A stretch of 64,000 nucleotides of DNA from Vicugna vicugna (taxonomy: Eukaryota): NCBI GenBank assembly GCA_013265495.1, contig MU057796.1:496001-560000 (forward strand). The letters run 5' to 3'. The notes under the pieces are model-generated. The model did not search any database and was not told the DNA's origin. It saw only the letters and a program-made list of their open reading frames with translations. A program made the position numbers and the translations under genes. Shown here in pieces: positions 1 through 64,000 of the stretch (its first letter is position 1; each line of letters starts with the position of its first letter).

Positions 1-310
1 TACTATAAACAGATAGCTTGGAGATGGAACCCCATGGAGCTGATACTGAGAAGGGAGCATCACCTGGCTGATGCTAGTGTCTCTGAGAGACAATGATTCT
101 GCTTGTGAGAATGTTGTAAACCTGAATCCTCTAAACAATTGCTCCTCCACATACAAAATATTGATCCTAAATAGAAGAGTATTGCTAGAGTGATAATAAA
201 AAGAATAGAAGCTGGAAAGCATAACAAGAAGAAATTATTTTCTTCTTCCTCTAGCCTTCCATGGTTCCTCTGACAGCCTCTAAGGAAGAGTCACTTGGAA
301 AAAAAATGAC

Positions 311-495
311 AGTCTTATTTCTCCCACTTTGGAATGCACATTATTTCACATATAAACATATTCAAAATCAGCATGAATCTTAGAGTAGGTGGCATGTCAT
401 GGTTCAGTGATGGTGATGTTTTTCTTTCTTAATGTCATATAAAATAATGATGCTTCTCATTATCAATAGTTTCTATAATTCTATGCAATATGATA
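311..495. mobile_element. MER104-like non-autonomous Tc2/mariner DNA transposon relic
   Basis: Resembles recalled MER104 consensus (atgcacattatttcacat...ggcatgtcatggtt...tttctttcttaatg...taaaataatgatgc); degenerate ends. Confidence 0.55.
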
Positions 496-1493
496 TTTTT
501 GAAAGCATAAAATACTTTATATCACCAAACTTTCTGACCCTGGTAATGATTTTCTCTTTTAAGTTCTCACACACCATCTGTTAAATAGTTCTATAACTTT
601 GCAAGAATCCAGTGTTAATCTTTCTGATTTATAGTTTCTGCATTTTATTTCTCTAATTAAAAAAAAATTTCCCACCTCCAGGATTATGGTAATCTTCTCA
701 TTTTCTGTTGAATCCTCTCTCAAAGAACATGATGGCATCCTCTACATTTAGTCACTGAGAGGAGATTCTGCAGCCGCATATATGGGCCCCTTTAATGTCT
801 TGGGGTTTGAGTCACATGGCCATAAAAAACTGGCTTAAGACTCTTTCACTTCAGGTTCAAATTCCTGGTTAATAGATTTTGTTACTCTCCCCAGTTTAAA
901 CGGTTTTCTTCAAGTTTATGGAAACTTCTCATTATTCTTCAAGAGCATCAACTCTGACATCATGATAAGTAAATCCATGGTTTTCAGGACCTTTCCAAAG
1001 AAAGTTGAAGCTGAGTCTACAACCTTACTTTTACATTAAGGGTCACTACAAAAGTATTTTGTGTAAATCCTGTTGCCTATTTTTAAGCTTGTAACGTTTT
1101 GTGCGATTCTGGAGTTACACCTCTTCACTAAATTTTGAGTTTGATTTGAAAATGTTTTACATTTTCCCAAGAAATGTAAATATGTAGTTTATTGAAGAAG
1201 AGGTCAAACTATCCATTTCTATTTGTATTTGACATAACAATACACAAGAAAGGAAGAAACATCACCAGGGAGCACTATTGGAGAAATACAATGATTTTGC
1301 CAACCAAAACACAGGACTCTATATTATTTATTAGATTATAAATTAAGTTAGCCATTTCTGTTAACAAACTGTCTGCAAACTGAGAATTTTTGTCTGAAAA
1401 TCTCGTTCAATGAGAACATTTCGTTCTGTATAATTTCTATTTTCTAGGTTATTACAGGTGGCTTTAATCAAAATTGTACTGCCATATAATATA

Positions 1494-1692
1494 CAGTAGA
1501 CCTTTGAACAACATGGGTTTTGAACCGCAAGGGTTCACTTATATGTGAATTAAAAAGAATAAATGCTACAGGACTTTATGATCTGTGATGCAGAACCACA
1601 GATACAGAGGGATGACTATAAAATTATATGCAAATTTTCTACTGTGCAAGGAGTTGGTGCCCTTAACCCTCAAGGTGTTCAAGGTTCAGCTG
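1494..1692. mobile_element. Tigger2/MER8-like MITE
   Basis: Terminal inverted repeats CAGTAGACCTTTGAACA...TGTTCAAGGTTCAGCTG flanked by TA on both sides (1492-1493, 1693-1694). Confidence 0.8.
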
Positions 1693-1699
1693 TAAATCA

Positions 1700-2245
1700 C
1701 CATTTTCTCAGGCTACTATAGGTTTTCTCACTATTTGTCTGGTCTTTTGTAACAGTTTCATTATCCCCTACTGCCTACACCCTAAGCCAGTGCCACATAT
1801 TTTAGGTTTCTTTTTTACAGAAGGATTCCTCTTGAGGATACTGGTATCTATATTAGCTAGTTACCACTGCCTAAAAACGGACACATCCCCACCCATGAAA
1901 AAATAAGTGGCACATAATTATCCTTTATTTAAATCTTATGGGTGTATGTTCAGTTGGGATTTGGTTGATCAAGTCTAGACTTGGCTGGTCTTGGCTCTAA
2001 GATGCAGGTTGGTTCAGGTCTGCTCCACATATCTCTCACCCTCTTTGGACCAACATGTTCTCCTCATGGCAGTGGCTGAAACAGGAGAAGGCATACCCTT
2101 TTGCACAAGCATGTTTCCACCTCTACTTACATCATTTCTGCCAATATCCCATTGCTAAAGCAAACTCAACGGGTAGGAAAGCACATTCTACCCACAGCAG
2201 GGGAAAATGGTATGTATATTTGCTGAACAATAATTCAAACTATTC
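1700..2245 (-). mobile_element. MaLR LTR (MLT1G/H-like) with short adjacent internal remnant
   Basis: Motifs gcaggttggttcaggtctgctccaca, catgttctcctcatggc, aatatcccattgctaaagcaa and atttgctgaacaataat are typical of old MLT1 LTRs. Confidence 0.6.
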
Positions 2246-2386
2246 TAGAAATTAACCATAAAGTAAACAGCACAGTCATGTGCTTTAGTGATTTAATCAT
2301 GGTGATCCAAGCAAGAGTCATTTGTAGCATATCCATCCATGACATGGATGGTAGCACAAAGAGAACAGGCTTTAAGCTACATAGAG

Positions 2387-2781
2387 TGTTATGGACTGAA
2401 TTTGTGTGACCTTCGAAACTCATCATGTGGAAGCTCTGACCCCTAATATTACTGTATTTAGAAACAGCGCCTTGAGGGAGGTAACTGAGTTTAAATGAGA
2501 TCATTAGGATAGTATCCTAGTCTGATGGTACTCATGTCCTTATAAGAAAAGGGAAAAGAGAACAGAGGGCTCTTTCTCTGCACAAGCTCAGAGGAAAGGC
2601 CATGTGAGGGCACAGCAAAAATGTCAGACCTGTAGTTGACAAGTCAGGAAGAGAGAAATCAGAAACCAACTTTACCAGCACCTTGATGATGAACTTTTAG
2701 ATTCCAGAACTGTGAGAATGTAAATGTCTGTTGTTTAAACCACCCAGTCCATAGTATTTTGCTCTGGCAGCCTGAGCAGAC
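2387..2781 (+). mobile_element. MaLR LTR (MLT1A-like)
   Basis: Begins tgttatggactgaat; contains gtccttataagaa, gaggaaaggccatgtgag, ccagaactgtgaga and tgtttaaaccacccagtc; ends gcagcctgagcagac. Confidence 0.8.
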
Positions 2782-3135
2782 AGAGTGTTAAAGAAGGGTC
2801 ATGACTGACTGCTATGTATGACTTAAAAATATTCACAGAGGACCACAAGGTGAGCATAAATCAGTATTGTAACTGTGTTGTTAGGTTACCAAACTCAGAT
2901 GCTGGGAGTGGGCAATTAAAATATACCTTTGACTTAAGTAAGATAAAAGAAAATAAGGAAAGATAAACCTTGTGGTGATTGGGAGAGTGTATACTCTACT
3001 GAAATGCATTAGAAATTCAACTTTTATTTAAAAAACTAGTAGGACCTTAAAAAATCAGTTTGGATTCAGGTTACAGTCTGTCAGCTTGCACCTAGGGCTT
3101 AGACTACTCTCCTACCAGATACAAGAATTCTTTCT

Positions 3136-5587
3136 ACCTAATTAAACTTACAAGCTTTTGCATAGCAAAGGAAACCATAAGCAAAACAAAATGACAACCT
3201 ATGGAATGGGAGAAAATATTTGCAAAAGATGAAACTGACAAGGGCTTGATTTCCAATATATATAAACAGCTCATACGACTTAATAAGAAAAAAACAAACA
3301 ACCCAATCCAAAAATGGACAGAAGACCTAACAAGCAATTCTCCAGTGAAGACAAAGGACCAACAGGCATATGAAAAAATGCTCAATATCACTATTTATCA
3401 GAGAAATGCAAATCAAAACTAAAATGTGGTATTTCCTCACACCAGTCAGAATGGCCATCATTCAAAAGTCCACAAATGTCAAATGTTGGAGATGCTGTGG
3501 AGAAAAGGAAACCCTCCTACACTGCCAGTAGGAATGCAGTTTGGTGCAGCCACTGTGGAAAACAGTATGGAGATTCCTCAAAAGACTAAAAATAGACTTA
3601 CCATATGACCCAGGAATCCCGCTCCTGGGCATATATCCAGAAGGAACCTTATTTCAAAAAGACACCTGCACCCCAATGTCCACAGCAGCACTATTTACAA
3701 TAGCTAAGACATAGAAACAGCCTAGATGTCCATCAACAGATGACTGGATAAAGAAGCAGTGGTATATTTATACAATGGAATACTACTCAGTCATAAAAAC
3801 CAACAACATAATGTCATTTGCAGCAACATGGATGCTCCTGGAGAATGTCATTCTAAGTGAGGTAAGCCAGAAAGAAAAAGAAAAATACCATATGAGATCA
3901 CTCATATGTGGAATCTAAAAAAAAGAAAAAAACGCACACACACAAACAAAGCATAGATACAAAACAGAAATAGACTCATAGACATAGAATACAAACTTGT
4001 GGTTGCCAAGGGGGTGGAGAGTGGGAAGGGATAGATGGGATTTCAAAATTGTAGAATAGATAAACAAGATTATACTGTATAGCATAGGGAAATATACACA
4101 AGATCTTATGGTAGCTCACAGAGAAAAAAATATGACAATGAATACATGTATGTTCATGTATAACTGAAAAATTGTGCTCTACACTGGAATTTGATACAAC
4201 ATTGTAAAATGATTCTAAATCAATAAAGAATGAAAAAAAAACAGATGACTGGATAAAGAAGATGTGGTATACTTATACATTGGAATACTATTCAGCCATG
4301 AAAATGACAACATAATGCAATTTGCAGCAACGTGAATGTCCCTGGAGGATGTCATTCTAAGTGAAGTAAGCCAGAAAGAGAAAGAAAAATACCATATGAG
4401 ATCACTCACATGTGGGATCTAAAGAATAAAAAAGGACATAAACACAAAACAGAAACAGACTCATAGACATAGAATACAAACTTGTGGTTGCCAAGGGGGG
4501 TGGGATGGGAAGGGATAGACTGGGAGTTCAAAATTTGTAGATACTGACAGGCATATGTAGAATAGATAAACAAAATTATATTGTATAGCACAGGGAAATA
4601 TATACAAGATCTTGTGGTAGCTCACAGTGAAAAAAAAAGTGACAATGAACATATGTATGTTCATGTGTAACTGAAAAATTGTGCTCTACACTGGAATTTG
4701 ACACAACCTTGTAAAATGACTATAACTCAATAAAAATGCTAAAAAACAACAACAACAACAAACTACAATGAAGTATTATCTCACACCAGTCAGAAGGGCC
4801 ATCATTCAAAAGTCCACAAGTAATAAATGCTGGAAAGGCTGTGGAGAAAAAGGAACCCTCCTATACTGTTGGTAGGAATGTAGTTTGTTGTAGCCATTGT
4901 GGAAAACAGTATGGAGATTCCTCAAAAGACTAAAAATAGACTTACCATATGATCCAGCAATCCCACTCCTTGGCTTACATCCAGAGGGAAGCTTAATTCA
5001 AAAAGACACCTGCACACCAATGTTCCTAGCAACACTATTTACAGTAGCCAAGACACGGAAACAACCTAAATGTCTATCAGCAGATGACTGGATAAAGAAG
5101 TAGTGGTATATGTATACAATGGACTACTACTCGGCCATAAAAAAGGACAACATAATGCCATTTGCAGCAACATGGATATCTCTGGATAATGTCATTCTAA
5201 GTGAGGTAAGCCAAAAAGAGAAAGAAAAATACCATGTGACATCACTCATATGTGGAATCTAAAAACAAAAAAAGAAACAAATGAACTTATATATAAAACA
5301 AAAACAGACTCACAGACATAGAGTAGAGACTTGTGATTGCCAAGGAGGAGGGGGGTGGGAAGGGATAAACTGGGAGTTTGGGATTTGCAGATACTGACTG
5401 GTATATACAAAACAGATAAACAAGTTTATACTGTATAGCACAGGGAAATATATTCAATATCTTATAGTAGCTCACAGTGAAAAAAGAATATGAAAAATGA
5501 ATATATGTATATTCATGTATGACTGAAGAATTGTGCTATACAGCAGAAATTGACATAACATTGTAAACTGACTTAATTCAATAAAAA
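3136..5587 (+). mobile_element. Composite of three nested 5'-truncated LINE-1 3' ends (ORF2 C-terminus + 3'UTR + A-tail)
   Basis: ORF2 C-terminal peptides (EWEKIFA..., [17 protein letters not shown]); A-rich tails at ~4240, ~4760 and ~5587; 13-bp TSD aagaattctttct at 3123-3135 and 5588-5600. Confidence 0.92.
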
Positions 5588-8099
5588 AAGAATTCTTTCT
5601 GTAATAAAATAAATGAATTCTTAAGGTCATTATAGAGATGATCTATGTATATATACATATGTATATATATATACATTCCTGTTGTAACCCATTCTAAAGC
5701 AATAATTTTGATTCTGTTTCCTGACTAAGTGAGGATGTCAAGAATCCAAAGAAGAATTAGAAAGGTAGTTTGAAATTGCTCATATAAGACAAGAGTGGAA
5801 AAAAAATTATTTAGTAGATTAAAGAGGAGATGGCACCTTGCATAAACATGAGCTTTAAAATAGATTATTTGAAATTATAACCTACAACCTCTGTGGAGAT
5901 TAAAAATGTTAAGAAGCACATCTAACGCTCAACATGAATGGTGTTAATTCAAAGAAAAGTAACTAGAGAAGAAATACCTCTGAAGACCTGTTGAGGCTCC
6001 TGGCTTCACATCAGCAAATGATAGAGAAGTAAGGATTGTGCCTAGCCGATCACAACCCCAATAAATAAATAAAGCACAATGAATATTGAACAAGTAAAAG
6101 TAAAAGGCGCTAAAATGGAAAATATATATGGAAAATAATTTTTCTTCCTATGAAATATATTTATGGTATTTATAGACACACATGAATGCATGCCACTACA
6201 TATACATCTCCTTTCTGACCTTTAGAAACAGAATTTTCTTGAGGCGGAATGCATGCTCATAGAGAAACCCACAAGATTTCTCCCAAATCTAAGCTATGCC
6301 CATCATTTGTTCAGATCAGGTGCCTTTATTTGGATGGCCTTAGAAAGAATAGACTCAAAAGTGTAAAGTAGGTTTAAAAAAGGTCAAGCAATGGAAACAC
6401 AGCAAAATGCACAGCCAGACACAACAGTTCATAGTAAAACTCTCTGTTAGAGGCTAACTTCTTTGTAGCAATGAACATGTATTAGTTTTCTTTTTGTGTA
6501 CAGGTGTTTCAGGCCTCTGTGCTCCCGGTTAATTCTGTGAGTTCTGTCTCTGATATGCTCTCTCTGGCTGATCTCTCTTTGTTATTACTGCACATCACTT
6601 ATCCCAGGGACATTTACTTTGAGATTATGAATGAAAAAAAAGAAACATTTTACTTGGTAAAACAATTCTAGAAGGCATAAACTTCCCATCCTGAAGTTCC
6701 CTCAGTACCAAAATAGTCCACCACCTTCACATCACACAAGGTGTCTGGACTGCGGTTACAGAAGAGGTGGTAACTTTGAACTCTCCCTTCAGGCCCCAAA
6801 AGAGAAGAGATCACTTTGATTCTCCCAAGTTTCGTTTGGAAATGCTCCCAAACGATTTCCACATTGTGATAAATAATGTCAACCAATTCCCCAATCCAAA
6901 TAACGTGTAACACTAAGACTTATTGGCTGTGTCAAAGAGTTGTCCAGAAACTGAGACATCCAGGAGGTCACTCTGCTCCTAGGATCTGATCTACAAATAC
7001 ATCTTTGGAGCTGATTTTCTTAAAAACGGAATAATCCAAATAGCCGAGGTCAGACCAGCTGTATCTGGCAAGTCTAAGGGGCATTTCTCGGACCACAGGT
7101 GGACCAGTTCAGTGTGCTCTCCCCAGGTGGGAGAGGAGGAGAGGAGAGGGTGGTGGTGATGAAGAGCGAATAGTAGAAGCCAATTTACATGAAAACACAG
7201 AACAACTTTCTCTTTCCATATGTGCAGTGAATTAGCTGAGTGGTACTCCATCCCATGAGATCTGTTCTCTGAAGCATGTGTCTACCTCCCATTAGCATTG
7301 TATGAATGAGCCTTTTGTAATAATAATGAAGCTCAGAGAAGGAAACCTTTCATATCTATTCCGTAGGGGTATATTCTTCTCTTGATGGACCTATAATTCC
7401 TGTCATAGCTAGTGGGTGTTCTAAACTGGCATCAAAAAAGCTGTCTGTCCCATTGTGTGAAAAAGGAAAAGGTCTCTCTTTGCAGCCTTATTATCATTCA
7501 AGCCCATCTTTTCTCTTCTGCTTCTCTCTCAAAGGATGTACCTCTCCCTTGAGGTACTTGTAAGAAGGGAGGGCCTTGGAAATTACACATCTGGTAAATA
7601 GAACAGATTTTAATGTGGTTTACTCTACAGTTCTTAGTCTGTTTCTCTTGGATACCAAAGAAAAGGCTTTAAACTTAGAAAAGACATTATTCTTTCAACA
7701 AAATGGGTTCACATTTACTGAAAGAGCATATGTTCTGCAAATGTGATGTAGCAAAGGTTATTCTGAAGCCATAAAAATTTATGAATTCTTTAGTTCTAAT
7801 GAATGAAATCAGGCAAGCTATTTCAGATCTCTCTGTGCACATTATAGTCCTTCTCTCTTTTTTTGTTCCTGCATAGAATTTTTTTAAAGCTATTAAGGGA
7901 ATGGAAGTAGAGAATAGGAAACAAAACTGATATGAAAAAACATTCTTTTCAGGGCAATTTTTTCAGCATTTTCAATTTTTTGGCTGGTGCATTTATTCTG
8001 ACAGTTGGTGAAATGCCACCTTGCATTGTCAAAAGGGCCATTTTGTCTTTCCTTTGAGATGTTGTCCTCCTCATAAACATGGACTGTGTATACAATGTA

Positions 8100-8669
8100 T
8101 TTTGCATCCCCTGTAATACCTTAACATAAAGTTCAGCAAACCAAAGGTAGTTATATGACCATGGTGGTTTGAATTATAGCCACAGGTTCTAAGCTGAACT
8201 ACAATTCCCAGAGTCCTCTTTGCTATATGTTTCTGAGTTAGGGTGGTACAAAGGAGAAATTCATACGAAATTTGGAAGGTTGAAGGGAAGCAGTAGTTTC
8301 TGCATTCTGTAGGTTGCCATGTTAGAACGCAGCCTGACACACAGAGCTGCTGGGGGATTTCAGCTTGTCCTCACTCTCCCACTGCACATCCAGTGACGCC
8401 ACGTTCTCCACTGGATGCAGAGGCAACACCTTTCTCCATATGTGTAAGTGGACCTCTCCACAAGCCCCCCTCATGGCCTCACCTAGCATCTGATACATTC
8501 CCATTAGCCTCCTTGCACCAATACTTCAGAGGATCCTACTGTTACCACTGCACCCGCATAATGATCCTACCGTTCACCCAGCTTCTCTACAGTCATGTCT
8601 AGCTTTATTCTTAAAATAAATCACTTATCCCATTGCTACTTACAGGAGTTTGTCATCCTTGATTGAATC
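8100..8669 (+). mobile_element. ERVL LTR33-like element, interrupted near its 3' end by the following L1
   Basis: Motif aactacaattcccagagtcctctttgctatatgtttctgagttagg...gaaatttggaagg; AATAAA near 8617; last bases resume after the L1 (gaatcttgacaca, ~10686-10698). Confidence 0.55.
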
Positions 8670-8670
8670 C

Positions 8671-10677
8671 TTTTTTTCTTTTTTATTGGAGTAGAGTTGA
8701 TTTACAATGTTGTGATAGTTTCAGATGTACAGCAAAGTGATTCAGCTGTACAAATATGTGTACTTTCAGATTATTTTCCATTATAGGTTATTACAAGATT
8801 GAATATAATACAGTAGATCCTTGTGGTTTATTTTATATATAGTAGTATCTGTTAATCCCAGACTCCTAATTTCTCCCTCCCCCTGCCATTCCCCTTCCAT
8901 AACCATAAGTTTGTTTCCTATATATGTGAGTCTATTTCTGTTTTATAAATAAGTTCATTTGTATTTTTTTTTTAGATTCCACATATAAATGATATCATAT
9001 ATTTGTGTTTCTCTGTCTGACTTACTTCACTCTGTATAATTATCTCTAGGTCCATCCATTTTATTGCAAATGGCATTATTTCATCATTTTTATGGCTGAA
9101 TAATATTCCATTGTGTGCGTATATGTGTGTGTATATATATCCACATCTTCTTTATCTATTCATCAGTTGATAGATGTTTAAGTTGCTTCCATGCCTTGGC
9201 TATTGTGAAAAGTGCTGCTATGAACATTAGGGTGCTTGGATCTTTTTGAATTAGGGTTTTTATCTTTTCCAGATGTACACCCAGGAATGGGATTGCCGGA
9301 TCATATATTAACTCTATTTTTAGTTTTTTAAGGAACTTCTACACGTTCTCTATAGTGACTGCACCAATTTATGTTTCCATCAACAGTGTAGGAGGGTTCC
9401 CTTTTCTCCACACCCTCTCCAGCATTTACTGTTTGCAGACTTTTTGATGATGGCCATGCTGACCAGTGAGTGTGAGGTGATACCTCATTGTAGTTTTGAT
9501 TTGCATTTCTCTAATAATTAGTGATGTTGAACATCTTTTCATGTGTCTGTTGGTTGTCTATGTCTTCTTTGGAGAATTGTCTATTTAGGTCTTCTGCATA
9601 TTTTTTGATTTTTTTTTTTGGTAAATTGAACTATATGAACTGTTTGTATATTTTGGGAATTGAACCCTTGTTGGTTGTATTGTTTGCAAATATTTTTTTC
9701 TCAGTTCATAAGTTGTCTTTTTGTTTTGTTTATGGTTTCCTTTGCTGTAGAAAAGCTTTTAAGTTTAATTAAGTACCATTTAAAAATTTTTGCTTTTATT
9801 TCTATTGCTCTAGAAGACGGATCCAAAAAAGATGCTACTGCAATTTATGTCCAAGAACGTTCTGCCTCTGTTTCCCTCTAGAAATTTTATAGTATCCAGT
9901 CTTACATTTAGGGCTTTAATCCATTTTGAGTTTATTTTTGTATATGGCATGAGAGAACGTTCTGATTTCATTCTTTTATAGGAAGCTGTCCAGTTCTCCC
10001 AGCACCACTTATTGAAGAGACTGTCTTTTCTCCATTGTATACTCTAGACTACTTTGTTGAAGATTAATTGACCATAAGTCCATGCCTTTAGTTCTGGGCT
10101 CTCTATCCTGCTCCATTGATCTATGTGTCTGTTTTTATGCCTGTATCATGCTCTGGATTATGGTAACTATATGATAACGTTAAAGTCAGGGAGCTGTGCT
10201 CTTCTTTCTCAAGATTGTTTTGACTATTTGGGGTCTTTTTTGAGTTTCCATACAAATGTAACTTTTTTTTTTTTTTTTTTTGGTTCTAGTTCTGTGAAAA
10301 ATACCACTGGTAATTTGATAGGGATTGCGCTGAATCTGTAAATTGCCTTGGGTAGTATGGTCGTTTTAATAATATTGATTCTTCCAATCCAAGGACACAG
10401 TTTATCTTTCCACCCATCTGTGTTGTTTGCAGTTTCTTTCATCAATTTCTTACAGTTTTCAGAGTAGAGATCTTTGCCTACTTAGGTAGGTCTATTCCTA
10501 GGTGTTTTATTCTTTTTTGATGTGATGGTAAATGGGATTGCTCCCTTAATTTTTCTTCCTGATATTTCATTGGTTGTGTATAGAAATGTAAGATTTCTAT
10601 ATATTAATTTTGTATCTTGCAACTTTACTGAGTTCATTGATGAGCCCAGTTTTCTGGTGGCATCTTTAGGATTTTCC
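8671..10677 (-). mobile_element. LINE-1, 5'-truncated (~2 kb), cetartiodactyl-type 3'UTR
   Basis: T-rich tail at 8671; ORF2 peptide [35 protein letters not shown] on the minus strand; TSD ccttgattgaatc at 8657-8669 and 10678-10690. Confidence 0.92.
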
Positions 10678-11339
10678 CCTTGATTGAATCTTGACACATA
10701 TGACTCATACACGTTAATATACAATGTGAAACTTCCAGTATTTCTTTGGAAAATAAAATGGTTCTGTGCATCATAAGGATTTAAGTACAGCAAAGACCGA
10801 CTGACTCTGGAGATAATGCTACTTCATTCATTTGAAGTTGAGGGAATTGAACCAAAGGGTAACTTTGTGAAAGATGGGTACACCAAGTAAATTCATAGTA
10901 GAACAAGATTTTAGAGGGAATAGCTTCCTAATTGAGAGGAAAAAGTCATTTTCTCCACTGAAACTATATAGAAAAATTAGTAATATTAAAAAACGGATAA
11001 TTTTACCTTAACATTACTTATTTAGGTAATTCAACTTATATCAAGCACTAAAAATGATACAACATCACTTAAAATATGTTCCCTAAATTGTTGGTCTTTC
11101 CCATTGTTGAGTTAATAAATATATCATACATTCCATTCTGTAAAAAGGGAAAAATAAGAAAAAAATATTCTGACCATTGAGTGAATTAGTGTCCTGCCAG
11201 GCTAGTTATTCTTAATGTGACTCGAATTATACATTTATAATATTAAAATATATTCTTTGTTTTGCAATTAGAGCAAAATATTTTGAGAAATAAGTGTAAG
11301 TTGTAGTGTAGAAGAGAAACTTAATTCCGAGATCAGACC

Positions 11340-11731
11340 CTGGAGAATGTCATTCTAAGTGAAGTAAGCCAGAAAGAGAAAGAAAAATACCATATGAGAT
11401 CGCTCATATGTGGAATCTAAAAAAAAAGAAAAAAAAAGGAACATAAATACAAAACAGAAACAGACTTATAGACACAGAATACAAACTTGTGGTTGCCAAG
11501 GGGGCAGAGGGTGGGAAGGGACAGACTGGGATTTCAAAATGTAGAATAGATAAACAAGATTATACTGTATAGCACAGGGAAATATATACAAGATCTTGCG
11601 GTAGCTCACAGAGAAAAAAATGTGACAATGAATATATGTATGTTCATGTAGAATTGAAAAATTGTGTTCTACACTGGAATTTGACACAACAGTGTAAAAT
11701 GACTTAGCTCAATAAATAATGTTAAAAAAAA
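11340..11731 (+). mobile_element. Short young LINE-1 3' end
   Basis: Near-identical to 3840-4240; A-tail; imperfect TSD agaagagaaacttaatt / agaatagagacttaatt. Confidence 0.88.
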
Positions 11732-14700
11732 GAATAGAGACTTAATTTATCTAAGTTTTAAATAGTTCTAGTAGTATGTTTAGGCCTTTTAGACGGCATT
11801 GGTTTAACAAACGCTTTTCTAATTCCCAGATAATTATTTGGCTCTAATCATAATAAACCCATGTGCTTCTGTAGTCATATTTGGTTCTAAATGCTTTGAT
11901 CTCAAATTTCTTAGCTTGAGTTTGGCAAATTTTATGTTTAACTTAACCATCACTCTATCTTTATATCATACAATGTTCTAAGTTTCTACCCTTGATGTTA
12001 GCCCTCTTCTATTTATACCATTTAACCTGTAACAGAATGGAATGATCCAATGTTTCTTCTTCACCTTTGGCAATAAGGAAAACATTTAGAGGAATGTATC
12101 AGTGTTTTACCATTTGTCCCAAGCAATTTGCATGTTAAAAACCTCATGGTCTCTACATGGTTCTTTTATTCTTGAAGAGCTAAACAAACTGTAAAGTATT
12201 AAATCTTGAATTATAACAAGAGATATAGGGAGTGTGATCTGATGGTACTTGCTGGTGGGGTATTAAAACAGATATATAGGATATGCGATCTGACTCTGCT
12301 GAGTGGTAGAGCAGGTATAAATCTTTGCAAGCTGAATTGTGATAACAGGCACATTTCTCACTCTTAACTATAGCACTTATGGTGCTAGGAGTAAATATAA
12401 TAACGTATTGACTGAGAGGTAGCACTGAAGGTTCACGCCAGAGAAGGGTGTCCAAACAGATTGTCAGGAGAAAGGAAACTGAAGAAAGAGGGCAGAAACT
12501 GGGAGCAAGAGGGAAAGCTGAGAGATAGGAAAGCTAAGAAGGTTGAAAGTAATTTTTTTTTTCCTGGTGATAATAGAGAAATAGGGTGGAAAACCTTGAA
12601 AGAATCCTGGAGACAGGGAGCTGTGCCCGATGCTGCAGTTTTATGCCCTCTCATTGACGGTATTTGTGTGAGAGGGATGGGTGAATTTAAAAGGATCCAG
12701 AGTGAGTTAGAACAGTGTAACTAAAACAAAGACAAGAAAGGCTTTTAATTATTCCCTGAAATCCTTTCTCTGTCATTGATTTAAGGGTCACAGATTTAGA
12801 CAGTGCTTTCTCCAGCAAAGTTCTCTTTCTTCTTTTTTCTTATCCCCAATCCCTTGAAAGAATAATTGAGCACTATTATTCCAAATCTTGGTGCCAAATA
12901 TGCTCAGAATGACCTTGACCCAGTCATCATGGTCTTCACTTTGCCTTATGAGTTTCCTGGTCCCTCACTCGGACTGTGAGATGGAGAATTCTCTGTCCTT
13001 GCTTTGGAATCAAGCCTCACTGTGGCCACACAGATAAGGACTGCCAGACCTCAAAGTGGCCTTGAATCTGTTTCCATTTCCTCAGCCTGGTCATTCTGAT
13101 ATGCAGAGTCCTGGCTGGGAATTCTGGAAGGCCAGCCAGAGCGCTCTACAGCGTAAGTGAGGTTAATTCTAATAGCCTGCTTAAGAATGTAATTTAACTG
13201 TATTTTGGAAAATTGAATCCCTTCTCCAAACAAACACAAATAATCACTCATCAGAGACTCACTGAAATGCGTATCACAAAATGAGGAAGTGTGTTCCCCA
13301 TCTGTCTCCTGAGTCTAATGTTGAGGGCACAGTGTTACAAAGGTGCTGACACACATCTGGCATCAGCAATACCCAGGATGGAAGGAAAGTGGAGAGAAGG
13401 TGTCAGAAAGCATAATAAGAAAGAAAAACTGAAATGGAGACTGAACACAACAAAGAGAACAGGGAAACCAAGAGGAAATACATTCTTTCTGTTCAGAGAG
13501 GCAACCGTTACACTAAAGATCTGGTCCTGGTCCAGTAATTTTTCAGCTTTGACAACCGAACTGCATAATTGAGGCCAAAAGTAGGAAAACACACCCCTGA
13601 CAGTCATTAGCCAGTTTTTGCCCGAATTATCTAGACTTTTAGCATATTACCTTTCCATTCAACCTTGTATGGAATGTCCGGTGACAGAAAGAGTGAGAAA
13701 GATGAATCCATTATTTCACAGGGATTTCTCGGCTAGTCAGTGAAAAGACAAGGGCAAAACAAAAATGAGATGAAGAAGGAAGTAGTGTAGCACACTTGTG
13801 TGGTGAAAACAAACACACACACACACCAGTCATTTCACACTCTCAGTAGAGAAAACTTTAGGAATTAACTTCTGGGTGTCTGGGTTTTTTTTAATGGGAT
13901 ACAAATCAGGAAGAAAAATGATACTCAAATTCCCAAAAAAGTGCATATATATGTTAACTAAAATTGAACAAAGGCAGTAAGAACAGGAAAAATATATGTG
14001 GGAAAAAAACAGCACCTAATTAATGACAGGTCTGTGTGCAAAGTAGAGCTTTTATATATCTTTCACTGGCAAAAGAAAAGTTTGCAGACGTCAGAGAAAA
14101 GCTGGGAAACTCCATCATCTATGATCTGAATGTCAACGTTGGTGCATTTTCAATTTTGGCAATGTGGATGAATCGTACACCCAGTAAGGACCCTACGAAG
14201 CTGCCTAGATCATCTGAGAGTAAATAGATGGCGGGAGAATCATAGGACAGTGGAAATGGAAGACCTGTAATAATTGGCAACTTCTATTCATATAGAGCAG
14301 CTGTATTTGATATACACAGGCACACTTAACATAATAAAACAATAAAAACCATGGTACATACATACAAAATTGTCTGTTTATTCTTTGTTGAGACTTTCTT
14401 TGTGCATAACATTTTCACTGACTTTTTTGAGCCTGTGAGAAGAATCAAATTATGCTTATTAAAAATATGTGTATTTCTGGAGGGATATGCGTTCCTATAA
14501 CCTTCATTACGATGCTCTTAATTAACCAATATGCCTCATAATAAAGTATCTAGCTGTCACCGAAATCAACACTTTTCAGTTATTAATAGATTAAGGAAAG
14601 AATGTTAATTTCTTCAAGCTCCATTTCATTTGGTCTCATTACTTCAGGAGCCAGATGGTTACAGGGCTGGACCTGTCAACAGTTACTGTGAGCAAGAATA

Positions 14701-17700
14701 CATTCAGAAACACCAAAATGAAGTATGAATAACAGCTGAAAAATGAATTCTGAGGTAGCCGTGCACAATGCATAAGGCAAGGCAGAAAGTTATTCTGCCG
14801 AGAAATGGAGAAAATTATGAATCAGGCACATTTTAATTGATGTTTTATTTCCCCCCCCCCAGCCCCAAAAAAAATTCCTCCCCCCCCCATTAAATTTTCT
14901 CCCCCCAAATTATAGCCATAAGGCTCCAGCTGTGCTGTAGTGAAGCTTTCCATTTTTCAGGTGTCTAACTATTTCTCTTGTCCCTCACGCTGCCGGAATT
15001 TGACAGTTCTCCTACACTGTCGGTTGATTGATGATGTCAACTTGGAAGAGACAGTCCCACCAGCAGCCAATTTTTTCAAGATGTTCTCTTCTTTGATTTT
15101 AAGAATTACTTCTGAGTCCTTCGAAAGGAAGTCACCTTGAAGGGCATCTCCTGCTTGATCCCTCAGCCTGCTCTGTGGCTGCCCGTGGTTGGGAATGTCA
15201 AACGGATGAGTTAGCTGCTCATTCTGTCTTACCTGTTGGGTGAAACAGACTCCCGGTTTCCCAGCAACTTTCAGGGTCCATCATTCCATAATTCAGCTGA
15301 GTGATGGTCAGTATTCAGAGCTAAGAGTCAGTATGTTGGAATGTTAAACCTTACTTTTGGTGAAATGTCTGTGCTTTCAAGTAAGTCATTTGCTTGGAAC
15401 ACACCACATTCTCTATTATCCACCAGGTAGGGTCAGTATTTTCTCCTGGTAAAATATTTTGTGATGTTCAAATGTGAAGTGTTACATGACTTCCATTTCT
15501 GTGCCACAGTAATTCACCTGCTACAGTTTTGTATTTCTCGTCATTCTTAACTACAGGTGTGTCTCAAATACTTGGTGCCTACGGGACATGAAACAATTTG
15601 CAACCTGATTTTCTTTTCTTTCTTTTCTTCCTTTTCTTTTCCTCTTCTTCCTCTTTTTTTTTTAGGGGCAATTTAAATAACATAGATTTGCTGATCTTGA
15701 GTCATTAGTACCCATGAGCCTTCCAAAAGAAAATTTTAGCCTCGTAAAGTTTGGACTAATTTTAGAGCCATCTTGACCAAAACTAGCACTTTGAATAAGA
15801 AACTCGAGAAACCACAAGAGTTCGGAAGATCTGTCTGCAGTTCTAGATGTTATTTAAACCGGCTTCAGTTTGGTCAAGTAGAGAAAACAAAGCAAAACAA
15901 AACAGAATCTGTAGCTGACTCCAGTATATGAACCTTAATAAATTTAAAAAGGCTACATCTTTATAAATTCTGAAATTTATTCACATATTCAAGCATTTTT
16001 AAAAATTTTTAAGAACATACTATGCTCCAAGCAGAATTACAGATGTTGGGGATGCCTGGTAGCATATTACCCAGTGATTATTTTTAAAACAATCTTCTCA
16101 ATGTCTATAGAAATTAACTTGCCCATAAGCAATTGTTTCATTCTTAACAACAACAACAACAACAAATGCTTAATTAAAGATTAAAGTGTCTGACTTTTAA
16201 GATACATTTTCCTTCATACAAGGAGAAAAATCCCATTCTGTGATTCTTTCATTCAGGCTGGTGAGAGTCTAGTTCAACTGTAAAAAGAAAAGATATTCTA
16301 GGAGATCTGAAGAGGAAAATTTACTGCCCACGAGCTCCTTAATACTTGTCTCTGAAAGGCATGAGGGTCTTCAATCAGTTCTGCCTTTAAAGTTTCTCTC
16401 CTTGTCTCCAGATTGATAAAAACTAGTCTTCTAAAAAATAAATAAATAAAAATGAAGGTGTGGGCAAAGGGCAGTTGGTCCTAAATGAGTGGTAGGCAAA
16501 CTTTTTGCACAAGGATAACTTTCAGAAAAAGTGTTAATGGGATACGTTTTTTTTTTTCTCCCTCAAATTCAAAATGATCATAGATGTACTGAATGTCATG
16601 GAAATTTAAGGTATAGTCTTCCAGGCAAACTTGTCTACTTGACTGAGTAGAGCAATGCCAGAATGGGACTTGACACTGAATTCACTGAAACCAAAGTTAA
16701 CCAAATAGTCAAAAATTGGAGCAAAAATGAGTCTTCTTTCTATTCTTCCTCTGGGCTGGCTGTATTCATCTTGGGCCTCTAAACAGCTCATTGCTGGTAT
16801 AGACTGAGAACACCACTGGCAATCAGACTTGTCTGAGTAAACAAAGAAGACAGGTGGGCCGGACCCTGGAAACGTTTATTTGTGTGAGCAGTTGAGCAGC
16901 CTCTTGGGAAAGACCTCATCTCAGGGAGGAGTGAGACTTGCATATTAAGTCTGGTTGTATAGTGTCTCAGCCAGTGGAGAGCAGGTTAAATCTTGACATA
17001 GTACGTTGTTTGTCATTCATATTTTCCCAAGCCAATTCACCTACCTACATGTGCTTGGGGCCTAGAAGGAGAAGAATTATTAGAATAAACTGAATATGCT
17101 GTTTTCTCACAGACTCCCTGGAGTCAGTGAAGCCCAAAGTATCTTGGATGACAATGAAAAGTAAGGCATTCTGTCCCCTTGGGCATTGGGTATCTGCCAC
17201 ACCTTGTGCTCCAGCACATCATTCCCACCATGACTGCAGCTGCAGTGAGAGCTGGGGTCTGCATTTTCTGACACTATCCATCACCCATAGCTTTAGCAGC
17301 AGCTAGAGGCAGGGCCAGCAGAGTCTAGTGGTGCCAGATACCGAAACAAAGGATGACATTGACTCAGACTTTCATTGACAATATCCTCCAGCAAGAGCAG
17401 GGACGAGTGTTCAGCTGTAGGGGATCACCAAAGGGGGTCAGAGCAGGAGGGAAAGACAGTGGGAGATGCCTCTTGCAAGCTCAGTGGGTTTGTTTTGCAT
17501 ACATAGTAGCAGATCCCCAGGGGCTTTCAGAAATAGCTTGTGGAAATAGGTTGAGACTTTGAAGGGAATAAAAGGAGTTGCCAAGGGTTCACAATTTCAG
17601 TAATAAAGCCCAGGAAATACGTTAAGAGGCTCTGTTTTACAGTCAGAATGATGTGACTTAGGAGTTAAAAAAACAAAACAAAACAAAACAAAAACTTTTC

Positions 17701-17764
17701 TAAAGGTTGTAGGGTAGTCCTTTACAGAAAACAAAGAGGAGCCACGGTTTCCATATTTAGACTT

Positions 17765-18360
17765 TGTTATGCCCCCGGTTACCAGACCTTGGAAAGCTCA
17801 CTCCATTTTTCAACTCATCACGTTAGAAGGTTAGAATCGGGTATTGTTCAGGTCTTTGTGGGACCGCATTTAAAGGTCCCAGAGCTGTAGCTATTTATTC
17901 TCTATTTTAGACAGGTTTCCTCCTGACTGAGACCCCCGACCTCCCTTTTCTCAGAGCATTTACTTTAGAAAACTTGAGATTGTAAATTCTTATCTGCCCC
18001 TTTGAAAAATACATCTTTCCCCAGGCTCCTGACAGTCTCATAAGCCAGGGATGTCTTTTTTCCAGATCTGGGAGTCATCCCTTTGAAATGTAATCATCAA
18101 GAACGATGGCACCTCTGTCTTCCAGTATCTTCCAGGGGCCTGATCTCCATGAGAAGCAATTAGCAAATAAAGGTGGCCTATTCACATTGACCAGCCTCCA
18201 GCTAACATTCTTTAGCACTTTCCGCTTGGCCCATCCCAGAGCTTGAAACTCTCCTACCTTTTGTTGCAGTGGAGTTGAGTTCAATCTGTCTCCCCTAAGG
18301 CATTAGTCTTGAATAAAGGCTTCTTTGTTTAATTCTGTCCATTACAATTTTTATTTGACA
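17765..18360 (+). mobile_element. ERV1 solo LTR (MER34/MER39-like)
   Basis: TG...CA termini; cagagcatttactttagaaaact and tttgaaatgtaatcatcaag motifs; AATAAA at ~18312. Confidence 0.65.
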
Positions 18361-19036
18361 TCACCTGTAGACCAGACCCTTTTCCCTGTTATTCAGACTA
18401 ATCCTGACCAGAAGCAGGAGGGTTTTTTAACCTGATTTAAGATTCCTTTGCTGTTATTCTGACCCTGATATATATGAGCTTCCATCTAGATCTGAGCTCC
18501 GAGCCGACACTCCCTCCACCCGGGATGTCCCCGTTTTTGTAAGTAGGACTTGGCCTTGATCCACGTTTCTCAATTTTCTCTCTGGGAAGCTGCCTGGCTC
18601 TTGTCTTTTGTCCTGGCTGGTTTCTGTTCCAATGGGTAGCAATTCTATACTGTTTTCATCTTGCCTGTGGATACCTCCAAGTTCCTCATACCAGCTTGAT
18701 TTCCATGTCATCAGTTGCCTGCCTGGACTGAAACTGGACCTGATGGTGAGAGCCCTTGGGAACAGGGCTTAGCATCCCAGGTGGCACAGCCCTCGAGCAT
18801 TTATAGCTGGATCACTTCCCTTTGGCCCTTCCCCCACCTTGACTCAATGAAAAAATCTATTTTCGGATCCCTGCTCTTGTCTACCGGGCTTATCTTACTG
18901 TGGTCTAGTGAAATTCTCCCTGTTGATCTTAGGAAGGTTTTGAAAAGAAAAGATAAGCAGTCTCTGGGTAAGATTTTAAAAGGTAGATTATAGGCATTAT
19001 TTATCAGAATCTTTTTAACATCCTATGAAGAAAATA

Positions 19037-19169
19037 CAGTTGGCCCTCTGTATCTGTGGGTTCTACATCCATGGGTATGGAGGGCCAACTGCGGGACCTG
19101 AGCATCCGTGGAATTTGACATCCCTGTGGGTCATGCAACCAATCACCCATGCACAGGAAGGAATGACTG
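19037..19169. mobile_element. MER2-like Tigger MITE inserted in a MIR
   Basis: TA-flanked CAGTTGGCCCTC...GAATGACTG; internal hairpin cagttggccctc..gagggccaactg; MIR core (cattttatggatgaaaaaactgaggctta) resumes after it. Confidence 0.7.
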
Positions 19170-19984
19170 TATTGTTATCTTCATTTTATGGATGAAAAAA
19201 CTGAGGCTTAGCAGAATGATAACTTTTCCAGAGGCATAAAGACTGTACTCAACAATACTGCCTCTTTTTTAATGTTTTTTACTGGAATCTGCCTGCTTCT
19301 AAATCTTGTGCCCTTTCTTCTGTATCATGCTGAATTCCTTGTTCTCGATGGTATTCATGAAACACCTTCACAAAGTTTTCAGGAAACCAATGTAAAATTT
19401 AATTCAATTTTGGATGCTGTTTTCAATGGCAATTTGATAAAATTACGAGTTGTTGCTCACGTATATAAGTTTGGGAATCATTAAAAACTGGTTTTGATGA
19501 GTCTTTTAGTAAATATTTTAGAAATGTGTACTTGTGCTTTTTTAATATGTATACTTTTTGTTTTTGTTAGATGTATTTTTCCTTAGCATCTGCTTCTCTT
19601 ACCCTAAAACATGTATTCTCCCACGCAGTTTACTCATCCTGCATTATGCCTTTCTGTTAAATATTCTTGCTTCCTACTGAGCTGTTTTCTAGGATGCTAC
19701 TGTCATATCAATCATATTTAAATTCCCAAGATGAGACCTGACGAAGCAGTATAATGATTTTGGTTTATTTAAATCTGAGGAGCGTGGGGCAGTTCGGAAA
19801 GGTGGGTCTAGTGTTTCCTAAGTGCCTTTTGGTTTCCGAATATGATGGGCTCCTTCCCCAGGGCAAGCTGGCCAACTCTCAGAATTGCAGCCACTGGCTG
19901 GTATGTTCTGGGGCAGTATATCCGGCTTCCTGCTACAGCATGAGGATCGAAGTAGAGATCACTGCTCACTTGTCAGAGTTCACT

Positions 19985-20200
19985 TGGAACCCTTCTTTGA
20001 TCTCCAAAGCCAGTAATGTAGCATATCTTCTCCTTCCTTTTCTTCTCTGGGCTAATTCAGGATAATCTCCCCAACTCAAGATCCTTCAGCTAATCACATT
20101 TAACAAGTCCCTTTTAACATATTAGACAACATATTCATAGGTTCTGGGGATTCATATTCATAGGACTTGAACATCATTGGAGAACTGTTCTCAGCCAACA
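19985..20200 (-). mobile_element. MLT1-family LTR fragment
   Basis: gataatctccccaactcaagatcctt...taatcacatt...aagtcccttt...atattcataggttctggggatt. Confidence 0.55.
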
Positions 20201-20221
20201 GCAAATGGTTTCTCTCTCTCT

Positions 20222-21536
20222 CTTTTTTTTTTTTTTGTTGAGGTTTTTATTTTATTTTCATTTTTTCTATTTAACATTAAAAATTTTAAAATGAAGGATA
20301 GTTGATTTATAATGTTGTGTTGGTTTCAGGGGTACAACAAAGTGATTAAATTGTATATATACATACACGCACACACACACACTATATATATATATATTCT
20401 TTTTCAGATTCTTTTCCAGTATAGATTATCACAAAATACTGAATATAGTTCCCTGTGCTATATAGTAGGTCTTTGTTGTTCATACATTTTATATAGAATA
20501 TGAATATGTATATGTTAATCCTAAACTCCTAATTTATCGCTCCCCTCGCATTTCCCCTTTGGTAACCATAGTTTGTTTTCTATTTCTATGAGTCTACTGT
20601 TGTTTTGTAAATAAGTTCATTTGTATCTTTTTTTTTTAGATTTCACATAAAAGTGATATCATGATATTTGTCTTTTTCTGTCTGACTTCACTTTAAAGTA
20701 TTCTCTAGGTCCATTCATGTTTCTGCAAATGGCATTACTGCATTACTTTTACAGCTGAGTTATATTCCATTGTATATATAGATACCACATCTTCTTTATC
20801 CATTTTTCTGTCAGTGGGCATTTAGGTTACTTCCATGTTTTGGCTATTGTAGAAAGTGCTGCTATGAACATTGGGGTGCATGTAGTTTTTTCTGGATACA
20901 TGCCCAGGAGTGGGATGGCTAGATCATATGTTAACTCTATTTTTAGTTTTTTAAGGAACCTCCATACTGTTCTCCATAGTGGCTGCACCAATTTACATTC
21001 CCACCAACAGTGTAGGAGGGTTTCCTTTTCTTCACATCCTCTCTAGCATTTATTATTTGTAGGTATTTTCATTATGGCCATACTGACCAATGTGAGGTGA
21101 CACCTAATTGTGGTTTTGATTTGCATTTCTCTAATAATTAGCGATGTTGAGCATTTTTCCACTTATTGGACATCTGTATGTCTTCTTCAGAGAAATGTCT
21201 ATTTAGGTCTTTGCCCCATTTTTTTATTGGATGTTTGTTTTTTGTTATTAAGCTGTATAAAAAGATGTTTGTATATTTTGGAAATTAATCCCTTGTTGGT
21301 TGCATTATTTGCAAATATTTTCTCCCATTCCATAGATTATCTTTTAATTTTATTTATGGTTTCCTTTGCTATGCAAAAGCTTTTACGTTTAGTTAAGTCT
21401 CATTTGTTTATTTTGCTTTTACTTCCATTACTCTAGGAGATGGATGCAAAAAAATGTGGCAATTTAAGTCAAAGGGTGTTCTGCCTATGTTTTCCTCTAA
21501 AAGTTATATAGTATCCAATCTTACATTTAGGTCTTT
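20222..21536 (-). mobile_element. LINE-1, 5'-truncated (~1.3 kb), similar family to 8671-10677
   Basis: T-rich tail, 3'UTR and ORF2 C-terminal homology; probable TSD ggtttctct at ~20207 and ~21537. Confidence 0.9.
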
Positions 21537-21591
21537 AGGTTTCTCTTTTCTAATGTCCACAGCAAAACTGGTGGAATAAATAGCCTGATGT

Positions 21592-21688
21592 ATCTTTCTT
21601 TCTCTTCTTTTCTTCCTCTCTTCCTCCTTCCCTTCTTTTTTCTATGTCTCCTTTCCTCCCTTCTTCCCTCTCCCTCTCTCTCTCTCTC
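21592..21688. repeat. CT-rich low-complexity/microsatellite tract
   Basis: Visible pyrimidine run ending in (CT)n. Confidence 0.85.
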
Positions 21689-23264
21689 AACATTAAAATA
21701 TCTGATCCTGGTAGAAAGAGTGGGTTAGAGGGTGTTGGAAAGATTGAGTGGAATGATAAACTATAAATGCTAGGTCCTAGTTGTAACACTCCCATTGTTA
21801 TCAAAGAATCAGAAAGGTTGCTCTCTTGTTTTTCTGTTACAGATCTGAAACACAACTGTGATAGGTGCATGTTTATTGCCATTGTAATGTACATCAATCC
21901 CATTCTCCTCCTTCAGGGACAAACGCTGGTCTAAAAAGAGGTGATCCAAAGATCATGTCTCATATTTTCTAAAATTTAAGAATAATTATTTTAGTTGTGT
22001 TGAAATGTATATTCTACAATATATCTTTCAGGGAATCTCAAAAATATAAATCCCCCATAATAGAAAAAAAGGCATGTAATTATGTTAATTAAAACCAGAA
22101 GAATTTATTACATGAGATTTTTTCTAGATTCCTTTTTATCAAATTTTGGCTGGGTTCCTCTACATTTTGAGGGTTTGTTTTTTTTTTTGACAGCTGAACA
22201 TATTCTTTCCTAAATTTCACCATGCTTTAGGGGATAATCAGTAGTTTTCAAAAGCTGATACAATAACTCCAACTGCCTGCATGCAGCAGATTACTTGTTC
22301 CAGTTCTTTCCTAGAAACAAATACACCATAAGGCCAATGCACTTGTAACAACTGTGGATCATCTGGAACTTTAAAATCTGAGAAAAGAGCTATTCCCATT
22401 GGTCCTAATAAGCAGATGAAAAATAGGATTCTCTAAAGGACTTTACCTACATACATTTAAAATTTTTTCATGTCAGAAGAAACCTCTTCAGCCTTTAATA
22501 TAAACAAGGGACAAAATTAAATGCAAAAGAGTCTGCTAATGTAAGATTGAGATTCTCAGAGGAACATCACTTTTCCCACATTCCACGCATTCTGAATATT
22601 AAGGTATCACATTTAAGAGACTAGCTAGTTCTGAAAAGCAGTATTTGAAGCATAACGGGTTCAAATGAAAGGAATGGCAACAAGTCTCACTTCTTTTGTA
22701 TGTATGACCACAGCAGCGTCAATTTTTGATTTTGGGGTCTAATCAGTAACAGTATGACACTTGTCTCTTTTGCTTTCCTCTTCCTTTCTCGTCGCCCCTT
22801 CTTCTAAAGGACTTTCAAGCTCAGGGAGAAGAAATAAAATGAGAGCAGGCAATTTGGTTTCCAATTCGTTGCTTGATTACTGGTTTGGTAGATGTGGATG
22901 TAGGGCTGGATTGAAATTGTCATTAATCAGGAAGTATTACCCATATCTTGTCCCTTGAGTAACTTACCATGACAATCAGGGTCCTGATGCTTTCACTCCT
23001 AAATTATTCCCACAATTGGTCTACACATGACCACTGAAGACGATTTTCTCTAAAATCATTTGAATTTTTAAAAATTACTCTGCTTTCTATTTCAAAGAAA
23101 AGTTGTACACACAGGAAATAGGATAGAGGCAAACTCAGCAGACAGTTTGCTGGGGGTGGAAACAGGTGCATGTCATATGGAATAATCCATACATTCTGAC
23201 TTCACCACCTTTCCCTAGTTTTGAGAAATGTGCAAAGAATTTGCAGTAAAGAGGCGGTTGACTA

Positions 23265-23520
23265 ACAATAGCAACAGTCTGTATTTATACAACACCTTTC
23301 TTTCAGAGAGTTCAGAGTGCTTTATAAACAGTATCTCATTAATCTTCACAACTTCCCTATATGGAAGGCGGTTTCAGCTATCATTACTCACATCTTTATC
23401 AACAAAGGAACAGTTGCCTGCAGAGCGGCTAAGCAACTTGTCCAAGGTCACTGAGGGAGCGAGTGGCAAAGCCAAGAATAAAACTCAGAGCTTTGACCTT
23501 CCAGTTTAGTATTCTCTCCA
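23265..23520 (-). mobile_element. MIR-family SINE, near full length
   Basis: tctcattaatcttcacaac...gctaagcaacttgtccaaggtcac...agtggcaaagccaaga matches the reverse MIR core. Confidence 0.7.
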
Positions 23521-24229
23521 GGAGGCAACCTTGAAGAAAGAGCAGATTCTTACATGCATATTCATAAATCTCCAAAAAAAATCTACCATTTCTCAGTATT
23601 TTCATCAACCAAATTTTGATGCTAATTTGTGACCATTTAAAATAAAATCCAATGGCTGATAGTGAGGGGGAAACATTGAAATCACATTGAGAGAATACAC
23701 AAACCTCAGTCTCTAAGCCTCATTAATCACCTGGAGACCAGCAATTGGCCACACACAACTCATTAGACCCACCAGGTAAGAGGATGCTGAGAAGCAGGCC
23801 ACCCAGGATGTGAAGACCCTGTTTGAAATGGCCAAATTCTCAGCCCCTTTCCCCAAAGGTAGGTGGGCAATACTCATTAGGATAAATTACTATTAGTTCA
23901 TTGAATTACTAGTTGTCATTTATCATATGTTATGCACATGCTAAGGGCTGCATACCTGTCCTCAGGTAGCTTATAGTTTAGCAGAAAGACATGCAAATGA
24001 GTGCACACAGTGTCATAAGAGAGGAAGATTCATAGCTTACACTGTCTGGGGAAATTGGAGAAGGCTGGAGCTAAACTCCAACTCCCAGAGATCTTGTCCA
24101 ACCAAGCATTAAATTTGAACATGGTGTCTTGTTTTCTTGGACTCTCTTCCACTTTCTTCATGTGGTAGACATGTTCCAACCTTAGTTATCATAGAGCATC
24201 TCTTCAGAGAGTTCCTCCTGGATTTTGCC

Positions 24230-24570
24230 ACCAAGGGAGTTCTCTTTGTTGTTGTCAATCAAGGAACTCTTCGTTTTCTTTACAACTTTCATCTCAGTTG
24301 GTAAAATAGGGCTTTGTTAACCAGTTTATGACATATCTCTCTCTCCAAACTGTAAGCTCTGTGGAAAGCCATAATAGTGATTATCTAGTAGTATGTGCTC
24401 AGTGAATGGATGGTGCTGCATGGATGAAACCCCTTAGCTTCTCCTTCCTCCTTTATAAAATAATGATAATGATGCTTACCTCTTAGCATCGTGGCAAGAA
24501 CTAAATGTACAAATACCCAAAGCTGCAGTGCATCGTGCTAAGCACTGAATTCAATAAATGGTAACCTGAA
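24230..24570 (+). mobile_element. L2 3' end followed by MIR fragment
   Basis: actgtaagctct...gtgctcagtgaatggatgg (L2 tail); cctttataaaataatgataatgatgcttacctc...caataaatggtaac (MIR). Confidence 0.5.
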
Positions 24571-24768
24571 AGTGGTATTAAATGTCTGTAGCCTGAACAA
24601 TTTAAGTTATTGGTTATTTAGTTAAATATAATTATTTTGTGAGGAACAATAGAAGTGAGGTTGAAGATGGAGAATTAATGAGTGTTTACTATTTTTATAG
24701 AAGCATAATGGTGAAAAGAAAAGAGAAGGTAAGAGCTAGGATTGTATAGGATTATATAGGCTTGCAGG

Positions 24769-24770
<2 letters not shown>

Positions 24771-24803
<33 letters not shown>
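24771..24803. repeat. (GT)n microsatellite
   Basis: About 16 perfect GT units. Confidence 0.97.
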
Positions 24804-24806
<3 letters not shown>

Positions 24807-24953
24807 TTTTTTCCATGCTGAGAGACTGAAAAATACAAGACAAGAGAGGTAGAATTGATGGAATATGGTATCACTGAAGCATAATAACATGGAATTAGTC
24901 TTAGCTAGGACAAGGGGCATCTCTCTGAGATAGGAGAGAAGGATGCAGAGATG

Positions 24954-25219
24954 TTTATCTATTCTACATTTTGAAATCCCAGTCTATCCCTTCTCACTCC
25001 CTACCCCCTTGGCAACCACAAGTTTGTATTCTATGTCTATGAGTGTATTTAGCACAGGGAAATATATACAAGATCATATGGTGGCTCACAGAGAAAAAAA
25101 TGTGACAATGAATATATACATATATATATATGTTCATGTATAACTGAAAAGTTGTGCTCTACACTGGAATTTGACACAACATTGTAAAATTATTATAAGT
25201 CAATAAAATGTTTAAAAAA
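24954..25219 (+). mobile_element. Young LINE-1 3' end with 5' inversion (twin priming)
   Basis: ~24954-25044 is antisense L1 3'UTR, 25045-25219 is sense with A-tail; perfect 15-bp TSD aaggatgcagagatg at 24939-24953 and 25220-25234. Confidence 0.92.
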
Positions 25220-25274
25220 AAGGATGCAGAGATGAATGCAGGTGTAACAACAGCAATTACTTTTATAATTATTT

Positions 25275-25520
25275 TTATAACACTTACCGAGTACACACTA
25301 ACTGGGAAGCATTATGCTAAATTTTCTCTCTCCATAACAGATTTCTTTCAATCCTTACTTGAAAGCAATCTTGAAGGTAAATTCCTTTATTTTCATCAGT
25401 GTGTATGTGAGGAAACTAAAGATTAGAGGTGTTACATAACTGCTGAAGGTCATACTCATAACTGATGGTATAAAGAGGCTGGGCTGCCACCAAGACCCAG
25501 GTCTGGATCACACTGCTACG
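25275..25520 (-). mobile_element. MIR SINE
   Basis: tgaggaaactaaagattagaggtgttacataactgctgaaggtcata core. Confidence 0.65.
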
Positions 25521-27264
25521 TTGTTTCTTACACAAGTAAGTCGATGGAGACAGGTTCTAAGTTGAAAGCATTGGATCCTGATAATTTTCAATTTATCTGG
25601 GAGGGAAGAGATCAGGCTTTTTTGAGATTGTACATATGTCTGAGAGGGTAGCCAAGTGACATGATATGATATGGGAGGACTTGAGAAGAATGGTGAAGGT
25701 TTGGAATAATGACCATGGGGTTTGCAACAGACTTTAGACACAAGAATTTGTGCATTTCCAGTATCACCAATCTTTTCAGGAGCCTGATCAGTCTCAGTAT
25801 TGGAAGGAATAGGTGAATGGTTAGCCGGAGCCAAGATTGGCCAGTTGTTGCTGAAGGTCAAGGGAGAAGAAAGGACTGATGATTCTAGGAAGACAGTAAA
25901 TAAATTGGTTAACCATGAGATCTAGACTGGGTAGGCAAACATGCAATGCCAGGAAGAGACTTATATTGCTTAGGGTTTAACAAAAAAGAGAGAAGACAAA
26001 TAAATGGAAAACTGTATGATCGGAATGGGAATAAGGTCACTAGAAAAATAAAGGATCTCAGTTAATAATTTTAGACATATACAAAAAGTGAAAAATGACA
26101 AGACCCAGGAGAGGCTCTTGAATTAAATAAGGATGGAGATCTCAAAACAATACCATGTGGAGCTATCCAGGGAAACTAAAATTAAAACGAGGCTTTCATG
26201 GTGTATGTGCCTAAGTCCTGTGTATGTAACACGTGGTTTCCTAATGGAGAGGATTTTTGTTTGTTTCTGATGTACCTGGAATATATCCTGGAAACCAGAA
26301 AGGAGGCTGCCTACTTTTCCTTGGTTGGTAGTTTGATCATCTTAAATAACTATAAAAAAGCCCTTTGTCTTTATCTCTCACACTAGTTGGCATTCTCTTA
26401 AAACAATCCACAATTTCTGCCAAAATATGTTCAGGAAATATGAGCGACTGCAGCTGGTGACCCCTTTAGATAACCACAAACTGAATCATGGAATACAGTT
26501 CAGCTGAGTAATAAAATATAATCAGATTGGCAGGCGGCATCAGACTCAGCCATGCCCATACAGATCTTCTTTTAACCCAGTTTAACAAGTGGCTCTCCAG
26601 GAGTTATTTATTTCCCCTGTCAACATTCCTATTGTGAAAATGACAGCCATCAAATCTCTTTTAGATCCTAATCCTATTCTTTTCTCTTCTGCCTCAGGTA
26701 GCAGAAAGCCTCATATAAGCAATATCGTTTCAGTCAGTTAAGTGATTTGTTTGACACTGATCATTTGCTTGAAGGAATAGCTATCATCTTAAAAAAAAAT
26801 AAATGTAACATCCCCCTCATTAGCCATGTAGTAAATTCAAAATAAATATCTGCAGCCAAAATCACTTTGAAATCTTATGAGGCTTGGATTAGTGTAGGTA
26901 GCCGTCCAACCAGCGGGAGTCTGCCACCCCATCCCAAAGTGCGTAATAAACTGCCAGTCTTAGTACTGCATCACCACAAGGTACTGTCAGACTGAGTTCC
27001 ACATTTCACTCTGAACACCACTCTTAGCAGAGATCTGGTGCTAATGGGGCCAAATGAGGACAGCGATCAGGAGGAGATGACCTTCAAACAGAATCCCAGA
27101 TATTTAATAGCAATGACAAGAATAAGATGCTATTAAATGGATTCATAGATTAAAAGGATAAGAAATTACAGGAAATCAATTTTTAGTTAGGGCCATCCCC
27201 TAGACAGATCCAATCTTAGGTCTAACCAAATATCTTTCATAATTTGGTTTGATTTTTTATAAAA

Positions 27265-27490
27265 AGAGCTAGTATTTATTGACTGTTTTCTCTGTGCTAT
27301 GTATAGTTCTTCGTCTTTCTTGTGTGTATGTGTTTTTTTTTTAACAATATGCAATATGTAATATTATTAGCTTCATTCTATGAACTAGAAAAATGAAGCT
27401 TGGAGAATTTAAGCAATTTGCCCAAAGGCTAGAAAGTGGAAGATCCAGAATTTGGACTTGGGTAGTTGGACTCTAGAGATTAAACTTAGT
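27265..27490 (-). mobile_element. MIR SINE
   Basis: gaaaaatgaagcttggagaatttaagcaatttgcccaaagg core. Confidence 0.6.
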
Positions 27491-27944
27491 AGCACCGTAT
27501 TAGTCTACCTATGCGGGCCCCTCTTTAGAACTGGATCCGGACCAGAAACGGAAGTATGCTGCTCAGGAGTTCTTAAATCCTAAAACAGAGAATTTTGAGC
27601 AACCAAGTTACTGAAATTAAAAGAAAATAGTGAGTTGTGCTTCTGGAAAAGTTCTATATGGTAACAAAGGCTGCCATTCCTGGTGTGACAAAAGAAAACA
27701 CTGGATAAATGGAAAAAAAATCGTATTTTCTCTTTAGAGGTATTAGAAGCAGTGGATTCTAGAGTGAGACAAGTCTTTCCCTGGTAAGAAGGGATCAGTG
27801 ACAGCTTTCATTACTAGCACACTTGCAAAAATTTCAGGGCATGAGCCGAGGCAGAAATATGCCTTCCATAGACAGAAGATCTTTGTTGAGACAAGGAGAA
27901 GCCAGCTAGATTTCTAATAGCTATTCATAGGTCAGTTTGAAATG

Positions 27945-28700
27945 TGGAGGGTGACTTCACTGATAAATTGTATCAAATATTAAAAAAAATTATACCCATC
28001 TTATACAAACATTTTCAGAGAGAGAAGAGGAATGATGTTTTATGAGATTAACATAATCCTCATGTCAAAACCTGACACTGGTATTACAGGAAAGAAAATT
28101 ATAGACCAATGCATCTCATAATATTAGACATAAAAATCCTTGAAATTTAGCCAATTGAATGCAGAAATACATAGGATTATACCTCTTGAACAAATGGGGT
28201 TTATACCCAGATATCAAGGTTAATAGTCAAGAATCAATCAGTGTAATTCACTAGCAAATAAAGAGAAAAAAATGCACTTCTCAATACGTGTAAAAAATAA
28301 AGGCATTTGTTACAGTTCAGCACCTATTCATTATAAAACCTTTTGGAATAGAAGGGAATTGTTCTAATAATGAACATCTGCAAAACCTATAGGTCACATT
28401 CTACTTAATGGTGACATGTAAGCATTTTCTTCTTAAGATTTGGGATGTGACAACAGTTTCCACTCTCACCCACTTCTATTTGATATTGTACTCAAAGACC
28501 TAGTTAGTGCAGTAGGGAAATAAAAAATAAATTTTTAAAAATCTAGATTTTTATTAGATTCTTCTAAAATATCCAAAACAATTTTAAAAATGAAGAAAGT
28601 CTGAGGAGTGATACTACAATTTCAAGATTTACTATACGTATAGCAACAACAATTAATACAGTGTGGTATTGAGAGAAAAATAGATATAAATTAATAAAAC
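27945..28700 (+). mobile_element. Old LINE-1 ORF2 (RT region) fragments
   Basis: Degenerate aaagaaaattatagaccaat, gtaagcattttcttcttaagatt and cacttctatttgatattgtact motifs. Confidence 0.7.
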
Positions 28701-28844
28701 AGGGGATAAATATAAATAACTTATTTTATATAATTTTCTTCTACTTAAGAGATTTTCTGTTATTTAACCATCAACCAAATCACAAATACATGATCATTAT
28801 AATATTGGGTATTCCTTTTCATTGATTTTTATGCTTTAATATCT

Positions 28845-29432
28845 TGTAGCAGGCAGAAATTTAAGATCACTCCATGACTTTAACTCCCTCATAGTGTTTT
28901 ATTACATAGTAAAGGGATTTTGAAGATGTAATTCAGGTTACTAATCTGTTGACTTTGTTATAGGGACATTATCTTGTTGTTCATAACCTAATCACACGAG
29001 CCCTTTGAGAGCAGAGTTTTCTTTGGCTGGTAGCGCAGAGGAGTGTAGAAAGACTGAAGGCACGAGAAAGATTCAATGAGGGAGGTTCATTGCTGAGATG
29101 GAGGGAGTCACAGGGAAGGACCTGACAGCAGCCTCTAGGTGCTAGAGCAGTCCCCACAGGCAACAGCCAGTAGGAAAATGAGGAGCTGAGTCCTGCAGAT
29201 ACAGGAACTCAATTCTACCATAAACTTGAAATGAGCTTGGAAAGTGGATTCTTTCCTAGGAGCTCCAGATAAAAGCCAAGCCTGACTGATACCATTAACT
29301 TTAGCCTCGTAGAAAACTCAGATGAACTTGCCTGTATTTTTTTATCTACAGACCTGTGAGATAATAAGTGAGTGGTGTTTTAAGCTGCTAAATTTGTGGT
29401 AATTTGTTAAACAGTAATATATAATTATTAAA
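28845..29432 (+). mobile_element. MaLR LTR (MLT1E-like)
   Basis: tgtagcaggcagaa start; aaagggattttgaagatgtaatt; gcagcctctaggtgctag; ttttaagctgctaaatttgtggtaatttgtta end. Confidence 0.78.
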
Positions 29433-32154
29433 GACTATTAATAAAGTTTTACAGTTTCTTCAGAAAGGTCCTGCATATCTCTTGATAGATACGTTTCTAA
29501 TTTATTTTTTATTACAATTGAAAATGTCAAGCTTTTTTTTTTAAGTTTGTACTTTGCAGTTTTGTTGCTTATTCATACATACAAGGTTTCTGAATACTGA
29601 TCTTATATTTAGCTGTTGAATCATCTGAATTGTTTTAATCATGTTCTTAGAAGTTCTAATAATTTGCATGGATTATCTTTGAGTTAGTCATATTGCCTGA
29701 AAGTAAAGAGAGCTTGCTTTCCTCCTTTCCAGTCCTCGTGTCTTTCATTAATTTTTCTTCTCTATTTCTAGTTTGTAAGCACCTTAAAGATAATAAGTAT
29801 CGAATTTTACTAGATGCTTTCTCTGCTTTGAAATCAATGATTATATAATTTTTCTCTTTTAATCTATTAAATTGTTATTGAATTCCTAGGATATGCTTTG
29901 GTCACGTTCATTTATCTTCTTTAACTATTATTGGATGGGGTTAAGCAAGATACTTTTCGTGATAATCTCGCTTAGTTTCGCTATCCTAGTTACTAATTTC
30001 AGAATTAGTTGAGCTATAGTTAGTTTTTAGATTTTTTACTGTTTGGCTCACAAATGCATAAAATTTAATCACAATCCTTACTTCATGACACACCATCATC
30101 TCTAGTCATTGCATCCATTTAATATCTATTTTTGTCTATCCATTTAAATATTTAACATTCATATACCCACTTCATACTTCAGGACATATAATATTATTCA
30201 TAACTTATACATAAACTATATTCTAATCCCCTACCCCATTGTCTACTTATTCCTCAAAGACAGCCATTTCTGTGATTTTTATACTTTTCACTTCCTTTCT
30301 CAGTTATTTGATTGCTTCTACTCACATATATGTAGGGATAAATAAGAGTATAGTGTTTCTCATTTTTGAGTATTTAAAGAATTGATCATATTCTAGGTCA
30401 TCTTCTGAGACTTGGCTTTGTCATTTTGAGTTACATTACTAAAATTTATTCATAATGCTGAATGTAGCTCTAGTTCTTTCATTTTCACAGTTTGAAATGG
30501 GAAATATCCTGGGAATATAATACAAAAGTGCACAAATCACACATGTTTAGCTCAGTGAATTATCACAAAGTGAACACAGTCAGATAGCCACCATATAAAT
30601 TGCAGAACAAAGCTTACCAGCATCCCAAATGCCCTCCACATGCCCCTCATAATCACTGTCTCCCACTCTACAGAGGTAATCCTCTACTGACTACTAACGT
30701 CATAGGTTAGGGTCCAGGTTTTTTGCATTTGTCTGTTAACTCACAAGGTTGAGCACTTTTTATATGTTTAATGGCCACTTGGGTAGTCAGTTTTGGGAGG
30801 TAACTGCTTATGTTTTTAGCTAATTTCCTATTAAATTGATACATTTTAATTAGAGGAGTTTTTTAAAAAGTAAGTTCTGAATATGAGTCATTTGTCAGGT
30901 ATGTGTCTTATAAATATCTTTTAATACCCTATAGCTTGCACTTTTACTCCCTTACTAGTCTTTTGATTGAAGAGAAGCACTTATATTTAACTAAATCAGT
31001 ATAAATCTTTCCTTTAATGGACAGGCTATGTATATATAAGAAACTTTTCGTGCTCCAAGATGAGGAAGATGGCATCTTGTGTTACTTTCTTTATTATCTG
31101 TATCTTTATTATGTTTATCTTTTGCATTTCAGTTTACAAGCTATTTGAACTCGATTTTTGTAATGGCACAAGGTAAAGATCAAAGTTTACTTTGTTCCAT
31201 ACAAACAACCTAATGTTCCAGCATGATTCATTGAAATGATCACTCTTTCCCCACTGCATTATTGTGTGACCTTGTTATAAATCAGGTGACTGTACAGGTG
31301 GAGGTGTGTATGTTAAGTCTCTTTCTGGACTCTCTGTTCTGATTATTTGTCTATCTTTATACCAATTCTAAGTTATATTTATTGCTGTAGCTTTATAATT
31401 CTTACTATCCAATGGAGTAAGTTCTTCAGCTTTATTCTGTACATTCAAAGATCTCTCAATTATTCTTAGCCCTTTGCATTTCTATACACATTTTAGGATC
31501 TTCTTATCAATTTTTTTTACAACATAAAGACTACTGGGATCTTGGTTAGAATTACAGTAAATTCATAGATCAATTTGGAGAGAGAGGATATCCTGATAAT
31601 CTGATCTCTGAGCACAGTATATAATTCCATTTATTTAGGTCTTTAATTTCTCTCAATAATAGTTTTAGGTTTCTGTGTTGAGGTCTAAAACACATTTTAC
31701 TACATTTATTCTTAGGAATTTAATGATGTTTGATGCTATTATAAATGGTACATTTAAAATTTTCATTTTTGAATTGTTTGAATGTAGAAATTCACTTGGT
31801 ATATGCATATATTTATGTGTATAAATGTGTATGTGTCTTAACTGCTATCTATTAGTTAGTTCTCTCCCAACTGATTTACCTGTGACTCTAAAAATTACGA
31901 TATGCATCCCTGACTTATTAAATTATAATCTAGTCTGTACTTTATTACTTCTTGTGTGATTTAAGGACCTTAGAACATTTACCTCTATTCATTATGCTTT
32001 ATTTTTTGTGCTATTGTTATTATGCATTTTAATTCTATATAAAATATGAATGCTGAAAGTCAAGATTATCATTGTTTTTTTACACTCAATATTCTCTTTA
32101 TTTTCCACTTGTTTACCCTTTCTTTTGCTCATTTCTCCATGCTTCTTTGTATTT

Positions 32155-32460
32155 CTTTTTTTTAACATTTTTTATTGATTTATAATCATTCTACAATGTT
32201 GTGTCAAATTCCAGTGTAGAGCACAATTTTTCAGTTATACATGAACATATATATATTCATTGTCACATTTTTTCCCTGTGAGCTACCATAAGATCTTGTG
32301 TATATTTCCCTGTGCTATACAGTATAGTCTTGTTTATCTATTCTACAATTTTGAAATCCCGTCTATCCCTTCCCACCCTCTGCCCCCTTGGCAACCACAA
32401 GTTTGTATTCTATGTCTATGAGTCTGTTTCTGTTTTGTATTTATGCTTTGTTTGTTTGTT
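32155..32460 (-). mobile_element. Short young LINE-1 3' end
   Basis: Reverse complement of the 11440-11730 type 3'UTR; poly-T at 32155-32163. Confidence 0.9.
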
Positions 32461-32642
32461 GAAATTTGGACACAAACATAGAGGGAAGAACATAAGACAC
32501 AGGGAGAAGACAGCTAACTGCAAGCCAAGGAGAGAGAACTTGATCTTTGATTTCCATCCTTTGAAACTGTGGGAAAATAAATTTCTGTTGAAGCCACCTG
32601 GGCTGTGATATTTTGTTATGGCAGCCCCAGCAAACTAGTACA
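32461..32642 (+). mobile_element. 3' half of an MLT1B/C-like LTR
   Basis: gaaatttggacac...caagccaaggagaga...aaataaatttctgttg...ttttgttatggcagccccagcaaactagtaca. Confidence 0.72.
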
Positions 32643-35600
32643 ATCTTCTGCTGCTTCTGTTGAGAAGTCAGCTGTCTGTCTCATTGTTTATCCTTTGAAG
32701 GTATCATGTGTTTTTCTCTTGGCGATTTTTAAGTTTCTCTCCACGTATTTTGTTTTCAACATTGCAGTGTGATAAGCATAGGTATGATTTTCCTGTTTTA
32801 TTCTACCTGTGCTTTGTAGTGGTCCTTGAACCTGTAGACACCTTGGGTCAGTTTTATAATGTTCTAGACCATTATCTCTTCAAATATTGATTCTTCCCTA
32901 TTCCAGCTGCCCTAATTTCTAGGACTTTGATTTTTCAGGTATGTTAAAAATTTTAACTATATGCCATAAATCTTCTATGTTCTTTTTTAACCTTTTGTCT
33001 CTGTTTCAGTTTAAATATTTTCTTCTTATCTATAATAAAATTCACCAAAATTGTGCTGGCTGTGTCTAATTTGCTGTTAAATCCACCTGTTTATTTCATA
33101 ATTTGTTATATTGTTCTGTTTCAGTATTTTCATCAGATTCTCTTTTTATAATTTTCAGTCCTGACAAAATTCATAGCTATTTTAAATTACTATTGCTATT
33201 CTAATATTTTGATTTCCTCTGAAACAATTTCAATTCACTGTTCTTAATTCTGCTCATCAATTTTCATCTTCTTATTCACCTGGTTGTCTTTTTCTGAATC
33301 CCAGGGATTATTAATGAAACCCTGAAAGAGCTAAATTGAGATTTTGAATAGTATATTTTTCTTTACAGAGGACGTAGTTTCTAGCAGACATTTAGGATAC
33401 AGGCAGATCACTTTAAAGCAAACAGGGATTCACTTGCTTCCAAAAGTTGGTTTTCAGTCTTCCTGTGCGTAGATCTATTTCAAGTTTATCTTTACACTCA
33501 CGTGTTGCCTTTTCACGGCCCTGGTTGAAAGCCTGAAGTTTCTTTTCTTTTCTTTCTTTTTTTTTTTTTCACAATAGCCACTATTCATTATGGCCATTTA
33601 CCCAATCCAAGCACAACTTTCTTCTAAGCTTTTCAGCCTCTCAGATGTTGCTTTTGAATTAGCAAGTATTTTATGTAAAAAAGGAGCATGAAATGCTGTG
33701 CTTAATCCTCTGGATTCTACAGTTTATGCTGCCATCGGGGACTGTTTTCTTTTAAGAGTTAAGTATTTCTTATAGTGAGGGTCTTTTGGAAAGACTATCC
33801 ACTGTTGTTTGTCTTGGAATATCTTTGTTTCATTTTGGAAGCATGGGTATAGAATTCAAGGTCAGTATTTTTTTTTTCACTACTTTAAAAATATTGTTCT
33901 GTTGTCTTGGTTTGCATACTTTCTGCTGTGAAAGCAGTCAGATACCTCATCCCTATTCCTATGAAGACACATCTATTCTCCAGCTGTTTCAGACTTTCTA
34001 TTTGGTTTTGACCTTGCTGTGGTTTTCTTTTTATTGATTCTCCTCTTGGTTCCCTGAGCTTTTAGAATTTGTGGATTGATGTCTTTCATTGGTTTCATTT
34101 TTTTTTTGACAATTATATCTTCTAATGTTGCTTCTGTCTCATTTTTTATCTACTCTCCTTCTGATACTCCAGTTGTATATATGTATGTTAATCTCTGTTT
34201 TGTTCTTTACAATTTTCCCTCTTTGTATTTTGGGATATTGTCTTTTAATCTACATTTTATTTTTTACTTCTTTTGTGTTTTAGGCTTTTTCACTAACTTA
34301 CCCTCAGGTTTACTCATCCTGTCTTCTGCTGTGTTTAGTAAAATTTAGTCCATCTCTGGTTCATCCTTGTGCCTCAGGTTTTGGCTCTCCTTGACTTTTG
34401 ATCTCTTTAGCCCCAAGATTCATACAAGAATCAGTTCTGTTCTTTGGGGATTTTTAGCTCAGTGCTTTAGTTCCTACCCTACATGACTCAAAATCTGGCA
34501 CATGTCTTGAGAAAAAAAAATATTTATGTCTAGTTTTCTAATTCCAGCAATTCTTGTGCACCATAGGAGATTTTATTCTGTCATCTATAAATTTCTTGGC
34601 TACTCCTTAGTGTCTTGCAGAATTCCAGAACTTAGCTAACACCTCATGGTATAAACTCACCATTTGTTTGGGAATCTTCCCATTTCTAATTGATCACATC
34701 TGTCAAAACTCTACTGGTTTCTCTTTTCCACACTTGGGTGCCTTTACCTGAGCTGAGTGGATTCTCACCTCCCTTTAGAATCAGTAAATGCCTCCAGGGC
34801 TGTAAATGGCTAGCATTTATCAACCCAGACAAGAAGGGATCTTTCTTAGTGGAAATTTAGTTAACTGAATTCTTATGATTTCTGTGGTAAGTTAACTGAA
34901 ATTCTTATGACTTACATAAACCCATTTTTTGTTTGTTTGTTCTTATTGTTGCCCTGCTGAAGTACAACAAGCCCTATTTAGAAGTAGACGTGTGTGACTG
35001 GTGAGAGCAGATCTGCTATCCTTTGTGCTACAGTTTCCCTGTTCCTTGAGTCAGGCAGTCAGTGTGGGGACTCTTTCAGTTGTTCAGGGCATTTAGTCCA
35101 TCTATGTTATGCAAGAGCTTGGATAAGATTTACTATGTATCTTTGGGTACATAAGGCCTCCTAAAAATAGCCAAACTCCATTTATTACCTGAAACTCCAT
35201 TTACTGCTGTTCTGATATAGTCCACAGTTATATAGACTTGATTATTGTGCATTTATCAATCTCAAGAAAATAATATTGGCTAAATTAGTATAAAAATCCT
35301 CTAATCCCCCCCCCCCATTTATCACCAACATTTAGTTACTTCCTTTCTCTAGGTGCTAGTATGAAGGTCAGTGGCTCCACATCCTTTAGTAAAGGCTAGG
35401 AGGAATGCTCACAGTACACTCTTGTATGGTGTAACAGAGCCTTTCACGAGGTACACTGAGCTTCCTGACTTTCAAGGGCTCTACCTTTGTGAACGGGACC
35501 AGCTTGAGGGGTAGGGTAAAGGATTATGACAAAACAAGTAGTTCAGGTGAGGCCTCTGATTAGATATCTTTGAGAAATTTTGTGTTACATACCAAATAAC

Positions 35601-36589
35601 TCTTTTATGAGTCCCTTGCTGATTTTATTTCTACAAACCCTGTGATTATTTATCCATAACTAGAGATATCTGCAGTTTGAACAAGTCTTAAAGATATGAT
35701 GCCTAGACCTTTCTCTTGCCTATCAGTCTATCTGCCCACTTTATTTCTTTGTTTAGGGTTTGCCTCTAGGCTGAGCCACTCCAAAGACCTATTCCTATTC
35801 ATTACATTTCCACTCCTCTCTACCAGAATTCATGGCCTACAGAAACCTGCCTATAGACTGATTTTTTTTTTAATGTGAGTGCTTCTCTCTTCAATATATT
35901 CCGTAAGGGATAGTTTGGGGAACATGGGAGAAAATAGAGAAAGAAAAAAGTTGCACTTGCATTTCTGAGATAAACCCTACTTGATCATGTTGGATTATTC
36001 TTTAATATTACAGTAGAGTTGAATTTCAGTTTCTTTGTGTTATTTAGGATTTTAACAGCCACATTCATAAGTTAGTATAGTTTCTTTTCTATGTTAGGTT
36101 AAGTTATAAACTGCTCCATCTTATTCTTTGCATTCTGTTCCTTAAAACTAGAAGTTTAATTTGCAAGAATTCATTCATTACAGTAACTGAGAAGACTGTT
36201 TTAGAGAAAATTCTCTGACAAATTTTTAAATGTACTCAAATTTTAATTTCTCAATTAAAATTTTGGTTATCTTATTTTTTTTCCTGAAAACCAAATAAGA
36301 TTTTCAAAAATCAAAACCACTGTCATGAATATTATTCCCTTGTGATTTTAATTCCCTCCATATTTGTTCTCTCTGTTTGTATTTGTTCTATTTTAGATTT
36401 GCAGTAGATGTATTTCTAATATTTTTATTAGATGTAGCTCCTATATTTATTTATAAAAATGGCTGTTTTCTCTAGTTGTGCTGTTATGTTTACTTTCACT
36501 CATAATATAATGTGGCTCTTGTCATCTTCCGTAGATCTTGAATTTCCCCTTTAGTTGATTCATGTTTACTAATGAAAATTAAAAAAAAA

Positions 36590-37565
36590 ATTTTTATTGA
36601 ATGAAGGAGTCTTTGAATTCTTTTGTGCTTTACAATTTTCAAAAGTTTCACAGACATAATTTCATATAACCCCATAATAACTTTCTTTTCCTCCTACCTC
36701 TATATTGCCCCTCCCATCTTCTCTCTCCCCACTGGTAACCACAAGTTTGTTCTCTGTATCTATGAATATACTTCTTTTTGTTTTATTAACTAGTTTGTTG
36801 TATTTTTTAGGTTCCACATATAATTTTGTTGTATTTTTTTTAGATTCCATAATACAGTATTTGTCTTTCTTTGTCTGACTTATTCCACTTAGCATAATGT
36901 CCTCCAAGTCTATCTATGTTGTTGCAAATGGCAAAATTTCATTCTTTTTGTATGGCTGAGTAGTATTCCACTGTACAAATGTACAACATCTTCTTTATCT
37001 GTTCATCTGTTGATGTACACAGGTTTCTTCCATACCTTGGCAACTGTAAATAATGCTGCTATGAAGATTGGAATGCATGTATCTTTTCAAATTAGTGTTT
37101 CTGTTTTTGTTTTTCTGGTATATACCTAGCAGTGGAATTGCTGATATTATGTTACTTCTATTTTTAGTTTATTGAGGAAACTCCATAATGTTTTCCTCAG
37201 CGACTGCACCAATTTTCATTCCCACCAACTGTGTATGAGGGTTCCCTTTTTTTCCACATCCTCACCAACATTTGTTACTTGTGCTCTTTTTGATGATAGG
37301 CATTCTGATCATTGTAGTTTTGATTTGCATTTCCCTGATGATTAGTGATATTGAGCATTTTTCATTTGCCTGTTGGCCATCTGCATTTCTTCTTTGAAAA
37401 AATGTCTATTTAGTTCTTCTGTCCATTTTTTAATTGAGTGGTTTTTTTTTTTGGTATTGAGTTGTATGAATAGTTTATGTATGTTGGATATTAACCCCAT
37501 ATAGGTTATCATTTGCAAAGATCATCTTCCATTCAGTAGGTTGTCTTCTTGTTTTGTCATTGGTT
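36590..37565 (-). mobile_element. LINE-1 3' portion (intermediate age)
   Basis: Antisense 3'UTR and ORF2 end (LEDIMLSGISQTKKDKYC). Confidence 0.85.
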
Positions 37566-38889
37566 GAAACTCTAAATTTATAAATTTTCTTGAATATAGT
37601 TTGGAAACATAAAATAACTTTTGTTATAGCTGAACATACAGTATTTGCTTAGTGTAAGCATCCATCAATCTCTTCTCACCCACCACCTAAGTTTGGTTAT
37701 TTCCCTTTCTTTTGATGATTATTTAGGTTAGTGGCCCCCCATTTTCTTTAGAAAAGGCTAAAAGAAGTGTCCATGGGAAGTCCTGTGTAAATCCATTGTG
37801 ATTTACCAAAGTTTATGAGTGGAGCTTTAACCTATTTCTATTTTTTACTACTAAAAATAATGCACAGTGAATAAACTATGCATTAGTCATTTTATGCTTT
37901 TGCTAGCATATCTTTGGCATAGAGTCAAAGAGGTAGGGATACTGTGTCAAAGGGATATACATGTCAGCACATTCAGATATTTCCAAATTCCCCACCATAG
38001 GGAGTTATACAAATTTGCATTTATATGCTTATTACCAATATATGAAAGTATTCCTCACAGTCTTGGCTGAAGACTATATTGCCAAACTTTCACATTTTAG
38101 CCAATTGAACTGAGTAAAGAGATTATTAGATAGATCTTTGATGGAGTACGTTATGTTTTCCATCTATTCATCTCCACAGAATTGATCATCACAACAAATT
38201 TTGTTATTTTTAGTAAGAAGTAAAAGGCAAAAGTGGTATATTTTTCTCTGTGTTTAAACACAGATGAATGAAATAGAATGGTTACAGCAAAAGTGATAGA
38301 TACATATGGTCATTTCAGAAGGTCTATATTAACAGTGAAAAGGGAAAGGGTGTACAATACAATTTAAAACTCTTTGATGAATATTATGTAAGTATTCAGA
38401 TAACCATTTGTAAATGTGCAATCCCAAACTGTTGTCTAAGTTTCCCAAGTTTTAGTAGAAAGAAGACAAAAGAAGGTGATTTCTTATCCTGGCTTCATAA
38501 TCATGAAACAAGAACAGGACACCAAGGGAGAATAGAAGGCTTTGCCAATATATCCTGCAATTTTCTGTTAGAAAATAGAGCTGGGAAGATAATTTCCTGT
38601 TGACAATAGGATTGTAAAATCATCTTTCAGTATTGCATATTAAATAAAATAATGTAATCTGGTGCATGTTCTGAGTATAGCAGTTTATTAAGTTAAAACT
38701 TATAGAATCTTCAACTTTCAGTGTCTTAATATATTATGTGACTATTTCTTACTCACAAAATATTCATATGTAAGTGTCACCAGTCAATAACAACTTTCTT
38801 ACACAAACAGATTTAGGAACCAACAGTTCTTTCATCTTGTGGCTCCACCACTACCTTGAGTCATGGGATGTAGAGAATTGAAAGATAGG

Positions 38890-39258
38890 TGTCTTAGTCC
38901 ATTCAGGCTCCTGTAACAAAACACTGTAGACTGGGTGGCTTATAAACAACCAAAATTTATTCCTCATACTTCTAGAGGGTAGGAAATACAAGATCATTGT
39001 GTTGGAAGATTCAATGTCTGGTAAGGATCCACTTTCTGGTTTATAGAGACATCTTGCTTGTGTGTCCTCAGATGGCAAATAGAGCAAGCGAGCTCTCTGG
39101 GATGTCTTTTATGATGGTAGTAATTTCATGCATGAGGGCTCCACCCTCATGACCTAATCACCTCCCAAAGTCATCTCTTCCAAATACTGTCACATTAATG
39201 GTTAGTTTTCAGCATGTCAATTTGGGGAGTGTGGAGTACAAATATTCAGTCTATAGCA
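38890..39258 (-). mobile_element. MaLR LTR (MLT1A/MST-like)
   Basis: tgtcttagtccattcaggct...ctgggtggcttataaacaac...catgagggctccaccctcatgacctaatcacctcccaaag...attcagtctatagca. Confidence 0.82.
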
Positions 39259-39599
39259 ACAGGTGTCGAAAATAAATCCATCATTCTCCAAAATACTGGG
39301 CTAGAAGTGACACTCAACACTTCCACTTGCATTGCATGGGTGAACACTAGACATGTGGCTACTCTTGAAGAATGCAGTGAGCAGTAGGGAGTAAGCAATG
39401 ATATATATTTTCTATCTGGGAGGCAGTTTCCCTGCAATAGCCCTATAGGTGGAAGCAGAATTCGTGGACCTGCCATAAACAGAAGGGAACTATTAACTGG
39501 TGAGTCAGAAACCATGAGCAAGCCACTTCTTTATTGTCTTTATTGATGGAGGAGTCTGGAAATCTAAAATACTAGCTTTTTCAGCCCAAATTCACCTAA

Positions 39600-39935
39600 G
39601 GATGATGAATGATACATTTTTGGATCACAAGATGTGGCTTAAAGTCCTTGTCCACCTTAAGGAGACAGCTCTTTATCCCTTTGGTCTTCCACCATTTTTT
39701 GCCTAGAGTATGACAGAGAGGCCCATAGCTAATGATCATGAATATGAAGGTCCTCACATCTAGGAGAGGAAAGATGGAAGGAGCTTGGATCAATGACACT
39801 GTTATGAGCTTGCATCAGCCTCAGTTACCTACTTCTGGACTTTTCTGTCATATGAAGATATTAACTACATCCCTCTTTCTTTCAATGATGATTTATTGAA
39901 GTTTCAGTTAGTTGCAGCAGCAACCTAACTGATAA
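39600..39935 (+). mobile_element. Old MLT1 (J/K-like) LTR fragment
   Basis: aagatggaaggagcttggatcaatgac...ctacttctggacttt...ttagttgcagc..cctaactgata. Confidence 0.5.
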
Positions 39936-41699
39936 ATAACTAAAGTGATTGTCCCATCCATGCAATTAAATTTTCCTTGGGACAAAAAAAGTTTTAAACG
40001 AACTGCCTGTCTTCAGCTATTTTTGATCAAAAGTCATTCTAAAATTCACACCACCCCAAGGTTCACAGTATTCTTTATCAAGATCAACAAAACAATGTGA
40101 ATTCAGAATTCAGCTGTTCAAAGAACCCTTGTCACATTAATTAGGCAAAATATTCTCTAGAAAATTAAAAATTAAAACGACCATTATTGGTACAAACAAG
40201 TGTGAAAAATATACAAGAAGACAATAAGACCTTTAAAATGACATGTAATAATGTGACAGTTATGTATCATAAAAGGAAATATATTAGGGGGAAGGAAGAA
40301 AAAATATTTAATTGGGTGGGAAAGGGAAATCATTATCTGATTTCAAAGATCAGAGCTGTGAGTACACTAGGGACTGGAAGAAAAAAATGTAAGAAATTTG
40401 GAAGATAGAAGTGAGAATACAGAGGCGATAGACTAACCAAAGCGTCCTTGATATCCAGCAGGGTGGCACTGTAATACCCTGCCAGGCTGGAAACTAAGAA
40501 TCAGTTTACAAACAAACAGCCAAAAGATTATGCACCTTAACGGCTGTCTTCACCTCAAGAACAAATGCCCAATAAGACAGACAACTGAGCATCACTTTCA
40601 GGAATTTTTAAAAAATTGATTTGAATGTGACAGGTATATTTCCAGAAAACACTCAATTTGTCAATCTAGTGCTTCTGCAGAATTTTACTATTGTTACTGA
40701 GGAAGAGATTGTTCCCCACTCTCACTTCATTTCTTATGATGCTCATTCATTGGCTTTATTTGGGGGTCTCATAATCTAGAGACTGAAATTGTGTACAAAA
40801 AAAATTCATCCCTTTCTGATTTCCACTGCCTCTCTGAGCTTTATGCAATATTGTATAAATAAGGCGTTTATTGCATACATATTTTTAAAAAATCTATACC
40901 GTTCTTCCTAACAGCTCCTCATTAGTGAAGACAGGCCCATAGTTTGGATATTAATTTCCCTCTGTCTCAGAGTGAATCGATGCTGCTTCACTTCTTGTTA
41001 CTGCTATTTGTGACCTTCCAAAGTGTAGACCCTTGGAAATAAAAACCATAGAAACATGATTTGCTGGAAAGCAAGGATTCCCATAAAAATTTTTAAAGTT
41101 CCCTGACTCACAAAGTAATTGCACATTTTGATTTTGTTACTGTTGTCATGTGAGTAGCTGTTTCTGTAGCCAATTTGGTTATAAAATGTGGCTACTTACA
41201 GCACAGAACTGTTTGTTGAACCATATGAATAGATGTTATCTCATAATTGGTATTAATACATAGAAATAGCTTTGGCATGTGGAAATTGGAAGGTACTTGG
41301 AGAAACAAACCCTAAATGTCACTTGGCAACAGTTGACGGGTGTTAAATTCATGCGTTTTGCTAAGATTCATTTGGGAAAGAGAATTATGCGTGAAAAATC
41401 TCATAATCTTTCACAAATTCATTAATATCTTTTACATTATGTGATGAATTTTTTAAACTCAAGTTTGCAAAACAATTTAGGCTTCCCAGTAAACTCTTTT
41501 TAAAATAAGGTTGAAGTTGAACAGAAATCAGGATCTAATGGGTCTGGTGGGCATGGCTAAATTAAACAACTTACTGTGCATATTTTGCATGGTACTTTTC
41601 ACAATTAAACCTAGGAATTATATTAAGTTAAGAAAAAAACCTTTAAAGCCAGCATTAGATTTTTTTTTTTCTTCCTTACTGGGACTTTATTTCCCGGTC

Positions 41700-43535
41700 A
41701 GAAAAGGAGAAGCAGGGACAGGCTCCTGTGTGTTCCAGGCCCAGGCCTGACCGGGGAAGGGACAGGAGGGGAGGGGCAGGGCACGGCTCCAGCTGTGCAA
41801 GCTTGGTCCCACAGTTGTCCTGTCTGGGTCCGAGGAGGGCCTGCTGGGGACGGTGGCACCGAGCCTGGGGCAGAGGCGGCAGGCCGGTGGGCCCAGAGGA
41901 CGGCACATACGGAGGCAATAAATACTGACAGGCCAGGCACACGACTCCAGGCCGGGAGGCCCAGGAGGGACGAGTAAGGCTCGGCCGCTGGCTGTATCCG
42001 CCGAGAGCTCTCTGGTGGGTCTGGGGGCTCTAGGCACTGCCCCCTGGGACAGAGAAGGCAGAGGCGTGAGGTCACCCAGCCTCCCAGGTGGGACTGGAGG
42101 CCACTGGAGTTTTGGCAGTTTGGCTTTCCCAAGCCCCTGGAGCCGTCCCCGAAGCCCTGGCCGAGGAAAGGGGGTTGGCCAGGCCCTGGCAGGTGGGGAG
42201 CAGCAGGGGCACATCCCACACCTTCCTGGGCCTCAGGGCCTGCAGACGGGGTGGGGATTGGGGGAGACCACATGCTCATGCATCACAGGGTTAGAGGTTA
42301 GTGACGCCCCCACGGCATACGTTCCACATGTTAAGGCATCATGGTTAGACGGTTACTGACAGCGATGGGAGGGCTGACCGGGAAAAGTGAAAGCTGAGGA
42401 CGACCCTTGCACAAGGCCCTCCGTGGTACACCCCACCCCGAAGGTGGGGAGACAGATCGGGAGTCGGGGCAACCACAAAGGCCCAAGGGACCTGAACACC
42501 CTGAGACCTCGAAAAAGCCAGGGCCTCAGGGCAGGTCAGGACAGTGGGGGAACCTTAAGGAACACAGAAGGGGAGGTGGAGGCCTGGGTTGGAGCCCCCT
42601 CCCCACCCCAGCACAGGCGGAAGCAGCAACGACACGAGACCACCGAGGAGGCTGGGGCCTGCGGGCTGGGAGGAAGGAGGAGGGACGGGCCAGCAGGAGG
42701 CTGCCCCGGGGAATGGTGGCGGTGGGGGCCGGGCCCTGTCAGCACTTTGGTCTGGGGTGGGGGAGGGGTGGGGTGGGACACGTCCGTCTGTCCGTCTGTC
42801 CGTCCGTCCGCCCGCCCGCCTCCTGGCAGGGGGTCAGTCCTTCCACTCCTTCTTGATGGTGAGGTTCCACTCCCAGGGCAGGTGGTCTGTCCTGTCGCCG
42901 TCTGTGAAGCGGGACTTGATGCTGTAGGGGCCGCGAGCCAGCGTGCCTTTGGGCGCCTCCTCCGGCGGAGTCAGGAACTCGTACCCCTCGCCCGGGGCCG
43001 TAGCGCCCCACCACGTGGTCGGTCTCGTCAGTTCTGCCGCCTTTCCCGTACGTGCGCTGGATGTACTTCACGCCGGACATGACCTCCCGGTTCACCCGGA
43101 AAGCAGTTTTTATCCCGTACTCCACACCCTCCTTCAGCACAAAGGATCGCTTCCTGGAGCTCTCCAGATCACCTGCCAGGTCCAGCTCCAGGGGGCCCGG
43201 GGCGGTGCTACACACCAGGGTCCGGCGGGTCACCACGACGTCGGGGACGCTGCGGTCTGCGGGCACAGCCACGCGGCCCAGCAGGGCCTCCCTGTACTTG
43301 CGCAGACCCTCGTCGTCCTGGTCCAGCTCCTGGACCTCCTGGATGCTCTTCTGGGCCGGGGGCTTGTGGTTGACCGAATGCTCATCCTCCTCGGTCTCGG
43401 CCGCAGTCTGGGCCAGCTGCTCGGCCGTGGGCTCCCGTTCGGCCCTGCTCACCTCTAGCTGCGTCCGGGACGCTGGAGTCTCGACCGCGCCGCCCTCGTG
43501 CTCCCTCCCGCACGGAATGACGAACGTAGCTGCCC
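41700..43535. promoter_or_regulatory. GC-/CpG-rich island coincident with the ARHGDIA retrocopy (densest at ~42780-43535)
   Basis: Abrupt switch to high GC with many CpGs in otherwise CpG-depleted AT-rich DNA; regulatory activity not shown. Confidence 0.6.
42781..42820. repeat. (GTCC/GCCC)n short tandem repeat at the start of the retrocopy 3'UTR
   Basis: cgtccgtctgtccgtctgtccgtccgtccgcccgcccgcc. Confidence 0.8.
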
Positions 43536-44099
43536 CCAGCATTTTAAATCTCCATTTAAAAAAAATAGAATAAATAAAAGAAAAATTTAGGTATTAAATA
43601 TATATACTATGCATGTATATTTTCAAACAAGAACTTCAGCAAAACTACAATTATCTCCAAAGGAGATAGTGAAAATTCCCCAAATACATTTAATAGAAAA
43701 TCTTAAATACAATTAAACCTATCAATCTATCGTGTTAGGAAAGATAGTATTGTGAAAACCAATCTGTATTTCTACTACTGTTTGCCATGATATTTTGCTA
43801 CTCCCCTGATCATGGTTTTTTTTTTTTAATATAATTTACTATGTAGCACTAGAAAGAAATATAAGCCATGATCAACACCCCAAAATAAACAAAAATAAGT
43901 ATTTAAAGAACCCTGAGACTAGTAGACCTGAAAGTGAATTAAGTGTCCTTGCTCTATAATTTAGCATCCAGGTCATCCTTCTATCTCTCCAGCTTTGAAT
44001 CATATCCCACATTTTAAGATTTTATCACCTACTACTTTTCAGTGTGGATGTTATCTGTGAACTTACTTATTTCTCTACAGTTTTAGGTCCTTTATCATG

Positions 44100-44945
44100 T
44101 CATTCTTTCCATTATTATTTTAAAATTTCAACCCACAAAGAGATGATCCTTCCAATCCTTTGGTCTCTCAATTCCATGAACTCCTCTCCAGCAACAATCA
44201 TATACTCCATCCAACCTCAGGCTCACTCTCATGACCGAGCCCCAGACCTTCACATGAACAATATCTAGAATGCATCCAGAATCTCAGTTCCAACCCATGA
44301 CCATCACCTCCTGTCATTATAGCTCCCTCCCCCCTGTATTATTCCAGGTCCAACAATCCTTTGTAACCATTGAGACTGCCAATTTATTAATGCCACAACT
44401 TCTTAACTGTCTTTAATTCAACTTGTGTTTTTTCTCCCTTTCTCTCATTCTTCCTCAAATTCCTTGGTCTTCATGAACACTCTTGTTACATACAGTCATG
44501 GTTCTCTTGCATTACTCTTTTTCATACTCAGGGGGCAATCCTTCACATTAAGTGCTAGGTTTTATCCTACCTCACCTACTCAAAAACATTGCTCCAGCAA
44601 TTTCTCTCCCCTTCATCATCAACGTTTTGTGCTAGATCGGATTATTCCCATCAGCATGCAAATATATCATTATTTCTCTGAAATTACTTCTAAATTGTTT
44701 TCTTGATCCCTGTTTCATTACCACTTACTTCCCTATTTCTTTGTCCCTCTTTGCAATAGAATTTCTTAAAAGAGTTATTGTCTCACTGTCCTCTACCTCT
44801 ATCCCCCCAGTTCCTCTTATAATCCTCCAATTTACTACATCAAAGTCATTAATTATTACCTCTGTGTTGCTGAATCAGCCAATTCTGAGTTCTCATTGCT
44901 CTTGAGCAATGAAAACTTTGATATAGCTAGCCACCCCCTTCTCTT
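44100..44945 (+). mobile_element. Degenerate L2 fragments
   Basis: C/T-rich L2-like motifs (gaccatcacctcctgtcatt, attcccatcagcatgcaaata, aattctgagttctcattgctcttga). Confidence 0.55.
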
Positions 44946-47400
44946 TATTTTTAAAGGTTAGTTATTTGTGACAAAATATACATAACATTTTAGCCATTTT
45001 AGCCATTTTTAAGTATACAATTCAGTGTCATAGGTATATTCACAATGTTGTACAGCTATCACCACTGTTCCTTTCCAGAACTTCTTCAGCATCCAAAAAA
45101 CGGAAACTCTGCACCCATTAAATAGTAACTCCCCATTTTTCCTTCCTTTAGCACCTGGCAACCTTTATTCTATTTTCTATCTCTATGAATTTGCCTCTAG
45201 TACATACCGCATATAAGTGGAATTAGAATATTCGTCTGTTTGTATCTGTCTTACTTCATTTAGCATGAGGATTTTGAGGTTCATTCATGTTGCAGCATGT
45301 ATCAGAATTTCATTCCTTTTCAAAGCTATGGCATTCTATTGCAAGTATATACATTTTATTTATTCATTCATCTGTCGATGACATTTGGGTTGTTTCCACC
45401 TTTTGCGTGTTGTGAATAATGCTGCAGTGAGCATTGGTGCTCAAGTATATGAGTTCATTTTTCATTCAATTGGGTATCTACTTGTGGGTGAAACTGCTGC
45501 ATCAAATGGTACTTTTACAATTAATTTTTTGAAAAATCATCAAACTTTAATACACTGTACACTATTTTACATTTCTACCAGCAGTATATGAGATTTCCAA
45601 AATTTCCACATTCTCAGCAACACTGTTTATTTTCTGTTAGTTTGGTAATGCCTGGTGGGTGTGAAATGGTATCTCATTGTGGATTTGACTTTTATTTCTC
45701 TAGTGTCTAGTGAGTTGAACATCTTTTTCATGTGCTTATTGGCCATTTGTATACCCACCCCTTTGAAGAAATGTCTATACACACCCTTTGCTCATTTTTG
45801 AATTTGCTTGTTGCTTATTTTTATTGCATTATAGGACTTTTATATATTATTAGATAGATTATTTTAAATATTTTCTCACACTCTGTGAGGTTTTTTTTCA
45901 CTTTCTTAACAGCATCTCTTTTTTCCTTTTGTTTCCTGTGCTTTTGCAATGTCCAATAAGTTATTGCCAAATCCAAAGTCATGAAGATTCCCCCCTATGT
46001 TTTCTTCTAAGATTTTTCATTTTAGTTCCTAAATTTGGGCTTTTGATTTATTTTGAGTTAATTTTTGTATATGATGTGAGGCCCGTCTTCATTCTTTGTT
46101 TAGGAATATCTAGTTTTCTCAACACCATTTGTTGAGAACACGTCCCTTACTGAATGGTCTTGGCACCTTTGTTTAAACTCAGTTGACTATACTTAAGGAT
46201 TCAGTTCTGGGCTCTGTATTGCATTCATCTATGTCTGTCTTTATTCTGGCACCATACTCTTATAATTATTGTACCTTGGTAGCAAATTTTGAAATCAGGA
46301 CATGTCGGCATTCCAACTTTGTTCTTTTTCAAGATTGTTTTGGTTATTTTGGGTCCCTTGAGGTCCCATGTGAATTTTTGATCGGTTTTTAACTTATGCA
46401 AAAAATGCCACTGAATTTTTGATAGATATGGTATTGAATCTGTAGATAGTTTTTGGTAGAACTGTCATTTTGACAATATTAAATCTTCCAGTCTAGGAAC
46501 ACAAAATGTCTTCCCTTTTATTTGTGTCTTATTTAATTTCTTTTAGCAATGTTTGTAATTTCCACTGTACTAGTCTTCTGCCCCCTTGGCTGAATTTATT
46601 CCTAAGTGTGTTATTAATTTGATATGATAAAGGGAATTATTTTCTTAATTTCCTTCTAGAATTGTTCATTGCTAGTGTATAGAAACTGATTTTTGTTTGT
46701 TTATTTTATGTTCTATAAATTTGCTGAATTTGTTTGTTGGCTCTAACAGTTTATGGTACTTTTTAGGGGTTTTTACATATAAGATCATGTCATTTATAAA
46801 TAAAGATCATTTCATGTTACTTATTAAGAAAGATAATTTTTCCTTTCTAATTTGGGTTCTTTATTTATTTTTTTAAAATTTCTTTATTTAGCCTAACTGC
46901 TCTGATCAGAACTTCCCAGACTATGTTGAATAGATGTGGGAAAAGTAGATGTCTTTTTCTTATTTCCTGATCTTAAAGGGGAAACACTAAGTTTTTCACC
47001 ATTGAGTATGATGTTAGCTGTCGGTTTTTCAAATATAGCTTCCATTATGTTTAGAAGTTTTCTTTCTTTACTGGTTTATGGTTTACTGTTTTTTGTTTTG
47101 CATTTTTTTAATCATGAAAGGGTGTTGAATTTTTTAATATGTTTTGCTTCAAAAATTGGGATTACACAGCTTTATGTCTTTATTAATGTGATGTTTTATG
47201 ATGATTGATTTTCCATATGTTGTGCCATCTTTGCATTCCAATAATAAATCCTACTTGGTCATGGTGTGTAATTCTTTTAACATGCTGCTGAATTCTGTAC
47301 TAGAATGTTGTTGAGGGTTTTTGTATCCATATTCCCGAGTTTTCTTGTTGTAACTTTAGCTTTAGTATCTTCCCAATGCTGATCTCATAGAATGAGTTGA
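44946..47400 (-). mobile_element. LINE-1 (L1MB-like) 3' ~2.4 kb
   Basis: Antisense 3'UTR (ccatttttaagtatacaattcagtg) followed by continuous ORF2 homology. Confidence 0.85.
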
Positions 47401-48460
47401 GGACAAATTCCTACAAATGTACAATCTCCCAAGACTGAATTAGGAAGAAATAGGAAATATGAAGAGACTGATCTCTAGTAGTGAAGGTGAATCAGTAATT
47501 TAAAAAAAACCTCCCAAAAACAAAATTCCAAAACCAACTTCACAGGTGAATTCAACCAAACATTTAAAGAAGTGTTAACATTTATTCTCAAACTGTTCCA
47601 AATATTGCAGAGGAAGTAATGCTTCTAAATGCATTCTGTGAGGCCAGCGTCATTCTGATTCCAAAACCAGATAAAGATATCACAAAAAGAAAATTATAGG
47701 ACAACTTCATTTATATACAGAATCTAAAAAACAAAACAAAGGAACAAACATAACAAAACAGAAACAGAGTCACAGATACAGAGAACAAATAAGTGGTTGC
47801 CAGACAAGAGGAGTGTTGGGGATTGAGAGAAATAGGTGACGGAAATTAAGAGGTACAAATTTCCAGTTATGGGTATGAAATGTACAGTATGAGTAATGTA
47901 GTTAATCATTATGTAGTATCTTTGTATTGTGACAGATTGTAACTAGACTTATTGTGATGATCATTTTGAAGGGTATTATTAAATTAAATTAAATATTAAA
48001 TCACTATGTTGTGCACTAGGAACTAACAAAGTGTTGTAGGTCAATTATAATTCAAAAACAAATAGTAAACTCATAGAAAAAGAGATCAGATTTGTGCTTA
48101 CCAGAGGTGGGGTGTGGATGTAGGGGGAATTGGATGAAGGTAGTCAAAAAGTACAAACTTCCAGTTGTAAAATAAATAAGTACTAGGGATGTGATGTACA
48201 ACATGATAAATATAATTAACACTGCTGCATATTATATATGAAACTTGTTAAGTGTTCTTATCACAAGGAAAAAATTTTTTCCTTTTCTTTAATTTTGTAT
48301 CTATAGGAGATGATAGATGTTCACTAGACTTATTGTGATAATCACTTCATGATATATGTAACTCAAATCTTTATGCTGATCCTTACACATCTTAAACTTA
48401 CATAGTGGTATGCATGTATTTATCTATATTTATATCTCAATAAAACTGAAAGAAATTTTT
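47401..48460 (+). mobile_element. LINE-1 ORF2 fragment joined to a long L1 3'UTR
   Basis: ggacaaattccta...caagactgaattaggaagaaatag (ORF2) to ~47705, then 3'UTR motifs ending tatatctcaataaaactg. Confidence 0.78.
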
Positions 48461-49674
48461 AAAATAAAATTATTAAAAATATTTATTTCAAGATGGCAAA
48501 ATTCACTGCTCTCATTTTTATTGTCCTGCCTTCTATTGTCATGGGCTGTATTACTCATTTTTATCGCTAACATATATCACATGTTAGAAGTGTTATAAAT
48601 GTTTATTGAACAGGGAAGTGAGAAGAAAATACTTTTAACTTTTTAAGTTCAAGTCTGCTTTTTTAAAAATGGTACCAACGTCAATTGGCTATTCTTCCTC
48701 TAGAGGTTCTGATATATCGATAACCAGAGTTAAGCCCCTTAAGGTATTTATGCTAAACAAACAAGAGTTTTATTTAACAAAAGCAAAACTACTCACTCAT
48801 TAGTTTTGATCAATTGCTATGCAGTCACTTTCATTAGACTGTTTAATTTGAACCACAATTAGATTTTATCCTTTTAAAAGATAAAGCAGATTCCCCAGCC
48901 ATTAATTAAAGGGTCTGACTAAAGTTGGTTACAAGATGGATGTTACATACCTTTCACTGATGATCCAGCTCAGCAAAATAGTATACTTCTGGTTTGAAAA
49001 GCAAACACTGTGACTCTAATAATGAAAACTTTAGTTTCTTACTGGAGCAGGCAGACAGGAACTCATAGAGTACTTTCAGATGTGCTAGTATATATAACAC
49101 TCTGCTCCCTGGCCTTCAGTAAGGAATCACACAGTGTATCCCAACATAAAAAATCCGTGAATGATATTCTTTTATAGGAATGTGAATTTATAGATTTAAT
49201 TTATAAATTGAAAATGGGATTAATGTCTAAATGATGTTCTATATAATTCTTGCCCCTCCTTAAAATGATGGAGTGAAATACTTGTTCTCAACTGACCAGA
49301 TTCCTTGTGACATATTTGTCTCAAAGGCAGTGGCAGCTCAAAAGAGGAAGTTTCTGCTCCTTGGGGAGGCGGGACCCCGGCAATTGCCAGTAATACTCCC
49401 ATCTGCTCTTAGCATTCTTCTGCCTTTATCCCTTTATGAAGGATCTCAAAGGAACTTTCCCATGTGATAAAATCTAAATAAATATTTTGAATAAATCACC
49501 CAACTGGAGGAGATAAGTTGAATAGGACATTTAAATTACCAAAAATATCACATGATCATATATGAAATGATCTATATGTGTATAACAAATCACTTGCTTA
49601 AAAATATCAAACTCCTATGTGATGCCATATGCCATGTCTTTTAAATGCTGGAAGCTTCTTTGCTAAAACTCGGG

Positions 49675-49900
49675 AAGAGAGTGTAATACACTGGTAAAGA
49701 GCATGGACACAGGTGTCTAGCTGCCTGCTCTTCTACTGCTACTAAAGACCCGGTGACCTTGTGCATCTATCTAACCCTGCAAGACTCTCATCTTTAACAC
49801 GGTGCCTTTTCATAGATTTGTGGTTAAAATTAAAAGAGATTTTCATGCACAATGTCAAGTACATATTAAGTACCCAGTATGTTTTACTTTTTATTATTAG
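49675..49900 (+). mobile_element. MIR SINE
   Basis: ggtaaagagcatggac...gtgaccttg...catagatttgtggttaaaattaaaagagat. Confidence 0.6.
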
Positions 49901-50842
49901 TTGTGGTTCTTTGTTTTTCCACTAAGTATTGTGTAACATGGAGCCTACGTCCACCCCTGCTTGCTTGTCCTGTATTAGAAAGGGGGGGCATGTCATCATC
50001 CTTATGCTAATTCAGGCAAAAAGTCTGATGCAGGTGAAGGGTGAAGGGAAGATTCAGAAACAAAATCAGTGATAGGTGGTATTTCCTTGTGAGGCTACAT
50101 AGGTTTATTATGCTTGTGCTCGGCTTTAAAATCAGAAAAGGAAGTAGGATGGATATCATTAGAGTGTCCCCCTATCCTAGTACTCATGAAGGTCTTATTG
50201 AATTCTTAGTCACTGTACAGCCAAGTACACAATAAAAAGGAAACGCTGAACATTTTCTGGGGCATTTCCAATCCCCCAGAGCATTCCGGCTTAGGTTAGA
50301 AGCAAGTTTTATTTTCTCAGTTTGGATAGATACACTGTAGTACCAAGTGGAAGAAAAGAAGATAACAGGCGTCAATCATACTGTTTAGGTTATATTATCT
50401 GATCCCCATCAACCTTTTTTGCCTTAGTAATTGGTCCAGCCAAGGGAATGCATGCCCACCCCAAGACAGTAGGGGTCTTCCCCCTGGGTCTGGGTTAAAG
50501 CTTCTCTTCGCACTGGCAATGAATTTGAAGGTATATTATCCCAGAGCCACTGTCAGCTGTGACCACTGCCAAATAGAGGAAACTAGTGGGAAAGAATAAA
50601 GCCGATACGGACAAGAGATAGTGAGAACATCCTGGCAGTGGTAGAATTTATTTTCAGTCATCCCTATTCTTCTCAAGATAAGATAGCTTAGGTTATAAAT
50701 TTATGAATTGCCCCTACAACCTTCTAGTAACTTCTCATAATGCCCTCAGTCCAACCTATCACCTTCCATGTTGTGTAGTTGGTAGGCACGACTGAACATA
50801 AAAAATATATATATTTAAACCTTAAAATCACCTACTGTTTAT

Positions 50843-51868
50843 TTATTTATGGTCCAACATATAATAACTTTTGGGAAATATTCCATAGACTTTTGTAAAA
50901 AAAAAAAAGGTAAATTATCATTGCTGGGTGATGTATTAGATATATGTCAATTAGGTCAAGGTTAGTAGTTTTGTTAATCAGAAATTCTGTGTTCTTTCTG
51001 GGTTTTTTTCTGCTTATTTTGTCAACTCTTGAGAGAAATGAGTTAAAGTTCCCAACTATAATTTGATTCTTTATTACTGTGTTCTTGGCAATGGTGCTGG
51101 GGTCTTTTATAAATTATCCTATTTGGTCTTCACAAAAATCCCACACAGTGTTGTAGCAGAGAACGGGGGTACAAAGTGACTAAGTGACTTACACTGAGAG
51201 GAAGAATGACGACTCAAATTCTTATCTGTGTAGCTTATTTAGACTACTGGTAATGATGTTATGGAGTGTAGGTATTTTTAATCTATTGCACTTGCTGAAG
51301 CACTCCAAAACTAACAAAAATAAAATTGAGAATAAAACACTGTCTTTGGTGAAATTAGACCATGACTATGGAGACTATGACTCCGACACACAGAAAGAAA
51401 TAGCTTCCAGATTTAGTGCAATTTGGAGCAAATTAAGAGAGGGCACAGGAGCTAATGTAAGCAGCAGATGTAGATATTTCTAAGAGTTAATAGTAAACTC
51501 CTAAAAATTCCAATTAGTATTTAATTTTCTTAGAAAAACAAAGTCTACAGGCCTGAATAGACCAAAGACAAATAGGGAAATTCCTGTAAAAAGTTATTTT
51601 GACACTATGAAAAGAAAACAGCACTAAAAGGAGAAATGGATTAATCCACCATTAAATTATAGTTGGGAACTTTAACTCATTTCTCTCAATAGTTGACAAA
51701 ACAAGCAGAAGAAATCAGAAAGAACATAGAGGTTTTGATTAACAAAACTATCTACCCTGATCTAATAACATATATATAGTATATCACCCAGCAATGATAA
51801 TTCAAATTCTTTACAAATCCCTTTGGAATACCTCCTCCAGATTATTATATGCTGGACTGTAAATAAAA
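50843..51868. repeat. ~220-bp inverted repeat of an old L1 ORF2 (endonuclease-region) segment, arms 50843-51064 and 51654-51868
   Basis: The arms align as reverse complements; the innermost 36 bp are identical. Confidence 0.85.
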
Positions 51869-52559
51869 CCTTAATACATTTCAGTGATTGAAATAATTCA
51901 GAATGTGTTCTCTAGTGTTCTCTAATGGCAGTGGAATCAAGCTAGAAATCAATAACAAAAACATAACTAAAATTCCCAAGCTACCTCAAAATTACATAAG
52001 AATTCTTAAAATGTTATACAGAAATTAATACAAAAAGACACCTCCAGAAACCTTCCGTTCAGTAAAGATAAGATATAAAAATTTGTCATCATTCTTCCTC
52101 TTAGCAGTTGTGTGTACAAGTCATTTAGACACTTTGTATGCTAGTTCCATTCAGTATCCTTTGCATATTCATAAAAATATCTTTATATTTGGCAATAAAG
52201 TAACAAATTACTAAAGGAGGAAACATGGTTAATTACATTCTATAAATATAATAAAATATTAAAAAATATAAGAAAACAATACTGGGATGTTAAAAATTTG
52301 ACTTGTTTTAAAAAGGCTTTGGTTAAAAAAAATAAAAACACAGTTGCATTTTTAATGTTATTGTAAACAACATAATTCAGGATGAATGGGGTAACATTTA
52401 ATGCAGTGCTTTGAGGAAATTTCATAGCCTTCAACAGTTCCTAAAAAAGAATAAAAATAATTAAACATTCAGTGCAAGAAAATTATAAAGGGAACAAAAA
52501 GGAAAAGTACAAAAAAAAAGACAAACAAAAGATTAATTCACCAATGAAAAACACTAGAA

Positions 52560-54260
52560 TAAATAAATTCAATGCAAAAGAAAACATAAGAATAAATCTT
52601 ACGACCTTAGATTTTGCAATTTTTTTAATATATATAACACCAAAATACCAGGCAACCAAAGAAAAAAATACATACATTGGACATCATCAAAGTTAAAATT
52701 TTTGTTTCAGAAGATACTATATTAGTCACAGTTCTGCATAGAAACAGAATCAATAAGATATCTATATCTGTCTATACTGTATCTATATCTATCTATATCT
52801 GTATCTATATGGAGAGAGACAGAAAGATTTATTGTAAGAGATTTAGCTCAGTCTCACAATTTTAGAGGCTGAAAAGTCCTACAATCTGCTGCCTGGATGC
52901 TGGAGGCCCAGGAGAACCAGTGATGTAGTTCCAGCCCAAGCTCAAAGTCCTGAGAACCAGGGGAACAAATGGTGTAAGTCCCTATCTGAATCTGAAAGCT
53001 GGAGAACCAGGAGCATAGATGTGGTGAGCAGAAGAAGATGGATGTCTCAACTCAGGCAAAGAGAAAATTCATCTTTCCTCTGCCTTTTCATTCTATCCAA
53101 ATCCTCATCAGATGGGATATTGCCCATCCACATTGTTGAGAGCAGTCTTTATTTATTCTACCTATTTAAATGCTGATCTCTTCCAGAAATACTGTAACAA
53201 GTACACCCAGAAATAATGTTTTACCAGCTCTCTGGGCACCTTTATCCCAGTCTTATTGACATATACAATTAACCATCATAGATACCATCATGAAACTGAA
53301 AATAAAATACACAAAATGGGAAAATATATTTACAAATAATATATCTGACAGAACTTTTATTCAGTAAAATAGAACTCCTAGAACTCAATAATAAAGAGAC
53401 AACACAATTAAAAACTGGGCAAAGGAGCTGAATAGACATTTACCCAAAGATATACAAATGGCCAGTAAGCATATGAAAAGATACTTAACATCATTAGCAA
53501 TCAGAGAAATGCAATTTAAAACTACAATAAGATACTACTTCACATACACTAGGATGGTTAAAATACAAGGGACTATAAAAAGTTTTGGCAACGATATGGA
53601 GAGATTGGAATTCCCCTACACTGGTGATAGAAATGTAAAATATGTAAAATGATGTAGCCACTTTGAAAAGCAGTCTGACACTTTCTGTAAAAAGTTAACT
53701 GTTGAATTATCTACCATTATGTACAATATAACCTAGCAATTACATTTCTAGGTATCTATACAAAAGAAATGAAAACATAACCACACAAAACCAGAATGTG
53801 AATGTTCATAGAAGTATTACTCATAGTAGCCAAAAAGTGGTAGCAACCAAATGTCTGATGAATGGATAAACAAAAACTCATACAATGGAATACTGCTCTA
53901 CAATTAAAAGGAATGAAGTACTGTTACATGCCACCACATAGAAGAACCTTAAAACATGCTAAGTAAAGAAATAAGTCACAAAGGACCACATAGTGTATGA
54001 CTGCATTTATGTAAAATGTCAGAACAAGTCAATGTACAGAGACAAAGTAAATTAGTGGTTGTCTAGGGCTGTACGGATGAATTTGAGGCTGACAGCTAAA
54101 GAGTATGAGTTCTGGGTTTTTAAACTGATGAAATCTACTACAGTTGGTTTAGTAACAGTTGCCTAACTCCATAAATATATTAAAATCCATTAATTGTGTA
54201 CTTTATATGGGTGAAATATATGATATATGAACTGTATGTCAATAGAACTATTACATAAAA
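52560..54260 (+). mobile_element. LINE-1 3' end (L1MB-like) interrupted by an MLT2 LTR
   Basis: ORF2 peptide [26 protein letters not shown]; 3'UTR to ~54260. Confidence 0.82.
52718..53280 (-). mobile_element. ERVL solo LTR (MLT2B-like) nested in L1
   Basis: tattagtc...agaaacagaa...aatctgctgcctggatgctggaggcccagg...aattaaccatca; 5-bp TSD GATAC at 52713-52717 and 53281-53285. Confidence 0.82.
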
Positions 54261-54261
54261 A

Positions 54262-55430
54262 GAAATTGATTCTTTGAGAAAATCAATAAAATGATCAAAC
54301 TCTAGCTAGGCTGATCAGAAAAATAAAAACATAAATTAATATTCTCAGGAATGAGATCAATGACATCACTTACAACTCCACAGATATTAAAAGGATAATA
54401 GGGAACATTATAAACAACTTTATGCAGATAAATTTTAGAGCTTAGAGGAAATAAATTTCTTGAAAGACAGATTACTGAGCTCACTCAAGAAGAAATAGAT
54501 GACCTGAATATCTTTATAAATAAGAAAATTAATTTTTAGGTAAAAATATTTACATAAAGTAAACCACAGGCCCAGTGGGTTTACTGGTAAATTGTATTAA
54601 ACATTTAACAGCAACAAAAAATAGTAACAAATCTACAAAGGTCTTACAGAAATTCAAAAAGGAGAGAATACTTCCCAAATCATTTTGTGAGACCAGTATT
54701 ATTAACTTGATACCAAAACCAAAGACATCACAGAAAAGAAAATTATAAACCAACATCCCTCACAAAAAAAGATGCAAAAAGTCTTCAAAATTTTTAGCAC
54801 ATCAAATACAATATATTAAAACAACAGTACCCCATGAATAAGTAAGTCTCATCCCCAAAATGCAAGGTTGGTTTAACATTTGAAAATCAGTCAGTCTAAT
54901 TCACCATTTTAAACTAAAAAATAAAAATCATTATCATTTCAATACACGCAGAGAAAGCATTTGGCAAGCTTCAACTCCCATTCCTGACAAAAACTGTCAG
55001 TAAACTAAGAGTATCAGGAAACTTTCCCAAACTGATAAAGGGCATCTGTAAAAAAACATGTACTGTACTTAATGGCAGTAGCCTGAAAATTGCACCCTGA
55101 AGATCAGAACAAGAGAGAAATATCTGCTCTCAAAGCTTAAATTCAATATCCTACACGAAATCAAAGCCAGTAAATAAGGCAAGGAAATAAATTAAAGGCA
55201 TTTAGATTGGAAAGTAAAAGTGTCTTTAATCACAGCCATGATTCTTTATGTAACATATCCACTAGAATCTACAAAAAAGCTGCTACAACTCAGTAAGTGA
55301 ATTTAGCAAGGTTGAAGGGCACTAGAATGACATGTTAAATCAATAGTATTTTTGTATACTAGTTTTGAACAACCTGAACTTGAAATTATAAAAGTCATAC
55401 CATTTATTGTAGAATGAAAATATGAAGTAT
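54262..55430 (+). mobile_element. Old LINE-1 ORF2 segment
   Basis: ttctttgagaaaatcaataaaat, tcaagaagaaatagat and aaatgcaaggttggtttaacatt motifs. Confidence 0.8.
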
Positions 55431-55509
55431 ATTTTGGTATATACTGGTATATCAAATGGGGATCACATAGCTAATCATCAAAGAAAATTAGAATACATTC
55501 TCATATTTT

Positions 55510-58500
55510 TGAATGCTGAATTACCCTGATACCAAAAGCCAGACAATAATAACAGAAACCTATAGGCCAATATTCCTGATGAATATAGATGCAAAACCAC
55601 ACAACAAAATACTCGAAATTGAGTTTAGCAGTATATTGAAAAGATCATACACCATAAGCAAGTAGGATTGATCCCTCACATGGAAAGGACATGTGGAAAT
55701 TAATATGGTAAAATACATTAGCAGAATAAAGGATAAAAATCATATGATCATCTCAATAGATGTAGAAAAAGCATCTAACAAAATTCAACAACCTCTTTGA
55801 TAAAAACTCTTGAGAAACTGGGTATAGAAAGAACATACTTCAATGTAATGAAGGCCATGTATGACAAGCTGACAGCTAACAACATATTCAATGGTGAAAA
55901 CTGAAAGCTTATCTTCTAAGATCAGGAACAAGGCAAATATGCCCACTCTTGCCACTTCTAGTCATAAAAGACTGAAAGTCCTAGCAGAGAAATTAGTCAA
56001 GAAAATAAATAAAAGGAATCCAAATCAAAAAGGAAGAAGTAAAATTACCTCTGTTTGCTGATGATTGATCTTATATGTAGGAAACTCCAAAGATTCCACC
56101 TCCCCACCAAATTAGAATTAATCAACAAATTCAGTAAAGTTTCAGGTTTCAAAATAAATATTTGCCAAAGACAAAAATTAATAAAACAATCCCATTTACA
56201 ATAGTATCAAAAAGAAGAAAATGCTTAGGAATATACTTAATCAAAAAGGTGAAAGATTTCTATGTGAAACTCTAAAATATTCATAAAAGAAATTGAAGAC
56301 ACAAATAAATGGGAAGGATATCCCATGTACACAGATTGGAAGACTTAAATATGTTGAATTATTAATAATAAATCAATCTATAAATTCAATCATGTCCCCA
56401 TCAACATCTAAATGGTATTTTTACAGAAATAGAAAAAAAAACTATCCTAAAATTCATATGGAACAACAAAGACTCCAAAAATAGTCAAAGCAATCTTGAA
56501 AAAAACCAAAGCTAGAGGCATCACATTTTCTGATTCAAAATATATTACAAAGCTACATGAATTAAAGACATATGATACTGGCATAAAGATAGACATATAG
56601 ATGAATGGAACAGAATATAGAGCTCAGAAACAAAGCCTTGTATATACAATCAGCTGATGTTGGACATTGGTGCCAAGAACACATGATGGAGAAATAGTAT
56701 TCTTCTCAACAAATGGTGCTGAAAAAACTGTATAGCCACCTGCAAAAGAATGTAGTTAAAACCTTATATCCAACAAATTAAAGATGACCTAAAGAAATGG
56801 AAACGTATCCCATGCTCTTGGATTAGAAGAATTAATATTGTTAAAATGTCCATACTGCCCAAGACAATCTACAGATTTAATGTGATCCTTATCAAATTAC
56901 CCAGGACATTTTTACAGAACTAGAACAAACAATCCTAAAATTTATACAGAATCACAAAAGACCCAGAATTGCCAAATCAATGTTTAAGAAAAAGAACAAA
57001 GCTGGAAGAATAACCCTCCCAGATTTGAGACAATACTGCAGAACTACAGTAATCAAAATAGCATGGTATTGGTACAAAAACAGACATTTGGATCAATGGA
57101 ACAGAATAGAAAGCCCAGAAATGAACCTATAAACTTTTGGTCTATTAATCTCTGACAAAGGGGGCAAGAACATACAGTGGAATAAAGACAGTCTCTTCAG
57201 CAAATGGTGCTGGGAAAACTGAACAACAGCATGTAAATCAATGAAGTTAAAATACTTCCTCACACCATACACAAAAATAAACTCAAAGTGGCTTAAAGAC
57301 TTAAACATAAGACAAAACACAATAAACCTCCTAGAAGAAAACATAGGTAAAACATTATCTCACATTCACCTCAGCAATGTTCTCCTAGGGCAGTCTACCC
57401 AGGCAACAGAAATAAAAGCAAAAATAAACAAATAAGACTTAATTAAACTTATAAGTTTTTGCACAGCAAAGGAAACCATAAGCAAAACAAAATGACAACC
57501 TACAGAATGGGAGAAAATATTTGTGAAAGATGAGGCTGACAAGAGCTTAATTTCCTGAATATATAAACATCTCATACAATTTAATAAGAAAAAACAAACA
57601 ACCCAACCCCAAAATGAATGGAGACCCTAAACAAGTGATTCTCCAATGAAGACATACAAATGGCAAAGTCACATGAAAAAAATGCTTGATATCACTAATT
57701 ATCAGAGAAATACAAGTCAAAACTATAATGAGATATCACGTCACACAAGTCAGAATGGCCATCATACAAAAGTCCATGAACAATCAATGGTGGAGAGGGT
57801 GTGGAGAAAAAGGAACCCTCCTACACTTCTGGTGGGAATGTAGTTTGGGGCAGCCATTATGGAAAATAGTATGGAGATTCCTCAAAAAACTAAAAAGAGA
57901 CTTACCATATGATCCAGTAATCCCACTCCTGGGCATATATATCAGAGGGAGCCTTAATTCAAAATATACGTGCACCCCAATGTTTATAGCAGCACTGTAT
58001 ACAATAGCCAAGACATAGAAGCAACCTGAATGTTCATTGACAGATGATTGGATAAAGAAGCTATGGTATATTTATATAATGGAATACTACTCAGTCATAA
58101 AAAATAATAAAATAATGCCATTTGCTGCAACATGGATGGACCTGGAGATTGTCATTCTAAGAGAAGTGAGCCAGAAAGAGAAATTAAAATGCCATATGAT
58201 ATCACTCATATGTGGAATCTAAAAAAAAAAAAAAAAGACCACTATGAACTCATCTAAAAAACAGAAACAGACTTGCAGACATAGAAAACAATCTTATGTT
58301 TACTGGAGAAAGGGGGTGGGAAGGGATACATTTGGGAGTTTGAGACTTACAAATTTAGCCACTATATATAAAAATAAGATAAGAAAGAGTTTCTTCTGTA
58401 TAGCACAGGGAACTGTGTTCAATATCTTGTAATAACCTTCAATAAAAAATATGAAAGCAAATATATGTGTGTATATGCATGACTAGGACATTGTGCTATA

Positions 58501-59760
58501 CACCAAAAATTGACACTTTGTAACTGTACTTCAATAATACTTACATAAATAATAAATAAATAAACAAATTAAATGATTGTAAAAAATAAATAAAATGAAA
58601 ACTATATCCTATAAAAATAAGCTATAAATGGATTAAGAACTTTAAGACCTGAAACTTTAAAACTCCTGGAAGAAAACATAGGGGGAAAGTCCTTGGTATT
58701 GGTATTGGCAGTGATTTCTCAGATATGACACCAAAAAACTTAACTAAAGCAGAAATAGACAAGTGAGGAAAATCAAACTAGAAAGTTTCTGTCCACAAAG
58801 AAAGCAACTAACAGAATGAAAAGGCAAGCTACAACATATTTGCAAACCCTTTTTCTGATAAGAGGTTAAAATCCAAAATATATAAATAACAACTACAACT
58901 TAAATGTAAAAAGCAAAAAACTTTATTAAAAAATGAGCACTTGAATAGACATTTCTCCTTAGAATACTGGTATATCAAATGGGGATCACATAGCTAATCA
59001 TCAAAGAAACCCAAATCAAAATCACAGTGTTATATCACAGCACTCCTGTTAGGATGACTTTTATTTTTTAAAAAGGATAATTATTCGGTGACAATGTGGA
59101 GAAATGATTCTCTTGCACACTGTTGGTGGAATGTAGAATGGGGCAGTTTTTATGGAAAATGTTTGGAACATCCTCAAAACATTAAAAATAGAACTAAATT
59201 ATGGTCTAGTAATCCTTTAGGGATATATCCTAAAGCATTGAAACCAGGATCACAAAGAGATATCTACACTCCCATGTTCATTGCAGCCTTATTCACAACA
59301 GCCAAGATGTGGAAACAATAAATCCATCATTGGATGAATGGAGAAAGAAAATTTGATTTATATATGTGCACACATACACACACAAAGAAATATTATTCAG
59401 CCTTAAAAATGGAGGAAGTTATGCTATACACAACATGATGAACCTGGAGGACGCTATACTAAGTGAACAAAGCCAGTCACAGAAGGAAGATACTGCATTA
59501 TTCCACTTTTATGAGATATATAAAATAGCCAAACTCTTAGAAGCAAAGAGTAGAATGGAGGCTGCCAGGGCTTGGGAAAAAGGGAAAATACAGAGTTGCT
59601 CTTCAGTGGCTGTAAAGTGTTAGTCATAAAGATGAGTAAATTCTAGAGATATGATAGCTCTCTTGCAAAAGAGTACCTATGGTTGACAATAATATATTGT
59701 ACACTTAAAATTTTGAGAGCGTAAATCTCACGTTAAGTGCTCTCACCACATTTTAAAAGA
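55510..59760 (+). mobile_element. LINE-1 (L1MA-like) ORF2 3' half + 3'UTR, split by a younger L1
   Basis: RT region (ctctgtttgctgatgat, LFADD motif) to ~56770; resumes at ~58610 at the matching ORF2 position; 3'UTR ends ~59760. Confidence 0.85.
56772..58597 (+). mobile_element. Younger LINE-1, 5'-truncated (~1.8 kb), nested in the L1 above
   Basis: ORF2 peptides [18 protein letters not shown] and [19 protein letters not shown]; (AAAT)n tail; imperfect TSD aaaaccttatatcc / aaaactatatcc. Confidence 0.88.
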
Positions 59761-59976
59761 AGGTATGAAGTCAAAATATAACAAAGTGAAGAAAATATTA
59801 AACACATAATTAGTAAATGTTTAATGGCCTTAATTTGCAAAAATCTCTACAAGTAAGTATCAGATTTTATAATTTTCACTTATCTGAAGATTGTGAAGTG
59901 ATATCTCATTTCAGTACTGTTAAGATCTCCCTAATTACTAGCCATTTTTTAATGCCTAATACTAGAATTTTTTAAA

Positions 59977-60897
59977 AATATAGACTTCAGTCATTAGATG
60001 TATTGAATTTCCTATGTATATATTTTGCCCATTTTCATTGTGTTACAAACCTTAGAAACACTAGTGTGTAGGCTTATTCATGTTTGTTAGCTACTAATAC
60101 TTTTCAGTGTGGCGACTTACTGCTTAATGATGGTTGTGGTGTTTCTTTAAACAGAAACATAATCTTTTCTCATTCATTTGTGGTTTTGTTGTGACTTGTT
60201 GCAACATGGATGTTCCTGGAGAATGTCATTCTAAGTGAAGTAAGCCAGGAAGAGAAAGAAAAATACCATATGAGATCGCTCATATGTGGAATCTAAACAA
60301 ACAAACAAACAAACATAAATACAAAACAGAAACAGACTCACAGACATAGAATACAAACTTGTGGTTGCCAAGGTGGAGGGGGAGGGGAAGGGACAGACCG
60401 GGATTTCAAAATGTAGAATAGATAAAATGAGATTGTACTGTGCAGCACAGGGAAATATATAATAGACTTCAATATAGACTTCAGTCATTAGATGTATTGA
60501 ATTATTTTGCCCATTTTCATTGTGTTACAAACCTTAGAAACACTAGTGTGTAGGCTTATTCATGTTTGTTAGCTACTAATACTTTTCAGTGTGGCGACTT
60601 ACTGCTTAATGATGGTTGTGGTGTTTCTTTAAACAGAAACATAATCTTTTCTCATTCATTTGTGGTTTTGTTGTGACTTGTTGCAACATGGATGTTCCTG
60701 GAGAATGTCATTCTAAGTGAAGTAAGCCAGGAAGAGAAAGAAAAATACCATATGAGATCGCTCATATGTGGAATCTAAACAAACAAACAAACAAAAATAA
60801 AAAACAGAGTGGAGGGGGAGGGGAAGGGACAGACCGGGATTTCAAAATGTAGAATAGATAAAATGAGATTGTACTGTGCAGCACAGGGAAATATATA
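59977..60897 (+). repeat. Recent direct tandem duplication (59977-60461 and 60471-60897)
   Basis: Near-identical copies apart from two deletions in copy 2. Confidence 0.95.
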
Positions 60898-61045
60898 CAG
60901 GATCTTGTGGTGGCTCACAGCAAAAGAGAATGTGACAGTGAATGTATTATTTCATGTATAACTGAAAAATTGTGCTCTACACTGGAATTTGACACAACAT
61001 TGTAAAATGACTATAACTCAATAAAAAAAAATGTTAAAAAAGATA
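60682..61045 (+). mobile_element. Short young LINE-1 3' end (its 5' part duplicated at ~60200-60461)
   Basis: Same 3'UTR type as 11340-11731; A-tail at ~61021-61045. Confidence 0.88.
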
Positions 61046-61149
61046 AAAACTAGAAATCCAAAAAACAAGTCTTCCCTGTTTGATACCATATTTTTATTCT
61101 AAAATTTGAAAATGTTCCATTTGTATATTTGATTACTTCCAATCATACC

Positions 61150-63070
61150 TATTTCAACATCATTTTGTGTTCATTATCATGGCTTATTTTTGATTTTCAT
61201 TAGGGTGAGTTTTACTGACCTTACTTTTTTTCATAAAACTTGCATAGTCTTGGTTCAATTTTCTTTTATATATAAAGATACTACTCTTTCCCCCATCAAG
61301 TTGTATTTGAACTTTTGTGGGAAATCAGTTGCCTGTATATCATGTGATGAATTGTTTCTACATTCTCAGTTCTGTTCCACTGATCTATATGGTTATCCTT
61401 CTGCACATACCACATGTCCTGATTGGTGCCGCTCTGTAAAAGTTGTGAAATCAGAAAGTATGAGTCCCTCAACTTTATTCTCCTTTTTCAACATAATTTT
61501 GGCAATTCTTTGTCCCTTGAATTTCTCTAAGAATTTTAGAATCAGCTTGTTAATTGCAAAAAAGCCAACTAGTATTTTGGCAAGTATTTTGTTGAATAAA
61601 AACACATCAGTTTGAAGAGTATTGCTATCTTAACAATATTAAGTCTTCAAGTTCATAAACATGTGATGTCTTTGCATTTATTTGGGTCATCTTTAATTTC
61701 TTTCAACAATGTTTTATAGTTTTCAGAGTATATGTTTTATGTTTATTTTGTTAAATTTGTTCCTAATTTTATGTTCTCTTGATGTCATTGTAAATGTAAC
61801 TGTTTTCCTAATTTCATTTTTGGATTGTTCATTGCTAGTGTAGAAATGCATTCGATTCTTAGATATTTTGTATTGATGTTGCTCTTGCAGCTTTAGTGAA
61901 CTAATTTATTATTTCTAGTTATATTTTTGTAACATTCCATAGGATTTTTCATATACAATATTATTTCAAGTGCAAATAGAGTTCTACTTCTTTCCAATCT
62001 GGATGCCTTTTACTTCACTATATCACTTAACTGCCCTGGACAGACCCTCTAGTGGAATGTTGAGTACAAGTTACAAGAGGGGGCATCCTTGTATAGTTCC
62101 TGATCTTAGGGGAGAAGAACTTAGTGTTTCAACCAAGTATTATGTTGGCTGTGGACTTCTCACAGATGCCCTTTAGCAGGTTGAATAAATATCCTTATAC
62201 CCCTACTTTGTTGAGTGTTGCTATAATAAAGGATGTTGGATTTTATGAAATGCTTTTCTTGGGTCTATTGTGATCATTGCGTGGCTTTGTCCTTCATTGT
62301 ATTAATGAGTTATTACATTGCTCATTTTTCTGATAGTAAGATATCCTTGAATTCCTGGGAAAAATCTCAGTTTATAATAATGTAGCATAATTATCTATGT
62401 TGTTGGATTCTGTTTGCTAGTATTTTGTTGAGAATTTTTGCATCTATATTCATAAGATATATTGATCTCTAGTTTTCTTTTGTTATGATGTCTTTGGCAT
62501 TGGCATTAGGGTTATACTGACTTTATAGAATGAGCTGGGAAGTATTTACTGCTTTTCTGTTTTTGGACTAGTTTGTACATAATAGCTTGTATTAATTCTT
62601 CTTTCAATATTTGGTGGAATTCACCAGCAAAGCCATTTGGGCCTGAACATTTTTGTGAAACGTTTTTACATTACTAATTCAATCTCTTAACCCATTATAC
62701 AGCTATTCAGATAATCTATTTCTTTGAGAATCTATCACAGTAGTCTATGTTTTTCTAAGGATTTGTCCATTTTATCTAAGTTATTTAATTTGTTGTCATA
62801 TAATTTATAGTATTCACTTATAATTTGTCTCATTTCTGTAAGGTTGGTCATAACGTCCTCTTTTTCATTCCTCATTTAAAATGCTTTAGTCTTCTCCCTT
62901 TTTTCTTGGTCTATATAGCTGAAGTTTTGTCAATTTTGTTGATCTTTCAAATAACCTTTGGCTCATTGGTTTTCTCTATTTTTTAATTATCTAATTTATT
63001 AAATTGTGCTCTAATATCTATTGGTTCCTTCCTTCTGCTGGCTTTAGGTTTAGTGTACTCTTTTTTTTTT
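61150..63070 (-). mobile_element. Old LINE-1 ORF2 segment
   Basis: Minus-strand peptide INKLILKFLEKFKGQRIAKIMLKKENKVEGLILSDF is L1 ORF2-like; continuous antisense motifs. Confidence 0.85.
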
Positions 63071-64000
63071 CTACTTGGGACCAATTTTTAGTATTTTATT
63101 TTCAACTTTTGATCCCAAACATGCAGACAGTATAAATTCAGCCTCAAAATAAGCAAGGAACACATTACTCGCCATCAATTCACACTCTTACTTTTCTGGT
63201 TTATTATTCCCACTTTATTTATTTGACCTAAATAATTTTCTTTCTATATATTTTTAAGCTAACATTTCTTGGTACTTTGACAGGATAAATCTCTGTTACA
63301 AACCAATAATCCCATTCACATCACTTACTATTTGTGGTTAGAGGAAAGTTGGGGCTCAGAACTTCTCCTCCCTGACAGTCAATTCTTAAGGATGAAGGAG
63401 AAGTAGACCTCATGTGGGTAAGAAAGAATTCTGCTTATACCTTTAGCATTGAAGAGTAGAATATGGCTTTGGGTAAAGTCTCCATATTGGAGGATGTTTG
63501 CTTTGCAGAAATGAATATGAAATATAATTATAGAAGTATTAATTTTCTGAATCTAAGTTGTTTGACTATGTCTTCAAGTACGCTTACATGTAACTTGCTC
63601 ATTAACATAGAAATGCCTTTCTAATAAAAATGTTATATTCAACAGCAATAGATATTTATAATAAATTATTTTAGCAATCTCACTATTAATAGAGAAAAGC
63701 TAACAGAGAATGACACCATTTTCTAACTTTTATTGTTATTTTTATGCAAATTATTTATAAATTATAGAATTGATATTTTTAAAAAACTCATATGAACTGG
63801 ACACTGGTAAAGTAAAATCTTTTTTATCTCCCAAACTTCTAAGATCTTAAAAAAAATCACTCTTTACTGTGTATCTCATTTCTTTGTCTACAAAATATGA
63901 TTAATGACATTAATCTGGGGACAATTTATAGCAAAGATGCAAGCGATGGAGCAGAATCTGAAATGTAATTTCTGCCCCTTATCAAGGAAAACTTGTACAA

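What the first reader, a model, noticed from the sequence alone, without database searches (positions are those of the whole stretch)
42834..43446. ARHGDIA retrocopy has evolved almost exclusively by AT->GC substitutions (candidate GC-biased gene conversion hotspot)
Seen: compared with the conserved mammalian RhoGDI-alpha protein (recalled human/bovine sequence), the copy has nearly 40 replacements, and almost all require A/T->G/C. Examples: M1R (now AGG), Q4R, I14T, N18T, Y27H, I38V, K43Q, S47G, K52R, S62P, N66S, N69D, L75R, T91A, F97S, K98R, Q100R, I114T, S115A, I122V, M126V, H131R, V137G, K138R, I139T, K141E, Y144H, M145V, S148R, M169T, D184G, S191P. I found only one clear G/C->A/T change (V123M, in a CpG context), and CpGs are abundant. 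Established: GC-rich retrocopies in AT-rich DNA normally lose CpG and drift toward AT, whereas clustered weak->strong change is the hallmark of gBGC. A->G, T->C, A->C and T->G all occur on the same strand, which argues against ADAR editing of the template RNA. Inference: the inserted CpG island itself may have seeded a long-lived, possibly unmethylated germline recombination hotspot.
Basis: partly seen in the sequence, partly recalled or inferred. Interest (0 to 1): 0.8.

Follow-up and report, generated by a model that had tools for sequence, protein, structure and literature searches.

The report
Dead ARHGDIA retrocopy driven GC-rich
A broken, intron-less copy of the RhoGDI-alpha gene sitting in AT-rich DNA of a camelid genome has changed almost only from A/T to G/C for tens of millions of years, the signature expected where meiotic recombination repeatedly favours G/C alleles, which makes it a clean natural example of that known process.

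Summary
Window 41672-43535 (minus strand) is a full-length processed ARHGDIA pseudogene with a poly(A) tail, an AATAAA signal and 8-bp target-site duplications.

Against the same genome's intron-bearing parent, its 5'UTR+CDS part shows 59 weak-to-strong (W->S) differences and 7 strong-to-weak (S->W). The 3'UTR shows 27 versus 16.

Of 45 amino-acid-changing differences, which are polarised by a conserved parent protein, 38 are W->S and 1 is S->W.

- The bias is strand-symmetric (A>G 25, T>C 21).
- It includes transversions (13 W->S versus 0 W<->W).
- S<->S and W<->W rates are unchanged.
- 72 of 88 parental CpGs survive.

All 19 GAPDH and actin retrocopies in this genome go the opposite way (518 W->S, 1261 S->W).

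A Camelus dromedarius gene model built on the orthologous copy shares 19 replacements. Another 17 are specific to the window's lineage. The drive therefore continued long after insertion, which excludes RNA editing and reverse-transcription error.

Best reading: a localised, long-lived GC-biased fixation drive (gBGC) on a CpG-island-like insert. Recombination and methylation were not measured. Other CpG-rich retrocopies decayed normally, so the idea that the CpG island seeded the hotspot is unproven. This is a striking new case of a known process.

The parts
41672..43535 (-). Processed ARHGDIA pseudogene (retrocopy). Exons 1-6 of the parent are joined without introns.
   Evidence: blastn and MAFFT against the parent locus L008: six exon blocks are colinear and contiguous in the copy, 88-95% identical. 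Pfam Rho_GDI matches in two frames.
43447..43535 (-). 5'UTR-derived part (parent exon 1 plus the start of exon 2)
   Evidence: Alignment. 5 W->S and 1 S->W differences over 81 aligned sites.
42834..43446 (-). The start codon is now AGG. Single-base deletions lie at 42997/42998 (codon 150) and 42988/42989 (codon 154).
   Evidence: 54 W->S and 6 S->W. Amino-acid-changing differences: 38 W->S, 6 S<->S, 1 S->W. Synonymous: 16 W->S, 5 S->W, 1 S<->S.
41672..42833 (-). 3'UTR-derived part, with a weaker W->S excess
   Evidence: 27 W->S, 16 S->W, 3 S<->S, 3 W<->W over 1084 sites after excluding the repeat at parent mRNA 796-862. 39 of 47 parental CpGs are kept.
42780..42832 (-). GGAC/GGGC-type short repeat at the start of the 3'UTR. 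It is longer in the copy than in the parent, aligns poorly, and was excluded from the counts.
41686..41691 (-). AATAAA polyadenylation signal
41660..41670 (-). Remnant poly(A) tail (11 T on the + strand)
41649..41656 (.). Target-site duplication, 3' copy (CCAGCATT on the + strand)
   Evidence: identical 8-mers at both ends.
43536..43543 (.). Target-site duplication, 5' copy (CCAGCATT on the + strand)
42751..43600 (.). The main CpG-island-like segment of the 64-kb window (GC >= 0.5 and CpG o/e >= 0.6 in 200-bp windows). It coincides with the strongly driven 5' part. A second short segment lies at 42301-42500, also inside the copy.
   Evidence: The rest of the window is 31-42% GC. Flank CpG o/e is 0.16-0.18.

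Best explanation
An L1-type retroposition placed a full-length, GC- and CpG-rich ARHGDIA mRNA copy into AT-rich, gene-poor DNA in an ancestor of living camelids. The copy lost its reading frame early, and one 1-bp deletion is shared with the Camelus copy. Since then it has been subject to a local, class-specific fixation bias favouring G/C over A/T alleles. That is GC-biased gene conversion, driven by recurrent meiotic recombination initiation in or next to the copy.

The bias is strongest over the 5' ~700 bp and weaker over the 3'UTR. It raised GC from 59% to 67% and CpG from 41 to 63 in the 5' part, and it shielded the whole copy from the usual CpG decay.

Shown here:
- the retrocopy anatomy;
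- the polarised W->S excess;
- its class specificity;
- its persistence over two evolutionary periods;
- its absence from 19 other retrocopies.

Inferred:
- that the cause is recombination-associated gBGC;
- that the copy behaves as an unmethylated CpG-island-type (PRDM9-independent, 'default') hotspot;
- that the drive lapsed in the Camelus lineage.
For: 1. Direction. 59 W->S versus 7 S->W in the 5'UTR+CDS, giving GC* of about 0.92. 27 versus 16 in the 3'UTR, giving GC* of about 0.75. Of 45 amino-acid-changing differences at residues where the parent keeps the state conserved in 34 full-length orthologues, 38 are W->S, 6 are S<->S and 1 is S->W.

2. Behaviour by weak/strong class, not by mutation type.
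- W->S transversions 13 versus W<->W 0. Controls give 95 versus 148 (Fisher p = 8.6e-6).
- S<->S plus W<->W per site is the same in the 5' part (4 of 694) and the 3'UTR (6 of 1084), odds ratio 1.04. The general mutation rate is therefore not raised.

3. Strand symmetry: A>G 25, T>C 21. There is no neighbour-base preference and no preference for CpG-creating sites. All three codon positions gained GC.

4. Size of the effect. Four controls of similar age were chosen by the S<->S plus W<->W clock. Against them:
- W->S per W site is about 6.5-fold higher in the 5' part and about 2.2-fold higher in the 3'UTR.
- S->W per S site is about 0.28-fold and 0.38-fold.
- These values fit the standard gBGC fixation formula with a population-scaled B of roughly 4-6 in the 5' part and about 2 in the 3'UTR.

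5. Controls. In 19 of 19 GAPDH and actin retrocopies of this genome, S->W outnumbers W->S (pooled 518 versus 1261). They kept 311 of 855 parental CpGs. The ARHGDIA copy kept 72 of 88.

6. Timing. Over 180 comparable codons, 19 replacements are shared with the Camelus dromedarius model P0001 (nucleotide changes: 16 W->S, 3 S<->S, 1 S->W). Another 17 are window-only (16 W->S, 1 S<->S). The two sets are interleaved along the sequence. The process therefore ran over a long period after insertion.

7. Known framework.
- Unmethylated CpG islands attract recombination and undergo gBGC in dogs (PMC4350167, abstract read).
- PRDM9-independent hotspots at hypomethylated loci give GC* peaks in most placental mammals that still have PRDM9, and they are comparatively stable (PMC11161765, abstract and section 8 read).
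- Strong gBGC acts in hotspots (PMC4510005, abstract read).
- This genome has a PRDM9-like locus with open SSXRD, PR/SET and zinc-finger exons.
Against: - No recombination, methylation or polymorphism data were available. The link to meiotic recombination is inferred from substitution pattern alone.
- The drive runs at full strength up to the copy's 5' end, yet the first 100 bp of flank are only 20% GC, and GC does not fall with distance from the copy. A symmetric hotspot should spill over. The flank could not be polarised. It is not a young repeat, and no orthologous empty site was available.
- A PRDM9-bearing lineage is expected to have short-lived hotspots, so long persistence needs the PRDM9-independent route.
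- CpG-rich actin retrocopies did not acquire the state.
- Synonymous and UTR differences are unpolarised. Some of the 'W->S' differences there could be S->W changes in the parent.
- The post-split timing rests on one gene-model protein from another assembly and on amino-acid-changing sites only.
Confidence: 0.65

Rival explanations
1. A local mutational bias, not a fixation bias. The CpG-island-like copy, for example through an unmethylated or open chromatin state or a repair pathway acting there, suffers A:T to G:C mutations several-fold more often than normal and few C:G to T:A mutations.
For: - The pattern follows the copy's borders rather than spreading into the flank.
- CpG retention across the whole copy fits hypomethylation.
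- Substitution data alone cannot separate mutation from fixation.
Against: - It would need a process that raises both A>G and A>C about 6-fold on both strands but leaves A>T at zero (13 versus 0, against 95 versus 148 in controls).
- The same process would have to leave S<->S unchanged.
- I know of no germline process with that spectrum (my knowledge, not a search).
- The weak/strong class behaviour is what gBGC predicts.
Confidence: 0.15
2. Selection for higher GC or CpG content. The copy would be a functional intron-less transcript, promoter or CpG-island regulatory element. Functional retrogenes are GC-richer than their parents.
For: - Functional retrogenes show GC4 about 11.5 points above their parents, while retro-pseudogenes are 2.9 points below (PMC7181179, passages read).
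- The copy is the only CpG-island-like sequence in 64 kb.
- A Camelus annotation calls a gene on it.
Against: - The frame is broken: AGG at the start and two 1-bp deletions, one of them apparently shared with Camelus.
- Replacements hit residues invariant in 34 orthologues.
- GC rose at all codon positions and in the UTRs, spread evenly at 8-13 changes per 100 bp.
- W->S changes do not prefer CpG-creating sites (p = 0.23).
- Some 60 evenly spread selected changes are implausible.
- No expression evidence was obtained.
Confidence: 0.08
3. GC-biased ectopic (interlocus) gene conversion between the copy and its parent. Heteroduplexes restricted to the homologous region are repaired towards G/C. 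This erases S->W changes in the copy and leaves only differences where the copy has the strong base.
For: - It would explain the sharp limits at the copy's ends, the retained CpGs and the low S->W count along the whole copy.
- The 3'UTR has identical runs of up to 63 bp.
Against: - Conversion can only remove differences. It cannot create the about 6.5-fold excess of new W->S states that neither the parent nor its orthologues carry.
- The S<->S plus W<->W clock is equal in both parts and similar to controls at 4.6-6.8% divergence. There is therefore no sign of homogenisation.
- The 5' part has no identical run longer than 44 bp.
Confidence: 0.05
4. A one-off event at insertion, either ADAR editing of the template mRNA or error-prone reverse transcription. 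Alternatively, an assembly or sequencing artefact.
For: Clustered A>G changes are the ADAR signature.
Against: - T>C (21) is as frequent as A>G (25) on the mRNA-sense strand, and 13 changes are transversions.
- 17 replacements arose after the split from the Camelus copy.
- 14 DNA runs labelled with five organism codes hold 71-82% of the stretch's 31-mers. That is more than the 66% that would remain if the 5' third were wrong (the 66% figure is my arithmetic).
- An independent assembly shares 19 derived residues.
Confidence: 0.03

Closest known systems
CpG-island ('default', PRDM9-independent) recombination hotspots with gBGC: dog CGIs (Berglund et al. 2015, PMC4350167) and most placental mammals (Joseph et al. 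2024, PMC11161765)
   Same: - A narrow GC* peak on a CpG-rich segment.
- Low CpG loss, suggesting a hypomethylated state.
- A W->S-biased acceleration.
- Persistence over long times.
- Slow lineage-specific change, as the Camelus contrast suggests.
   Different: - Here the CpG-rich segment is not an ancestral promoter but a dead retrocopy dropped into an AT-rich desert.
- Hotspot activity and methylation are unmeasured.
- No camelid is in the 52-species study: main text and 4 supplementary files were searched with no hit.
- The genome keeps a PRDM9-like gene.
Fxy/Mid1 in Mus musculus, whose 3' part moved into the pseudoautosomal region (recalled from the literature, not read here)
   Same: A sharp, local, rapid rise in GC, with many W->S amino-acid replacements in one part of a gene after a change of genomic position.
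   Different: - Fxy lies in a region of known extreme recombination, and its neighbourhood is affected too.
- Here the surroundings stay at 31-42% GC.
- Here the sequence is a pseudogene.
Biased clustered substitutions, human accelerated regions and gBGC-accelerated ultraconserved elements (PMC3278478, PMC3157837, PMC10691551; search listing and abstract starts only)
   Same: Clusters of W->S substitutions that mimic acceleration. They are explained by biased fixation near recombination hotspots.
   Different: - Those are mostly short episodes in conserved functional elements.
- This is a roughly 0.7-1.9 kb neutral sequence with an internal ancestral reference (the parent gene).
- The drive here spans two successive evolutionary periods.
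GC increase in functional retrogenes (Mordstein et al. 2020, PMC7181179)
   Same: A retrocopy that is GC-richer than its parent (+7.4 points over the 5'UTR+CDS).
   Different: In that study pseudogenised retrocopies lose GC. This one is pseudogenised yet gains GC, at amino-acid-changing sites as well.
'Biased gene conversion islands' of Cohen, Kenigsberg & Tanay 2011 (known here only through the review PMC8286816, passage read)
   Same: CpG-island-like sequence maintained by W->S gain rather than by selection.
   Different: That class is described as highly methylated with rapid deamination. Here only 9 of 88 parental CpGs were lost by transition.

Membership tests
Processed pseudogene (L1-mediated retrocopy) | Colinear with the spliced mRNA of an intron-bearing parent elsewhere in the genome | tested here: met
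   Six exon blocks of C2570 are contiguous in the copy.
Processed pseudogene (L1-mediated retrocopy) | Poly(A) tail after a polyadenylation signal, with flanking target-site duplications | tested here: met
   AATAAA at 41686-41691, an A11 tail, and 8-bp CCAGCATT repeats at both ends.
Processed pseudogene (L1-mediated retrocopy) | Disabled reading frame | tested here: met
   ATG is now AGG. There are two 1-bp deletions (codons 150 and 154), and Rho_GDI matches in two frames.
gBGC tract / biased clustered substitutions | Polarised excess of W->S over S->W substitutions | tested here: met
   Amino-acid-changing differences: 38 W->S versus 1 S->W. All differences in the 5' part: 59 versus 7. Synonymous and UTR sites are unpolarised.
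gBGC tract / biased clustered substitutions | The bias follows the weak/strong class: transitions and transversions on both strands, with S<->S and W<->W unaffected | tested here: met
   W->S transversions 13 versus W<->W 0. A>G 25 versus T>C 21. S<->S plus W<->W per site is equal in the 5' part and the 3'UTR.
gBGC tract / biased clustered substitutions | Local clustering relative to the genomic background | tested here: met
   W->S per W site is 20.8% in the 5' part and 7.0% in the 3'UTR (p = 1.8e-7). The pooled value in four age-matched control retrocopies is 3.2%. All 19 controls go the other way.
gBGC tract / biased clustered substitutions | W->S derived alleles segregate at higher frequency than S->W alleles, and the region coincides with elevated recombination | not testable with these tools
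PRDM9-independent CpG-island hotspot | Meets CpG-island sequence criteria | tested here: met
   42751-43600 has GC >= 0.5 and o/e >= 0.6. The 5' part has GC 0.67 and o/e 0.83.
PRDM9-independent CpG-island hotspot | Germline hypomethylation | not testable with these tools
   Indirect evidence only. 72 of 88 parental CpGs are kept, against 115 of 227 in age-matched controls. gBGC alone could give the same result.
PRDM9-independent CpG-island hotspot | DSB, DMC1 or H3K4me3 signal, or a crossover or non-crossover peak | not testable with these tools
   No such data.
PRDM9-independent CpG-island hotspot | Activity conserved between related lineages | tested here: inconclusive
   The drive acted before the split and in the window's lineage. 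The Camelus copy has only 4 (+2) changed codons after the split, in mixed directions.
ADAR-hyperedited retrocopy | A>G changes on the mRNA-sense strand only, all dating from insertion | tested here: not met
   T>C 21, transversions 13, and 17 post-split replacements.
Functional retrogene under selection for GC | Intact, conserved open reading frame | tested here: not met
   Start codon lost and frameshifts present. 38 W->S replacements at conserved residues.

The most novel reading that the evidence does not exclude
A dead retrocopy created a new CpG-island-type, PRDM9-independent recombination hotspot in an AT-rich gene desert of a PRDM9-bearing mammal. The hotspot stayed active for tens of millions of years, with sharp limits at the insert's borders. 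It was then lost in one daughter lineage (Camelus) but not in the other. This would be a natural insertion experiment showing that sequence context can found, and epigenetic drift can extinguish, a 'default' hotspot.
Probability: 0.4. Interest if true: 0.7.

Novelty: new member of a known kind. Interest (0 to 1): 0.55.

Why it matters
gBGC and CpG-island hotspots are established. Clean single-locus demonstrations are rare, because the ancestral state is usually uncertain and selection confounds the signal.

Here the parent gene supplies the ancestral sequence, the copy is demonstrably dead, and the surroundings are AT-rich. The drive can therefore be read almost free of confounders:
- about 6.5-fold more W->S changes;
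- about 3.6-fold fewer S->W changes (0.28-fold);
- an unchanged S<->S and W<->W clock.

The contrast between the two camelid lineages offers a test of how default hotspots are born and die, using sperm methylation, DMC1 and population data. The contrast with CpG-rich retrocopies that decayed normally bears on the same question.

It is also a caution for annotation. A Camelus gene model calls this pseudogene 'Rho GDP-dissociation inhibitor 1'.

Tried and rejected
- **Read-level check.** There is therefore no read-level check, no look at the closely related organisms' variants, and no expression evidence. They are what the parent's roughly 93%-identical 3'UTR alone could give, so I draw nothing from them.
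- **PDB search.** A search with a parent stretch failed because my coordinates included an intron. I did not repeat it and used the protein database search instead.
- **Flank polarisation through repeat copies.** The 1.2-kb 5' flank has only 3 weak short matches elsewhere in the genome, so no polarisation was possible.
- **Earlier findings of this scan.** Nothing was found. One search was a word-format error.
- **Camelids in Joseph et al. 2024.** No mention in the main text or in the 4 held supplementary files.
- **PRDM9 in camelids.** The paper search gave nothing usable. KRAB was not confirmed by Pfam for the PRDM9-like locus: the one upstream ORF tested had 0 families.
- **Actin control.** A smaller request of 12 regions was served. 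Of its 10 candidate copies:
  - L049 gave no alignment.
  - L051 and L052 were 28-29% divergent, with only 155-584 bp aligned. They are paralogues, not retrocopies, and were dropped before pooling.
  - L050 (17.5% divergent, possibly a paralogue) was kept.
- **Considered and rejected.** The parent carrying the derived residues, ADAR or reverse-transcriptase error, assembly artefact, and selection on the protein.
Full report
**What is there**

Window 41672-43535, minus strand, is a full-length processed copy of ARHGDIA (RhoGDI-alpha).
- A search of the window's own assembly found the intron-bearing parent on contig C2570 and a more distant paralogue on C12395.
- blastn and a MAFFT alignment show that the parent's six exons lie contiguous in the copy, from the 5'UTR exon to the polyadenylation site.
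- The copy ends in AATAAA (41686-41691) and an 11-base A tail. It is bracketed by identical 8-bp repeats, CCAGCATT, at 41649-41656 and 43536-43543.
- The parent encodes a normal 204-residue RhoGDI-alpha.
- In the copy the start codon reads AGG, and two single-base deletions (codons 150 and 154) break the frame. Pfam's Rho_GDI model accordingly matches in two frames.
- The surrounding 64 kb is 31-42% GC. None of its 38 other long ORFs matches a Pfam domain, and the only CpG-island-like segments lie inside the copy. Flank CpG o/e is 0.16-0.18.

| Region | W sites | S sites | W->S | S->W | S<->S | W<->W | Source |
|---|---|---|---|---|---|---|---|
| CDS, MAFFT alignment | 255 | 358 | 54 | 6 | 7 | 0 | |
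| 5'UTR, MAFFT alignment | 29 | 52 | 5 | 1 | 0 | 0 | |
| 5'UTR+CDS, gap re-placed | 284 | 410 | 59 | 7 | 4 | 0 | |
| 3'UTR, excluding mRNA 796-862 | 386 | 698 | 27 | 16 | 3 | 3 | |

- Three of the S<->S differences in the MAFFT alignment came from placing one 2-bp gap where two 1-bp gaps fit better. The third row uses the corrected placement.
- The 3'UTR count leaves out a poorly alignable GGAC-type repeat at parent mRNA 796-862.
- W->S differences run at 8-13 per 100 bp from the copy's 5' end to about the stop codon, then fall to 0-6 per 100 bp.
- GC rose from 59.2% to 66.6% and CpGs from 41 to 63 in the 5' part. The 3'UTR stayed at about 65-66% GC.

**Polarisation**
- The parent protein keeps the residue found in 34 full-length orthologues at the replaced positions.
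- Synonymous differences are 16 W->S, 5 S->W and 1 S<->S, but these cannot be polarised here.
- No nucleotide outgroup was available to me.

**Is it unusual for this genome?**

I compared 12 GAPDH and 7 actin retrocopies with their intron-bearing parents in the same way.

| Measure | ARHGDIA copy, 5' part | ARHGDIA copy, 3'UTR | Controls |
|---|---|---|---|
| W->S : S->W | 59 : 7 | 27 : 16 | 518 : 1261 (19 pooled) |
| W->S per W site | 20.8% | 7.0% | 3.2% (4 age-matched, pooled) |
| S->W per S site | 1.7% | 2.3% | 6.1% (4 age-matched, pooled) |
| Parental CpGs kept | 72 of 88 (whole copy) | | 311 of 855 (19 pooled); 115 of 227 (4 age-matched) |

- In all 19 controls S->W outnumbers W->S.
- The ARHGDIA 5' part differs from the pooled controls with odds ratio 20.5 (p = 1.4e-23). 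The 3'UTR differs with odds ratio 4.1 (p = 1e-5).
- The four age-matched controls were chosen by the S<->S plus W<->W rate, 0.47-0.73% per site, against 0.56% for the ARHGDIA copy.
- Only 9 of the copy's 88 parental CpGs were lost by transition.

**What kind of process?**
- The bias is strand-symmetric: A>G 25 and T>C 21 on the mRNA-sense strand.
- It includes transversions: 13 W->S versus 0 W<->W, where controls give 95 versus 148 (p = 8.6e-6).
- It has no neighbour-base preference and no preference for CpG-creating sites (p = 0.23). All three codon positions gained GC.
- The classes that GC-biased gene conversion should not touch, S<->S and W<->W, occur at the same rate in the strongly and weakly driven parts (4 of 694 versus 6 of 1084). 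General mutation rate is therefore not raised.
- W->S is about 6.5-fold up and S->W about 0.28-fold in the 5' part. The corresponding figures are 2.2-fold and 0.38-fold in the 3'UTR. These values are what the standard fixation formula gives for a population-scaled coefficient of roughly 4-6 and about 2 (rough, time-averaged, and partly unpolarised).

**Timing**
- The best database match to the copy's translation is a Camelus dromedarius protein model, P0001, at 90% identity. Genuine orthologues reach about 81%.
- P0001 begins in the translated 5'UTR and carries the copy's derived motifs. None of the other 119 retrieved proteins shares more than one of those motifs, each a variant also seen in true orthologues or paralogues. 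P0001 is therefore a model built on the orthologous copy, and the window's genome belongs to a camelid that is not close to C. dromedarius.
- Over 180 comparable codons:
  - 19 replacements are shared (nucleotide changes: 16 W->S, 3 S<->S, 1 S->W).
  - 17 are window-only (16 W->S, 1 S<->S).
  - 4 are Camelus-only.
  - 2 differ in both, with mixed directions.
- Shared and window-only sites are interleaved, so conversion tracts cannot explain them.
- The first frameshift seems to be shared, judging from how the model reads through it (my reading).
- The drive therefore acted on an already dead gene, both before and after a deep split. It was stronger in the window's lineage than in Camelus (19 versus 6 changed codons, binomial p = 0.015).
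- This rules out RNA editing or reverse-transcription error as the main cause.

**Mechanism**

The best-supported reading is GC-biased gene conversion from recurrent meiotic recombination initiation in the copy.
- The nearest known systems are CpG-island hotspots. In dogs, non-methylated CpG islands attract recombination and have undergone gBGC-driven acceleration (PMC4350167, abstract).
- Joseph et al. 2024 infer from GC* peaks that PRDM9-independent hotspots at hypomethylated loci are active in about 75% of 52 placental mammals, including species with intact PRDM9. They find these hotspots more stable than PRDM9-directed ones and report that they evolve slowly with hypomethylation (PMC11161765, abstract and section 8). 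No camelid appears in that paper's text or held supplements.
- This genome has a PRDM9-like locus with open SSXRD, PR/SET and zinc-finger exons. An assembly gap lies in the zinc-finger array, and KRAB was not confirmed. It is therefore not a canid-like PRDM9 loss.

**What does not fit, or is not shown**
- The drive runs at full strength to the copy's 5' edge. Yet the next 100 bp are 20% GC, and GC does not decline with distance. A weaker spill-over at the 3'UTR's level would be invisible in composition alone, and the flank could not be polarised.
- Seven actin retrocopies that began with 65-101 CpGs decayed normally.

**Rivals**
- A W->S-specific mutational process would have to spare A>T and S<->S.
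- Selection for GC in an intron-less transcript has a precedent in functional retrogenes (PMC7181179), but that study found pseudogenised copies lose GC.
- GC-biased ectopic conversion with the parent would explain the borders and the CpG retention, but not the excess of new strong bases.

**Verdict**

This is a vivid, well-controlled instance of a known process, not a new kind of system.

Noticed in passing
G000:C4951:30780-36386 (L036-L038): A PRDM9-like locus. The SSXRD, PR/SET and C2H2 zinc-finger-array exons are open, with a 207-N assembly gap inside the array. KRAB was not confirmed by Pfam. A second SSXRD hit at C9436:1645027 has no zinc-finger array within 20 kb downstream.
   Followed up: partly
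P0001 (database protein, Camelus dromedarius): A public annotation names the orthologous pseudogene 'Rho GDP-dissociation inhibitor 1'. The model starts in the former 5'UTR and skips the frameshifted stretch, so it is most likely a mis-annotated pseudogene.
   Followed up: partly
G000:C2570:1497911-1499481 (L042) versus C2570:1699249-1700407: An ACTG1-like multi-exon actin gene lies about 200 kb from the parent ARHGDIA on the same contig. This matches the neighbourhood I recall for human 17q25.3 (recalled, not checked).
   Followed up: no
G000:C149:2016-3131, C3083:7998-9116, C3551:1837-2946, C9929:493-1612: Several full-length, stop-free, intron-less actin matches lie at low coordinates (under 10 kb) on their contigs, whose lengths were not returned. 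They could be recent retrocopies, intron-less actin genes or cDNA-like assembly fragments.
   Followed up: no
L053 (G000:C9881:11867244-11868680) and L023 (G000:C2689:6836138-6839380): Two control retrocopies have per-site W->S about equal to S->W (0.069 versus 0.069, and 0.150 versus 0.142), unlike the other 17. L053 sits at the end of its contig. These are possibly milder cases of the same drive.
   Followed up: no
window 42780-42832: The GGAC/GGGC short repeat at the start of the 3'UTR is longer in the copy than in the parent, which indicates microsatellite-type expansion after insertion.
   Followed up: no
window 42742-43593 (-), 42378-43079 (+), 43004-43570 (+): Long stop-free frames of 189-284 codons run on both strands across the copy. 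These are expected by chance at 67% GC, and there is no evidence of coding.
   Followed up: no
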